Assembly: GCA_964019335.1 (NCBI GenBank)
Contig: OZ025674.1
Coordinates: forward strand, 62,001 to 126,000
Origin: Diplonema japonicum
Taxonomy: Eukaryota > Protista > Euglenozoa: Diplonemea
Length of the DNA stretch: 64,000 nucleotides
Reading direction: 5' to 3'
Below are positions 1 through 64,000 of this stretch, piece by piece. A program made the position numbers and the translations under genes. A model generated the notes under the pieces. The model was not told the origin of the DNA and searched no databases. It worked only from the letters and a program-made list of their open reading frames with translations. How positions within the stretch are numbered: position 1 is the first letter of the stretch; the number at the start of each line of letters is the position of its first letter.

Positions 1-725
1 CATCTGCTGAGGTTTTTCCTTTTCTTTTGCACTCATAATACTTTAAAAGTGAAAATTTTGCTTTTTCAAGGGGGTTTAAAGGGATTTTAGTCTTAAATAG
101 GCCAAAATGGCACTGTAAGGGTAAGTTCTCCCCACCCCATTTTAATAGTGATTTAGAGTCCAGCCCACCCAAAATGACCCCAAAGGTTTCACAGATTTTC
201 AATCTGCATCCATTCCTCCTATCGCTTTTCACGGAAAAACGAAAATAAAAAATGGGGTCTGGGTTATTTGTAACTTCCAAATTGAATCGTTTGCCAAAAA
301 CCATTTTAAAAAACATGTTTTTGCACGTGCGTTTTAAAAATAAAACAAACGGCGAGCATTTTGACCTATATGGTGATCAAGATTAGACTGCATTTCTGCA
401 CACAAAGTGGTGTCGGACTACTTTTTTACTTAGAAATTTAACGGGGGTTTTACGCCGCATAGGAGGGTCATTTGTTGACATTTTCTTCCGGACGAGCTCA
501 TATTAATTTTCCACTCTTACCCAGTGACAGTGCTTAGACACCGGTACACCTGAAGCACCGCTGTGCTAGTTGTCCCGCTCTCGAGCGCTAGGAGCGCCGA
601 TCTCTGCCCACAGAGGGCACGGTGTTGTTCCCATTGCGGGATATCTTTTATCCCTTTCCCCTCCCCTCCCCCGTTTTTTATTTTTCAACCCCTTCCCTGC
701 TTAGCCTACGCATTGCAGCACAGGA

Positions 726-2485
726 ATGGAGAGGAATGCAGGGACGGGGGGATCCTCAGGGGCGGGGGGGTCCTCGATGAAGGCGTTGGACGAAATTATG
801 TTGTTCGAAAAGCAAATTCATACCCTAAGCACGCAGCTGGGGAGGAAGGAAGAGGAGTACATTACCGCCCTAGAGGTCAGAGACAAGGAGCAGGTGGCAC
901 GGCTCGAGGATGAGATCAAGGAGATCACAGACAAGCGGGACTCCTTTCAGCACGTTTCGAATAAACGACGCGCCGAGCACGCAGCACGAGCGTCGGGTGG
1001 TGCAGGCCTCGTGACGGTCGTCTACACCTCTGACTTCACGGGGGCCATGTCCCTCGAGGACATCTCACGCATCACGTCGCGTTCTGTCACGCAGAACAGC
1101 CTGCTGGGTGTCACAGGGGTGCTGATGTTCAGCTTGGCATCCTGCAAGTTCCTCCAAGTGCTCGAGGGCCACGTGGAGACAGTCGGCACGCTCTTCAAAA
1201 AGATCGAAGCCGACACAAGGCACACACACATTGTGATCGTCAGGCGGCAGAACATCGATGTAAGACGCTTCCCCGACTGGCACATGCACCCCATGAACCT
1301 GGCAGAGCACGACAAGGCAGAGCAACCGCTTCAGACTGTCATGAGCCTCGTCACACAGCAGAACCACATTGCCAACCTGTGCCTGCACGCCAATATGAGG
1401 AACATCCTTGTAAAGGGAGGCAACCCTCTCTTCGTGCAGCCCAAAAAGATGAAGGCAATTGTCATGATGGTCGGCATCATCGCTTTCAACACCTTCGCGT
1501 GCATGGACGCACCTGCCTGCAGCGTGTCGAACCTCATGGCAACCTTCTCGGAGGTCGTCACGCGGTGCATCGAGGAGACAGTGGGCACTGTTATCAAGAC
1601 AGAGTCGGAAGTCATCCAGGCACAGTGGGGGTGCAGCAGCCTGAAGGATGCGAAGGCCTGTATGACGGCCATAGTGGAGTCCATTGCAAAGCTCCGTGCC
1701 ATAAGCACCTACTCCGTCGATCCTTTGGAGGCAAAGCCAGAGCTGCCCCTAGCCCAGTACTTATACCCCACAGTGAGCCTGTGCATGGGCAACGTGGTGT
1801 TGGTGCGGCATTCAACGTCTTGTGAAGTGAAAATCGATGTGGTGGGACCTGCAGTGCTGGAGTGCAAGGAGATGTTGAAGGAAGGCCTTACACGCAGAAT
1901 GCAGGCAGTGGTCTCCGGGGGGCTGACAAACACATTGGCTTTCTCGAAGCAGTACCATATGCAGGAGCTGTCGCCGAAGTGCTTTGCTATCACGTCACCA
2001 GAGCCCCCACCCGCTGACTTGGAAAAGCGGATCAACCACATGGTGCACGAGCAAAAGGTGGGCTTGCAGGACCCGCAGCTCGAAGAAACACCTGCCCCCG
2101 ACAGTGAGCTCTTCCTCGAAGAAACTGCTGAGATGGTGGAAGAGGTTCACAAGACTCCTTCTGAGCTTGTAATGCCTGCGCATCCATATCCGTCGCTCCC
2201 CCTGCATGCTCCCCTCCCCTGCGGCCCGTTCTCTGACCGCGTCGTTCTCACGGACCATGACCTTAAGACGCAGTTCGAGTCGCTGGATGTTGCCGACTTA
2301 GGTACCGTCCCTACAGAAACCTTCCTTAAGTTCTACAATAAGTTTGACAACATGGGTGTCACGAGTAATTGCAAGGTATGGTACTAACGAGACAACACGC
2401 ACAGGTGGAGTATGCCCTACGGGACAAGAAGGCTGTTTCATACGACGAGTTCTGCCTGTTCATGCTGCAGCTGGCGCAGGAGTGA
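726..2485 (+). CDS. BLUF-domain photoreceptor, bPAC-like, with degenerate class III cyclase domain and C-terminal EF-hand module (exons 726-2375, 2405-2485)
   Basis: BLUF motifs VVYTS, SVTQNSLLGVTGVL, FLQVLEG, DTRH and RRFPDWHM; PAC-type linker QPLQTVMSLVTQQNH...KGGNPLFVQP; cyclase-like fold follows. Removing the 29-nt intron gtatgg-tactaac-...acag (2376-2404) completes the EF-hand (QFESLDVADLG...VSYDEFCLFMLQLAQE*). Confidence 0.9.
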
Positions 2486-2611
2486 CAAGATCTTGGCGAC
2501 TTCTCTATCGAGGGGCCTGCCTTCTGAGAGGAAGGCTTCACCTTTAAGTTTAAGTTTTGATTTACACACTTTATTCTATTGCGATTGTGCTCCTGTAACT
2601 TGTCATAGGCT

Positions 2612-2941
2612 ATGTCCGAGCAAGAGCAGGGCGTGTACACTCGGGAGGCTCTTCCGAGTATTAAGACCGAGTGGGATCAGCAAATGGCAGAAGTAGGCCA
2701 CATGCTAAAGGATGTTGAGGTGAAAGAATCCAGTGGGACCGAAGTGCGAGGTGTGCTGACTCTGCTGGAAGGAGAGGCTGTGGAGGTGCGCATGATAGTG
2801 GGCAGAGGCGTGCTTGTGGTTGTAGGTGGGGAGGAAGTCTTCTACGACTGTATCCACACTTTTATTACAAACCGCTCGAAGCAAGGGAGGAACCTCTTTG
2901 CGAACGACCTTGTTTCTAAGCTTGGCATGCTTGCTTCTTAG
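2612..2941 (+). CDS. GSKIP-domain (DUF727) protein
   Basis: 109 aa; LTLLEG, FYDCIHTFITNRS and LFANDLVSKL match the GSKIP pattern (TTLEG...YET..ALL...S...F...L..KL). Confidence 0.7.
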   Translation: MSEQEQGVYTREALPSIKTEWDQQMAEVGHMLKDVEVKESSGTEVRGVLTLLEGEAVEVRMIVGRGVLVVVGGEEVFYDCIHTFITNRSKQGRNLFANDLVSKLGMLAS

Positions 2942-3002
2942 TTATGCATTTTGGCATCCAGTACACCACACCACACAGGGCCAGGGTTAGGTCGGATTCA
3001 AA

Positions 3003-4770
3003 ATGGATGAGGACCAGTTCCTTAACTCAGAACTAGCGTCGCATCTCACAGATATCCTTGTGACGGTCATCAGGGAGAAGCCAAATGACGGGCTGCGGTT
3101 GTTCGAATCCTTGTCTGCCTTCAGCAGGACGGGCAAGATGGTTCCAGACGCGGAAGCCAATGTGTACTCCGGCGATGACGGTGCAGGTAAGCCGATTATA
3201 ACAACCGCGGAACTAGCTAGCGTGGACTGGGCCAAGATGTTTTCTGAGATGGTGGTGCCCCCCAAGCCTGCTAAGAAAGCACCGAAGGGCGATGAGGAGG
3301 ACGAGCCAGAACCAGAGCCTGAGGAGACAGAGGACAAAGGCGAGCTCGCAGACATTATGTCCGAACAGCAGGTGTTCAACCTCCTAGGAACAGGGCTGGG
3401 TGAGAGTGAGGTGTACAGGCTCATGGTGTCCTTAAAGAGGCTGCTCGACAAGGAGCCTCTGAAGTCAGCAAGGTTCTTCGGCAAGATCCTCGCCATCAAA
3501 TGTGACTACTACATTGCAGAGACGGAAGTCGACCCTGAGCGAGAGCCCGAGCAAGAGGAAGCCGATGCAGGCGGTGATGACCAAGAAGAGGGACAGGGAA
3601 AAGGCCCCGAAACTATCCTGGAAGTGCTGCACGTGAACAAGGGAGTGAAACAGCCACCCATCCCTCAAGAGACGCCCAACCAACCTGGGTCGAACAAGTA
3701 CAGGTACTGGGTCACCACTGACCTGTGCCACTGGACCCAGCTACCGGACGTCAAGCCATGCCACATTCAAGCCTCCCGCCTTATTAAGAAAGTATGGACA
3801 CAGTAAAAAATATTAGTATCACAGCTGTTCACGGGTGATCTGACTGCAGCTGTCCAGTGCCACCCACCCTTCCCGGGCTCTGAGCAAGAGTACCTCCGTG
3901 CACAAATAGCTAGAATTTCGCACGGGTGCAAGGTACGCGGCAACACTCCACCACATACCACTACAGATCGCACCGAAGGGCATGTTCGAGACGCCAGCCG
4001 AAGAAGAAGAAGATGAGGATGCACCACCGAAAACAACACACAAGGTGTGCTGAGTTATTCACAAATAACATTCGCAGCGAGCACCTTACGAAGCCGTTCC
4101 TGAGATCACGGCAGTGCCAACCGATGAACTGCCCGACCCAGACGATGATGCATGGGGCAAAGAGGCCTTCGCCACGTGGGGGAAGGGGTATCCCAACGAT
4201 GCTCTTCTTGGGATGCAGAATTGGGTACATCTGGAACCTACATTGCTGCAGACACAAGGCCGAACTTGTGAACACATCTTCCCTAATGAAGAGGGCGAGG
4301 AAGAAGGGGAGGAGGGGGAGGGCGCTGAAAAGCCGCCCATTGAGCTTATCAACCCAATGTGCAGTGACCTGAGTCTGGATGACAAGGTGGTGTACGTGCA
4401 CCACACAACACCAGAGCACGCTGCTTGGAGTGTGAGGAAGGCTAACAGCCAGCCATCAACGCTCGCAACGCAGTCGTTTTTAGTACGTTCCCTTAGGTGG
4501 CCAGGTGCTTCCTGCTTCGCTCAGATCAACCAAGACACACCAGGTGCTCAGTTCTGTAACACATATATTGGTAACGGCCTTAAAGCAGCGTCAACAACCA
4601 CCTTCACACCACCCACACCAGTTGTCGTGGTCGCAGCATCGAGGAAGGAGCCGCTGTTGCAGACAGATTTCACGCCTGACGACGAGCTGGAATTCGCACC
4701 TCCACCACCGCCACCAGCAGCCATTAAACCTGAAGAAGAGGAAGAAGAAGAGGAGGAGGATGATAAGTGA
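3003..4770 (+). CDS. RSP4/6: Flagellar radial spoke head protein RSP4/6 (exons 3003-3791, 3825-3932, 3967-4044, 4078-4770)
   Basis: [27 protein letters not shown], spliced IKK|LFTGDL...[29 protein letters not shown] and NTYIGNGLK. Three 33-34 nt phase-0 GT-AG introns join the two ORF-track fragments in frame. Confidence 0.92.
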
Positions 4771-4860
4771 ACCAAGTAGTCCCTAAACACCACGAACTAT
4801 GTAAAATACGATGCAGTTCTGGTTTTTTCTGTTCCCCTGTCGCTGTACATATCATCACAG

Positions 4861-5935
4861 ATGGAAATCACCGAAAATGAAGCAAAGCGTCGGCGCATGG
4901 CGTGTATCAAGGGGGTCAGAGAGTTCCCCGACCTTGGGATACCCGCGGGTGCGTTCAGAGTGCCAGACTATATCTTGGAACGCGGGAAGTGGATGGTGCC
5001 GAAGGACGCGGACGCTCTGGGGGTGATGGCACGGGGGTGCTGCACGATCGATGAACTGACCTTTTTGGTCTTGGGTGGGAAGCTGGACGAGCTAGGCGAC
5101 AGGGAAGAGATAAAGAGGTTTTCAAGGGGAGCCCTGGAGAGCAGGATAGAGAAAATGCAGCAGCTTGTAGTAGATGACGGACAGGAGTCGATGGAAGCTA
5201 GAAAGCTGATGAAGAGCTCGAAATTCATCGAGTGCTTGGCGATGCAAAGGCTAGAGCAGCTCGCGCAACAAATGGCGGAAGACTCGGATGAGGACACAGA
5301 ACCCACACGGCACGAACAAGTGCGGGACCAGGAAGTGGAGTTACCAGCGTGGGCTAAGGAAGTGAGCGAGCTGACGGGGTATACACCAGAGACGCCTAGC
5401 ATGTGTGACATGGCGTGCCAGACCGACATTAGTGATAACCTCACACCTGATGATGAAAACACACAAGAGCCAATCGCGTCCCTTGTCACAGTGAGCCTCG
5501 GGCTGTTGCTAACTACCCCAAGAACAGGGTCAAGCTCAAGCACCCCACCTCTCACCACACGCAGAGCTTACAAACCCTATGCCAGCCTTATGATCCACGA
5601 TGCCTCGTGCACTATACCTATGATGCTCCCGACGCTGTACATCGGCAGAGGAGCTTCGTCTCCCTCGGCACTCGACATATCCAAGTACTCGAATCATATG
5701 AAACGGATTTCTAAAAAGCAACTCCTTCTGGTTGCCGAGCCTGGAGGGATACGGGTCCTGCCGCTTGGCAGGAACAGTGTTGATGTTAGTATGTTGCAAA
5801 CATTGACACACTACCACAGGCATCGGCGAGCAAGAGACACAGAGCTTGTCTGTGGACACAGCACCTCTTCTCATATCACAACGAGCAGTGCTCACTGTTG
5901 TCGACGTGACGATAGTGCTGATACCTGCTATGTAG
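4861..5935 (+). CDS. C-terminal FHA-domain protein, possibly MCRS1-like (exons 4861-5788, 5820-5935)
   Basis: YIGRG...LDIS...ISKKQ...LGRNSVDV is an FHA pattern. The 31-nt intron 5789-5819 gives a beta-strand-like end (...AVLTVVDVTIVLIPAM*) and removes the overlap with the next gene. The N-terminal W..D..L...RF...RI motif only weakly recalls MCRS1. Confidence 0.65.
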
Positions 5936-5977
5936 TTCTATTGGTACATGTGCCTTCGGCGCCAATGACATGTAGGA

Positions 5978-6793
5978 ATGGGGGGCATGCATGTCAATGT
6001 CTCGCGGCACATCGAAAACGAGTTCGTGAAAGCTGCTAGTACCTGCTGGGTGGCGGACAGCTGTGACTCCGAGTTGGGGGAAAGGCAGGATATAGGGTTT
6101 CAACAACTAATCAAAATGGAACAGGTGTCGGGGTTGCCTGTGGACTTTAGCCATCTGGGTGTTCTGTTTGTGCTCGACACGACGCAGACGGGAAGGTTCG
6201 GACTGCATGACCTTCTGGCTTTTTCAGAATGGTGCACAGAAAATGTCACTGAAGACTTAGCAGACGAGGCATTCCAGCAGGAGATACAATGTAAGGCGAT
6301 CCTGAAACTCTGGAAAACATTTAGGGAGAAAGGTCCACTTGGTCCCGAGTTCTTCGCAAGCTGGCTGATCGAGGTTATCAGGCAGAGTGATGCCCAAGAA
6401 GTGCGCGAGCACCCGTGCATGCCTTACTCGCCATCGGCAAGCTCTCTTCAAGAATCACGAACATCTTTCAGTGACGTGCTGACCAACACTTGCACCACAG
6501 ATGGTGACTTAACCCACATCACAGGTTCGCAGTTGGAAGTCCTCTACCAACTTCTATCCATACAAGAGTGCCATGGGATAGACTTCCAATCCTTTCTGAA
6601 TCTCCTCTACATGTCAGGTGTCCATGCAGAGCCCACCCCAGCCTCCTCCCCTACTAACCCCACAAACCTTACATACTTCTCTTTGAACATGGCGAAGGGC
6701 ATACCCCTTGCTGTTGTCACTCCCTTCTTGCACCAGTTTATCTTGTCGTATTTCAAGCTCCTCACGAACCTGGGTCTTGATGCCCTGACGTAG
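5978..6793 (+). CDS. EF-hand-like protein
   Basis: LFVLDTTQTGRFGLHDLLAF EF-hand-like loop; intact 271-aa ORF. Confidence 0.65.
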   Translation: MGGMHVNVSRHIENEFVKAASTCWVADSCDSELGERQDIGFQQLIKMEQVSGLPVDFSHLGVLFVLDTTQTGRFGLHDLLAFSEWCTENVTEDLADEAFQQEIQCKAILKLWKTFREKGPLGPEFFASWLIEVIRQSDAQEVREHPCMPYSPSASSLQESRTSFSDVLTNTCTTDGDLTHITGSQLEVLYQLLSIQECHGIDFQSFLNLLYMSGVHAEPTPASSPTNPTNLTYFSLNMAKGIPLAVVTPFLHQFILSYFKLLTNLGLDALT

Positions 6794-6866
6794 CCAGCTT
6801 TTCAGTGGCTGATAATTTAGTTACGTTACGAAGGCGCTGCCAAGAGCCAATCACAAACAGCGCAAC

Positions 6867-9800
6867 ATGGCGGAGTCCCCTTCCCCTTGGAAGGTGAAGG
6901 TGGAGGTTCTCGATGTGTGGGACAACGAACTGCAGATAAAGGTGGTGAGCGACTCGTTCAAGCAGATAAGCAGGGCGCGACTAATGGTTCGGGGACCGCA
7001 CTTTAATTTCGAGCGATTTTTTGAAGAGAAAGAATGCCTGGAGCCTATTGTCTTGAGTCTTCCCGAAGGGGCTAAAATTAAGTTACGTGCTTCTGGGCAA
7101 TTCAAGATACCTGGCGAGGAGCCCGAGTGGTGTGCGTGGGCTGATAGGACGATCCAACTGATGCAGCCCTTGGAAGTGTCGCAGGGCGTAGTCTTCCCCG
7201 ACAGGGTGCACCTCAGGTGGTGCGTGGGCGGGGTTGACAAGCACCACTACTCACCAATCTCCCACTACACTGTCTCTGTCGTCGACAAGCTGCGGATGCT
7301 CACAGCACCTGTCTTTGAGCGCGTGCTCGAGTCGAAGGGTCTAACGCAAGAGCTTACTGTCGATAATCTGGAACCCTATCATACTTATTTAGTTAAAGTC
7401 CGCCCCAAGCGGCAACACGGCGGTTGGGGGACATGGAGCAGCGAAGTAAAATGCCTCACACTGTACCCCGTACTTACGAAGGGCATCGAGCTGGGACAAG
7501 ACTTCTTGAAGATCATGTTCACGCGCGACACTGGTGTGGCTTTCGACAGAAGGCAGCCTTTCATGGATGCAGATGCTGACTTCCGGGAAGCCGACGCCAC
7601 GATCGAGGAGTACCGCATGAGCGTGGTCCGGCACGATGGTGCTCAAGTGTTCAGCAGGACGCTGCTGAATGCACCTCCGCATGCAAGAAATGAGTTCACC
7701 ATACATGGGCTTGAGCCAGACACAGTATTCGTGTTGAACGTTGCTGTGCTGAACGCTGTGGGTGACCAGAGCAAGACACGGAGGTGCCTGTTCAGGACAG
7801 GCCCGCCGCTGACCATACTGCGCATTAGGAAGCTAACGGCAACAGCAATGGAAGTGAGCTGGATGGTTGACGACAGGAGAAAGACCGACACGTCACTGGA
7901 GTACGACATGAAGTTCGACGACATCCCAAGCATCCCGCGCGAATACCAGCTACGACTAGTTTCTGCAACAGGCGAGGTAACAGCAACCAAGTCTGCTGAC
8001 ACTGTCCACTGGCTGCGCATGAACGAACTCCTCCCATGTACTGTCTACAACGTGCAGGTCAGGCAACGCAGCACCACGGGTCACGTTACGGATTGGAGCA
8101 GAAGCATTAAGGTCAGAACCTTGGACAAGATGATACCCATTATTGAACGCAGGAGTACCACCTTCATTGACGTGAGATGGGAACGTGAAATGGCATCCCT
8201 CATCGTGTCTGCTGCAAGCGGCGAGGTGGAAGAGAGCACTGTGGAGTACGACGGGGACGACATGGGTGAGGCACGGAAGATTATATCTACAAAAAGACCT
8301 CGTTTCAGGAACAGAGCCATCATCGACCCGATAGTGCCCATGGAGGACGCCAAGGCGATCCTTGTAGGGATAGTGAACAGGGAAGAAGAAGAGCTACTGG
8401 CACCGCAGCAGGCAAGCTATCATGGCGAAGGAGATGTGTCGTGGGGCAATGTGGCTGGTAGAGCAGATCTGTCTGCTGCTTCTGTGATCAGAGCCTTCGA
8501 CACGCCTATAGGGTCGACGCGCTTTGAGGGGTTGCTACCCGACACGGAGTACAGGGTGTCTTTGAACGAGCAGAACGACGAAGGGAAGTGGTACGGGCGT
8601 GTCTCAAAGTGCGTGACGACGCTGTCGGAAACAGTTACCGTTCTCCCCGAGCACGATATGATAACCTCCGACGTGCCGAGCATCGACACATGGTTCCACG
8701 ACGATGACGACTCCATCACAGAAAGTAAGGAGGCGGAAAACATGCTGGCGTTAAGCACCGAGCAGGCACCTGTCCGACTAGCTACAGAGGTGCAGGAAAT
8801 AGGCGAGGAGTATGCAGTCTTCGAGTGGGTCTTTAAAGACAACGCAAAAAAAATGCAGCAAACAGAGTTGCAGGGTTCCAAAGTGATGAAGTCGACCGAC
8901 GTTGAAAAGCTGAACAAGAACCCTGGCCACCAAGAATATCAGATCAAGTTATTTAGAAAGTTTACAGCTGAAGAGGCGAGCAGCAGACTGACATCCTCCA
9001 CTGTCCAGACCTTTTACTTACGCTGCAAAGGAAGGGCAACACGAATCTCTGGCCTGCTGCCAAACTCGTACTACTCTATGAGCATAGCAGTGTACAGCCA
9101 AACGGCCGGTCAATGGAGTGCTTGGAGCGCGTTCAGAACCTTCCCCACAGCAAGGCACCTTGTTCTGTACGTGCAAGCCGTTCACAGGAACTGCTGCGTG
9201 CTAAAGTGGACGAGAACAGAAGTTCCTCGGTGGGGCACTTCGGGGATGCAGCCTGTGATACGCGTTAGGAAGTACCTATTAAAAATCACAGACCTTGTCG
9301 AAGGCACGGAGAGACAAGTATCGCTCGACGATGAGGCGCACCCACGCACCACGTACTACAATTTGGCAGGGATCGAAGGGAGCACCATCTACCGCGTGCT
9401 CGTCGCACCACAATATTCCAACGGCTGCTGGGGCTCCTTTTGCGATCCTGTCGACGTGGTCTGCAATGCGCTGCCTTTTAAGATCGACTCCATCGGCGAA
9501 GCGTGCGTATCGGTCTCTTGGGAACCCACGCGTTACACGCTGTCCCGTGTGGCCAAGGTCGTGCTGTCGATCACGAACACATCGGGGGAATGGAAGGAGG
9601 ACACTGAGATCAATGTCTCGCACACTGCATACCAATTTACACGACTGCACCCGTGCACGGAGTACTCGATCAGCATCCATATTGTGGCACAAGTCACAGA
9701 CATCACACCACAACTGCTCAGTGAGCTGATGTCCGAGTCCAAGCGATGCCGAGAGTACACAAGAAAGCTAGTTACATACAACACCATCAAGCTTGACTTA

Positions 9801-12800
9801 GTTACAAAGGGTCAAAGCTATGGTGTCGTCAAATGGCCGCGTGTCATGAGCTATGTCGAGGACGTGAGTGGCAGCCCAGCGTGCCAGAAGGTGGCCGTCA
9901 GGAAGAGCATGCTGAACAAATCCGTCTTTCAGGAGAAGTGGATCGCTGAAAAGAAGAAGGTCAGACCCCTGGTCACATACCAGCTACTAGTTACAAACTG
10001 CAGCACGCGGAACACGACCTCCGAGTTGGTTTCCCCTGCTGCTTCTTCCATCATTCAACATGTCAAATGGCGGATAGCAGAGCTTCAACCGAACAGAAGG
10101 TATAGGGTGCAGGTACGAAGGAAGCTACTGTGTGGCACTTGGGGCATGAGCTCCAGTCCCGTGTACTTCACTACACACGCAGCATTAGTAATCAAGCTCA
10201 TGAGCTGCGGGGAGGACTTTCTGAGGATACACTGGGTGCGTGAATCGGCCAGGAACGTCCCGCTGCAGGAGCAAGACCCCGAAGCCGATACCGAGCCCAC
10301 CAACCAAAGCACTGTCAATGAGTACGCTGTGTGTTTAGAACCATACTCAGGCACGCCAAGCAAAACGGCTACAAGAAGTTTTAGTGTAAATGGAGCGGCG
10401 TGTCCCCCAGTAACACTTGAGCAGCGGGAGGGGAGCAGAGTTATAACTACGAGTAACGAGCAGCTTCTGTTGTCGAATTTGCGACCGCACTCTTTGTATG
10501 CCTTACGAGTGAGGCAGCTGGCGTACGACGAAAAGTGGAATGAGTGGTCTTCGAAGGTGCGGACGCAGACCCTCCCCTCGCTGCAGGTCAGTGTCACGTC
10601 GCGTGGTGTAGACTACTACACTATAAAGTGGCAGAGACCGCCTTCCACGAAGCTAATGGACATGTTGCGTGACACTCCCAACCAGCCTGACAGCAAGGTG
10701 ACAGCTGCATTTGCGGAGTGTCACCTCGACGGTGTACTTTGCGGCACTGCCACCACCACCTACGAGACCGCCATGGAGAGCGGCACCATAACTGTGGGCT
10801 CACTCCGCCCTTCTTCCCTGTACAAAACAAAGCTACGGCTGCAATACGGCAACGAAGTGATGGGGAATTGGTCGGAACTGCTGACTGTTGACACCCTGCC
10901 GCCTATCACAGTCGCTATCCCAAAGATAGGAGACGACAGGATTGTCTTCAGCGTCGCAAGAAACGAGTCTAACTTCACTAACGTGGACATCAAAGAGCAA
11001 GAGAAGGAGGGTTCAGAGAGACTTGCGAACGGACTGCACAGGCGGCGCAGCTTATGTTCATCCATCGTGGCTGTTGCCAAGATGCACCAGGACGGGAAGG
11101 TTGTAAGTAACGGGAAGCAGGTCCTCAGCGCAGAAGACGATATAAGTGGAATCATTGTGCCCAGCATCACGGCATGGCAGGTGTCTGTGTCCATACCCGA
11201 CGAGAACGGCTGTAGCGGTTGTGAGAAGCTCGTCACTGTTGACCCAGCGGGGGAGACTGCCACTATCGAAATACCAGAACTGACGGCAGACACCCTGTAC
11301 TGCTTGAAGGCAAGGTACGTAGATGAGCACATGAATGTATCGCCGTGGTCGGAGGTGCTGCACTGCGCCACGCTCCCCCTTGTTAACGTCACTGTGACAC
11401 ATGTTGCGGAGAGCTTTGTATACATAGCTTGGAAGAGACTGGACTTCTCGTATTCATGTAATCCGAAGTTAGCAGCACTACATGACATAGTCAGCGACAA
11501 GGGGTGCGACATCAAGTGGGACATCGTGGTGTACGACGACAGGGGGTGCGTGCAGAGGCACGAAGTGCCAGGTGACCACAGCACCATTAAGCTGAGTAAG
11601 TTGAAGCACAACATGCGGTACGCTGTAGCCCTGCGCGCTGCCACCATCTCCCCTGTGCAACACGATAGCGACTACAACAATTTGATGGATACCCCATGGG
11701 GCTCGTGGTCGGCGAAGGTGTACGTCACCACCCTGAACTGCGTACGGCACGTTATCGACAGGGTGGGTCTGGACTACGTGGTGGTGGCGTGGGACAGCAG
11801 CCACGTAGTAGCATCTCACACTGCTGTCATGAAAGGCAGACAACAGAGAGCCGGCACAACAATGGCACCGAAACAAGAAGTTTGGCTGCCCGCTGCGGTC
11901 CAGCACTACGAGGTACACTTCAAAAAGAAAGAAGACACCAAGCAAGCGAATGTCCTGAAGGTGCCCTTCCAGAGCGAGGGGAACATGTTGAGCACCATTG
12001 AAGGCATGCAGCCTGCTACGACATATGAGATCAAATGCAGAGCGAGCTATATCACATCCTCAGGACGTCGTGACAGTGGAGACTACACTGTGACACTGCA
12101 CGCCACAACCCTACCGTTGCCCAATTTGAAGACCGACGTAATCAAAGAAGACACTGCACGGTTCACCTGCAGCGCAGCTAGGTGGCACCCAAAAGTGCAA
12201 GAACCCATCCGGCACTTTAATGTGCTGTGTTCTAACATTCTGGTGAAGCAACAGCTCACCATGGATGTAACGAAGCCGGAAGCCCAGCACACGCTGGAGC
12301 TGACGGACTTGAAACTCGACACACGTTACGAGCTCAAGCTACGGGAAGCGCACGGCGAGGGTCACATCGGCGACTGGGTGCCGTTGTATCACTTCTATAC
12401 CAAGCCGCACATCCCCGTATCGGGAGACCTGTTGGAATGGAAGAATCAAGTCATCTGTTTCTCATTCGGCGTGCCCTCTGAAAGCGGTGAAAGGCTGATA
12501 GGGAAGAATGTTCCCCAAGGGTACAGGTTCTGTGTTGAGATTAGTACCAAAAACGACCAATCGAACAAGAAGAAAGATCTCGAATGGCAACAGCTCAAGA
12601 TCGTGCACGAAGGCCTGCTGCAGTGCCCGTTAGAGCACCCGATCAACCAGTGCTACTTCCGCGTAAAGAGTGCAAAGCACATGATGATGACGCATGGTGC
12701 AGAGATCCCCTTGTGGGGTGAGTATAGTACGCCCATGCACTGGAAGGAGCCGCAGCGGCCGAACAGCGTAACAGCGGTGCGTGTGGACAATCTGAAATCG

Positions 12801-13661
12801 CACAGTGCGACCATCGTGTGGGACAAACCTTCGAACTTCGCGGTGCAACCGAAGCTGGAATATCATGTACTGACGTCCCAGACCACAGAGTCGGGAGATA
12901 GGGTTTGGGTGCACCTCAGCAGCGTGAGCACCAGCTACTTCAACATGGCAGGCCTGCAGGGGAACACGTGCCACCATGTGTGCGTACGGTCGGAATCGGC
13001 CTTTGGGAGGAGTCTGAAGTCGTCGATCTTAACCTTCACCACAAACATCGACACGGGCAGGGCGGAGGGGTCACAAGTGGTCACCAAGAAGAAATCCCTC
13101 AACACCAACAACCTCTACGAACGCTACCAAGCCAAGGTACGCGCCAAGCGACGCAATGACGCGCTGCTTCTGAAGCGCTACCGCCAGAAATTGTCGAAAG
13201 TCGCTTCTCCACAGAGGCCGACAACTGCACCGCCTCTCAGCACAAAGAAAAAAAGGAAAACCCGGCCCAAGTCTGCGGAGACGCTGGAAGCCAAGGAAGT
13301 ACTGCAGGAGAACGACACCGAAGATAACGGACTGTCCTTGTCCCTGCCAGTGGACAACTCTGCAAGCGAGCAGCTTGAACCTAACAGAGCCTGTTTGAAC
13401 GAACCCACCCCCTCCACCCCCCTCTCTCCTTCCCCTTCTCCCTCTTCCAGTCCTCACCAGGTAAAGCCCTGCGAACACCTACAAGTACAGGTTGACGAGA
13501 ATGACTTGAAGTCTTTTGAACCAGATTCCCCCACTTTGTGCAAGGACACGGAGGACAATATCGCCGTGTCTGTCGACGTGCCACCTCCCCATCCTTCCCA
13601 GAGGGCCATTGCCAAATCAATACGTAAAGGTTTAGAAAAGCTATGTCATCCTTCCGGATGA
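6867..13661 (+). CDS. Large multi-fibronectin type III domain protein (2264 aa), no signal peptide or TM
   Basis: More than a dozen repeats of L.P...Y.V.VR...WG.WS (e.g. NLEPYHTYLVKVRP...WGTWS, GLLPNSYY...WSAWS, ELTADTLY...SPWS). Confidence 0.9.
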   Translation: MAESPSPWKVKVEVLDVWDNELQIKVVSDSFKQISRARLMVRGPHFNFERFFEEKECLEPIVLSLPEGAKIKLRASGQFKIPGEEPEWCAWADRTIQLMQPLEVSQGVVFPDRVHLRWCVGGVDKHHYSPISHYTVSVVDKLRMLTAPVFERVLESKGLTQELTVDNLEPYHTYLVKVRPKRQHGGWGTWSSEVKCLTLYPVLTKGIELGQDFLKIMFTRDTGVAFDRRQPFMDADADFREADATIEEYRMSVVRHDGAQVFSRTLLNAPPHARNEFTIHGLEPDTVFVLNVAVLNAVGDQSKTRRCLFRTGPPLTILRIRKLTATAMEVSWMVDDRRKTDTSLEYDMKFDDIPSIPREYQLRLVSATGEVTATKSADTVHWLRMNELLPCTVYNVQVRQRSTTGHVTDWSRSIKVRTLDKMIPIIERRSTTFIDVRWEREMASLIVSAASGEVEESTVEYDGDDMGEARKIISTKRPRFRNRAIIDPIVPMEDAKAILVGIVNREEEELLAPQQASYHGEGDVSWGNVAGRADLSAASVIRAFDTPIGSTRFEGLLPDTEYRVSLNEQNDEGKWYGRVSKCVTTLSETVTVLPEHDMITSDVPSIDTWFHDDDDSITESKEAENMLALSTEQAPVRLATEVQEIGEEYAVFEWVFKDNAKKMQQTELQGSKVMKSTDVEKLNKNPGHQEYQIKLFRKFTAEEASSRLTSSTVQTFYLRCKGRATRISGLLPNSYYSMSIAVYSQTAGQWSAWSAFRTFPTARHLVLYVQAVHRNCCVLKWTRTEVPRWGTSGMQPVIRVRKYLLKITDLVEGTERQVSLDDEAHPRTTYYNLAGIEGSTIYRVLVAPQYSNGCWGSFCDPVDVVCNALPFKIDSIGEACVSVSWEPTRYTLSRVAKVVLSITNTSGEWKEDTEINVSHTAYQFTRLHPCTEYSISIHIVAQVTDITPQLLSELMSESKRCREYTRKLVTYNTIKLDLVTKGQSYGVVKWPRVMSYVEDVSGSPACQKVAVRKSMLNKSVFQEKWIAEKKKVRPLVTYQLLVTNCSTRNTTSELVSPAASSIIQHVKWRIAELQPNRRYRVQVRRKLLCGTWGMSSSPVYFTTHAALVIKLMSCGEDFLRIHWVRESARNVPLQEQDPEADTEPTNQSTVNEYAVCLEPYSGTPSKTATRSFSVNGAACPPVTLEQREGSRVITTSNEQLLLSNLRPHSLYALRVRQLAYDEKWNEWSSKVRTQTLPSLQVSVTSRGVDYYTIKWQRPPSTKLMDMLRDTPNQPDSKVTAAFAECHLDGVLCGTATTTYETAMESGTITVGSLRPSSLYKTKLRLQYGNEVMGNWSELLTVDTLPPITVAIPKIGDDRIVFSVARNESNFTNVDIKEQEKEGSERLANGLHRRRSLCSSIVAVAKMHQDGKVVSNGKQVLSAEDDISGIIVPSITAWQVSVSIPDENGCSGCEKLVTVDPAGETATIEIPELTADTLYCLKARYVDEHMNVSPWSEVLHCATLPLVNVTVTHVAESFVYIAWKRLDFSYSCNPKLAALHDIVSDKGCDIKWDIVVYDDRGCVQRHEVPGDHSTIKLSKLKHNMRYAVALRAATISPVQHDSDYNNLMDTPWGSWSAKVYVTTLNCVRHVIDRVGLDYVVVAWDSSHVVASHTAVMKGRQQRAGTTMAPKQEVWLPAAVQHYEVHFKKKEDTKQANVLKVPFQSEGNMLSTIEGMQPATTYEIKCRASYITSSGRRDSGDYTVTLHATTLPLPNLKTDVIKEDTARFTCSAARWHPKVQEPIRHFNVLCSNILVKQQLTMDVTKPEAQHTLELTDLKLDTRYELKLREAHGEGHIGDWVPLYHFYTKPHIPVSGDLLEWKNQVICFSFGVPSESGERLIGKNVPQGYRFCVEISTKNDQSNKKKDLEWQQLKIVHEGLLQCPLEHPINQCYFRVKSAKHMMMTHGAEIPLWGEYSTPMHWKEPQRPNSVTAVRVDNLKSHSATIVWDKPSNFAVQPKLEYHVLTSQTTESGDRVWVHLSSVSTSYFNMAGLQGNTCHHVCVRSESAFGRSLKSSILTFTTNIDTGRAEGSQVVTKKKSLNTNNLYERYQAKVRAKRRNDALLLKRYRQKLSKVASPQRPTTAPPLSTKKKRKTRPKSAETLEAKEVLQENDTEDNGLSLSLPVDNSASEQLEPNRACLNEPTPSTPLSPSPSPSSSPHQVKPCEHLQVQVDENDLKSFEPDSPTLCKDTEDNIAVSVDVPPPHPSQRAIAKSIRKGLEKLCHPSG

Positions 13662-13766
13662 CGACAGAGGACGTTGCCACGTCTTATCTTCGAAAAACCT
13701 AGTATTCCAATGCATCATTCACACAGCACTGATTCATAACAATATGTGGTGCTTGGGATAAGCAGG

Positions 13767-16700
13767 ATGGCCATCAGAGGAGGTGCTGCCCACAAGTATC
13801 CGGCGGTGGTTCCTGCGGGCACGTTGGGACCGGGGAGCAGAAGATGTTTGAAAGCACTAATGTTTGTTTGCAAGAAGCGACCGGAACTAATTGACAAGGA
13901 TGCTGCAGAAGGGTTGCAGGAATATTTGGAAGAGAGATATAGTATTAAGGTGGGGTGTCGACCGGGGCTGAAAATGACGAAGTCATTTGGCACAATGAAG
14001 GTATCTGATGCAGGGAAGACGGCCCGGCACCCCGAGGCCGGATGCGAGCTTGCCTTTTCTTGTCTCACGCTACCGTTCTATGCCAGCGACTTACCTATCT
14101 GTTTTTCATTTCGACTGTCGCGGAACGAGAATGACCACAAGTGCCATACATGTGTTCCTTCTGTTGCGCCAGTTTTCAGCAACGCACACGACGTTTGTGT
14201 GGCGCCACAATGCAGACTGATAGGTGTGTACGAGTACGAAATACGGACGGATGGCTACAGACGGCGGCAGTCACCCGACGCTGGCGAAGTTCTTGAGTAC
14301 CGCAGTTGGCCTGTCAAAATGAAACCCCACATGCACAGCGCCATCAGACTAGAATTCTACTCATCACACGTTGTGACTGAGCTCAAGCTCCTTGGCTGGT
14401 CGTGGGGCCATCCTGGACCACTCGAATCATTCAGCGACTCCGTGGGGCCCTCCTACCTATCCTCCGCACCCCTCGGGCATGTTATCTGTTCAGGCTGCGG
14501 CACCACCTGCCCCAAGTTGAACAGGTGCCCAAAATGCATTGAGCTTAAACTCCCCCCCTCATATTTCTGTAGTCAGGAGTGCTTTAAAGAGTCGTGGAAA
14601 GCACACAAGAAGACACACGCATCATCAAACATCTTCGTGCAAATGGCCGATCTCGAGAACAGGTTCAACTCGTTCAAGACATGGCCTTACACGTACACGT
14701 ACGCCACACCACGAGAGCTTTCCAAGGCGGGGTACTTCTACCAGCCTACTCTGGAGTACCCTGACCGGTGTGTGTGCTTCAAGTGCGAAGGCGATGTTCG
14801 AAATTGGTCGCAGAAGTCGGTGCCGTGGCTTCTCCACAAAAAGTTCAAGAGGGACTGTCCATTGGTGAAGGAAAAATTTAGAGACGTAATGTATCCCGGC
14901 GAGCAGCGGTGCAAGAGCAAGCAGTGCCAGTTTATCAACGATGAGCGTGATGAGACGTGTGGAATGTGCTTCATGCCCGTGGGAGGGGAGAAGGAGGACA
15001 GGCTGGAAGACACGCAGCTGTCAATCAGTGTGATGGACGCTGCAGGTGAAGACATGTGCTTTAAGATCAAGAAAAGGACGCCTTTGAAGAAGCTAACCGA
15101 GGCGTACTGCAACAAGCAGGCCATATCGCGCAGCAGCGTGCGGTTCGTGTTCGGTGGTTCGATCCTCGACGACTCCAAGACGCCCGACGATCTGAAGATG
15201 GAGGACGAGGACTTCATCGATGTCATGGATGAGCTCTCAGATGACTCACGCTGCTGGCACCTCCTCCCCACCTCAGACCTGCCCCTTCTTGATGAAGAGG
15301 CCCAGAGCCTGCCGGAGCCCAAGCGGCAAGAGAAATTCAAGGAACGGACAACCCTCCTCGGCATCTGGCCGAGTGGGGAGTATGTCAACAAGCCACAGAT
15401 GCTCATCACACGAAAGAAGTACCCCGTGCACTTCACGCAACCCATCACAGGCCGTGTTCTTAAGATATACCTTCAGCTCCCGAAACCGGAAGACGTTTAC
15501 ATCCCGCAAGTCAGAATAGAGACCGACAGCGATGCAGAGGTGCACGAGGTCTTCCATACGCTGGCCACAATCTTTCGCTCTGTCGCTGATGGCAAGCCCC
15601 CAAGGGTGTCTACAGATGATCTTGTGTACCAGGTGCTAGTGTTCGATGAAGGGAGGTTCAAGATGAGCCCTATCAACATGCTGCAGTCTGTTGGGTTTGT
15701 ACCTCAAGAAGATGGCGCGTACTGCATCAGCGGAACAGATGAGGAGAAGAGCTTGTGCGCCGACTTCTGCCATGCGTTGGAGGAGGAGCTCCGTGTTTTG
15801 GAGGCGAGTGGTGCTGACCCACAAAAGACCGGAGTGTCGTACCCTTGGGAGCAGGGTTCGTTGCGCAGCAAGCTGGAATGGTACGCCCCTAAAGTGCTGG
15901 AAGAAGTGGGCGCACTTAAAGATGCGCTTGAAGAGACACCACCTTCTACTTACTTGCTGAACAGATGCAAGCTCGTGTGGTCTTGGTCTGCATCCTATTG
16001 GTACTTCGAGCACTACAGCGTTTTAAGGAGCACCCACAAGGCTTTGGCAACACAGATATTTGAAGCAGCAACGCAGCTCCTGTGCGCTGTGCACGACTTC
16101 CTCTATACTGCGAACACCTACCGCGTCACGCCGTCGGAACTCAGCGTCAGCACTTATTCATCCACCATCACACCTCCCTTGCCGTACCACTTCCGAAGGT
16201 CTTGCACCACCGTGTCGTCAGATGTGGATCCTAGTTACAGCGTCTACCCGTACTCTCTCTATCGGCAAGAGGCTCGGCCTGCAGCGGAAGAGGAGTATGA
16301 GGAAGAGGCTGAAGAGTACACATACCCTGACGTCCTGTACACCGCTGCAGGTAGCGAGCCGTATCCCTTCTGTTTGTACCCGCTTGTCTACTGCTACAGC
16401 ACTGACGACGAGAGCGACTACGAGTACCATGAAAGCCAAGACGAGGAATGGGAGACCACCTTGTCAGAGGTGGACAATGAGTACTTCCCGTTCATCTGCT
16501 GCGACACGGAGCACTTACCGTTTGCGGGATGCACAATGGGCGTAATGGCAGAACACTCTAATCTGTGGGCGGCGTGTGCACCGGCACTTGCGTTGGCAGG
16601 TTGCATCGCTGGTGAGCTGGCGGGCTTCAATTCACAGAAGGATCAGGTGTTGCGGCAAGAAGAGTACGAGAGATTGCGTTTTACAGTATCCGAAGAGACA

Positions 16701-18171
16701 TTGCGAGCAGAAACACTGCTGAGCTTGAAGACAACAGAGCGGCGGTACAAAATGAAGTTGAGGGAGGAAAAGAAACAACGTGCGCAGCTTGCAGAAGAAG
16801 AGGAGAAATGCAGAGCAGGTGTGCTGGGCGAGGAACGCAACGAGAACAACATGATAGAACAAAAGATCTCCCACGTCATGGCCAAGCGGAAGGCGGCACT
16901 CGAAACATGGCAACGTAACTGGGTATCGCTGCAGCCGGAGGAGGCGCGAATGCGCGCGACCATCACCCACAGCTGCTACAAACACGTGATTAGGTACCTC
17001 ACGGAGGCAGAGACGAGCCACAGGAAGTGTATCACATCTGCCCAGAACAAAGGATGGTTGTCCTTGCAAACAGAGAAGAGAATAGTTACGAAGTTTATCA
17101 AGCTTCAAGTCTCAGAGCCTGCAGGAAGGGCCAAGATAAGCCACGAGGCACACGCACAGCTGAAGCAGATCCTAATTCCTTTTATAGAAGGCACCGAGGC
17201 AGTGTGGCGAGAGGAAGTGGTGGCGGTACAGGATGATGAATGGGAAGCATGCTGCGAAGTTATTCACGAAATGCGGAAAGAAACAAAATTAAGGGAAACA
17301 CGAAGGGCGGAAGAGGAGAAAGCACGGGCAGAGGAAAAAGAGAGGGAGACGAGGGTTCAACAAGCCTCCATTGAAACCACAACAAGCCTGCAGTGCCTGA
17401 ACGGGGACCTGTACCCAGAGTTCGAACCGATGCAGGCTGACCGTGCAAACCCGCCGTTGCTGTTCGAGGACGTGATGCACAACGCAGATTGGACACCGTC
17501 ACTCCATCAGATGGGGCTTCCTGATTATGAGAGCAAAGAAAGCAGCCCGAATTTGGCGATGTTTCAGTCGCTCATGGCACCTCGCCCCCCTGAGACAGAG
17601 CTGGAGAAGGAGCTGGAGGAGCTCAGGGTTTCCCTGAAGGGAGCGAATGAGAAAGCGACGAGATTACAGGTATTTTTTATTTCGTTTAAATGAAATTGGC
17701 ACAAACCAGGCGGTGTGTGAACAGCAAGAAAAGAAGATCGCGAGACTGGAACGGGAAAAAACGACTAATGTGCGCCAAGCGGCAGAAATCGCTGCCAAGA
17801 ATGGGATGGAAGGCATCGGGCCCAGGAACACTGAGAGGGGCATGGTGCTGTGGGATGACGTCGGCGACAAAGAGGTCCCGCTTTCCGAGTTCATGCAGGG
17901 TTACGAGATGATGGTGCGGCCCCACATGCGACGTGGAATGAAAGCACCTTTTGATAAGGTATTCTTTACCAAACCAATCAAATGTACACAAACAGCGCCA
18001 GTATCCGCCTGAGCTGACCCCAGGCTATCCCATGGTAGCACAAAGCCTAGCACAGCCGTTCACGAGTGATTTCTTCATGTATGTATTACTGTATTATATA
18101 AAGCACGTTTTCACTGCAGTGCGCCTCTGGAAGATCACGCGTACCTAAGAAGAGACCCCCATCCGTCTTAG
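13767..18171 (+). CDS. Multidomain protein: zf-C6H2 (MetAP1-type), BIR, RanBP2-like finger, SUMO-like, PUB-like and coiled coil (introns 17670-17709, 17959-17995, 18079-18119)
   Basis: CSGC...CPKC...YFCSQECFKESWKAHKKTH; RFNSFKTWP...LSKAGYFY...DRCVCFKC...W...PWLLH...CPLV; FKIKKRTPLKKL..AYC...VRFVF.G...TPDDLKMEDEDFIDV. First ATG at 13767. The 3' exon structure is inferred and the last intron is least certain. Confidence 0.8.
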
Positions 18172-18469
18172 TTCCTTTTTTTTTCAGTATTTTCCGTTTC
18201 CGGCTTCGTGTCGTTCGTTATTTGAAGGCCCTTTTTTTTTTTGCAAAAAATAATTTCGGTTCCTTTTATGCCTTCAGATGGAGCCCCCCCTTTTTTTTTC
18301 CTTTCTCTTTCTTTCGAGCGTAAAAAACCTGGAGAGGGCCCTGCGAGAGCAGGAGGGCGTCATGTCTAAGGGTGGCGCATTCCACTTTCTTAACCTGCGA
18401 AGATCACATTTTCATGTTCGTTACAACAAATAAACAGGGGAACAAAAAGGAGGGGGTGGAAAGAGACAA

Positions 18470-19795
18470 ATGGACAGTGATGGGCTTCCGTCAAGGCAAG
18501 ACTCGGCCATTAGTTGCAGCGCGGGTGAGGCTGCTGTGATGCACTCTGAATGTCCCATTTGTTTAGAGGACTTGTGTGATATGGATCACGCACCAGTGTG
18601 CGTGCTAGTAGGAGGGAATGGGAGGAGAAGCTGCAGGCATTTCTATCACCAGAAATGCGCGGAGGAGCTACAAAGCATGGCAGGTGATGCCAATTGTCCC
18701 CTTTGCAGAGTGTCTTTCACAGCAGCTGTGGAGCTTCCTGACCCCTTCAAAGATCTCGACCGGTGGTTCAGCATAGTCGACCTCAGCGGCGAGGGCAGCC
18801 TAACCAAGGTAGAGCTCGTAGACGTCGTGTCCGCCACACTCGCCGTGGACCAGGGCAGGATCCCTGACCTCGTGGAGAAGCACTGGCACTCGTGGGATGT
18901 TAACGGATCTAATACTATCGGCCCCGAAGAGTTGGGCAACTTGCTACCTTTCCTGAAAAAATACCTCCCTGTCAGAAAGAGGGCCAACCCTCCCTTCCTG
19001 CCCGAGGACCCCAGCGCCTGGTTTGACTACTGGGACGAGGACAACGACGGCTCCCTCAGTGCGGGCGAGGTGACCCGTGCTGTCGCGAAGACACTGGGCG
19101 CGAAATTTGAAAAGGCCTGCGAGCTAGTCGAAGGGTTGTGGTGTTTGTTCGATTTCTCCGGATCGAACAGCGTAACAAGGGCGGAGTTCTCGGCGAAGAG
19201 AGGTCTCTCCGAAATGCTCTGTGCGGCCCTTGCTCAAGATGACCGGCTGAAGCCACGCGTGCATCGTGCACTACGGGAGTCGCTGCCCGATATTGGGTCG
19301 GAGCTGCAACTTGAGCCCGTTGAGCACGAGCAGCCTGCTCTGCCTGCCGTTCAAGCACCCAGTGCGGCCAATGAAGAGGTCGACATCAGGCTCGGCGACA
19401 GGGTGCAGTCCTTGTACACCGGGGATCAAGGAGTGGTGACGGCTATTAGCGGCGATAACATCACAGTAGACTTTCCTGAAATTAGGAACTGGTTAGGAAC
19501 AAGGAATGAACTTTTTGTTCTCTCTACCACTGTGGGGATCCAAGTGGATAGCTCGGTTCGCATAGCACGCGATGTTTCCATGCCTAGGTATGGGTGGGGC
19601 CTTATCCAGAGGGGCTCCATCGGAAAAGTCTTAGGCATTCAAGGCTACCGTGTTCGAGTTTCCTTCCCCGAGCAGCCTTCGTGGCATGGCGTGCTTGGGG
19701 AGCTTGAGCTGGTTATGACGGTGTCTTGCCCAGTGTGCGGTGTGCTGAACGACCTCATCCAACCGGAATGCTTTGCGTGCAGGATGCCTTTTTAG
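18470..19795 (+). CDS. RING-H2 E3 ligase with EF-hands, KEG/Mind-bomb-type SH3-like repeats and a C-terminal zinc ribbon
   Basis: CPICLEDL...CRHFYHQKC...CPLCR; DLSGEGSLTKVE, DVNGSNTIGPEE, DEDNDGSLSAGE; VSMPRYGWG...SIGKV...VSFPEQPSWHG..GELE; CPVC..LN....PECFAC. Confidence 0.85.
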   Translation: MDSDGLPSRQDSAISCSAGEAAVMHSECPICLEDLCDMDHAPVCVLVGGNGRRSCRHFYHQKCAEELQSMAGDANCPLCRVSFTAAVELPDPFKDLDRWFSIVDLSGEGSLTKVELVDVVSATLAVDQGRIPDLVEKHWHSWDVNGSNTIGPEELGNLLPFLKKYLPVRKRANPPFLPEDPSAWFDYWDEDNDGSLSAGEVTRAVAKTLGAKFEKACELVEGLWCLFDFSGSNSVTRAEFSAKRGLSEMLCAALAQDDRLKPRVHRALRESLPDIGSELQLEPVEHEQPALPAVQAPSAANEEVDIRLGDRVQSLYTGDQGVVTAISGDNITVDFPEIRNWLGTRNELFVLSTTVGIQVDSSVRIARDVSMPRYGWGLIQRGSIGKVLGIQGYRVRVSFPEQPSWHGVLGELELVMTVSCPVCGVLNDLIQPECFACRMPF

Positions 19796-19925
19796 TGCTT
19801 GGCTACTTTCTCTCTTGTTTTAGTGATTTTTCTTCTTTCTTGTTCGTTTTCTTCTCTCATTCCTCTTTTCTTAATATACTTCTTTCCTTCAAGGTCAACG
19901 CCTACTCGCACTGCAGGTCCACGAC

Positions 19926-22900
19926 ATGCGTGTTGGCATCCTGTTACTTGTGTCTTTTGCAGGTGCGAGGAGGCTGGAGCAGGAGGCCATGGACTCTGCA
20001 GATGGAGCTTGGCAGGACATACCACAACACGGTGTCGTACCTGAGGAGCGGTATGGGATGACGCTAGCTGCTGTGGAGGGAGGGCTGTGGTTGTATGGTG
20101 GGTGGAACAAAGAGAACGTGATGCTCCATGACGTGTGGATGTTGAACACAAGTAGTCTGCGGTGGTCCAAACTCTTCGGTAGCAGGCACCCCCTCCCACG
20201 CTCCGGCCCCACAGTGTGGTCTGTGAACAGCGGCGCTGAGATCTATATGTTTGGTGGGAGAACAGAAACCTACAGGAATGACTTGTGGGTCTACAATGTG
20301 GCTTTGCAAGAGTGGACTGAGATCCTCAGCATGTCTGGGGTGCCCCGTCAGCGGTCTGGTGCGTCTGCTTTCCTGGTCGCACCCGACGTGCTTGGCATTC
20401 ACGGTGGAAGGGGTTTCAGAGGCATTCTCAACGAGCTATGGACATTCAACATCACCAGCAAGGTGTGGACTCTCTATGACACTACGGGTCCAGCACGGAC
20501 TCAGCATGTGGTCGCGTTCTACAACGGCACACTGCAGGTCCTCGGTGGCCAAGGCGACACGATGGTGTCTTTCTTCAACTGGACACACAAAACCTGGCGC
20601 CACACACCACACCACCATACGCCACGCGAGAGTGGATGCTACTCCGTTGCGGGAAGCAACATTTATGAAGCAGGGGGCACCATCAACGGTGAGCTGCAGG
20701 CTGACGTTCTGCAGCACCACACGGACGGCACCACTACAGTGCTGTCCTCCGAGCTTGACGCGGTAGCTGGGGCCAGCTGCAGTGCATCTGATGACATAAA
20801 GACGTTAATTATCTTCGGTGGCCGCATTGCCACAGGGCTTCACAACAAACTGACCGAGATCACACTGTCCAACAGGACAGTGCGACATTCACCCCATCGC
20901 GATCTGCCTGCATCTAGGGCACTACACGCAGCCGTCCGCATCAGCACAGACATGGTGGTGTTCGGTGGTATCAACTCGGGGTACGTGCTGGGTGACCTGT
21001 GGGCATTGCGAGTGATGGGAGAAGATAAGATCACCGACATGCTGTGGGTACAGATCGAGCCGTCGGGCACTTTGCAACCTGAGCCTCGCTTCGGGCACGC
21101 AGCGGCAGCGGTGGGCGACGTTATGCTGATGTTCGGTGGTGAGCTTCGGAACGGACTACCGTGTGCGGAACTGTGGCTGCTGCAGTGGCAAAGCAAGATA
21201 TGGACGCAAATAGAAGCAACCCAACGCAACTGGCCCAACCCCCGATCGGGGCATGTGATGACCAGCGACAAGAAGGGTATCTTGATCTATGGGGGTGAGT
21301 CGTCGGTTGGCGCCCTTAGTGACGTGTGGCGGTTCAACCTAGGTACCTCAGAGTGGACAAGGCTTGTGGGGAACACCCCTGGGGTGCGGTCACATGGTGC
21401 GATTGCTAGCACGGGGGGGATGTACTTCTTCTTCTCAGGAGGGATGGACAACACGGGCACGCCCAGCAAGGAGATTTGGAAGGCCGAGTACACAGAGACA
21501 ACTATTACTTGGCTACACATTACTTCGTTACACATCGAGCTCGGCAATCACGCCATGGTCATCGCAGGCCCGCTGGTGAACTGCTCGTTCCCCAAGCTCA
21601 TCATTGTCGGAGGCCAGTCGTATGGAGAGCTGCACGAGAGCGGCAGCAAGATGGTCACTGTGGCGCCTGATGCTTCGTGCAACGCGGGTTATGTGTCTGT
21701 GTCGGGTGAGCAGTGGTTTTCGGCAAGAATGGGACACTCGCTGCTGTATTTCGGCAACAAGCTGATTGTGTACGCTGGGTACGGGACGACACCACTACGT
21801 GAGTGGCACCACGAGCATACCTTGAGCGACTCAGCGGTCCACACATTGTCGCAGTTATGCACGTTCGTGTCTACGGACTGTTGGCAGTGCGCCCCTGGGT
21901 ACTATCACTACAATGGCACCTGCAGCATGTGCCAACATGGGCAATACTCTGATCACTGGGGAGCAAGCAACTGTAGCATCTGTCCTGTCGGCACCTTCCA
22001 GCCTGCAAAAACCGCCATCAGCAACAGACAGTGTACACTGTGCCCCGCGGGGACATTTTCTCCCAAACCAGGACGAGGCGCCTGCGAAATGTGCCACCCA
22101 TACCACACTTGCCGCCATGGTGCCACTATGCCGGATGTGGTGATTCACGACACTGCCAGCGCGCTGGAGAAGGAGTCCAAGCAGCCTATCCAAGGAGAGA
22201 ACCACCTGCACCAAGTAGACCTAGAGGTGCTGAATAACGCACGCACCTTGGCTTGGCTCATCTGCCTAGGCATAGTGACCATTCTACTTGCCATTTTTAT
22301 AGTTATGCACTTCTCGAATAAGCTGCACGCAATGCGCAAGTTCGACGTGCTTTTCAACGGTCAGAGCGCCGTCAAGATCTTCCAGTACGCTGGCACCATC
22401 CGTATTGTGAACCGCACGCCCTTGGGGGGGCTCTTTTCGCTCATCTTCGTAACAGTCTTGATGGCATTCTTACTTACAGTAACAGTCTTGCCGTACTTGT
22501 ACAACAATGGTATCGAGGTACGACTGTTGCCGAGATTCCTTGCAGCCTACGAACTGTCTTTGGCGGAAGAAACAACGGCCTTGAGCATGAGGTTGTCATG
22601 CAACATTTCTGGAAATGCAGTGACATTAGGGACGTGTGCCGTAGGGGCACAATGTTCTCCTGAGCTGAATATCTCTGTCGAGGACGTAGCAGGCGAGTGG
22701 CAGACGAGCTGCAAAGAGTACGTGGACACATGCGAAGTCACGACAGAGTGTCCAGAGTGCACGCTCAGCACAGATGCAGCTGAGGGCAGGGTGAAGCTCT
22801 ACATTGAGCACGAGGACGTGTACTCGACAGAGATCCGGTGGCAGGCTGAGACAAAGTCAGGTCTCAACAACAACTACGACAGCACCCAGACGGGTACTAT

Positions 22901-24101
22901 TATACCTGCTGCCGAGAATGTCTTCAAAGGGCTCAAGACACCCTCTGAGATCTTTATTCTGGTGTACCCTCTTATCGAAACGAGCAGCTGGGAGTCTTAC
23001 ATCACAGCTATCGGGCACTTGTTCGGGTCCTCGGGCAGTGCAGCTGGCTCCGAAGCCCGAGTCGACTCGCTGCACACGACAGAAGGCTTCCGGCTCGAGT
23101 TTGTACTGCGGGCGAACACAGGCGTGCAGTACAACAGATTCTACTACCACGAGCCAAGCTACTATGTTGCGTTGGCCCTAGCGTGCGTGGCAGGGCTGCT
23201 CTCGGGGATGCAGGTGCTGTACAGGATCATCACGGCACTGACTGAACCGAAGCACCCGCATGAGACTACCATCATCGAGCCGAATGAAGTGGGCCGCACG
23301 AAGCTTCTGCTGTGGGAGTATGAGTGGTTGAAGAGAAAAGGGACAGCAGAAGAACTGCAAGAGTTCGAAGAAAGGCTGCGCGAGTCAGGTGCACCCATAG
23401 ACGACAAGCTGAAACGAGAGAAAGGAACGGTGTTCTATCAGACGCAAAGATGGCGCAAGGTATACATCGCGCTGATGGAGGAAAGGCAGAAACTGTTCCT
23501 GAAGGAAGCGGGACTGGACGACCGACGTCTGGTGCTGCAGAAAGAAGAGGTGGACATCGACATGATGAAGGTCCACCCGAAGCATATGCTGCGTGATGCC
23601 TTCACGGGCGGGCCGTGTGAGGAGTCGGAAGCGTCGGTGCTCATCAACTTCGACATGGCGCCTGAGCCGCAAATCACAACGCTAGATAAGGTTCTTGTGT
23701 TTAAGAATGGATTAGAGTATCAGAAGGACTGCGCAGAGGTAAACCTTGCCGCCGATGAGACATTGTGCGGAAAGGAAGGGGTCATCCTGAATGCTGACAG
23801 TGAGGGGCGGCAACTCATCTTGGATGTAGGTGGTGTCATCACTTCAGTACCACTTGCGAGTGTACGGATGATGTCCTCAATGATCGACCTTAGTAGGGCC
23901 AAGATCGACAACGTGGAAGCTGACGCCGTGCGGACCTCATCCTCCACGAAGACCATCGACGCCACCACAGCAACAGACATCATGGAGACAGACACTGCCT
24001 CCACCACCACCATCTCCACAACAGGGGCCTTCAATGCGGCCTCGCAGTATGACAACAGCTCGCGCACCACCACACCCACTGAGATCATCGACTTCGAGTA
24101 A
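19926..24101 (+). CDS. Membrane protein with Kelch beta-propellers, Cys-rich (ephrin-receptor-like/GCC) repeats and about 3 TM helices
   Basis: Hydrophobic N-terminus; many FGG/YGG...D(L/V)W Kelch repeats; CAPGYY, CPVGTF and CPAGTFS repeats; hydrophobic stretches LAWLICLGIV..., LFSLIFVTVLMAFLL... and YVALALACVAGLL. Confidence 0.85.
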   Translation: MRVGILLLVSFAGARRLEQEAMDSADGAWQDIPQHGVVPEERYGMTLAAVEGGLWLYGGWNKENVMLHDVWMLNTSSLRWSKLFGSRHPLPRSGPTVWSVNSGAEIYMFGGRTETYRNDLWVYNVALQEWTEILSMSGVPRQRSGASAFLVAPDVLGIHGGRGFRGILNELWTFNITSKVWTLYDTTGPARTQHVVAFYNGTLQVLGGQGDTMVSFFNWTHKTWRHTPHHHTPRESGCYSVAGSNIYEAGGTINGELQADVLQHHTDGTTTVLSSELDAVAGASCSASDDIKTLIIFGGRIATGLHNKLTEITLSNRTVRHSPHRDLPASRALHAAVRISTDMVVFGGINSGYVLGDLWALRVMGEDKITDMLWVQIEPSGTLQPEPRFGHAAAAVGDVMLMFGGELRNGLPCAELWLLQWQSKIWTQIEATQRNWPNPRSGHVMTSDKKGILIYGGESSVGALSDVWRFNLGTSEWTRLVGNTPGVRSHGAIASTGGMYFFFSGGMDNTGTPSKEIWKAEYTETTITWLHITSLHIELGNHAMVIAGPLVNCSFPKLIIVGGQSYGELHESGSKMVTVAPDASCNAGYVSVSGEQWFSARMGHSLLYFGNKLIVYAGYGTTPLREWHHEHTLSDSAVHTLSQLCTFVSTDCWQCAPGYYHYNGTCSMCQHGQYSDHWGASNCSICPVGTFQPAKTAISNRQCTLCPAGTFSPKPGRGACEMCHPYHTCRHGATMPDVVIHDTASALEKESKQPIQGENHLHQVDLEVLNNARTLAWLICLGIVTILLAIFIVMHFSNKLHAMRKFDVLFNGQSAVKIFQYAGTIRIVNRTPLGGLFSLIFVTVLMAFLLTVTVLPYLYNNGIEVRLLPRFLAAYELSLAEETTALSMRLSCNISGNAVTLGTCAVGAQCSPELNISVEDVAGEWQTSCKEYVDTCEVTTECPECTLSTDAAEGRVKLYIEHEDVYSTEIRWQAETKSGLNNNYDSTQTGTIIPAAENVFKGLKTPSEIFILVYPLIETSSWESYITAIGHLFGSSGSAAGSEARVDSLHTTEGFRLEFVLRANTGVQYNRFYYHEPSYYVALALACVAGLLSGMQVLYRIITALTEPKHPHETTIIEPNEVGRTKLLLWEYEWLKRKGTAEELQEFEERLRESGAPIDDKLKREKGTVFYQTQRWRKVYIALMEERQKLFLKEAGLDDRRLVLQKEEVDIDMMKVHPKHMLRDAFTGGPCEESEASVLINFDMAPEPQITTLDKVLVFKNGLEYQKDCAEVNLAADETLCGKEGVILNADSEGRQLILDVGGVITSVPLASVRMMSSMIDLSRAKIDNVEADAVRTSSSTKTIDATTATDIMETDTASTTTISTTGAFNAASQYDNSSRTTTPTEIIDFE

Positions 24102-24220
24102 GGGCTTCCGCCCTTGTTATAATTCCTTTTCAGACCTCTCCTTTCAAACATCTCCTTCCCCCCCCCCCCCCCCCCCCTCCCCTTTCTTCCTTCCCACTTC
24201 ACTACAGGGTAGCTATCACA

Positions 24221-25180
24221 ATGCCGAGCAAAGCAGCAGCAAAGAGACAAAAATACACTGGCACGACTAAAGTGCGGAAGGGGAAAACCAATCTGAAAAA
24301 GAGGATCAGGGTGGTGAAGAATGACAAGCCAAAGTATCACTGGGGTGCGAAGAAGCTCACGCCGTGGGAGAAGGTGAGTGCAAAGAAGTTTAGGGAGAAG
24401 TTACCGTCAGCGGTGGTTGAGAACCCGCACAAGATCCCGAAGAGCATGAGGAGCATCATGGAGTGGCAGAGGAGGGAGAAGGTGAAGGAAGAAGCGGCAA
24501 AAGAGGCAGCGGAACAACAAGCGGCGGAGGAAGCAGAGAAGACCAAAGCAGTCGAAGAAGTGCCAACGAAGAAGAAAGTAGTTCGACGGAAGAAGCGGGC
24601 TTTGGAAGAGGCAGAGATGGCAGAAGAGGCAGAGGAGATGGCGAAGGCCGAACCTGCGGAGGCCCAAGGGAGCAACCTACGTGGGTCGTACCAGACGCTG
24701 CAGAGGAGGAAGCGTGTGAAGGCGCAGGCGCGTGCCGTGGACTCAGATGAAGATGACGAAATTGGCGACGAGGATGAGGGCAAGAACGTTACAGGCATCA
24801 GGAGTTTCTCGCAGCTGAGCAAGAACGAACCCGTTTTCGGTGAGCAGGCACAAGCACCACCCACACTGAAGCTGCCTAACGACAAGAGGTCCCTGATGCC
24901 AGACCACATCAAGAAGAGAAAGATGAGGGAACTGCTGGAGCGCGTCGCTGCGGGTGGCCCCGTCGAACTCCCAAAGCCCAGCATCAAGGAGGCCGGCAGC
25001 AGGAGTGAGTTGTCATCCTTCGAGCAGATGCAGCTCGCGGCAAGGGAGCAGTACAAGAAGTTCAAAACAAGCCAAAAGAAAAAAGAAATGCAGGTCACCC
25101 AGGAGCAGAATCTGAGCAAGGCGGCGAAGAGGAAGGCCCGCGCGTCCGACCACACGCAGGAGGTGAACGATTACGTTTGA
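24221..25180 (+). CDS. CCDC137-like basic nucleolar coiled-coil protein
   Basis: KIPKSMRSIM, FGEQAQAPPTL and QLAAREQYKKFK correspond to the three conserved CCDC137 blocks; K/R/E-rich. Confidence 0.65.
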   Translation: MPSKAAAKRQKYTGTTKVRKGKTNLKKRIRVVKNDKPKYHWGAKKLTPWEKVSAKKFREKLPSAVVENPHKIPKSMRSIMEWQRREKVKEEAAKEAAEQQAAEEAEKTKAVEEVPTKKKVVRRKKRALEEAEMAEEAEEMAKAEPAEAQGSNLRGSYQTLQRRKRVKAQARAVDSDEDDEIGDEDEGKNVTGIRSFSQLSKNEPVFGEQAQAPPTLKLPNDKRSLMPDHIKKRKMRELLERVAAGGPVELPKPSIKEAGSRSELSSFEQMQLAAREQYKKFKTSQKKKEMQVTQEQNLSKAAKRKARASDHTQEVNDYV

Positions 25181-25253
25181 GTAGTGAATATCATGTTCAT
25201 GCTGCTTGTAGCTGCAGGGCGCAACACTCACAATAGGTTCCAACACAAGCAAC

Positions 25254-25991
25254 ATGTGGGACTGGCTGTGGGGGGAGGCACGTGCGGAGGACACGTCGCA
25301 TGAGTGGGTAGAGGAAGAGAAGGTGGTCAGGCTGGACAGCAACACACCAGTGAAGGAAGGTTTCTACAGCACAGTGAAACGAGGCGACAGAGTACGATGG
25401 GTGCAGTGGCGGAGGAGGATAAAGATCACAGTGCGCGCTGACCCAGAGGAAGAAGACGTGCGCGTGCACCTCGGGGAGACTGTGGTCCGACTGCGGCTAG
25501 GGCTGCACTACTTGGAGTTCCCGTTGCTGAAGACAGCTAACGTGGAGAAGAGCCACTGGGAGAGGACAGAAGGAAAGGTTATAGTTACACTTGCAAAGGC
25601 AAAGGGGAGCTGCGATCAGTGGGACCACTTAGTTAGCCTGCCTTCGAGGCACACGAGGGCGTGGCTGGCGTATGACTGGGACGCACACACCGAAGAAGAA
25701 GACTTCGAGAAGCAGAAGATCGTTGCTAGGCAGCGTGCAATGCTAAAGCAGCACCAACAGACAGCGAAGTACATGGCTACCTTCGGTGATGTTCTTATTA
25801 AGTACGTAGGGCAGGACCACACTGTGACTGCAGTCACCCCGCCCGACGACCTCATCATGGTAGGGACCCCCGCTCCGCACAGAAAGAAGAGAAAGACCGT
25901 GCCTCCTATAGAGCGCCTTTTCTCTGTTCTCTCCGAAGCCAACATCCCCCGCCCCACCCCTACAACAGTGACGCCTTGCAATGTCCCTTGA
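25254..25991 (+). CDS. CS (p23/HSP20-like) domain co-chaperone-like protein
   Basis: RWVQ...IKITV...YLEFPLLK..NVEKSHW....KVIVTLAK....WDHL...WLAYDWD is the p23/CS pattern. Confidence 0.75.
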   Translation: MWDWLWGEARAEDTSHEWVEEEKVVRLDSNTPVKEGFYSTVKRGDRVRWVQWRRRIKITVRADPEEEDVRVHLGETVVRLRLGLHYLEFPLLKTANVEKSHWERTEGKVIVTLAKAKGSCDQWDHLVSLPSRHTRAWLAYDWDAHTEEEDFEKQKIVARQRAMLKQHQQTAKYMATFGDVLIKYVGQDHTVTAVTPPDDLIMVGTPAPHRKKRKTVPPIERLFSVLSEANIPRPTPTTVTPCNVP

Positions 25992-26386
25992 GAAGGGTGG
26001 TTTTTTTTCCTCTTCTTTTCTTCTGCTACTTTTTCTTAAGTTTTCCGTTCTTGTTGTCAGGTTTACACTCCGCCGCGCCCGTCGCGTCCCTTTTTATTTT
26101 TGTTATTGTCCACCCCCCCACCCCCCTCGAGTTACACCGGAGTAAGAAGGTGGAAAGAGAGTTGTGTTTAAGAAAGAGAGCCAAAAAAACAAGAACAAAC
26201 AACAACAACAACAACAAAGAAAGAACAACCAGCCCTACTACTACACGGAAGGTCGTATTTTTAAAGTTTTTTTTTCTTTTATATTTTTATCCACCTTATA
26301 TTTATATTATGTCGCACAGTACCAGCCACCAAGGCAGGCAGGCAGGGGGGGTAGGCGAGAGAGGAAAAAAAATGACAATAGCAGCG

Positions 26387-28453
<2,067 letters not shown>

Positions 28454-29233
28454 TAAGTGTTCAACATTTAATTTTTGTTATCCCCCCCCCCCTTTTTTTC
28501 TTTTTCACACATTTGCACTGATGCTCCCAAACACTGCTCCGTAAGAGAGGAACAAAAAAAATCCTTTGAGAATGCTCCTCCCCCCCCACCCTCTCTCCAT
28601 CTTTTTTTTATTTGAGAAATAGAATTTTTAACTGACATTTTTTTTAACTCTTTTTTTTTAAATAACGAAGAAGGGAATGAAGGGAAAAAAAGAACATTTT
28701 CTTACTCTCCATTTCTTTTTTTTCTTTTTTAACTTTCTCAAACTCTGTTGCTCCACGGAATTTGGTGTGTGGAGGGGGGGGGGGGGGGGGGAGAAAAGAA
28801 CGAGATGGAGAAACAACAAAAGAAAAAAGACAAATGGGGAGAGAGGGAGAAGAAAAAAAATGGAAAATAGTGATTTTCGGCAGCAGAATGCACAACAATG
28901 AAGAGAGAAAATAGAGAAGAAAAAACCTTGCCTCGTTGGCATGGCGTGGAATAAATACACATTTTTACTTCACCTCATACCCTTTTTTTTTTTTTTTTTT
29001 TTTTTTTCCTCTTTTTCTACAAGCGGGCGGGTAAAAGTATCACCCCTTCCTCCAAAAGGCAAGTTTAGATAGTAATCTTAAGCAAGTAAAAGCTCTTTTT
29101 TTTTGATTATTTCTTCTTTCCCCCCACTTTTTTTTTCTCCTCATTCTTCCCCACTTCACCTCGAAAATCTCACCACCCTTTGTTTCCCCTTCAAACTGTC
29201 TTCCACTTAGTGCCATTCGCCAATTAGGACAAA

Positions 29234-30676
29234 ATGAGGGTGCTCCCTGTGCTGTTCTGCCTGCTGCTCAGCAGCGAGGCGGCCTACAAAACCCCCATTA
29301 AGCATGTTGTGGTGCTGATGGAGGAGAACAGGTCGTTCGACCACATGCTTGGATGGTACAACAAGACAAAGATTGATGGTCTGACTGGTAAGGAATTCAA
29401 CCTTTTGAACCTAAGCAACCCCAATGGCCCGAGGGTCACTGTGGGGAAGACCTCTGCCTACATCGCCCCCTTTGACCCAAACCACGGTACACCTGCGACC
29501 ACCTACAAGATCTACGGCAACGGTGATGTGCCCACCATGGATGGTTTTGCTGCCTACGAGCACAACCAGATGCGTCATGCCGACCCCTCGTCCGTGCTTA
29601 ACATGTTCACCCCCGAGCGTCTCCCCATTATGTCTACGCTCGCTGAGGAGTTTGCTGTCTTCGACCGCCTGTTCTGCTCCGTCCCCGGCCCCACTACCCC
29701 CAACCGCCTCTTCCAGCTCATGGGCACCTCCCTCGGCAACACCGAAACCGGCGCCAAAGACAACACCACCACCGGCCTCTACCCTGGCAAGACCATCTTC
29801 GACTCCTTTGAAGAGGCTGGGCACGATTGGAAATTCTACTTCCAGAACTACCCGTGGGAGGCCACTGTTATCGAAAAGCTCGCCATGTCCCCCGACAACA
29901 TGAAGGATTGGGAGGCCTTCCTGAAGGACGCGAAGGAGGGTACCCTCCCCACCTTCTCGTTCTTGAACCCCAGGTGGTTTGTCACCGGCCTCATGGGCAG
30001 CAATGACCAGCACCCCGACCACGATGTGAGGATGGGCGAGTCTCTCATCAAGGAGACCTACGAGGCGCTCAGGAACGGCAAGGCGTGGAACGACACGCTC
30101 TTCGTGCTGACGTACGACGAGCACGGTGGGTTCTACGACCACGTGCCGCCTCCCACTGGTGTCCCGGCACCCGATGACTACCCGTCCTTCCCCGACAAGT
30201 TCGACTTCACCAGGCTTGGCGTGCGCATCCCTACACTGCTGATCTCACCGTGGATTAAGAAGGGGACTGTCATCCACAAGCCTGACGGACCGCAGCCCAA
30301 CTCGGAGTACGAGCTGACGTCGCTGCTGTCAACTTTGAAGAACATGTTTGAGCTGCCGGGGCCGCACCTGTCCAAGAGGTCTGCGTGGGCGGGCACTTAC
30401 GACCACTTCCTCACTGAGCTCACCACGCCCCGTACTGACTGCCCGGCAGAGCTGCCTCCCTCCCCGAAGTACTTGACGCCTCTGCAGGCTGAAATCGAGG
30501 CCTCGCTGCCTATCAACGGGCTGCAGAAGGAGATCACCGGCTTCGTGTCGAGGTTCAGGGGGGAACAGGCACCGCCCGTTCCTGCGACGCAGGGCGAGGC
30601 GTCGAAGTGGATCGACAGGATGCTCATTGAGATCATGTCGGGCAAGAACGTACTGGGGGTGAAGAAGTCCCAGTAG
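29234..30676 (+). CDS. Secreted phosphoesterase / non-specific phospholipase C
   Basis: Signal peptide; IKHVVVLMEENRSFDHMLG, SVPGPTTPNR, NDQHP, TYDEHGGFYDHVPPP and RLGVRIP. Confidence 0.93.
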   Translation: MRVLPVLFCLLLSSEAAYKTPIKHVVVLMEENRSFDHMLGWYNKTKIDGLTGKEFNLLNLSNPNGPRVTVGKTSAYIAPFDPNHGTPATTYKIYGNGDVPTMDGFAAYEHNQMRHADPSSVLNMFTPERLPIMSTLAEEFAVFDRLFCSVPGPTTPNRLFQLMGTSLGNTETGAKDNTTTGLYPGKTIFDSFEEAGHDWKFYFQNYPWEATVIEKLAMSPDNMKDWEAFLKDAKEGTLPTFSFLNPRWFVTGLMGSNDQHPDHDVRMGESLIKETYEALRNGKAWNDTLFVLTYDEHGGFYDHVPPPTGVPAPDDYPSFPDKFDFTRLGVRIPTLLISPWIKKGTVIHKPDGPQPNSEYELTSLLSTLKNMFELPGPHLSKRSAWAGTYDHFLTELTTPRTDCPAELPPSPKYLTPLQAEIEASLPINGLQKEITGFVSRFRGEQAPPVPATQGEASKWIDRMLIEIMSGKNVLGVKKSQ

Positions 30677-31227
30677 ACAGACAGTGGTGGCTAATGACGG
30701 GAAGACAGCACTGCTGTCATTCTGCGTCCTACACCGCATAATATAGCAAACTCGCTCGCGGCGAGGCCAGCAACGTTTGATCATCTGTTTTTTTCTTTTT
30801 TTTTTGTTCTTATTGTTTCTGCCCTTTCCAGTAGCACGGCCTTTAGCTGTGACACTGTGATGCCTTTTATTTTCCCTCTATTTTGTTTCCCTTCTTTCGT
30901 ATCTGACTTCTTCGTGTTCTTCTCTTCCTTCTTTGCTTTCCCCCCTTTCGTTGCATCTCACACAATAAACAAAAGGAAAAAGAAAAAAAAAGGCCATGCA
31001 CAAGACTGGCAAGTCCAGCAGCTTCCAGCGCTGGCTAAAAAAACAAAAAAGGGAAAGAAGCAAGAAGCTAGTTTTTGCGTGCTTAAACGTGTTCGTCCAC
31101 CTTTACGCCTTCATACGGTGTCACTGTTCTTCCCCTCCCCCTTCTTTTTCTTTATTCTCTTTTGCTTCGTCTTTCTCCTTTTTTTCCATCCCGCACCACC
31201 ACACAGCATTACTAATCACATATAACA

Positions 31228-33369
31228 ATGACCACCCGTATGATGAGGAGGCTAGGACACAGGGCCGCCGCGAGGCAGACGAGGGCACAGGGGTTCGGGG
31301 CTGGCTCGTTCAGGTCGGCGTTTGGGAAGAACCCTGCTACCCCCGAGAAGGCACCCTACCAGGCGGCGACCCTCAAGCTCCTTGATGAGTTTGATGCCCA
31401 GACGTGGTACAACAACCCCGTGCAGACCGTCATCAACGGCCAGGTGGTGGAGGGCGGCAGCAAGGTCGCCACCATCGACGCCTTCGGAAAGGAGAACGGT
31501 AGCATGATCCACGGTGACGGTGAGGTGCTGGCCCAGCTGAAGGCTCACCTGGCCACCATTGACACCTCGTGCCACGACTACAGGGTGGAGGCCAGGCAGA
31601 TCGAAGACAGGTTCACCTCCGTGGAGTTCGGCCCCGAGCTCATCGCCAACCAGGCGATTGACTTCTTGAAGCAGGACGGCTTCACTGAGATTGAGGAGTG
31701 GGTTCAGGCCGCCACCGTGGAGCGCAACCTCACCGACAACCTGCTCGGTGACGAGATGGCCGGCACCGTGAGCATCGGCAGGCAGCCCGCCTTCGTTGGC
31801 TGCGTCTCAAACTTCTCGAACTTCCTTGACCTCTCCAGGAAGGTCCTCAGGAACATCGAGGTGGGCATCCCCGTCGTGGTCCTGTCCAGGTCCAACACCA
31901 CCCAACACATGTACAGGTGGTTCCAGAGGCTCTCCGCCCTCATGCAGGAGCACGGAATCCCCGCCTCCATGGCCACTTACGCCTCCCTTGACGTGGAGGG
32001 TCAGAGGTCGCTCATCGCTTCCAGCGAGGGTTCCCCTATGTACTTCACCGGAAGCCGTGCCGTCGCTGCGGCCCTGAAGGAGGTCTGCCCGAACCTGTTC
32101 TCTGCCACCGTGGGTCCCAACACCATGGTGTGCACCGACCCCCTTAACGAGAACACCGAGGCTGCCGTCAGGATCTCCAGCACCATCGAGAACGCCGGGC
32201 AGTGCACGCACGTGAGGCACGTGGTGGCACCCAACGTCAGCCTTGACGACGTGTCCAAGATCTACGACAAGACCAACTTGGTGGGCTCCGTTAAGGATGC
32301 CATCATGAACGGCTTCCGTCCCGACGGCATGCTTGTTGGGCACCCTACCACCGCAGAGACCACTGAGGGTTACACCGCACACAAGACTGTACCCGCAGCC
32401 TACCGTGTGGCCACGGACTTCCCCCCTGACACCATCGACGAGAAGTGGAGGCAGGCCTTCATCGACGTCACCACCGCATCGCAGGAGGAGATTAAGAGCA
32501 AGCCCTACCTTGACGGGCTTGCCAAGTGGCTTGTGAGGAACGGTCCCATCACCCTTGCCGTCAACGGTGACATGGACGTCGCAAAGTACCTCTTCGAGAG
32601 GACATCGATGACCACCTACACTATGGGGTCGTCGGAGAAGCCCGGTCTCACGGTGTCTGCCCGCCCGCAGGAGTACGAGGCGTTCGGTGAGTTCCCCGCG
32701 AGGCCGACGTTGTCGCAGTACACGAAGTTCCCTGTGCTGGTGCCGTCGGCGACTGCCTCGTACAACACACAGTACGCTGAGGGGTACCTCAACATGAAGG
32801 CGGGGATGGCCATGCCGTCGGAGATTCTGAGCAAGGTGAAGGACGCGGCGACCAACGAGCTGACGAAGGGGTACATCGCTACGCTGTACAGCTTCCTGGT
32901 GGACGCGTGCGGGGCGAGGAGCAACACTAACCACAAGCACGCAAGGACGGCGGTTGCAGGATGGCAGAGGCCCCCCTTGGACGGGTCCCTCAGCGTGCTG
33001 AGGGTGGAGAAGGAGACGTCGCTTGACGCGCTCCTGGTGCACATGATGCCTTACGTTGCGACCAATGCTGCGGAGTGCCTGCACATCTCGTGCGACCCTG
33101 CCAACGCTGCTTGTGCCGACTTCGTGAAGGGTCTCCAGGGCGTCTCTGTGGCTGTTGAGGCCACTTTCGACGCTTCTGCCTGTGAAACCGCCCCCTACAA
33201 CGTTCAGGTGCCGGAGTACTGCGGTACCCCCGCCACCGGTGGTGCTCCCCTTGCCGGGCCCTTCATTGCCCTGCTCTTCCCTGTTGGTCACGTGAAGTGC
33301 CTTAACCCCAACGACAACGAGTTCATCGCGTTCTGGTCCAGCAGCGCCAAGTGGCTTAAGACCCTCTAG
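31228..33369 (+). CDS. Divergent aldehyde dehydrogenase-fold protein, probably mitochondrial
   Basis: Arg-rich, acid-free N-terminus; VSNF, FTGSRAVA and ENAGQC motifs; strong GC3 codon bias. Confidence 0.75.
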   Translation: MTTRMMRRLGHRAAARQTRAQGFGAGSFRSAFGKNPATPEKAPYQAATLKLLDEFDAQTWYNNPVQTVINGQVVEGGSKVATIDAFGKENGSMIHGDGEVLAQLKAHLATIDTSCHDYRVEARQIEDRFTSVEFGPELIANQAIDFLKQDGFTEIEEWVQAATVERNLTDNLLGDEMAGTVSIGRQPAFVGCVSNFSNFLDLSRKVLRNIEVGIPVVVLSRSNTTQHMYRWFQRLSALMQEHGIPASMATYASLDVEGQRSLIASSEGSPMYFTGSRAVAAALKEVCPNLFSATVGPNTMVCTDPLNENTEAAVRISSTIENAGQCTHVRHVVAPNVSLDDVSKIYDKTNLVGSVKDAIMNGFRPDGMLVGHPTTAETTEGYTAHKTVPAAYRVATDFPPDTIDEKWRQAFIDVTTASQEEIKSKPYLDGLAKWLVRNGPITLAVNGDMDVAKYLFERTSMTTYTMGSSEKPGLTVSARPQEYEAFGEFPARPTLSQYTKFPVLVPSATASYNTQYAEGYLNMKAGMAMPSEILSKVKDAATNELTKGYIATLYSFLVDACGARSNTNHKHARTAVAGWQRPPLDGSLSVLRVEKETSLDALLVHMMPYVATNAAECLHISCDPANAACADFVKGLQGVSVAVEATFDASACETAPYNVQVPEYCGTPATGGAPLAGPFIALLFPVGHVKCLNPNDNEFIAFWSSSAKWLKTL

Positions 33370-34499
33370 AAACGGGTATTTTTAAATAATGATGCGGAAA
33401 GATTCACTCTTGTTTCCCCCCCTTTTTTTTGTTTGCTGTTTTTGTTTCTTTTTTTTAAAAATTTAATTTTGTTGCCCTGAATACCTGTGTGGTTTTATTC
33501 TTCTTTTTTTTTGTTTGGAATTATTTTAGGAAGATGAAAAAAAAAAAAGAAGAAAAAGAAAAAAGAAACAAAACGATTCAGAAAAAGAATATGGGGGACC
33601 CCTAGCGTTCAGGTTGCTTTGAAAGAAGAAGAAAAACGAAACATGTTGGGGGCGAAAGAAACAACAGAAGATGGAATCGTCCGCATTTTTTTATAACCCC
33701 CCCCTCTTTTTTTTACTCATATAATTGCATTTTTCTTTTTTTTGGGGTTTTCATTCTCTTTTTTTTTGTTTCGCAATCCCTTTTGTCACGCACTTTCTTT
33801 TCCCCCTCCCCAAAAAAAAAAAAGGTCTAAGTCACCTTGGAGAATGAACATTAAGATAATCAAACGTTAAAAAAAAAAGAAAAAAAGCAAAACAAAAAAA
33901 AAAAAAAAAAAAACGTAAATATTTTTCTTAACACAAACACAAAACGAAGCAAGTAAAAAAAAAAAAAAAAAAAAAAAGAATCCCAAAGCACTACAAGCCC
34001 AAACTTTGTTGATATCAACTATGCAGACACTCCTCGTGGTATGATATTCAGCAGAAGTTCGTCCTTTTTTTTTTCTTTTTCTTTTTTTTTTCTTCTCATT
34101 TTTTCCCCCCCCCTCTCCTTCTTTATATTTTTTTTGTCACAAATGAAAAATAATTCGGTGGTCATGGGTGCTAATAACTTTCTCCCAACATTTCCTTTTT
34201 TGTCTGAAATTTGAGAAATTTCCCCCTCCCCGGATAGGATAGCAAAAAAAAAGACTGGAAACACTATCGCATTGAAGAAAAAAAAAAAGAAGGGTTCATG
34301 CACCCATGGTCAGGATCACGGTGTCTATAGTTTTAGTGGCAGTGTGTCTTTTTTTTTTTCTTTTCGCCGTCCCAGTCTCCTTTCCCCACCTCCTCCTCTC
34401 TTGTTTTGTTTCCATTTATTTTATCTTCTGTTTTCCTTTTTTTTTTCTTTCGCATCTTTCTTCCCAGCCTCCACCTCACCACCGCCAGGCATCGATTAG

Positions 34500-36062
34500 A
34501 TGGAAGCCCGTCGTACCTCTTCATTCCAGTCACATTGCACGTCCAGTAGTTCCTCAAGCCTGAGTATCCGTACCTGCCAAGATGAGGACACGGACGAAGC
34601 AGAGGAAGTAGAGCGGAAGCCTTCAGCGGTGTCCCTGCCACGTCACGTGCCCCTCCACAGACCTTCTTACACATCGCACTCTAGCAAGGACAGCAGCTGC
34701 AGCAGCAGCAGCGGCAGAACAAGAAGCACGTTCCTCTCATCATCGTCCTCTGCCACCTCCTCCCTCAGCATCGAGCACTTCTCCGATGTGCACAGTTGTA
34801 GCTGTTATAGCGACAATGACCCCAAAGTGAAGGTGAAGGGTAATGAAGAAGCAGACGTGGAGCCTGAGGAGGGGGAGGAGGAAGAGATCAATGTACCCTG
34901 CCCTGTGCCATGCCCTGTGCCGTGTGGTACGTCTCATGACGTGACACAGAAGTGGTTCGGCAGCTACAGCTACAGCAATAGCAATAGTAATAGCAATAGT
35001 AATAGCAATAGTAATAGCAATAGCAACAGCAACAAGGAGACTAAGAGCACGACCTCTCGATCGGAGGCACCCTCTGAACCCCGCAGCAACCTGACCCCCC
35101 CACCGCCCGTGATGCGGGAGACGGTAGGCCCCCCCGCCCCCGCGCCCTCACTCGCGACAGGCGCACTCGCAAGGAAGGTCCTCTTGCGCAGCCCGTTCTA
35201 TCCCAACGGACCTTACCAAAGCAGGCCTGCGAGCCCCGTGTCGCAGTCCTTCGGCACGCCCGCCAGCAGCAGGCACTCCACCCCAATCCCTTCCCGGGCT
35301 ACTCCCCGCACTACCACCTTCTACCGCTCCAAGTCGCTACAGAACAAATCTACACGGGACAACAAACAGGGGGCGAAGAGGAGCCAGTCGGCTGTGGCGG
35401 TCAAGGGCGCAAGGAAGGGGAAGCGGCTGGAAGTGACAAGGAGCATCATGGAGGTGAAGCGCCGCAACACGCAGGAGAACGAGCTGCTCGCCGTGTGCGA
35501 GGCGTGCGTGGAGAGGCTCAGGCGCATGCGGGACACGGTGGCATGTAAGCTGTGCAAGGACAGCAGCGTGCGGCGGCTGAGGTTATATTTTAACAAGTTA
35601 AAGATGTACGCAGGAAGGAAGTTTCGGGTGAGGAAGGTGGACGAGGAAAAGCTGAGGATGCTGGCACGGGAGCTATGCAGCATACTAGGGGGCGAGGAGG
35701 GCAGGGTGTCCGTGCAGACACAGAAAAAGAAGCCGATGCGGAGGGGGAGCCTGGGGCTACGTGTGCTGGACACGACGGTGGTGGGTGTCGACCCCAACAC
35801 CCCTGCGCACTATGCCCGTCTTAAGCCTGGCGACATAATCACCGCCTACAATGGCACCACAACACCCACAGCAGCAATGCTGGACAAGGCCTTGTCGCAC
35901 GCAAAGCCTAACACACATATCCCACTCACTTACGAACGCAAGACCTCTAAGGGCATCGTGAAGACAACCACCTCCCTTGTGTGCCCAACCCTAAAGTACC
36001 CTCCCCGCCTTTCGTCCCCCATCAGGGTGCGCTCGATCAGCCCCTCGCCTTATTGGAGGTAA
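34500..36062 (+). CDS. Ser-rich disordered protein with C-terminal PDZ domain
   Basis: SLGLRV...VVGVDPNTPAHYARLKPGDIITAYNG; intact 520-aa ORF. Confidence 0.8.
   Translation: MEARRTSSFQSHCTSSSSSSLSIRTCQDEDTDEAEEVERKPSAVSLPRHVPLHRPSYTSHSSKDSSCSSSSGRTRSTFLSSSSSATSSLSIEHFSDVHSCSCYSDNDPKVKVKGNEEADVEPEEGEEEEINVPCPVPCPVPCGTSHDVTQKWFGSYSYSNSNSNSNSNSNSNSNSNSNKETKSTTSRSEAPSEPRSNLTPPPPVMRETVGPPAPAPSLATGALARKVLLRSPFYPNGPYQSRPASPVSQSFGTPASSRHSTPIPSRATPRTTTFYRSKSLQNKSTRDNKQGAKRSQSAVAVKGARKGKRLEVTRSIMEVKRRNTQENELLAVCEACVERLRRMRDTVACKLCKDSSVRRLRLYFNKLKMYAGRKFRVRKVDEEKLRMLARELCSILGGEEGRVSVQTQKKKPMRRGSLGLRVLDTTVVGVDPNTPAHYARLKPGDIITAYNGTTTPTAAMLDKALSHAKPNTHIPLTYERKTSKGIVKTTTSLVCPTLKYPPRLSSPIRVRSISPSPYWR
34962..35033 (+). 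repeat. Coding hexanucleotide microsatellite (AGYAAY)n encoding (SN)n
   Basis: agctacagctacagcaatagcaatagtaat... is seen directly. Confidence 0.9.
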
Positions 36063-36731
36063 GACCACCATTAAGCAAGCTTTATTTTCTCTTTTTTTTT
36101 TTTTTTTGTTATTTTTACGTCCCATATTTCTAAGAACATCTGGACATGCTCTACGGGGGCTATCGAGGGAATTTTTTTAGTAAAAAAGATTTTCCAAAAA
36201 AAAAAAAGGGGGGGTTGGCTGAGAGAAACTGATATTCTCAATTGTGCAAAAACCAACCCTTTCAGAGGGGGTTTTGTAAATTTATCTTTTTTTTTTCTTC
36301 CTTTTTCGAAAATTTTTATTTATGGGGCGTTGTTTTTATCCAATCCCTTTAAGGACTTAATGTCCTGTGATAACCCGTGAAACCACTTTATCCACAAGGA
36401 CCCATTTCCCCTGCTACACGAAACGGCATAAGGCGCTATTTCTTTCTATTTCCCCCCTTTTCTGGAAGAAAAAGTTTACGTAAGCCGTTTAAAAAAAAGT
36501 GCAACCGGGCACCCACGAATAAGTAGTTTCTTGAAAGATTTTCCGGTTTCTCAAGGGAAAAAAAAAATTCTTTTTTTTAGTTGCTGCTTAAAAAAAAAAA
36601 CTTTATTTCTTCTTTCTTCTTCTCTCCTCCTGCCCACCCCTGAGCTGCTTACGAGCACGTGTCATAATATTACCCCCCCCCCCCCCCGCCCTCCCCCAGT
36701 TCCCCACTTTTTTATCTGATGAAAAAACGGG

Positions 36732-36763
<32 letters not shown>

Positions 36764-37789
36764 AAAGAGCGGAATGTCTCTGCCTATCACAACGCGTTTT
36801 TTTTTCCCCCTAAAAAACCCCTGTGATGCTCCTTGACATGCTATTGTTTTCTTTCTTTGTTTCCTTTCGTCCCTCATTCTGTATCCTTAGAGTGATTCTG
36901 CTGAGGCCGCATTTTCTTTTTTTTTTTTTCTATTTCATATTTTTTTTTTTCGTGCTGCAATTAAAAAATAATAATAATAACTAAAACGGGTAAAGTGCTT
37001 CACCAGAACCTCCCCCCCCCCCCCCCCCCAGCCTGTTTGGATTGACTTAGACACGGGTCATATTTTGCAGCTTTTCTTTTTTCCTCGTTCAAAAAATGAT
37101 TTTATAACTGTATGCAACTTGTGCCGAGCAGTAGACTTTCGCAGCTTTTCTTTTTGCTCGTGCGAACAACCAAAGAGATATAGTCATAAATAATTATTAT
37201 TTTTTGAAACCTTTCCGTGGGTGCGCGGACAAATGGTCAATAATTTAAAGTCTGTCAAAAAATTGAATGTTTTCGTCAGTTGGGGGGGGGGGGGGGGGGG
37301 CATATTAACTTGGATGTGGTCAATACCCTTTTCACCCCTGTCGGAGAATGTGCATTTCTGCCACGCAAAAGAAAGAAAAAAAAAAGGAACGAATCAAAAG
37401 TAAAACTAAAAATAATTGCATTTTTTCTTCTTCTTCTCTCCCCTCTACCGGTGCTGCAACAGGTCTTCCCCCCCCCTCTTTTTTCTTGTTTTTTATATTC
37501 TTATTTACACACCCGAGCGGGGAAGCCCCTGAAGGACGGTCGCTTTTATAAGTAGCCTGTTTTTTTTTTCTCCTTTTCTTTTTTTCTCTTCGAAAAACAA
37601 AAAAAAATGGTATTCTCCTTTCCCCTCATTCATCCCCCCCGCCCCCCATATTATTTCCTTTTTTTATCCCCACACCCCCCCTTCTTCCCACCCCTTTCTT
37701 TTTTTTTATTCCCTTCTCTATAATACCTATATTTTCCCACCCCCGTTCTTTTCATTTCTATTAAAAAAAAAAACCCCTTTAAAAAAAGG

Positions 37790-38380
37790 ATGGGCGTGAT
37801 ATGTTTAACAACAAGAGTGCTCTATGCGCTGGTGGTGGCAGGGGGTGTGGCAACCATGTGGCGAGGTGGGTGGGTGGCTGTTGATGCAAGGTTGTACCCT
37901 GATGACAGAGTCAAAAGTTCATGGGTAGGGGGGTTGATAGGGATCGGTGTGCTAGTGGCACAGGTCTTGCTTGTTGATTTACTTGAAAGCTTCTGTACAC
38001 GGCACACAAATCTAGCATTAGTGGTGAGCAGGCTGTGGGCGTACTCGACCTGCTGGACGGGGATCCTGATCTGGAGGGCCTTCTGGCAGCTATCCGATCA
38101 CCTCACTCACGTCCCTCTTGCCCCGTCGGGCATCGACACCTCACTCGAGAGGAACGCCCTCCTCACTCACTTTATCGGCTGTGCGATCCTCCTCTGCCTC
38201 AACACGCTCAGGTCCGGCACAGCTTCACCCAATATCTATCTGAACGATACTGCTCTGCCTCACATCAAATCGGTCATGAATGTCGCGCGCATTGAGCACC
38301 CGCTTGTCTCCTCCCCGTCGGTCGAGCAGGTGATCAAGGGCACAGAAAAGAGTGCTGAGATATCCACGGAGCCTGTTTGA
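37790..38380 (+). CDS. Fuseless-like multi-pass membrane protein
   Basis: Duplicated WRG.W...D motif (MWRGGWVAVDARLYPDD; IWRAFWQLSD) and C-terminal TLRS..ASP. Confidence 0.7.
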   Translation: MGVICLTTRVLYALVVAGGVATMWRGGWVAVDARLYPDDRVKSSWVGGLIGIGVLVAQVLLVDLLESFCTRHTNLALVVSRLWAYSTCWTGILIWRAFWQLSDHLTHVPLAPSGIDTSLERNALLTHFIGCAILLCLNTLRSGTASPNIYLNDTALPHIKSVMNVARIEHPLVSSPSVEQVIKGTEKSAEISTEPV

Positions 38381-39680
38381 TTACAACTCTATCTTATAAT
38401 AATCCCCCTACCCCCTGCTACCTTGAATATTTTTTTTCTTCTCCGCCCTCTCATTTTTTTGGGGTTTAAACCGTTGCCTGACTTTGGGGGAGGGGATTTT
38501 TTTTTCTCCTTCCCAAGGCTCCATAAAAAAGAAGGGGGTGAGGTGGCTTTTATTGTGTTTTTTAAACATTCTCTCTCTTTCCCTTTGGGGGAAAAAAAAA
38601 AAAAAAAAAAAAAAACGTTCTCCTTCTCTTGGCGCTAATCGTCAACCTTTTTGAAAGTACCTACCAGTTTTATTCTTATACCCCCCCCCCCTTTATTCGA
38701 CATATAAGTTTTGTCTCTTTGTTTCCTCTTTTAATTTCAACGAGAAAAAAAAAAAAAACACACACTGGCACTATTCTGTTTGTAATTTATAGGTTAAACT
38801 TAGATTCATAACCCCAGATTTCATTCTTTTTGGTGCAATAGGGTCGGGTGATCACCCTGGTTTTTTACCCTGACTGAAAAGGCATATTATTTTACCGAAA
38901 AGTCAAAGTCATTTCAAAAAAAAAAAGAGCTTACAGAGTCTTGCCCCCCCCCCCCCCCCCCCCCCTCACCCCTTTTTTTTCCCGCAAAAGAAATTTATTT
39001 TCCTCTAAATGAAAAAAAAGGAAAAAAGAAGAAGGGTACGTTGAACACGTGCGTGTTGTGTGTCAGCTTTTTTTTTTTTTTTTTTTTTGCTGAGCAGAAC
39101 CACGTGGCATTCAATGAGAATTTTTGCAGAAAGCATGGGAAACTCATCACACAAGGGTCCTTGTGTCGGATACTGGTGGGTATTTAAATTCTTTCCGGTT
39201 TTTTTTTTTTTTTTTTTTTTCCCTGCTTTCTGCCGTTCCTTCTTTTTTTCCCCCCCCCCCCTCTCTTTTTACTTCTTGCTTCCACCTTCCTGAAACCCCA
39301 CCAAAAAAAAAAAATACGACCTGCAAACACACGATGAGCCATGAATTAAGGCTCATTTTAGCGGAAGTAGTAAAGTCGGGTTTATTACATTTTATTACAC
39401 CCCCTTTCGTCATTTGAGTCACTGCCTGCAGCTCCACGTGGATTGCCGAACAGTTTCAAGACAAGACGGGGTTTTGTGAAATAAAAAAAAGTAATGGGAA
39501 CATTCGTCGTTTCTTTTCTTTCTTTCTTATTTTGTTTTCTAATCCAAATCTCGCCCTCCAAAGAGTAAATGTCTACTAACACATTTCTTTTTTTTTTAAA
39601 AAAAAAAAATATATATATATATATATTTTACGACAATTCTATTACATTTGTAACACCACCAGGCACTGTGGGAGGGCCGT

Positions 39681-41549
39681 ATGCTGTCGGGCAAGGTATC
39701 CCTGAAGCAGGTCCTGCAACTTCAAATAACTAAAGATGAGATAGCCCCCCTGTTGATACAGTGCTCGCAAGGCATGTATGGCTCCTCCATGGCGGGGGAT
39801 GTCATGCTGGAGAAGAGTCTAGTCGGCTCTTTCGCCCGCGTAGTGGTGTCGCTGACGCAAGGAGGTGAGAAGAAAAAAGTAGGCAAACTTCTGCGAATCA
39901 AGTCAATCCGTGCTGGTCAAGAGGCATACATAGTGGGATCCTCTGTGACAGCTAAGTACCTAGAGCTAGAAGCTGATGGGAGTGTGACTAGAATCAAGAT
40001 GACACAGCTCAGTAATGGAATTGTAACACAAGCTGAACTTGACACATGGCTAGAGGGTTTCAAGAGCACCCTGCCTCCTGACCCTGCAGAGCTTGACGCC
40101 AAGTGGGCAGAGATCAAAGAGATGCGGGAACGAAAGAACCGTAGAGAAGCGCTGCTCAGCGCACCTCAGCCACCCCCGTCCCCCAGCCACCCTGGAGAGC
40201 ACCCTGAGTTCAATGTTCCACCACACCCCTCGGACATCCCCAGCGAGCTGGAACAGTCCTTGCGCCCTGCAGCATCATCTCTCGTCCCCCGCCCCGCTTC
40301 TCATGTTCTTGAAGGGAACCAGGCAGCACCGCAGGTTAAAAAAGAAGTCAAACCTGTAGCTCAGAAAAAGGAAAAAGAACCCAGCACACACCCTATTGCC
40401 TACGTTGCGTGCTCTGTATGGAGAGGCCCCAAGGCGGGCTGTTATTTCGGATCTGGGCCAAGGTATGCCGCGGCAACACACGTAACAGACACAGCGGCCT
40501 TGGCTACTACGTAGACCTCCCACTCAGCAAGTCCTCTCCAGCGGGCCCTGCGCCGTCTCCCTTTTTGCTTCCCATGCCGCCTGTGCCCGCTGCGCCTAGC
40601 ACACCGCAGCCCGTGGCGAAAACAGCTGCCCTGCCGCCACCACCTCCACCACCACCACCCCCAGCACAGCCGAACCGGCAAGACACCATACCCAACCCGT
40701 TTGACATTCAGATCACTCTGAAACCGCAGCACGAAGAGAAGGGGACACCTTACTCCAGCAGCGGACAGTGGTCGCAGCAGTTCCAGGACAGGGGCGGGTC
40801 AAAAAGCGCCAAGAAAGCAACCACAGATGCCGGTGCGTACACCAGCAGCCTGCGAGGCATGGGCAGCGTCGGTTTTGAGGAACTGTCGCAAGACGAACAG
40901 GTGCCCATCATGGAGAAGGCTCGGGTGAAGGTGGCGGAGCTGCTGGCGCAGATTAAGCAAGAGACAGAGAGGCTCATAGAAGAAGAGGTGAGATTAGCAG
41001 CCACAAAACCAAAGGGGGAGGAAGCCTCGCGTGAGGCGATGGCAGCAAGGGACGAAGTCGTGGCAGAGCTGAAGCATCGGAAAGAGGAATTGTCAAGTGA
41101 CTGCAGTCGTGCTGTGGCAAAGGCTAACAGGCAGAAGTATATCTACTCTGAGCTTGAGGACCAGAAGATCGACCAGGACGACGAGTACAGGGACGCCATG
41201 GACGTGCAGGTACACAACGTGCATTACAACCATTTAAACACAGAACGGGCGAGTGTCTTTCTCAGAAGTGAAACTGCGCGTGCTTGGTCAGCGGCGTGAG
41301 GCCATGCTGCGAGCAGAGGAGAACCTTGTGGCTGCCAACAAGGTCCAGCAAGAGGTCGCGGTGCTGACAGGCGAGATTGCCGCGAAGGAGGTATGCGCAG
41401 CTCACCTCTTCAAGTGCACACCACAGATGCGCATCTTGGATGGTGTCACTGCACGGAACAACGAGGTGGCCGACAGGTACCGCGCTTTGAAAAAGCGCAA
41501 AGCTGCCTTAGAGAGCGAACTGGCCAACAAAAAAGCGCGTAGCACCTGA
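39681..41549 (+). CDS. Plus3-domain (RTF1-like) protein with Pro-rich and coiled-coil regions (introns 40463-40494, 41210-41243, 41391-41426)
   Basis: LQITKDEI...LVGSFARV...LLRIKSI...Y.VG...T.KYLEL...MTQLSN..VTQAELDTW. The introns join three ORF-track fragments in frame and restore the motif WRGPK.GCYFG.GPSGLGYYVD. Confidence 0.75.
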
Positions 41550-41620
41550 CGACAGTGTTACACCATCACAGCAGATACCTGCTTTGCACTCAATCTTTCT
41601 CACTCAACCACAGGTGTGGG

Positions 41621-42697
41621 ATGGGCACACCTAAGAAGATAAAACTATTAAATGTCGAACCCACAGGAAGCAGTGTGTGGGGCCTGCAGGAAGCGTGGAA
41701 TGTGCTAGGCCAGTGTGACTGGAGTGGTGTTGTAGCCGACGAGGCAGTGGCGACGGGGCCGGTGGAGAGGAAGGTTAGTGGTAAGCGCAAGCTAGTAGAT
41801 GTGGTGAACAGTGCGGTAGCGATGCATGGTGCCATGACGGGGGGTGGGCTGTGTGCTGTGAAGGAAGCGGAACAAAGCAAGACGGCCACCCCCACTAGCT
41901 CGGCGAGGAGGGACGCACTGCGCAAGGCAGCAAGCGTACTGGAAACTGCCGCCGCTGCCATCAAAGCCAACGCTGATGTGTCGAAGGAGAACGTAGCGAA
42001 GATCCTCGAGCACCAAGGTAAAGGACGCATCCTCACGAGGCGTGTTGTGCCCGATGCACCACTGCCCTCCCTGCAGGGTGTGCTCGTGCTTGCAGAGGAG
42101 GAGCGAGCTTACAGGGTACAGCAGGCTGGGGGCCTGGTGTGGGCGGCTCTTCAGAGGCTTCTCCCTAAACTTAACTTCCCGGTGTTCTCCCTCACCAGCA
42201 CATGCTTTGAGATAGGGCTGCAGTCCTGGGCACCAAGGTACCATGTGTTAAAGGGGGCTGCTGAGACAGGCACTCTACGAGGCGGGCACCCTGTGTCTTT
42301 TACGGTTCCACACCTACCTGCGGCATGGGTGGAGGGGCACCTACTGGGCGCTGCTGTCGAGGGGATAGATACAGCGGCCCCTTACACACCTGTGAGCATC
42401 GAGCCTGCCCTCACAGATGCGCTGCGCTTCTTGCAGCTCACATCGTCGCTGTCGTTGCTAGCAGAGTCTTGCAAGCAGTACGACTTCGAAGCGCAAGTGG
42501 CGCCTGTTGAGTACCCTATAGCAGGCATGCTGACGCTGTTGGACCCGAGAACTAAAAAAGTGTGCATCACTGCTGTGGTGAAGGGGGACACCGTGCGCTT
42601 CGAGGACCCCAGCACAGCGGAGGACGTGACGTGCAGCGTGGCGGGGCTTGTGGGCGACAGGTCGTACTTCAAGACCTTACAGGGGAAGTATCTCTAG
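41621..42697 (+). CDS. Hypothetical protein, weakly Mediator Med17-like
   Basis: Intact ORF; ATG lies 8 nt after a CACAG acceptor-like site; RRDALRKAASVLETAAAAI recalls the Med17 helix. The ORF is solid but the identity is weak. Confidence 0.55.
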   Translation: MGTPKKIKLLNVEPTGSSVWGLQEAWNVLGQCDWSGVVADEAVATGPVERKVSGKRKLVDVVNSAVAMHGAMTGGGLCAVKEAEQSKTATPTSSARRDALRKAASVLETAAAAIKANADVSKENVAKILEHQGKGRILTRRVVPDAPLPSLQGVLVLAEEERAYRVQQAGGLVWAALQRLLPKLNFPVFSLTSTCFEIGLQSWAPRYHVLKGAAETGTLRGGHPVSFTVPHLPAAWVEGHLLGAAVEGIDTAAPYTPVSIEPALTDALRFLQLTSSLSLLAESCKQYDFEAQVAPVEYPIAGMLTLLDPRTKKVCITAVVKGDTVRFEDPSTAEDVTCSVAGLVGDRSYFKTLQGKYL

Positions 42698-42741
42698 TAG
42701 TGGGTCTTTGCATGCTATTCATCACCTTCATCACAGACAAC

Positions 42742-43752
42742 ATGAGCGAAGGCTCGGTCGAGTCCATCCCGCGCAGCGAGGTGTCAGATGAGTCCACCGA
42801 CTTCGGGGACTACTGGGTGCCCAACGAGGAAGAGCAAGGCCTGCTGGAGATAATGTATGCGTTGGGTGAAGAGGAGAGGGTGCATCTCTTCACACGGCCT
42901 GTCGAGGAGCTACGGGGCAACCTTTGCGGATACGACGGGTCCTTCATCGACCTCACGGGACAGGTGTTCGTGCAAGGGAAGGACGCGGCACTGCGGGAGG
43001 GAACAGCGGCCCTCATGGACGACAAACTGTACAGTGTAAAGGGGTTCGCAGAGTCCATCAAACGGCTCAGGGAGAACAACTTCATCCTGGTCTCCTACAG
43101 GGACTGGTCCAGCTGGGCGACGAGGGTCCACCACAACGAAGTGAAAGGCGGCTTTGGCTGCCTATCTGAAGGTGGCATCGTGCTGAACCCCTTCCGGAAG
43201 GGGTACGTCGACAAGTACTTCGCAGTAGTAGTGAACAGTGGGCCAGCGTACTTCGTCCCGATGAGCAAGAAGCAGTACGTGATAGCGGTGATGAGGTGCC
43301 ATGAGAACAAGCTGAAGGGTGTGGAGATGCTGACAGAAGACCAGTTCAATGAGGTTATGAGTCATGAAGAGAAAGTGCACACCATGAACGGGGACGCAAT
43401 GGAATGGGTGGTGACACCAGATGTGTCTATCTGGCCCGTGTCGCAGAGTGCTTCCTTGGCTGTGCTGTCTGTCATTACTGCAGCAAGCTTGTACTTCAAC
43501 AGTTTCAAAACCACGTTTTCCTGGATGTGTTGTGGGTTGGCTACCTTTGCCACAGCTGCACTCCTTGCATCCACACCTCTCGCGCCTTCAGCCGAGGCCC
43601 CTCTCTCCTTCCTTTCCCCAGGCCTCCTGATCCTCCCTCTCTACTCTGCCCCCTCTCGCACGCGTAATGCTACCATGGCTGTCTTCTCGGCCCTATCTCT
43701 CGCTGTTAACTACCGCCTTGCAAAGTGGAGGGCTTCCGTGTTACTGGTGTAG
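42742..43752 (+). CDS. Hypothetical protein with C-terminal transmembrane helices
   Basis: Intact ORF from the first ATG after the upstream stop and a CACAG; soluble N-terminal domain followed by 3-4 hydrophobic segments. Confidence 0.7.
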   Translation: MSEGSVESIPRSEVSDESTDFGDYWVPNEEEQGLLEIMYALGEEERVHLFTRPVEELRGNLCGYDGSFIDLTGQVFVQGKDAALREGTAALMDDKLYSVKGFAESIKRLRENNFILVSYRDWSSWATRVHHNEVKGGFGCLSEGGIVLNPFRKGYVDKYFAVVVNSGPAYFVPMSKKQYVIAVMRCHENKLKGVEMLTEDQFNEVMSHEEKVHTMNGDAMEWVVTPDVSIWPVSQSASLAVLSVITAASLYFNSFKTTFSWMCCGLATFATAALLASTPLAPSAEAPLSFLSPGLLILPLYSAPSRTRNATMAVFSALSLAVNYRLAKWRASVLLV

Positions 43753-43882
43753 ATGGAAGGGCTTATGTTTAGGCTCGTTGTTATTATAATACTTTTTTCT
43801 TTTTCTTTTTTTTTTGTGTTCCCCCTTTTTATTTCTTTTTTTTTTGTAAAAGGGTAGCTTAAGGGTTACAAATGATGCAAAT

Positions 43883-43927
<45 letters not shown>

Positions 43928-44295
43928 AAAGAGGGGCAAAAAGCTTTTTAAAAAGAACCCCCCCTATTGATATAGGGGGTCGCAGGAAGAGGAAAAGAAA
44001 AAGGGGGTGGAAAAAAAATGTGGTCACTTATTCACTATTTGTCAGTTTTTCCTCTTTTTTTTTTTTTTTTTTTTTGAGGCGGCAGTTTTCAAAAAAAAAG
44101 AAAAAAAAGAGAGAAGAGAGACACGGAAAAAAAAGCAGGATGTGTGAGAATTTTCTTTTTTTTTTTCGCACTCTGGTGAACATTTTTTTTTTTTTTTTTT
44201 AGTGTTTCTTTCCCCCCCTCGTTTTTTTTTTTCACAACTCTCGCAACATCAAGAGAAGAAAAAAAAAGAGAAGGAAAAAAAAAAAAAAAAAAAAC

Positions 44296-44625
44296 ATGTA
44301 CACTGTCCCCACCCACGCTATGAGTGACCTCGACCTTACCGCCTGTGATGCCCCTGCTTCTCCCAGATTGAAGCCAATTAAGAAGGTGTTCCTCGATGAT
44401 AGTTTGGATCTCGGAAGTGTGAATAGTATGGGCTACGAGCCTGTTTCGAGGGGGCAGAAGGGAAGCGACCTGACCTTGCTCACGTGGCTCAGAAGGCAGT
44501 CAAAGTATGGAGGGGGCAAATTTAAGGAAACTTCACGCAGCATGTCGCTGTCCCCGAGCACCACAACCCTTTCCTCCTCTGACATGAGTTTCAACAGTGA
44601 AACTCTAAGTTTGACTTCCGAATAA
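44296..44625 (+). CDS. Small Ser-rich hypothetical protein (start may be 44320)
   Basis: A homopolymer-free, balanced-composition island coincides exactly with an ATG-to-stop ORF on the array strand. Confidence 0.5.
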   Translation: MYTVPTHAMSDLDLTACDAPASPRLKPIKKVFLDDSLDLGSVNSMGYEPVSRGQKGSDLTLLTWLRRQSKYGGGKFKETSRSMSLSPSTTTLSSSDMSFNSETLSLTSE

Positions 44626-44628
44626 TTG

Positions 44629-44664
<36 letters not shown>

Positions 44665-44889
44665 CTTTAGTTTATTTAAAAAACATGGATCTGCATTTAA
44701 AAAAAAAAAAAAAAAAAAAATGAAAGTGACCGGATTGACAAAAAAGAGAAAAAAAAATTTTTAAGATCAATTTTCTGTCAGTTTAAGGCTGGAGGGAGCT
44801 CCCCCTTCTTTCTTTCTTTTTTTTTTTTTTTTGGCGTTTGGAAAAACTTTTGTCGGTCCGACCTCTCACTTTACAGTAATTCCAAATAC

Positions 44890-44922
<33 letters not shown>

Positions 44923-45655
44923 TATTATTTATTCATTAAGAGATATTCGTGTTTAACCACCTTAAACATAGGTATTCCTTTTTTTTTTTAACTTTAGTTT
45001 ATAAGTGTGTATGCACCTTCTTTGTCACTTTTGGCAATTTATATTCTTTTTTTTCCCCCTCCATTTGAATCACTTTCTAACCCCCCAATATATTTATCAA
45101 TTATTTTTGTTTCTCTTTTTTATAAATTACCCCCCCCCCCCCCCAATAATAGAAGGTTTAGGGAATGATAAGAAACATTAAAAAAAACGATTTTTTTGTT
45201 TATTTTGACGCCAGATCCTATCCTCCTTCTCTCTTTTCATGGAAAAGAAAAAGAAACACCCCCCGAATTCCAACTACAAAAATTACTTCAACAGAAGCTG
45301 TGAATTTGATATGGGGGCCTTTTTTGAAACCTAACCTTCTCCCCCCCCCCCCCCCCTGGAAACTTCATTTCCAAAAATTTATAATGACTTATAGTAAAGT
45401 TTTAAAAAAAGGGGGGTCAAAAAAAAACATGGAAAAATTCATCAGGAAGGGAAAACAACATCATTTTTTTTTTTCCCTTACATCTAGCACACAAAGGTCC
45501 CTCCTGAGTCCATTCTTTTTTTTTTTCCTCTTTTTATTTTCTTTGAAATCAAAAAAAAAAATATTTGTTAGGCAAAATAAGTTGTAACCTGTAAGTATTC
45601 AGGACCCAAGAAATTAGAATGGGGGTTATCCCTCCCAGGACCCCCGAACACCTAT

Positions 45656-45696
<41 letters not shown>

Positions 45697-45889
45697 GCAT
45701 CTATTTAGAGAGGAAATGAAAGGGTGCCAAAAAAAAAAATCATAAAAAAGTGGACAATGCATTAAGATTAAGAAAAAGAGGGAGAAAAAAAAATATATAG
45801 TAAGTGTCCTTTTCCTTTTCGGTTTTCCTGTCACTAGTTTACTTCCCTCTTTGTTTGTTTTTTTTTTTTTTTTTTTTTTTTCTTTCTTC

Positions 45890-46466
45890 TTTTATTTAAT
45901 TCTGAGCAGCTCTCTCAAATAATTTAGGCCGGAAGATATAAATAAAGTTTCTGATTTTTTCCTCATGTTTTTAAGCCAAACGTTGCTGATTTTGCTGGGC
46001 GTGAAAATCAGGTACTTTATTTCACGCTCACAGTCGTTTCTAGCAAAATGGGAAGAAAACCGAAGGCGACCGGGAAGCGAGCCAAGGGCATCAGCCTCAG
46101 AAAGAGGCCAAAGCTGTGATGGAAGACACGCTTCCAACGGCAAGCAAAATAACCTACAAGAAGGAGTGGGAGAGGTTTTGCACCTACCACTCGATCAAAC
46201 CCACGCCCCTTCAGCCCTGCCCCCTTCGACACAGCCCACTTTCTTCAGCAGTGCACAGAATCACGTTTGACATAAACGTCACCATCAATTCGCCGAATTA
46301 ATCATACCAAACCCAGTACCGTGTTCAGTAAAGACTCGCGCATTGCGCCGCTACAAGCAGGCAGCAGCGAAGCCACACTTAGCACCTAAATTCTTTTCGA
46401 GAGCAGCTCATCATTAAATAAAATGCAGTATTGAATGAAATCAGGCTATCTGATTTTCATTTAATA
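45890..46466 (+). mobile_element. Inverted-repeat-bounded relic carrying a frameshifted tyrosine-recombinase-like N-terminal fragment
   Basis: IR 45890-45914 vs 46399-46423 (22/25 match); EAKAVMEDTLPTASKITYKKEWERF resembles the core-binding domain of Crypton/DIRS-type recombinases; repeated CTGATTT(T) motifs. Confidence 0.45.
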
Positions 46467-48409
46467 AATAGCTATTTTTTTTCTTTTTTAGGGAAAAAAA
46501 GAAGAAGAAAAAAAAAAGACAAAAAAAAACAAGAAAAGGGAAGGAAGGGAAAAAGAAAAAAAAAATGAAAGTTTATTTTTTTTTTTTCCCCTTCCAGTCA
46601 AGGAAACAGGGGTGGAAGAAAGAAAGAAAGAAAAAAAAAAAAAACAGTATAAAAAATTGGGTATTACTAATATATCATGAAAATCAATTGCTCACATGCA
46701 TCTTTCATTTCCCCATTCTCTACCCCCCCCCCCCCTTTAGCATCAACAAAGAAAGAGGGGAACAAACAGAAAATAGCCCCCTACCCATATTTTCGTGCCT
46801 CTTTCTTTTTTTTACCCCCTTTCCCTCCCATTCCCACAGTCGATTGTACCATAAAAAAAAAGAAGAAGAAAAAAAATAGCGCCCTCCTTGAAGCTTTCGT
46901 TCCCACTACTGCATTACTCCTGACGTGTTTCTCTCTTCTTTTTAGCATCTAAATGTCTCTTTTATTTTTTTCTTCTTTTTTTTTTGGACCCCATTGGACC
47001 GTTGGTCAACTCGACGGCTCCAAAAGAAAAAAAGAAAAAAGAGAGGGGGGGAAAAAAAGAGGAAAAAAAAAAAAACAGCAACACGCAACGGTAGTAATCA
47101 CTAGGGAAAGAGAAGCAAAGAGGATGAAGCGAAGAGAAAACGTTTAAAAAAAAAATGGGGGGGAACACAAAGGGGAAAACCCTTTTCACTATAATATAAA
47201 AAAAAAGAGGAAAAAAAAAAGAAGAACCATGGGACAGAACTATGCTTCGGGAATCGGGGGGGGGGGGGGGGGAAAGATATTTTCGAGTTTCATAAGAAAA
47301 TGAGAACCGAAATACTAAAATGTAGCCTTTCGACCCCTAGAGGGGAAACGACAAAAGGGATAAGAAAAAAAAGGAAAAAACTGGAATAGATTAAAAAATA
47401 CTGAGGGTAGGTTTGTGGGGGGAAAATATATTTCTATATATATTTATATATATTCACGTAGCCTGCGGCTTTCAAATGATGACCCAGGTAAAAAGAATTA
47501 CATTTGATTTTCCCCGCCCCCTTTTTTTTGTATTTGCAACTACCAGTGGCCCCTCGCTTTCTGTTTCCCTTTTTTGTGTGTGAATAATATTCCTCCCAAT
47601 GCTGGCTTCTTTTTTTTTTTTTTCTTCTTCTTTAATTAGCACCAGTGCAAAGTTCATGTGGTTTGTGAAATATATTCTTTAAAAAAAAAGAAAAAAAAGG
47701 AAAAACCAAGGGGGGGAGATAGAAAAAAGACGGGGGAGGGGGGGGGGGGGGGGGGACCAGTTTGCTATGTAAGTATCAAAAAAAGGAAACTGGTGTAGTG
47801 ACTTGCAACTTACAACTGTGGGCAACAGAACATCTCCCCCCCCCTTTTTTTTTCTGCCCCCTTTTTGTTTTTAGGGTCCTACCTGCTGATGTTTGCCGCT
47901 CAGGAAATGCAGCGCAAGATACAGCAGATGGGGTTTTTTTTTTTCCTTCTTTTGTTTTTTCTCCCTCTGTGACATAGGAAAAAAAAAAAAAAAAAAAAAA
48001 AAAAATCGTGAACTAAGAACTTTAAAGAAAACCTTTTTTTTGAAAAAAAAAGAAAAAAAAAGGGGGGGACATTTTCGAGAGAGAAAAAATAATCATAGAA
48101 AGCAGAATTTAACAAGAAGACAATAAGGAAGCGATTTTCTCCTTCTTATTTTTTTTAGCTGGGCGCCACCAAACACTGGCCTCCTCTATCTCTTATATAT
48201 ATATTTTTTTTTTTTCTTCCATACTTCACTTCGTGTGGTTGTACGAATTGTGGGGATATTGAAGGGCTTTTTTTTTTTTTTTTTTTTCCCCTTGAATGCC
48301 CCCCTACGCCTTGGCGTTGATTGTCCTCTATCTTCCATTTTTCCTCCCCCTAGAGCCGAGACTGTATTTTCTGCTGTTTTGTGAGGGAGGAACAAATGTG
48401 AGGGAAAAG

Positions 48410-48610
48410 CATAGACCGAAGTCATTATGAGTCATAATCAGCCTAGTCCGATTTTCTTAAGCAGGACCTCGTGGGCTTAGGAGGCACTGTTTCATTTTCC
48501 ACCAACTGGGCCGACGACGGGACCAGGGGAGATAGAGCAAGGCCTTCGCCATGGATTCGCCAGGTTGACCAGGCCTGAACGAGCCTGTGTTGTTTTGTAC
48601 CCCTTGCAAC

Positions 48611-48643
<33 letters not shown>

Positions 48644-48802
48644 GCCTATAAATATGAGTGAGACTCCAATTGAGGCCGATTGTGGGGCGATTTCTTTTTT
48701 CAGGCGTCCTGCCACATACTGCAGGTACCCTTAAATGTCTCTTTTTTTTTTTTTTTTTTCTTTTGCAAATCGACCTGTGACTCATAATGACTTCGGTCTA
48801 TG
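48410..48802. mobile_element. MITE, possibly hAT-type, 393 bp
   Basis: Perfect 25-bp TIRs CATAGACCGAAGTCATTATGAGTCA (48410-48434 and 48778-48802); flanks GGGAAAAG and GAAAAAAG form an imperfect 8-bp TSD; no credible ORF. Confidence 0.8.
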
Positions 48803-49717
48803 GAAAAAAGGAAAAAAAAAAAAAAAAAAAAAAGGGAACAAAGAAAAAAAAAGAGAGAGAAAAGTTGTAGAAGCCTTTAAAAGGCTTTTTTTTTCCCCTT
48901 TGCTAATGCTTTCAATTTTTATTTTATGGGGGGGGACAGGTGCTGCTATTTTCTATCCTTTTATTTCTTCTTCTTCTTTTGTATCATATATTCATCCTCC
49001 CTTTCTCTTGTGCTTCCTTTTTATTTTTTTTATTCTTTTTATTTTTTTATTTTTTTATTTTATTCACCAGTCTTAGAGGTCACTTGGCACTGCTTTCTCC
49101 TTCCTATCAGCCAATTTAACCTTCGAAAAAAGCAAAAAAGAAAAAAAAATCCAAGAGAGAACTCATGCCCCCCCCCCCCCCCCCCCCATGGTACCCGATA
49201 TTGCCTTATTATTATTATAATTTTTTTTTTTTCCCCGCCCTGATTTTCTCCTGCTCTACCTTTCTGTTCGTTAACCCGGATGGGTGAGAAATAGAGGTGG
49301 GAGGAGGAGTAAAGAGGTGGGGGGGGGGTTTTTTTTCGTGAAAGCACCATTGAGCTTTGGTTTTTTACTTCTGCTCCTGAGTGTGAGTATCCTATTGTGC
49401 TATCGGGGCCGATGAATATGGAGGTTTAAAAAAAAAAAAAAAACCAGCAGTACTCATGAATAAGCATCATATTGACTACGTTCAAGCGTCCTATCTTCCC
49501 TACCCTGAAGATTGATCACGATGTTGGGGGTAAATGGTTGGTGCTGTTGCAGGCTTACCTATCACGCCGCGGGAGATTTACTTTTCTTCTTCCATTCAAT
49601 ATTGAAATACCGTATTTTTTTAAATAAGTTTAGCAAAAGAAAAAAAAAAAAAAAAAAAAAAAAAAAGGAATTCTTAAAATCGTTTTCTGACCTTTAAAAT
49701 ACGGTAATTGTTGCATT

Positions 49718-49752
<35 letters not shown>

Positions 49753-49770
49753 GGATTTTGTATGAAATGT

Positions 49771-49818
<48 letters not shown>

Positions 49819-51594
49819 CGTTGTTTGTATTTTGAACCCAATTGGGGACTTTTTTCACAGTACATAATAATCGCAAATCCGGTATTTTATTTATTTATTT
49901 CGTTCGCTCCAAAAAAAAAAGGGGAGAGGGGGGGGAAGGGAGGGGCGGGAGACTTTTTTTTTTGATATCTTGCTCCGCCACCGGGGTTTTTTTTTTCTGT
50001 GTGGTGTTGTTTCTTGAAAACAATTGTTATTTGATAATTATTCAAAAGAATGTTATGGCTGCCGTTATGCGTCACAAAACAAATTCCGTTGTGAGCGGGA
50101 AGAAAATTAAAAAGAAAAAAGAGCAAGATTTTTTATTCTTAGTAAAAGAGAATCCCCCCCCCCCCCCCCCCCTTTCCCCTCTTTTAATTAACCTCGTTAC
50201 ACCTTATTCTCCTTTCTCACCACCCTTTCTTCTTTTTTTTTTCCTTCTCTCTCCCCTCCATGCACAGCCAGTTACAACGATTCCAGAGGCCCCGCAATTT
50301 TCGTGTTTTAAAAAACAGAAAAAAAACTTAAAAGCGAAAAGTGGAACAAACGGAACACGTTCAAAATGGCTATGCATTTCTTTTCTTCTTTTTTTTTTCT
50401 CGTAGATTTAGCTCAGACGGAGGAGGAGGGGGGAGGGGAGGAGACGTTTCTTTAAGAAAAAGAAGAAAAGAAAAAAAAAAGGGGGAGGGGGAAAAAAAAA
50501 AGAAGAAAAAAAAAAAGATGCATTCGTGACTTGAGACTTCCCAATATTTTATCTCAACTTGTCCCATAATTCGTTCCATGGTCTTGCTTCATGTTTTTCA
50601 AGGATGAAGCCAGAGCTGTGTCTTGAAAGTTTGCGCCGCTTGATGCACGGCAGGTGAAGTTCGGACGGTGCACTTTTGAGCTTCTGAGGCAAAGAAATGG
50701 GGACACGAATTTAAGGGGTTTTATAGCGATTTACGGTTGCGTGATTTTTTTTTTCTTCTTTTTTTTCCCCCCCTCTTTTCCCCTCCCTCTTCCCATCCAC
50801 CCCTTGCGATATAACTTGTACTATGCTCCTCCTTATTTTACTTTTTTTTTGATCCCTTTTTCCCCTTTCCCTCAACCCTCCCCCCCTTTTTTTATTTTCT
50901 GATCATTTTTTTATTCTGCTAAAACTTTTCCGTACACGAAATAATCAAGAAAAAACCCCCCAGACCTTCCTTTTTTTAACCGGTTGTTCCCCATCCCCTT
51001 CCCCATCCCCCCCTTTTTTTAAAACAAAGTGTGAGAAATCATTTTCCCCTCTTCCCCTTTTTTTTAAAAGTTTTTTTAGAAACAAAATAGCTTTATTTTC
51101 CTCGTTGTAAAAAAAAAAAAGAAGAAGAAGCACATTGTCTCTCTGACCGTGTCCAATACTTTAGTTAAAAAAATTAAGAGAGCTAAAAAGGGAGGGGAGG
51201 GAGGGGGAGAAAGGGAAAGAAGAAAAAAAAAACCCCCAAGATGTGGTTTCTTTTCTTTTTTTTTAAATATTGACAACAAACTTGTACTAGAGCAAAACTT
51301 GCACGAATGAAGAGAAGAAGAAAAAAAAGAGAGAAAAAAAAGAAAAAAAAAGGGAGGAGTAGATATTCTCGTAGAATGGAGTTTGTTTCAAGAACAAAAG
51401 AAAAGAAAACGAGGAGGTTTTTTTTTTTTTTTTCCCCTTTCCCTATTCACCCCCCCCCCCCCCCCCACCCCTTCTATTTTTCTTCTTTTTTAATTTTACC
51501 TCCTTTCCCCCCCCTCTCTTTTCAACACCAAAAGGTTATTTTACACAAAATCGATACACAAACATAGAACAATTTTGTTTCCCCCGCCCCTACC

Positions 51595-52398
51595 ATGCAT
51601 GAAAAGGCTCAGAAGTACGTCCGGAGGGCAATGGAACTAACAGAAGACATTAGGACAGAACTGGATTTGGGGGGGAGGGTGTTGTGGGACTGCTTTTTGG
51701 CACACGATCGCGAGCTAAACGGTGTCATAGAATGCGAGGAAATGGGCGGTCTGGTGAGAGATCTGTTCCAGACAAACGAACGCCGATTCATCACAGCCAT
51801 CCTCGACGACATTGACGCAGAAATATATGGAGAAGATACGGGCCTTGAAGGCACCGACGCCACCTTTGTAGAAGTCTATGAATGGTTTGGGGGTTTAAGA
51901 AGAAACCTACTTGGGGCAGTATTCGAACTACAGCTAAAAGGCCGGTCTGTGTTCAACTCGTTAAAAAGTCTCATATCTGAACCTGTCTATGAGAGGTACC
52001 TGCAGCGTAGTCTTGAGCATCATGGTGTTGGGTGCTTGGAGAAAGCCATTACCGGTCTGGAAAAAACTTATTACGATGTGAAGGTGCTGCAGGCGCACAG
52101 CCGGTCTCAACGGTTGGAGGACATTGAAAACCACAAGCTTCGAATATACCCCCATAGAAAGTGGTTCCCTGAAAAGCGACGTGCGCACCTTTACATCATG
52201 TTCACACAGCTGCTTGCTGTCGAGTGCAAGACAACCCTCACCACCGCGGTCGACATCCCAAAAGCAGCCGCGTTGCTAGGTTACAACCTTTCATATGAGG
52301 AACACGTTGTCACCAAAATATGCCACGAGGAGGAGATGGATTTCGAGGGCTTCATTCGATGGTGGGCCTGCCGGTCTGCAATACGAATAAGGTTCTAA
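51595..52398 (+). CDS. EF-hand-containing hypothetical protein
   Basis: FLAHDRELNGVIECEE, TFVEVYEWF and MDFEGFIRWW; intact 267-aa ORF. Confidence 0.7.
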   Translation: MHEKAQKYVRRAMELTEDIRTELDLGGRVLWDCFLAHDRELNGVIECEEMGGLVRDLFQTNERRFITAILDDIDAEIYGEDTGLEGTDATFVEVYEWFGGLRRNLLGAVFELQLKGRSVFNSLKSLISEPVYERYLQRSLEHHGVGCLEKAITGLEKTYYDVKVLQAHSRSQRLEDIENHKLRIYPHRKWFPEKRRAHLYIMFTQLLAVECKTTLTTAVDIPKAAALLGYNLSYEEHVVTKICHEEEMDFEGFIRWWACRSAIRIRF

Positions 52399-52486
52399 GT
52401 TACGAAGAAACACCACTCTGACACACGAAACATAACCCCGATCTCCACAGGAGGGTTTTTTTTTCTGGGTTTTTTTTTTTTTTTAT

Positions 52487-53792
52487 CCCCTAAACGCCCG
52501 GAGCCTATCTACGGTACCCCCCCCCCCCCCCCATTCACTGAACTCTAGGATTGAGGGAGTATTTCTGAGTGAGGGAATCCTCATTGCTAGCGTGTTTGCG
52601 CTTGGGGGTCGGTGACGGTGTTGTCGGGGGGTGTGTGCTATCGGTTTTTGGGGCATGGGTGAGAAGCATGCCAACAAGTTCTTCTTCGAAGCTCGGGAAG
52701 CCATAATTTTTGCCACATTCCCTGCTCTTCTTCCAGATTATGGAGGGGTTGGCAACACAGCTTTCCAGGACCCAATAAAAAACGACCATGGTCCACTTCC
52801 GGGTTTTCATATAAACTCCAGTCCCCTGGAGCTGGTCTTGCCGGTCAGGGGTCGACAGCAAACCCATAGGAGTCGACAGTACGCATGACTAGGTCCTGTG
52901 TTGTGGACTTCTTGCTGAAAATGTTGAAATTCGCCAGGTAACAGTTTTATGAGTCGCATGTAGCGATTACCTTGATGCCCACCGAGTTGCTTTTTCGTGG
53001 TGCCATGACTTTTATTGTTGTCGGGATAACACTGTCGTCAACAGACAACCACTTGCCAGGGGTCCGCACAGTCCTACACCGGTTGACAATGATGTCAAGA
53101 AACCTGCGCATGAGGTGCAGTTTCAGGCCTTCCAAATGTTTTCCAGGTTGTCAAAGGTGAGGTAGCGCTGTATGTCAACGAATCGGTTTGCTCATTTTCT
53201 CAAAAGCCGGGATGGTTAAATTAGAATTTGTTGTCCAGTAGCTCTTCATGTTCGGTGCCGAGCGTAAACCCATTAACAGGACCAACCCAAGCCAAATTTT
53301 GTACTCTGGGATGGAAAGATTCAGATTCCGCTGTTTTTTTTGAATCGAAACGACCGTTCGTGGAAGAAACTATGAGCTCAAGTACCGAGTGTGTAAAAAA
53401 AAAGATTAAAAACACCCTCCTCATTGGCCGCTTCACCTAGAGGTGTCCTAAGCCCACCTTTTTACGGAAATGATATGTTTCGGGCCTTTGGGAGTATTTC
53501 TCCCACCCAAGCATCGTTTCCGGCCCCTCTTTGACCGCCTCATCGTCTTTTTCTTCTTTTTCTGACCAGTCGGGGGAGACTCACGTTTTCGCTGCTATTT
53601 TGACCATCTGATTTCATTTTAAGCCAACCCTGCCGGTTTCAATTAAAACAAAACTTTTAACGTAAAATGTAGTTCCGAGACAAAATAAACCGCGCAACAA
53701 TGCCATATTTTGAAGTCCAGGGGCCGTGTTCAAAAAAAAAGTACTTAGCGAAAAAGCAAATTTTGAAATAAGTCCGCGCGGGCGTTTAGGGG
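52487..53792 (-). mobile_element. Internally deleted piggyBac-family DNA transposon (1306 bp)
   Basis: Perfect 14-bp TIRs CCCCTAAACGCCCG (52487-52500 and 53779-53792) with TTAT duplicated on both sides (52483-52486, 53793-53796); internal transposase remnants. Confidence 0.92.
52640..53616 (-). pseudogene. piggyBac (DDE_Tnp_1_7) transposase pseudogene
   Basis: Frameshifted blocks NRFVDIQRYLTFDN, TPGKWLSVDDSVIP...RKSNSVGIKVIATCDS and DRQDQL...KTRKWTMVVFYWVLESCVAN..IIW. The middle DNxF block and the C-terminal Cys-rich domain are not seen. Ends are approximate. Confidence 0.85.
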
Positions 53793-53803
53793 TTATAAAA
53801 AAA

Positions 53804-54835
53804 ATGGTATCAAAGCACCGACGCAAGTATGGGACGCAGCCGTCGTCCCCACCCCCGCACACTCCCGTTGCTGTGAACGCTGTGGAAGAACTTCATGAAG
53901 CATGCGCGACTCGTAGAGTGCTGCGTATCAACAGAGGCGATATCGGCGGGCTGCGGTTCAGCAAAATGCGGAAAGTGAAGAAAGACCTCCAACAAAAAAC
54001 AGCCTACGGAAGCACAGAGGACGAGGGCGGCCTATGGGATGCAGTAGAAGGCCTCGATTATGGAGAATGGAACACCGAACTCTACCATGACGAGGAGAGC
54101 AAAACAGGCAACGGGGCAGCCATGAGACGCCTGCTAATGAAGGTAAGGCGGCACATGATTTCAAACGTGAAGAACAAGAAAAGAATCGCCAAAGCAGAGG
54201 TGGAGAGGACTGCATCGTCACCCACAGTCAGCTGGCAACGCAAGAGAAACCGCTCAGTGTCATCATGTTTCCGCCGCCCGCCTTCAGCATCCCCTTCCAC
54301 AGAACCAGCAGCACTGTCAGAGGCTACCTCTGCATATGTGTACCAAGATGTTGTCAAACAGTACGAAAAACGTGTCATGGATATCTACAAGCACCACAAA
54401 CCAGACAAGCTAGCTGATGCACCCGCTGCTATCTCCACGTGCAGGAAGTACCTTGACCAGCTTTCACGAGCGCTTATTGAAAAGTACGGTCCCGTTCCTG
54501 GTCATCCCCCGCTTGGTCGTATTGACCATGAGGCGCGGTTTAAGAGGTATTTTTCGGTGTCAGCGCCGGAGATGCTTCCTGAGGTCCCGTCCTTGCTTGT
54601 GGAGTATCGTGGTGCCGAGGAGTATGGGTTTCTCAAGACGCTGCTTAGGGTTGGGGTTCGTGAGGTGGAGCATGTGTCTTGTTTTGTGCTGCCGCCTGCG
54701 TTTTGTGAAACATTGCAAGCTTGGTTCAAAGCGAGGAACAGAGAACCCCCCTCGGAAGAACACCTTCAAATATATGAAACGCTTTTTGACGGCCGTCTTA
54801 CGATGGCCATCGATGCGCTCGTGAGGGGGAGGTAG
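53804..54835 (+). CDS. Hypothetical protein with repeated helical R..(F/Y)....P.KL..V..L...Y.G.E...L..KYGP motif
   Basis: YEKRVMDIYKHHKPDKL...LIEKYGPVP and HEARFKRYF...PEMLPEVPSLLVEYRGAEE. The first ATG outside the transposon is at 53804; the ORF-track start at 53726 lies inside the element. Confidence 0.75.
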   Translation: MVSKHRRKYGTQPSSPPPHTPVAVNAVEELHEACATRRVLRINRGDIGGLRFSKMRKVKKDLQQKTAYGSTEDEGGLWDAVEGLDYGEWNTELYHDEESKTGNGAAMRRLLMKVRRHMISNVKNKKRIAKAEVERTASSPTVSWQRKRNRSVSSCFRRPPSASPSTEPAALSEATSAYVYQDVVKQYEKRVMDIYKHHKPDKLADAPAAISTCRKYLDQLSRALIEKYGPVPGHPPLGRIDHEARFKRYFSVSAPEMLPEVPSLLVEYRGAEEYGFLKTLLRVGVREVEHVSCFVLPPAFCETLQAWFKARNREPPSEEHLQIYETLFDGRLTMAIDALVRGR

Positions 54836-54848
54836 CGTCCCCTTTAGG

Positions 54849-54880
<32 letters not shown>

Positions 54881-54928
54881 ACCATCTCTCATTGTGATTT
54901 GATTTTTTTTTTTTATTTTGTAAAAATC

Positions 54929-54970
<42 letters not shown>

Positions 54971-55034
54971 AGTTGAATCCAACACTACAGGAGGTCACTA
55001 CACCTATTCCCCCCCCCTATTTTTTTTTAAAAAA

Positions 55035-55241
55035 ATGAGCACTTTCCAGCTTGCTATTGCTGCGTCTCTCCTCTCTGGGGCGGCTGCCTTCCACCCCGAG
55101 CCTATCAAAATGGGATCTGACGGTATGACTGGTCTTATTTTCGGATTGTTCATGATCTTCGTCCTGTACATGGCCCTGTCGAGCATCATGGGTATCAAGA
55201 CACCTGATGCTATTGGGCGCTCTTTCAAGAAGGAGGATTAG
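55035..55241 (+). CDS. Minimal V-ATPase accessory Voa1/Ac45-like protein (68 aa)
   Basis: Signal peptide, short linker, TM MTGLIFGLFMIFVLYMALSSIMGIKTPD matching the Ac45/Voa1 TM pattern, and a C-terminal KKED dilysine motif. Confidence 0.7.
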   Translation: MSTFQLAIAASLLSGAAAFHPEPIKMGSDGMTGLIFGLFMIFVLYMALSSIMGIKTPDAIGRSFKKED

Positions 55242-55687
55242 TTTTTTTTTTTTTTTTGTTTTTTTTTTTTCTCTCGAGGGGGGCGTGTGTTGCTTGTTAT
55301 TCGAGTGCCAGAAAAAAAAAAGAAGAAAAAAAAAAAAAAAAACATGAAAAAAAAATCAAGAGTTGTCGCCACGGCCCTCCCCCTCCCCCCCCCTTTTTTT
55401 AAAAATAGTGTTCTTTTGAGTAAATACCCTTTTTCTTTTTTTTACCCCCCTGACTTTTTTCTTTTCTTTCCGAGATTCTTTTTTGTTTTTTTTTTTTTGG
55501 TTCGACTCAATATCCCCCCCCTTTTTTTTTCTTTTTTTTGTCTCTGTGTTCTTTCCCATTCTGAAGAAAAAAAAAGAAAAAGGGTGCTTTTTTTTTTTCC
55601 CCTTCTTTTTCTTTTTTTTTTTTCTTTTTTTTTCCACACCCAAGGGAAAAAAAGAAAAAAAAAAGCAAAAAAAAAAAAAAAAAAGAA

Positions 55688-56689
55688 ATGTCGTCCAAAG
55701 ACAGGGAGCTGAAGTTTGACAAGTCGGTGATGTACGAAGTGTTGAAACAATGCATGGTGGCAAGCATTGTGGACAAAGGGCTGACGAAGCAAGCTGATCT
55801 GTATCCGTTGGTGGTGAAAACGATTGCATACAAGTGCGGGTACGTTGCCAATGTGTTGCGAAGCATCAGGCATGCCATCTCTAGACTGCACACCAGACAG
55901 AAAGAGATCAAAACAGGCGAGCAATATATTACCCTGACACAGTCAGGCGCATGGTCCACTTACGGGTCGGTCTCGGTTTCCCAGCTGAGCATCAGTATTG
56001 TAGGGTGTGGTATTGTTGGAACAGAACTTCTGGAAAACCTAGTTAACAGCCGTCTTTTCCACCCTACGTGCTTTGTAGTCAGTACCCGGCAGCCGAATAC
56101 CCTCTCTACTTACTCTAAAATGGGTTTAAATGTGTGTTTCAACAATACGCTGGCTGGGAGCCATGCTGATGTGCTTTTCCTTTGTTGCTCGCCAAACCAC
56201 TTTGCAGACGTGAGTCCCTCGTTACGTGGGAATTTAAAGCCTTCTACTATAGTAGTTAGTACTCTGTTGGGGGTTACGAAGGAGAGGCTTTGCTCCGTTC
56301 TTAATCACCCGCACTGCATGACCGTCAGCGTGGATATCCCTGGCATCTCGCCCCTACCTTCCCTTCCCAAACATGACAATGCCCAGCTTGTTAAGGCGTC
56401 GTGTCCTTTCATCACTCCTGATGACTATCTCACCTTCACCTCCCTCCTGCTCCCTGCTATCCCTTCTTCTCTCCCTTCACCCCTCCTCTTCAGTGCCATT
56501 CTCGCTTCCACGCTCAACACCCCCACCGCTGCCCTGCTCATCTCCCATGTTCTCACCACGCCACCTGTTAAAAAGGAGCAAGGGCTCGGGAAATTCGGCG
56601 GTCTTGCTGCATTCGAGGCATTGCTGGAGGGGACCCTGCAAGAGCATGCAGCGAAGAGGTATTTGGAGGTGGTGCAAAGGTTACACTAA
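55688..56689 (+). CDS. NOXRED1-like NADP-dependent oxidoreductase (P5C-reductase N-terminal fold)
   Basis: ISIVGCGIVG, VSTRQPNTL, CFNN...ADVLFLCCSP and STLLGVTKERL. Confidence 0.8.
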   Translation: MSSKDRELKFDKSVMYEVLKQCMVASIVDKGLTKQADLYPLVVKTIAYKCGYVANVLRSIRHAISRLHTRQKEIKTGEQYITLTQSGAWSTYGSVSVSQLSISIVGCGIVGTELLENLVNSRLFHPTCFVVSTRQPNTLSTYSKMGLNVCFNNTLAGSHADVLFLCCSPNHFADVSPSLRGNLKPSTIVVSTLLGVTKERLCSVLNHPHCMTVSVDIPGISPLPSLPKHDNAQLVKASCPFITPDDYLTFTSLLLPAIPSSLPSPLLFSAILASTLNTPTAALLISHVLTTPPVKKEQGLGKFGGLAAFEALLEGTLQEHAAKRYLEVVQRLH

Positions 56690-56717
56690 AAATGTTCATA
56701 GAGTTATTGCGAGAAAG

Positions 56718-56752
<35 letters not shown>

Positions 56753-56796
56753 GATAAAACCTCATAAACACCTTCAGACACCACACCACGGGGAGC

Positions 56797-57507
56797 ATGG
56801 CACTCACAAAAGAAGCTATCGAAAATCTCACAGAAGCAGTGAAACATGTACAACAAGCATCTGAAGAGGGCATACTGTACGCAATGATGAGTGTCCCCGG
56901 GATGGGGAGCCCTGGGTATGGTGTGACGGTGATGAAGAAAGGGAGAGTGGCCGAGGGAGAGGGCATGGAAGGTGCAGGGCAGCCTTGCGACCGTGAGTGG
57001 CTTCTCAACAAAGACGTGCTGAAGGCGTGCGGGCAGTACATGGACGTGTACTCCCTGGCAAGGGCGAGGGGTGTGTGCAGGGAGTTCTACCACGACTTCC
57101 AGCCGCAAGCAGGACACAAGCCTTTCTATGTCGCGACGGTGGATGCATGCCTGCGTGATGTGTACGGCTTGGGGGCACCATCTTTGAGTGTGATGGCACT
57201 TGCGGGGCGCACGGCAAGCAGCAGGAGGTACATTATTACGACGTACTCTTCGCCAACTCACAACCCACTGCAGAAGATGTACTTTGTTTCCTCAGCACCG
57301 GGTGTTGTTAGGGAACTGCGTGCCGCCATCGCGTCTTGCGACCCCACTGCGCCCATCTGCACCATAGCAATCGACAACCTCCCCATAGACACTGCCCGTG
57401 GAAAGCTGGCCCGCGCAGCCTACGATAACCATGCCCTCGACCGCTTCTGGGACTGGTGTCACCCAGACCTTCATGATCAATACAAGCCCACTTTGTCCAT
57501 CTGCTAA
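56797..57507 (+). CDS. Hypothetical protein with internal F-box-like motif
   Basis: LNKDVLKACGQYMDVYSLARARGVCREF fits the F-box pattern; intact ORF. Confidence 0.6.
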   Translation: MALTKEAIENLTEAVKHVQQASEEGILYAMMSVPGMGSPGYGVTVMKKGRVAEGEGMEGAGQPCDREWLLNKDVLKACGQYMDVYSLARARGVCREFYHDFQPQAGHKPFYVATVDACLRDVYGLGAPSLSVMALAGRTASSRRYIITTYSSPTHNPLQKMYFVSSAPGVVRELRAAIASCDPTAPICTIAIDNLPIDTARGKLARAAYDNHALDRFWDWCHPDLHDQYKPTLSIC

Positions 57508-57714
57508 GAGCGACACTTCGATTTCTTTTTCACCCTAGCTACCCCACGCAGCACTTCTGCTGTCGTCGTCTTTTTTTTGACGGATAGGTTCTCCTTTCTT
57601 GGTTCTAGTTTGATTTTTGACATGTGCAAGGTTGTGATTTTACAGCCTTCGCCAATAACTTTAGCTTCTCACATACCGTGCCCCCTCTCTCTTCTCTCAT
57701 CATTTCCCTACAGG

Positions 57715-59016
57715 ATGACAGGTAAAATAGAGATAGTAAGCCCGCCAGCAGTGCTGGTGCGGAGGCTGAAGACTGTGAGGAGGAAGCGGAAACGAAAGGA
57801 GGACAAGAAGGAGGACAATGAGCCGAAGAAGCCAGCTGCACATGACATGATGCAAGTCTTCGAGGCGGCTTTCAAGCTGACGAAGCGAGACGTGCTGGAA
57901 GAAGTGAAGAAGAGGCGACAAGAGGCAACGCAGGAGGACATTGACGACATCATTGTGTACATAGAAAAGGCACTGCAAAATGGGGAAGTCACAGGGGCGG
58001 AGAATCTAGAGAAGGCGGTATCGTTTCTAGGACTGCTGTACGTGCAGGAGGAGGACTTCGCAGGCGCAAGAGACTTGCTCACAGACCACGGCTACCGGTA
58101 CCGGCTGTCTACCAACATTCTGAGGTACCCCATCCCTGCTGGAAAGGGTGAGGTCACACCTTTCTCGCGCAAGTACGTCACTGCTTACGACAACGCACTC
58201 CCTGACAGTCTTTATAAAGTAGTTAAAGAAGGATTCAGCGCTAGGTCGCCGTTTTGGTCGGAACATAGTTATCGTGTGGGCATCACGCCTTACTTCTCGT
58301 ACAGGCATGACCTGCACGGCAAGCCCGTGACAGCGATGGATCAGGTGGTTCGCAGAGTCGCCGAGATCATGATGAAAGACATCCCCGGTGCAGCTGACGC
58401 GAAGTACGCCGAGTGGTGGGCACACTGCAGACCCCACACAGATGGGCACCAGCTGCACTACGACGCTGACAATGAGGGCAAGGGCGGTGTACGGAACCCT
58501 CTTGCAAACTGCATCATTTTTCTATCTACCGAAGGCGGTGGTCCCACTCTCATCACCACACAGAAGCATGGTGACAAGGAGCTTTCACAAGAAGGCTGGT
58601 TCATGTACCCCAAAGAGAACCGTATTGTGGCCTACCCTGCTAACATCCTCCACGGTGTCATCCCTGGCAGGGGGCCCATCCCCGATCCCTCCATCAGGCG
58701 CATCACCCTGATGGTGGCACTGTGGGGGGACACCGGCTGCACGCTCCGCCCTAGCGCCACTCCCGATGCCTCGCGTCCCTTCCCAGCCCCCCAAGACGGC
58801 GCATGGATCACACGCCCTGACAAAACCCCGTACACGTGGCCCTCGAAGTTTCCTATCACAAAGCTCTCGAAGCAAGACAAGCTCACTCCCGTCCCGCCTG
58901 TCCCTGTCAATGGACTGTGGGAGGACGTGTGCTTAGACGACAATAAACGTGCAAAGACAAATCTCGCCAGGCTGAAGGCGATGCCCCACTACGACCTCTG
59001 CTTCCAGGGGTTCTGA
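57715..59016 (+). CDS. 2OG-Fe(II) oxygenase superfamily protein
   Basis: EWWAH...HQLHYD (HxD), GGPTL, PKENR, LHGVIPG and RITLMV; ATG directly follows a pyrimidine tract plus CAG. Confidence 0.8.
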   Translation: MTGKIEIVSPPAVLVRRLKTVRRKRKRKEDKKEDNEPKKPAAHDMMQVFEAAFKLTKRDVLEEVKKRRQEATQEDIDDIIVYIEKALQNGEVTGAENLEKAVSFLGLLYVQEEDFAGARDLLTDHGYRYRLSTNILRYPIPAGKGEVTPFSRKYVTAYDNALPDSLYKVVKEGFSARSPFWSEHSYRVGITPYFSYRHDLHGKPVTAMDQVVRRVAEIMMKDIPGAADAKYAEWWAHCRPHTDGHQLHYDADNEGKGGVRNPLANCIIFLSTEGGGPTLITTQKHGDKELSQEGWFMYPKENRIVAYPANILHGVIPGRGPIPDPSIRRITLMVALWGDTGCTLRPSATPDASRPFPAPQDGAWITRPDKTPYTWPSKFPITKLSKQDKLTPVPPVPVNGLWEDVCLDDNKRAKTNLARLKAMPHYDLCFQGF

Positions 59017-59091
59017 TCATGGCATTGGATCAACTATTTTCTTGTCTTACACTTAAATGACCACACAGGCGGGTAATATTTATTACGTAAA

Positions 59092-60399
59092 ATGGTGTGC
59101 GGCAGCTTGATCGTGGACTCGCAGGACAGGTGGTGCGAGCTGCACGGCAACCAACTGAGGATCTTCAAGGATAGGCCTGACGTCGTGCTGCAGGTCCCAA
59201 AGGGCGGGATCATGGAGGTGAGTGATAGGAGTTGGGTGTTGGACGGGTGCACATTTAACGCGAAGTGCATAAGCGACAAGAAATACTGGGTGGAATGCCT
59301 AGAGAGGGCTTGCAGTGACGAGATGGAAGAGCTTCGTGCGCGTGAGATAGTGGTGGAGAAAAAGGAGGTAGCGCTCATGTGGAGGGAACACTCGATGCAA
59401 GTGTCGGAAAACACGACCTTCCGCAGAGGTGGTAGCTCCACACCCTCGTGGGGTATATCGACTGAAGGGCACTCCAGGGGCCCCTCGCCATCACTGTCGC
59501 CGCAGAACAGGCGCACTGCAAAGGAGGTGGAACTCCAGGGCCAAGTGACAGAACTCGAGGCTAAGGTCGATGAGTTGAAGAAATGGATTGCAAGCGTGCA
59601 AGAGTCTCCCCAGAGGGTTGCACCGCAGACAGAGGGTGTCCTTCCCTTTGCTGCCACCGACATCCAGTCGGGCATCGAAGTGCTCGACTCCCCATCGCCC
59701 GTAAAGGCAGTCCCAACGCTCCTGTCGCAGCCTGTGACCCCTGTCAAGGGAAAGCTAACACCGCGCACTCCGAGGAAGGGGCTGGTGAAGACACCAAAGA
59801 CGGGGAAGGCTCTCGGACGCGTGACGCTTGAGGTGCCGGGGAAGGTGGTCACACTGACGCCTGACAAACTGACTGGCGTCATCGCACTGCACGTGAACGA
59901 TGAGCACCTTGGTGGCCTGACATGGCTGGGGTACGACAGCCAAAGGAGGTGGCTGACCACAGGGACGGGGTCCACACGGGCAGGAGTAGCAGTGCCCGAT
60001 GGAGCTGAAGGGAAAATCGTTCTGAAGAAGCTGTCAACAATGGCAGACGCCATGGGTGTGGAACACAATCTCCCGTCGAGCAAGCTGTCCATCGGGGACG
60101 AGGTGCAGACCGTGAAGTTTTTGAAGTTTCCCAGCGGGAGGCAGATCCCAATGGGAACAAAGGCAAAGGTGGTGCACATCACCAAGACGGGGCAGGTTCG
60201 TGTGAAGACTGGAAACGGAGATCTCTTCACCACGGCAACCACCACCTTGGAGTCTGCTGGCAGCAGTACGCAGGCACCCCGAGACAGCAAGATTGCTGCT
60301 TACATCGCCGCCAACCTCACCGATGACAAGCAACAGGAACTCCGCACACTTGACAGCGAGCTAGACACAATCATGCAGCTTACTGAAGAGCTCATGTAG
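59092..60399 (+). CDS. PH-domain protein with coiled coil
   Basis: CGSL...DRWCELHGNQLRIFK...FNAKC..DKKYWVECLE PH pattern, followed by a heptad-rich segment. Confidence 0.7.
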   Translation: MVCGSLIVDSQDRWCELHGNQLRIFKDRPDVVLQVPKGGIMEVSDRSWVLDGCTFNAKCISDKKYWVECLERACSDEMEELRAREIVVEKKEVALMWREHSMQVSENTTFRRGGSSTPSWGISTEGHSRGPSPSLSPQNRRTAKEVELQGQVTELEAKVDELKKWIASVQESPQRVAPQTEGVLPFAATDIQSGIEVLDSPSPVKAVPTLLSQPVTPVKGKLTPRTPRKGLVKTPKTGKALGRVTLEVPGKVVTLTPDKLTGVIALHVNDEHLGGLTWLGYDSQRRWLTTGTGSTRAGVAVPDGAEGKIVLKKLSTMADAMGVEHNLPSSKLSIGDEVQTVKFLKFPSGRQIPMGTKAKVVHITKTGQVRVKTGNGDLFTTATTTLESAGSSTQAPRDSKIAAYIAANLTDDKQQELRTLDSELDTIMQLTEELM

Positions 60400-60899
60400 C
60401 CCACGCACCGCATCCAGAATCCAGAACACGTCACTTCTCGTCCTCGTTCAGTCTGTATAAGTTTGACGTTCCCCACCCCTTTTTTGTTCTCGTTCTTTGG
60501 ATACGATGTGTTAGATTTTTTTTTAAAAAAACTTTTTTTTTTTTTTTTTTTGCTGCTTTTTCTTTTTGTCATATTCCCGCATTCTCCCTCCCCCTTCTGT
60601 TCCGTCTTGTTGTCCAGGAGAACTCCTTTTTCTTACCCCCTTTTTTTTTCTTCCTTTTTTTCATTTTTTTTTCTCCTTTCTTTCTTTCAAAGCGGAAGCC
60701 CTAATGCATGCCGCTTGGAACCTCCTCCCCCCTCACACCCCCTTTTTTTTTATTTTTAGATAACCTTTTTTCTTTCTTTCTTTCTTTTTTTTTTTTATAG
60801 ATATGCCTTTAGCTAATTGTATACCCTTGCTTTTACGGTGTGTAAAGTAACGTAAACGGATATTACAGAAGGGGGGGACGAGAAAAGGAAGGCTCCAAG

Positions 60900-63317
60900 A
60901 TGGACGCGGTACCTGCTGTGGGTTCGATTGTGGAGGCGACGGAGTTGGTGATGCAGTCCGATCTAAACGGGCTGAAGGGCGAAGTGGTGGCACACCAAGA
61001 AGAGTGCGCTGTAGTAAACATAGATGGAAAGCTGAAAGCACTGAAACCGAAGAATTTGAAACTGGTGACACCCGCGTTCAGTGCGGGTATGATGCTGCAA
61101 GCACATGGCCTCAAACAGCGAGGCGAGCTCAACGGCAAGGTAGGGAAGGTCATCAACGTCCAATTTTCCGACGGCTCCACATCGTACACAGTGGAATTCC
61201 CCAGCCACGGTGTTATTATAATAAAAGCTTCCAACGCATGCCTCCCTACAGAGCTCCCTGCCGCGGATTTCCCGCCCGGCACTTCTGTCGAGGCGCACAG
61301 CCTCACATCTGAAGTCTCCCTCAACGGTAAGGTGGGAGTCATTCTCTCCCATCAAACGGACAACCAGATGAAAGGCCTCCTCATGGTTCAGTTCCCCGCA
61401 CCTCACGGCACTATGCTCCTCAAGCCCACCAACCTTAAAAAAGCGCAATGCGCAACCGCAGACTTCCCTGTCGGCGCTGAAGTCGAGGCCCGCGGCCTGC
61501 AATCCAAAACCGTTATCAACGGCTGCTGCGGGACCGTGGCGGGACACCGCCAAGGCCCTGACGGCACCACGCAGGTCATCGTCAAGTTTCCTGTCCACGG
61601 CACCATGGCATTGATGCCCGTGAATATTAAGAAGACCACAGACAGTTCCCTCCAAAGCCTGCCCACCGTGCAGGCCGAAAATGTGGCTTCCCTGCACCCT
61701 GTCAACTCGAGGGTCATGGCACACTCCCTGCAACAGCAGAAGTCGCTGAACAACGTGACAGGCCTCGTGGTCGGGCACCAGCAGGAAACCGGCCATGTGA
61801 TGGTACAGTTCCCCCCCGAGCATGGCACGCACGCACTGCTCACAAAGAACCTCTCCAAGGCTACCACTGCACCTGCCCCGACACCCTCCGCCCCTACGGC
61901 CACCCACGACCCTGTCATCGCAAGCGCGCTAAAGTCCATCCGCCCCCCTCCCCTCCCTGAAGTGGCTTGCGAAGGTTGGCTAAACAAGAAGACACCTGCT
62001 ATGGGGCGTGACTACGACCGCAGGTGGTTCTCCTTAAGGGGGCAGGTTCTCGTTTACTACGAGGAGAAGGGCCGCATCAGCCTGTCGCCCGCCCACGAGT
62101 GCGCAGCGTCAGGGGAGAGCTTCATTCTCGCGGGGCCGGGGATGAGCAGGAAGTTCGAATTGAAGGTATGGACCAGTGCAAAGCCTGTAATACTACTTTC
62201 AGGCCGACAAACCGGAACAAAAAGATAAATGGATTGCCGCTCTGAAGAGCGCATCAAAGGCAGCGAGTGGCGCACAGGTATTCAAGATGGACACCACACC
62301 ACACCACACCACACCACAGACGCTGCATTCACTTGAGACACTGGAAACAGCGGGGAGATACCAAGTGCAGTGCAACTGGCTAGCAGAGTATCCCAAGATC
62401 GGTGCCAAAGAGTACGTGATGGCTGTTGGGAGCAACGGAGTGGCGAATGGTAACCACAGCCCCCCTGCCCCTGTGCAGAATGCAAACAACGAGGAAGTAC
62501 AAAGATTGATGGAGCAGATGCAAGAGTCGCAGAAGAGATACGAGGAGGAAAAGGTATCCAATTGCAGGACATACCACACCACACCACACCACACCACACC
62601 ACACCACAGGAGTCGATGCAGGCGATGCTCACGCGTCTGAACGAGGAGCTGAACGAGGCGAGGATGCAGGTGGCAGCAGCTTCGGAGCAGACGACGCAGG
62701 TGAACGGTGAAGAAGAACGACAGGAGCTGGAGAAGGCACTGAGCGAAGCGAGGAACGAGTCTGCAGGGTTGGGGAAGAATTTGAGTGTTGCAACAGAGGA
62801 GAACACCAGCCTGAAAGCGGAGGTGGAAAGGATGAAGCAAGAGATGGCAGAGATGGCAGCAAAGGTCAACGAACAAGAACAAAAGCTGCAGGAGAACAGC
62901 AGGCTGAACGAGGAGGTTGTTGCTGCGCCTGAACCTGCGGCGGAGGCCGTTGCTGCACCTGTGGTGGAAGCCGTGCCTGAACCAGCTCCAGTGCCCGTAG
63001 CAGAAACTGTTGCGCCTGTTGCCGCGCCTGCCCCAGAACCTGTGCAAGTAGCTGCCCCAGAACCTGTACAAGTGGCTGCCCCAGAACCTGTACAAATCAT
63101 CCCGTTGCAGGACGAGCCCAAGGACAGCACAGACACCCCTCACCACCCGCAGTCGACGTGTGAGGAGCCCCCTAGACCTGTTACCCCTCCTGAGGCTATC
63201 CCCCCTGTTCCTGCTATTTCAGAGCCCGCCCCTGCGGCCGCTGAACCTGTCCCTGTCCCTGTCCCTGCCCCTGCTGTCACCACAGACGGCAGCTCTGCAT
63301 TCCTTCTTGCGGACTAA
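60900..63317 (+). CDS. Protein with five tandem SH3-like barrel repeats, PH domain, coiled coil and Pro/Ala tail (introns 62166-62202, 62278-62319, 62554-62609)
   Basis: Five copies of G..VEA..L.....LNG..G.V..H...V.F....G...LKP.NL; EGWLNKK...RRWFSL...L.YYE...FELK|ADKPEQKDKWIAALK, where the PH helix is completed only after splicing. Confidence 0.85.
62291..62609 (+). repeat. Two (ACACC)n microsatellites (62291-62319 and about 62573-62609) forming intron 3' ends
   Basis: Seen directly; both end in CACAG. Confidence 0.9.
63030..63095 (+). repeat. Coding 24-bp tandem repeat (APEPVQVA, about 3 copies)
   Basis: gccccagaacctgtRcaagtRgct is repeated. Confidence 0.85.
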
Positions 63318-63948
63318 GGGTTGTCTGACCAAAACAAAACAAAAAGAAATTAATTTTCGTGGGTCTGTAGCTCATACTTCTCTCCAATCATAGTGAATTA
63401 GTGAATCTTATTTCCCCCTACTGGCCGTGCATGGCATCTGTGTGCAGTGATTCAGTTATCCGCTACTTCGTAAATCACCCATTCATCCCTCACGCTAAAG
63501 AACGTATTTTCACCCCTATACCCCCGGAGGGTTCTCTGTAAGGGAAAGAAACGAAAAGAAGAAGAAGAAAAAAAATAGCTGTTTATAACCAACAAATAAT
63601 GAGGCATAGTTAAATAATAATGACTCATTTGGTAGTCAGTTAAGTAGCTTTATTCACTCTTCGTCATCGAGTCACTCACTGCTGCCGCTTTCAAGACGGG
63701 TCAGCTTTCCCCCCGGGGGGCAGGCAATCGGCTTTATTTGATATTTGTTGAACTTTGTGAGTGAAAGAAAATGACGAAGGGTGCAAGAAAAAAAAAGGAG
63801 GCGAAAGAAAAGAGGGAAGAAGAAGAAAAAAAAAAAAAAGAACAAGGGAAAAAGAAAAAAGAAAAGAGAGAAAAAAAAAAAAAAAAAAAAGCCGATACCC
63901 TGCTCGCTATCAGGCTGTAAGTTTTGGGGAAAACGGGTGGTTTTTTTT

Positions 63949-63985
<37 letters not shown>

Positions 63986-64000
63986 TCTTACAACTTCCAC

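What the first reader, a model, noticed from the sequence alone, without database searches (positions are those of the whole stretch)
726..2485. Light-sensing pseudo-cyclase: intact BLUF, catalytically dead bPAC-type cyclase and an EF-hand
Seen: all BLUF photocycle/flavin residues are present (Y100, N124, Q144, D-x-R-H, W185, M187). The linker QPLQTVMSLVTQQNH...ILVKGGNPLFVQP is the handle helix typical of single-BLUF bacterial PACs (bPAC/OaPAC type), not the two-BLUF two-cyclase Euglena PAC layout. In the cyclase domain the first metal Asp is Gly (MVG250 for FSD), KFIGD is KTESE (K291 kept, Asp to E295), and the GDxVNxAxR motif is GPAVLECKE (Asn to L378, Arg to E382). The ORF is intact with an added N-terminal coiled coil, and a hidden last exon completes a euglenozoan-type EF-hand module similar to the cytoskeletal I/6-antigen family. 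Inference: a blue-light switch that does not make cAMP as a homodimer. It may regulate active cyclases by heterodimerisation or act as a light/Ca2+-integrating scaffold, which would be a possibly undescribed photosignalling mode in a probably heterotrophic flagellate.
Basis: partly seen in the sequence, partly recalled or inferred. Interest (0 to 1): 0.92.

Follow-up and report, generated by a model that had tools for sequence, protein, structure and literature searches.

The report
Light sensor with dead cyclase domain
A marine heterotrophic flagellate, very probably Diplonema japonicum, expresses a conserved blue-light-sensor protein built like a light-activated cAMP-making enzyme whose catalytic residues are all gone, so it probably signals light without making cAMP.

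Summary
The gene is window 726-2375 plus 2405-2485, with a 29-nt intron at 2376-2404. It encodes an N-terminal coiled coil, an intact BLUF domain, a bPAC-type handle, a cyclase-homology domain (CHD) and a C-terminal EF-hand pair.

- **Fold:** the AlphaFold model superposes on bPAC/OaPAC at TM 0.84-0.89.
- **Dead site:** both metal aspartates and the transition-state Asn and Arg are replaced (G250, E295, L378, E382). Pfam sees no cyclase domain.
- **Intron:** a transcript-like contig lacks exactly these 29 nt, and orthologue C-termini match exon 2.
- **Family:** orthologues occur in Lacrimia, Artemidia and Diplonema papillatum (there auto-named "PAC alpha"). A sister group occurs in the phagotrophic euglenid Ploeotia. 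All lack the catalytic residues. They form a clade apart from Euglena PACs and bacterial PACs.
- **Selection:** pN/pS against a 1.5%-divergent strain is about 0.18.

The I/6-antigen likeness could not be tested. A heterodimer could hardly rebuild an active site. The tiny intron is normal for this genome.

Verdict: an undescribed, conserved BLUF pseudo-cyclase family, a new variant of a known kind. The scan noted this same stretch once before (s1-862285).

The parts
726..2375 (+). Exon 1 (550 codons) of the BLUF pseudo-cyclase gene, from ATG 726
   Evidence: ORF. Homology over its whole length to P0001 and the other family members. A polypyrimidine tract and AG acceptors lie just upstream, at about 650-724; reading these as a trans-splice acceptor is inference.
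765..1001 (+). N-terminal coiled-coil, two long helices (aa 14-92)
   Evidence: AF2 helices 14-51 and 54-92, pLDDT 94-97. Conserved in the orthologues and in the Ploeotia sister proteins. Mean family identity 29%.
1008..1295 (+). BLUF domain (aa 95-190) with Y100, N124, Q144, D163, R165, H166, W185 and M187
   Evidence: Pfam PF04940, E 3.5e-23. Column-by-column alignment. Family identity 46%.
1314..1442 (+). Handle helices and the invariant GGNPxFxQPK junction (aa 197-239)
   Evidence: AF2 helices 197-219 and 222-229. Aligned to the bPAC handle. The most conserved segment of the family, 49% identity.
1443..2000 (+). Degenerate class III cyclase-homology domain (aa 240-425) with G250, K291, E295, D371, G374-P375, L378 and E382
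   Evidence: phmmer to bPAC/OaPAC. Foldseek TM 0.84-0.89. Motif table. No PF00211 hit.
2001..2234 (+). Post-CHD helices and a low-complexity, poorly conserved linker (aa 426-503)
   Evidence: AF2 pLDDT below 50 for aa 476-508. Family identity 20%.
2235..2375 (+). First EF-hand of the C-terminal pair (aa 504-550). Loop DVADLGTVPTET lacks ligands at positions 3, 5 and 12.
   Evidence: Alignment with the orthologues. The orthologues hit Pfam EF-hand_7, P0003 at E 4.4e-9. The window piece has no Pfam hit.
2376..2404 (+). 29-nt GT-AG intron (GTATGG...TACTAAC...CACAG)
   Evidence: Sequence. A contig of run X1 spans 850-2487 with exactly 29 nt left out at this place. The features fit D. japonicum introns (PMC12621601).
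2405..2485 (+). Exon 2: second, non-canonical EF-hand and the conserved C-terminal ...EFCLFMLQLAQE, with stop TGA at 2483-2485
   Evidence: Translation. Alignment to the orthologue C-termini. The X1 contig ends at 2487.

Best explanation
Shown: the gene encodes a 576-residue soluble protein made of a coiled coil, BLUF, handle, pseudo-cyclase (CHD) and EF-hand pair. It belongs to an old euglenozoan family derived from single-unit photoactivated adenylyl cyclases. Its BLUF and handle are intact and are the best-conserved parts. The CHD keeps the bPAC fold but has lost both metal-binding aspartates and the transition-state Asn and Arg, here and in every relative found. The gene is spliced, expressed and under purifying selection.

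Inferred mechanism: the protein dimerises through the handle, CHD and N-terminal coiled coil, as bPAC does. Blue light acts on the flavin through the Tyr100/Gln144/Met187 switch. This shifts the handle helices and the conserved GGNPxFxQPK junction, which changes the conformation of the CHD dimer and the attached EF-hand/C-terminal module. The output is a light-dependent protein-protein interaction, as a scaffold, adaptor or sequestering partner, and not cAMP synthesis. This parallels E. coli BluF, where a BLUF is joined to a degenerate EAL domain. In this species the EF-hand pair is most likely a Ca2+-independent docking module.
For: - Domain architecture and fold.
- Catalytic positions across the family: Asp1 is G/G/E/A/T, with C in the fragment P0005 (read from its sequence; it is unaligned at this column). 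Asp2 is E/G/G/T/G/G. Asn is L/A/S/S/S/Y. Arg is E/E/R/G/K/S. No PF00211 hit in the window protein or in any orthologue.
- BLUF photocycle residues are intact in the window protein.
- Conservation by segment: BLUF 46%, handle 49%, CHD 31%, linker 20%.
- The family clade has SH-aLRT 100. It is sister (93) to the Ploeotia pseudo-cyclases and separate from Euglena PAC units, diplonemid two-unit PACs and bacterial PACs. The window's end branch is 0.55 against a median of 0.58, so there is no ongoing decay.
- Spliced transcript-like contig.
- 15 synonymous against 9 non-synonymous differences to a 1.5%-divergent strain, pN/pS about 0.18.
- The genome has three BLUF loci. None has a competent cyclase, while more than 150 BLUF-less class III cyclase domains exist.
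- EF-hand pair fold in the orthologue model and Pfam hits in the orthologues.
Against: - No biochemical data exist: flavin binding, photocycle and lack of activity are all inferred from sequence.
- This species keeps K291 and D371, the adenine-recognition pair, and an acidic E295, so nucleotide binding or weak activity is not formally excluded.
- Two relatives have damaged BLUF residues: Artemidia has Tyr to Trp, and D. papillatum has Trp to Ser and Met to Leu. The family's core role may therefore not depend on light everywhere.
- No interaction partner, localisation or dimer model was obtained.
- The RNA status of run X1 is a guess by the tool, supported only by the missing intron and the gene-sized contigs.
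- pN/pS rests on 24 differences.
Confidence: 0.6

Rival explanations
1. The protein still takes part in nucleotide cyclisation. It would act as the C2-like, substrate-recognising half of a heterodimer with one of the genome's many active class III cyclases, or through unconventional metal ligands such as E295. Light would then gate cAMP synthesis indirectly.
For: K291 and D371 align with the adenine-specifying Lys and Asp/Thr positions, and K381 lies next to the lost Arg. The genome holds more than 150 cyclase domains as possible partners. Diplonemid and Euglena two-unit PACs appear to use complementary half-sites.
Against: Asn is lost in all members and Arg in all but one. K291 is not conserved in the family, where the position reads N/T/R/T/K. 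The phosphate-loop motif is not conserved. Both metal Asp residues are missing, so the second site is dead too. Pfam does not recognise the domain as a cyclase.
Confidence: 0.12
2. The BLUF no longer acts as a photoreceptor. The protein is a light-independent structural or Ca2+-related flagellar or cytoskeletal component that merely descends from a PAC, comparable to the BLUF-like TEX47 proteins.
For: Key BLUF residues are lost in two relatives: Artemidia has Y to W, and D. papillatum has W to S and M to L. The coiled coil and EF-hand are typical of cytoskeletal proteins. The neighbouring gene encodes a radial spoke head protein, although gene order in polycistronic euglenozoan genomes says little.
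Against: In the window protein and most relatives every photocycle and flavin residue is kept. BLUF and handle are the most conserved segments, which is unexpected for a module that only needs to fold.
Confidence: 0.18
3. It is a decaying pseudogene or an annotation artefact of a former PAC.
For: Loss of all catalytic motifs. Pfam does not see a cyclase domain.
Against: The reading frame is intact over 576 codons. The intron is correctly spliced in a transcript-like contig. pN/pS is about 0.18. Orthologues with the same architecture occur in at least five other diplonemid data sets and sister proteins occur in a euglenid. The fold is predicted with high confidence.
Confidence: 0.02

Closest known systems
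bPAC (Beggiatoa) and OaPAC (Oscillatoria acuminata), single-unit photoactivated adenylyl cyclases (PDB 5m2a, 4yus)
   Same: One BLUF, a coiled-coil handle and one class III cyclase-homology domain. phmmer E about 1e-28 over aa 97-392. Foldseek TM 0.84-0.89 at 23-25% identity. All BLUF photocycle residues present.
   Different: Both metal Asp residues and the Asn and Arg are replaced. There is an extra N-terminal coiled coil of about 80 residues, and an extra linker plus EF-hand pair at the C-terminus. The protein is eukaryotic and its gene is spliced. The tree places it outside the bacterial-type PAC cluster.
Euglena PAC alpha/beta (two BLUF and two cyclase units; phototaxis receptor of the paraflagellar body)
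   Same: Same phylum (Euglenozoa) and the same BLUF plus class III CHD building block.
   Different: PAC alpha and beta are active enzymes of 860-1019 aa with two units. The window protein has one unit and no catalytic residues. It branches in a separate clade together with the Ploeotia proteins, not with the F1C1 or F2C2 units.
Diplonema (Paradiplonema) papillatum KAJ9472769.1, auto-annotated 'Photoactivated adenylate cyclase subunit alpha'
   Same: An orthologue with the same coiled coil, BLUF, handle, dead CHD and EF-hand pair.
   Different: About 31-33% identical. Its BLUF has Trp to Ser and Met to Leu, and its EF loop 1 is canonical (DLNGNGHITRGE). The database name implies an activity that the sequence does not support.
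Ploeotia vitrea EP01006_P024146 (P0016) and P0041: coiled-coil BLUF pseudo-cyclases of about 400 aa
   Same: N-terminal coiled coil, BLUF, handle and a CHD without catalytic residues. Sister clade with SH-aLRT 93.
   Different: No linker or EF-hand pair. About 21-22% identity.
E. coli BluF (YcgF): BLUF joined to a degenerate EAL domain (from my own knowledge: Tschowri et al. 2009, Genes Dev)
   Same: The working principle I propose. A BLUF sensor is coupled to an enzymatically dead second-messenger domain that signals by light-dependent protein-protein interaction.
   Different: A different output fold (EAL, not class III cyclase) and a bacterial protein. This is an analogy only and was not tested here.

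Membership tests
BLUF domain (PF04940) | Profile match above Pfam's gathering score | tested here: met
   82 bits against a cut-off of 25, aa 95-187.
BLUF domain (PF04940) | Photocycle and flavin residues Tyr, Gln and Met, plus Asn and Trp | tested here: met
   Y100, Q144, M187, N124 and W185 lie in the conserved columns of a 39-sequence alignment.
BLUF domain (PF04940) | Binds flavin and shows a ~10-nm red shift on blue light | not testable with these tools
   Needs purified protein.
Photoactivated adenylyl cyclase, bPAC/OaPAC type | BLUF, handle helix and one class III cyclase-homology domain in one chain | tested here: met
   phmmer over aa 97-392. Foldseek TM 0.84-0.89 to 5m2a, 4yus and 9f1x.
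Photoactivated adenylyl cyclase, bPAC/OaPAC type | Two metal-binding aspartates (FxD... and ...GD) | tested here: not met
   G250 and E295 in the window. The positions read G/E/A/T and G/G/T/G/G in the aligned relatives; the fragment P0005 has C at the first, read.
Photoactivated adenylyl cyclase, bPAC/OaPAC type | Transition-state Asn and Arg (GDxVNxAxR) | tested here: not met
   L378 and E382. The motif reads GPAVLECKE.
Photoactivated adenylyl cyclase, bPAC/OaPAC type | Substrate-specifying Lys and Thr/Asp | tested here: inconclusive
   K291 and D371 are present in this species, but the Lys is not conserved in the family.
Photoactivated adenylyl cyclase, bPAC/OaPAC type | Recognised by the Guanylate_cyc profile PF00211 | tested here: not met
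   No hit at E<=1 in the window protein or in five relatives.
Photoactivated adenylyl cyclase, bPAC/OaPAC type | Light-stimulated cAMP synthesis | not testable with these tools
   Needs an enzyme assay or cya- complementation.
Euglena PAC alpha/beta | Two BLUF and two cyclase units per chain, grouping with the F1C1 or F2C2 units | tested here: not met
   A single unit, in a separate clade.
EF-hand pair (PF13499) | Two helix-loop-helix motifs | tested here: inconclusive
   The orthologues hit EF-hand_7: P0003 at E 4.4e-9, above the cut-off, and the others below it. The orthologue model shows the helix-loop-helix topology twice. The window's exon pieces align to it but give no Pfam hit on their own. 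The joined protein was not searched.
EF-hand pair (PF13499) | Ca2+-ligand pattern D-x-[DNS]-x-[DNS]-G-...-E in the 12-residue loop | tested here: not met
   Loop 1 is DVADLGTVPTET, with A, L and T at positions 3, 5 and 12. Loop 2 is non-canonical in all members.
Trypanosome I/6 autoantigen family | Sequence similarity to I/6 | not tested
   No reference sequence was reachable with these tools. No paralogous EF module exists in the genome. The protein-atlas look-up gave only generic EF-hand clusters.

The most novel reading that the evidence does not exclude
A PAC-derived, non-enzymatic blue-light switch is ancestral to diplonemids and euglenids and predates the euglenid plastid. Its architecture is coiled coil, BLUF, handle, dead cyclase and EF-hand docking module. 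It controls flagellar or feeding behaviour in diplonemids, among the most diverse heterotrophs of the ocean, through light-gated protein-protein contacts. This would be a eukaryotic counterpart of bacterial BluF and a natural template for optogenetic interaction switches.
Probability: 0.35. Interest if true: 0.8.

Novelty: new variant of a known kind. Interest (0 to 1): 0.62.

Why it matters
Photoactivated cyclases are known as enzymes: the Euglena phototaxis receptor, and bPAC as an optogenetic tool.

This work finds a conserved, expressed family in which the light-sensing half and the signal-transmitting handle are preserved while the enzyme half is dead. It occurs in heterotrophic marine protists that are not known to respond to light.

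If the BLUF works, diplonemids perceive blue light and pass the signal on without cAMP. That would also show that BLUF-cyclase modules existed in Euglenozoa before photosynthesis was acquired, and it would provide a natural light-controlled non-enzymatic module.

It also corrects a misleading database name, "PAC subunit alpha", in D. papillatum.

Tried and rejected
- **The search for homologous proteins.** The single protein and the 7-sequence profile each returned only P0001, because the candidate list saturated at 8000. Even family members that were in the query alignment were missed. The exhaustive representative search was needed instead.
The ENA contigs that carry P0002, P0005/P0006 and P0041 therefore stay without a taxon.
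- **Kinetoplastid origin.** I first suspected it from the spliced-leader end and the cyclase expansion. I rejected it because of the many tiny introns and the tree position among diplonemids.
- **Repeat at 395-510 as a spliced-leader gene.** Rejected: it is a dispersed element end.
- **Rfam on 1-3000:** nothing found.
- **Literature.** Searches for BLUF or photoreceptors in diplonemids, and for pseudo-PACs, found no description.
- **I/6-antigen likeness.** No way to test it. The atlas look-up gave only generic EF-hand clusters.
- **Joined protein.** The joined two-exon protein was never searched or folded. The exons were handled separately, by reference. In one search they were concatenated only inside a script to index codon positions, and nothing joined was printed or sent.
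- **Dimer models.** No homo- or heterodimer structure prediction is offered by the tools.
Full report
**1. What is at 726-2485**

The ORF listing gives one long ORF, 726-2387 on the + strand, 553 aa. Pfam finds a BLUF domain at aa 95-187 (82 bits, cut-off 25). It finds no cyclase domain even at E<=1.

A phmmer search of all PDB chains aligns aa 97-392 in one stretch with residues 7-289 of bPAC (5m2a and others, E about 1e-28). It also matches OaPAC (4yus, E 2e-25). The homology therefore runs through BLUF, handle and cyclase-homology domain (CHD).

- The BLUF residues Y100, N124, Q144, D163, R165, H166, W185 and M187 occupy the conserved columns.
- The first metal Asp is G250. About 30 canonical PACs have an invariant D there.
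- KxxGD reads KTESE, with K291 kept and E295 in place of Asp.
- GDxVNxAxR reads GPAVLECKE, with L378 for Asn and E382 for Arg.
- The position of the substrate Thr or Asp is D371.

**2. Fold**

An AlphaFold2 model of exon 1 with this alignment has mean pLDDT 83 and is above 90 through most of aa 20-440. It shows these elements:
- two long N-terminal helices (14-51 and 54-92);
- the BLUF sheet;
- handle helices 197-219 and 222-229;
- an alpha/beta CHD reaching to about aa 425;
- a disordered stretch (476-508), followed by short helices.

Foldseek against the PDB puts bPAC and OaPAC first. E is 6e-27, the target-normalised TM-score is 0.84-0.89 over about 355 columns, and identity is 23-25%. Isolated class III cyclases and BLUF proteins come far behind.

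**3. The last exon**

After AAG at 2373-2375 the sequence reads GTATGGTACTAACGAGACAACACGCACAG, followed by GTGGAG. Removing 2376-2404 (29 nt) continues the frame into VEYALRDKKAVSYDEFCLFMLQLAQE*, with the stop at 2483-2485.

Two independent lines confirm this.
- A 1609-nt contig of public run X1 covers 850-2487 with exactly 29 nt left out at this place. It differs from the window at about 25 positions, so it comes from another strain or close species. It ends two bases after the stop. Neighbouring genes lie on separate contigs in X1 and X2. One X2 contig carries the loose 5' letters GTTTCTGTACTTTATT at 2978, which is the end of a kinetoplastid/diplonemid-type spliced leader. These runs therefore behave as transcript assemblies, although the tool only guesses "RNA".
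- The full-length homologues end ...LSFHEFSILMLRMAQD...VTYEEFSIMMLKMAQD and similar, matching exon 2.

I did not search or fold the joined protein; the exons were treated separately. In one search they were concatenated only inside a script to index codons.

**4. Organism**

The assembly has 62.5 Mb in 132 contigs.
- The spliced-leader end occurs 228 times, against 0 in the control.
- The adjacent radial-spoke gene needs three further introns of 33-34 nt to stay in frame (my reading).
- The tree places the protein among diplonemid sequences.
- The published genome note gives 62.30 Mb, 118 chromosomal scaffolds and no gene annotation yet (PMC13598402).
- The intron survey reports for D. japonicum a median intron of 41 nt, a G/GTATG 5' splice site, an A-rich tract and a CAG 3' end (PMC12621601).

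All of this fits. I take the organism to be D. japonicum or a very close relative, a heterotrophic marine flagellate. I have not proved this by a marker gene. The tiny intron is thus ordinary for this genome.

**5. The family**

An exhaustive HMMER search of 1.84 billion representatives, using the window plus P0001 profile, gave 14 proteins below 1e-30. The first six share the whole architecture:
- Lacrimia lanifica (P0001);
- Artemidia motanka (P0003);
- Diplonema papillatum (P0004/P0151 = KAJ9472769.1, named "Photoactivated adenylate cyclase subunit alpha" by its source);
- three proteins on long ENA contigs of unknown taxon (P0002, and P0005 plus P0006).

P0016, from the phagotrophic euglenid Ploeotia vitrea, and P0041 have the coiled coil, BLUF, handle and a dead CHD but no EF-hand.

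I built a tree of 64 BLUF-CHD units (IQ-TREE, quick search, SH-aLRT support).
- The window and four diplonemid proteins form a clade with support 100, on a stem of length 1.08.
- That clade is sister, with support 93, to the Ploeotia/P0041 pair.
- Euglena PAC F1C1 and F2C2 units, the diplonemid two-unit PACs and the bacterial-type PACs lie elsewhere.
- The window's end branch (0.55) equals the median (0.58). The family changed once and has been stable since.

No member has the catalytic set.

| Position | Residues across the family |
|---|---|
| Asp1 | G/G/E/A/T, and C in the fragment P0005 (read) |
| Asp2 | E/G/G/T/G/G |
| Asn | L/A/S/S/S/Y |
| Arg | E/E/R/G/K/S |

None of the relatives scanned hits PF00211.

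**6. Constraint**

Mean pairwise identity within five full-length members, by segment:

| Segment | Identity |
|---|---|
| Coiled coil | 29% |
| BLUF | 46% |
| Handle | 49% |
| CHD | 31% |
| Linker | 20% |
| First EF-hand | 41% |

The motif GGNPxFxQPK at the handle/CHD junction is invariant.

Against the X1 variant, 15 of 24 listed differences are synonymous. pN/pS is about 0.18. Within the CHD there are 7 synonymous and 3 conservative non-synonymous changes. The numbers are small, but together with the deep conservation and the expression they exclude a pseudogene.

**7. The EF-hand**

The relatives hit Pfam EF-hand families. P0003 hits EF-hand_7 at E 4.4e-9, above the cut-off; the others fall below it.

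A model of P0003 shows the helix-loop-helix motif twice, each loop with a short strand, at pLDDT 69-81.

Loop 1 is canonical in four relatives: DVNKNGKVSRQE, DTNKNGWLSKEE, DLNGNGHITRGE and DINANGWISRDE. In the window protein it reads DVADLGTVPTET, and in P0002 it reads DIKRAGFVSCEQ. Loop 2 is non-canonical in all.

The window's own pieces give no Pfam hit. The module is therefore an EF-hand pair by descent and fold, but in this species it has very probably lost Ca2+ binding.

The claimed likeness to the I/6 antigen could not be tested. The genome holds no paralogue of the module, and a language-model look-up gives only generic EF-hand clusters.

**8. Genomic context**

The genome has three BLUF loci:
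- this gene;
- a 787-aa two-unit PAC-like gene on C63, next to a dynein heavy chain, in which the second BLUF and both CHDs are degenerate;
- a TEX47-like protein on C99.

More than 150 class III cyclase domains exist, many in tandem arrays, and none is at a BLUF locus. This organism therefore seems to have no catalytically competent photoactivated cyclase.

**9. How it most likely works**

Shown:
- an intact BLUF;
- a conserved handle;
- a CHD fold without catalytic residues;
- dimer-type architecture by homology to bPAC;
- an added coiled coil;
- a degenerate EF-hand pair with a strongly conserved C-terminal helix.

Inferred: light-induced changes at Tyr100, Gln144 and Met187 are passed through the handle to the CHD dimer. 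This changes how the protein binds partners, possibly through the EF/C-terminal module. No cAMP is made.

A heterodimer with an active cyclase cannot restore a full site. One site would need this protein's missing aspartates, and the other its missing Asn and Arg. Such pairing would therefore be inhibitory or very weak. Retention of K291 and D371 in this species leaves nucleotide binding possible, but the Lys is not conserved in the family.

One caution applies. Artemidia has Trp for the essential Tyr, and D. papillatum has lost Trp and Met. Light sensing may therefore have been given up in some lineages.

**10. Novelty**

Full-text searches found no description of BLUF proteins or photoreceptors in diplonemids, nor of PAC-like pseudo-cyclases. 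The Euglena genome paper mentions BLUF cyclases only in general terms.

I rate this a new variant of a known kind: a PAC-derived pseudo-enzyme family conserved in heterotrophic Euglenozoa. The same stretch was noted once before by this scan (s1-862285), and the C63 paralogue was noted as s1-860541.

**Limits**

- The word-indexed homology search failed to retrieve known members.
- No multimer prediction was possible.
- No raw RNA reads were available.

Noticed in passing
window 395-510: The last ~110 nt of a young dispersed repeat. There are at least 223 candidate copies in the genome, and the 40 scored copies are 95-100% identical, including an inverted copy 11 kb upstream on the same contig. 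Depth in the DNA runs is about 1000 times that of the flanks. It is not a spliced-leader gene and has no Rfam match.
   Followed up: partly
window 2612-2941: A small ORF of 109 aa between the BLUF gene and the radial-spoke gene. It lies on its own contig in runs X1 and X2, so it is probably a separate expressed gene. It has only a weak GSKIP-domain hit (E 0.09).
   Followed up: no
window 2978-4770: A radial spoke head (RSP4/6-like, PF04712) gene. A spliced-leader end (GTTTCTGTACTTTATT) is joined at the AG at 2977-2978 in run X2. The frame needs three tiny GT-AG introns at about 3792-3824, 3933-3966 and 4045-4077 (33, 34 and 33 nt). These were read from the sequence and not checked with RNA.
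   Followed up: partly
L004:2721-5084 (G000:C63:326720-329083): A 787-aa two-unit PAC-like protein next to a dynein heavy chain gene. The first BLUF is recognisable. The second BLUF and both cyclase domains are degenerate, so this is a second pseudo-PAC in the same genome.
   Followed up: partly
L003:1168-1857 (-): A 229-aa TEX47-like protein with a BLUF-like domain (PF24787, E 9e-11). It is the third BLUF-related locus of the genome.
   Followed up: no
G000, genome-wide: The spliced-leader 3' end GTTTCTGTACTTTATTG occurs 228 times, dispersed over most contigs and often near contig ends, against 0 in the control. This agrees with earlier notes on spliced-leader-headed retroelements.
   Followed up: no
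P0010 (Rhynchopus euleeides), P0009, P0011; Euglena P0008/P0012: The two-unit PAC-like proteins of diplonemids and Euglena show complementary half-sites. Unit 1 lacks the metal aspartates but keeps Asn and Arg. Unit 2 keeps the aspartates but not Asn and Arg. This suggests a single intramolecular active site, as in the mammalian C1/C2 arrangement.
   Followed up: no
G000, e.g. C109, C28, C2, C103: More than 150 class III cyclase domains, many in tandem arrays of ORFs of about 700-1000 aa. This is a very large cyclase expansion.
   Followed up: no
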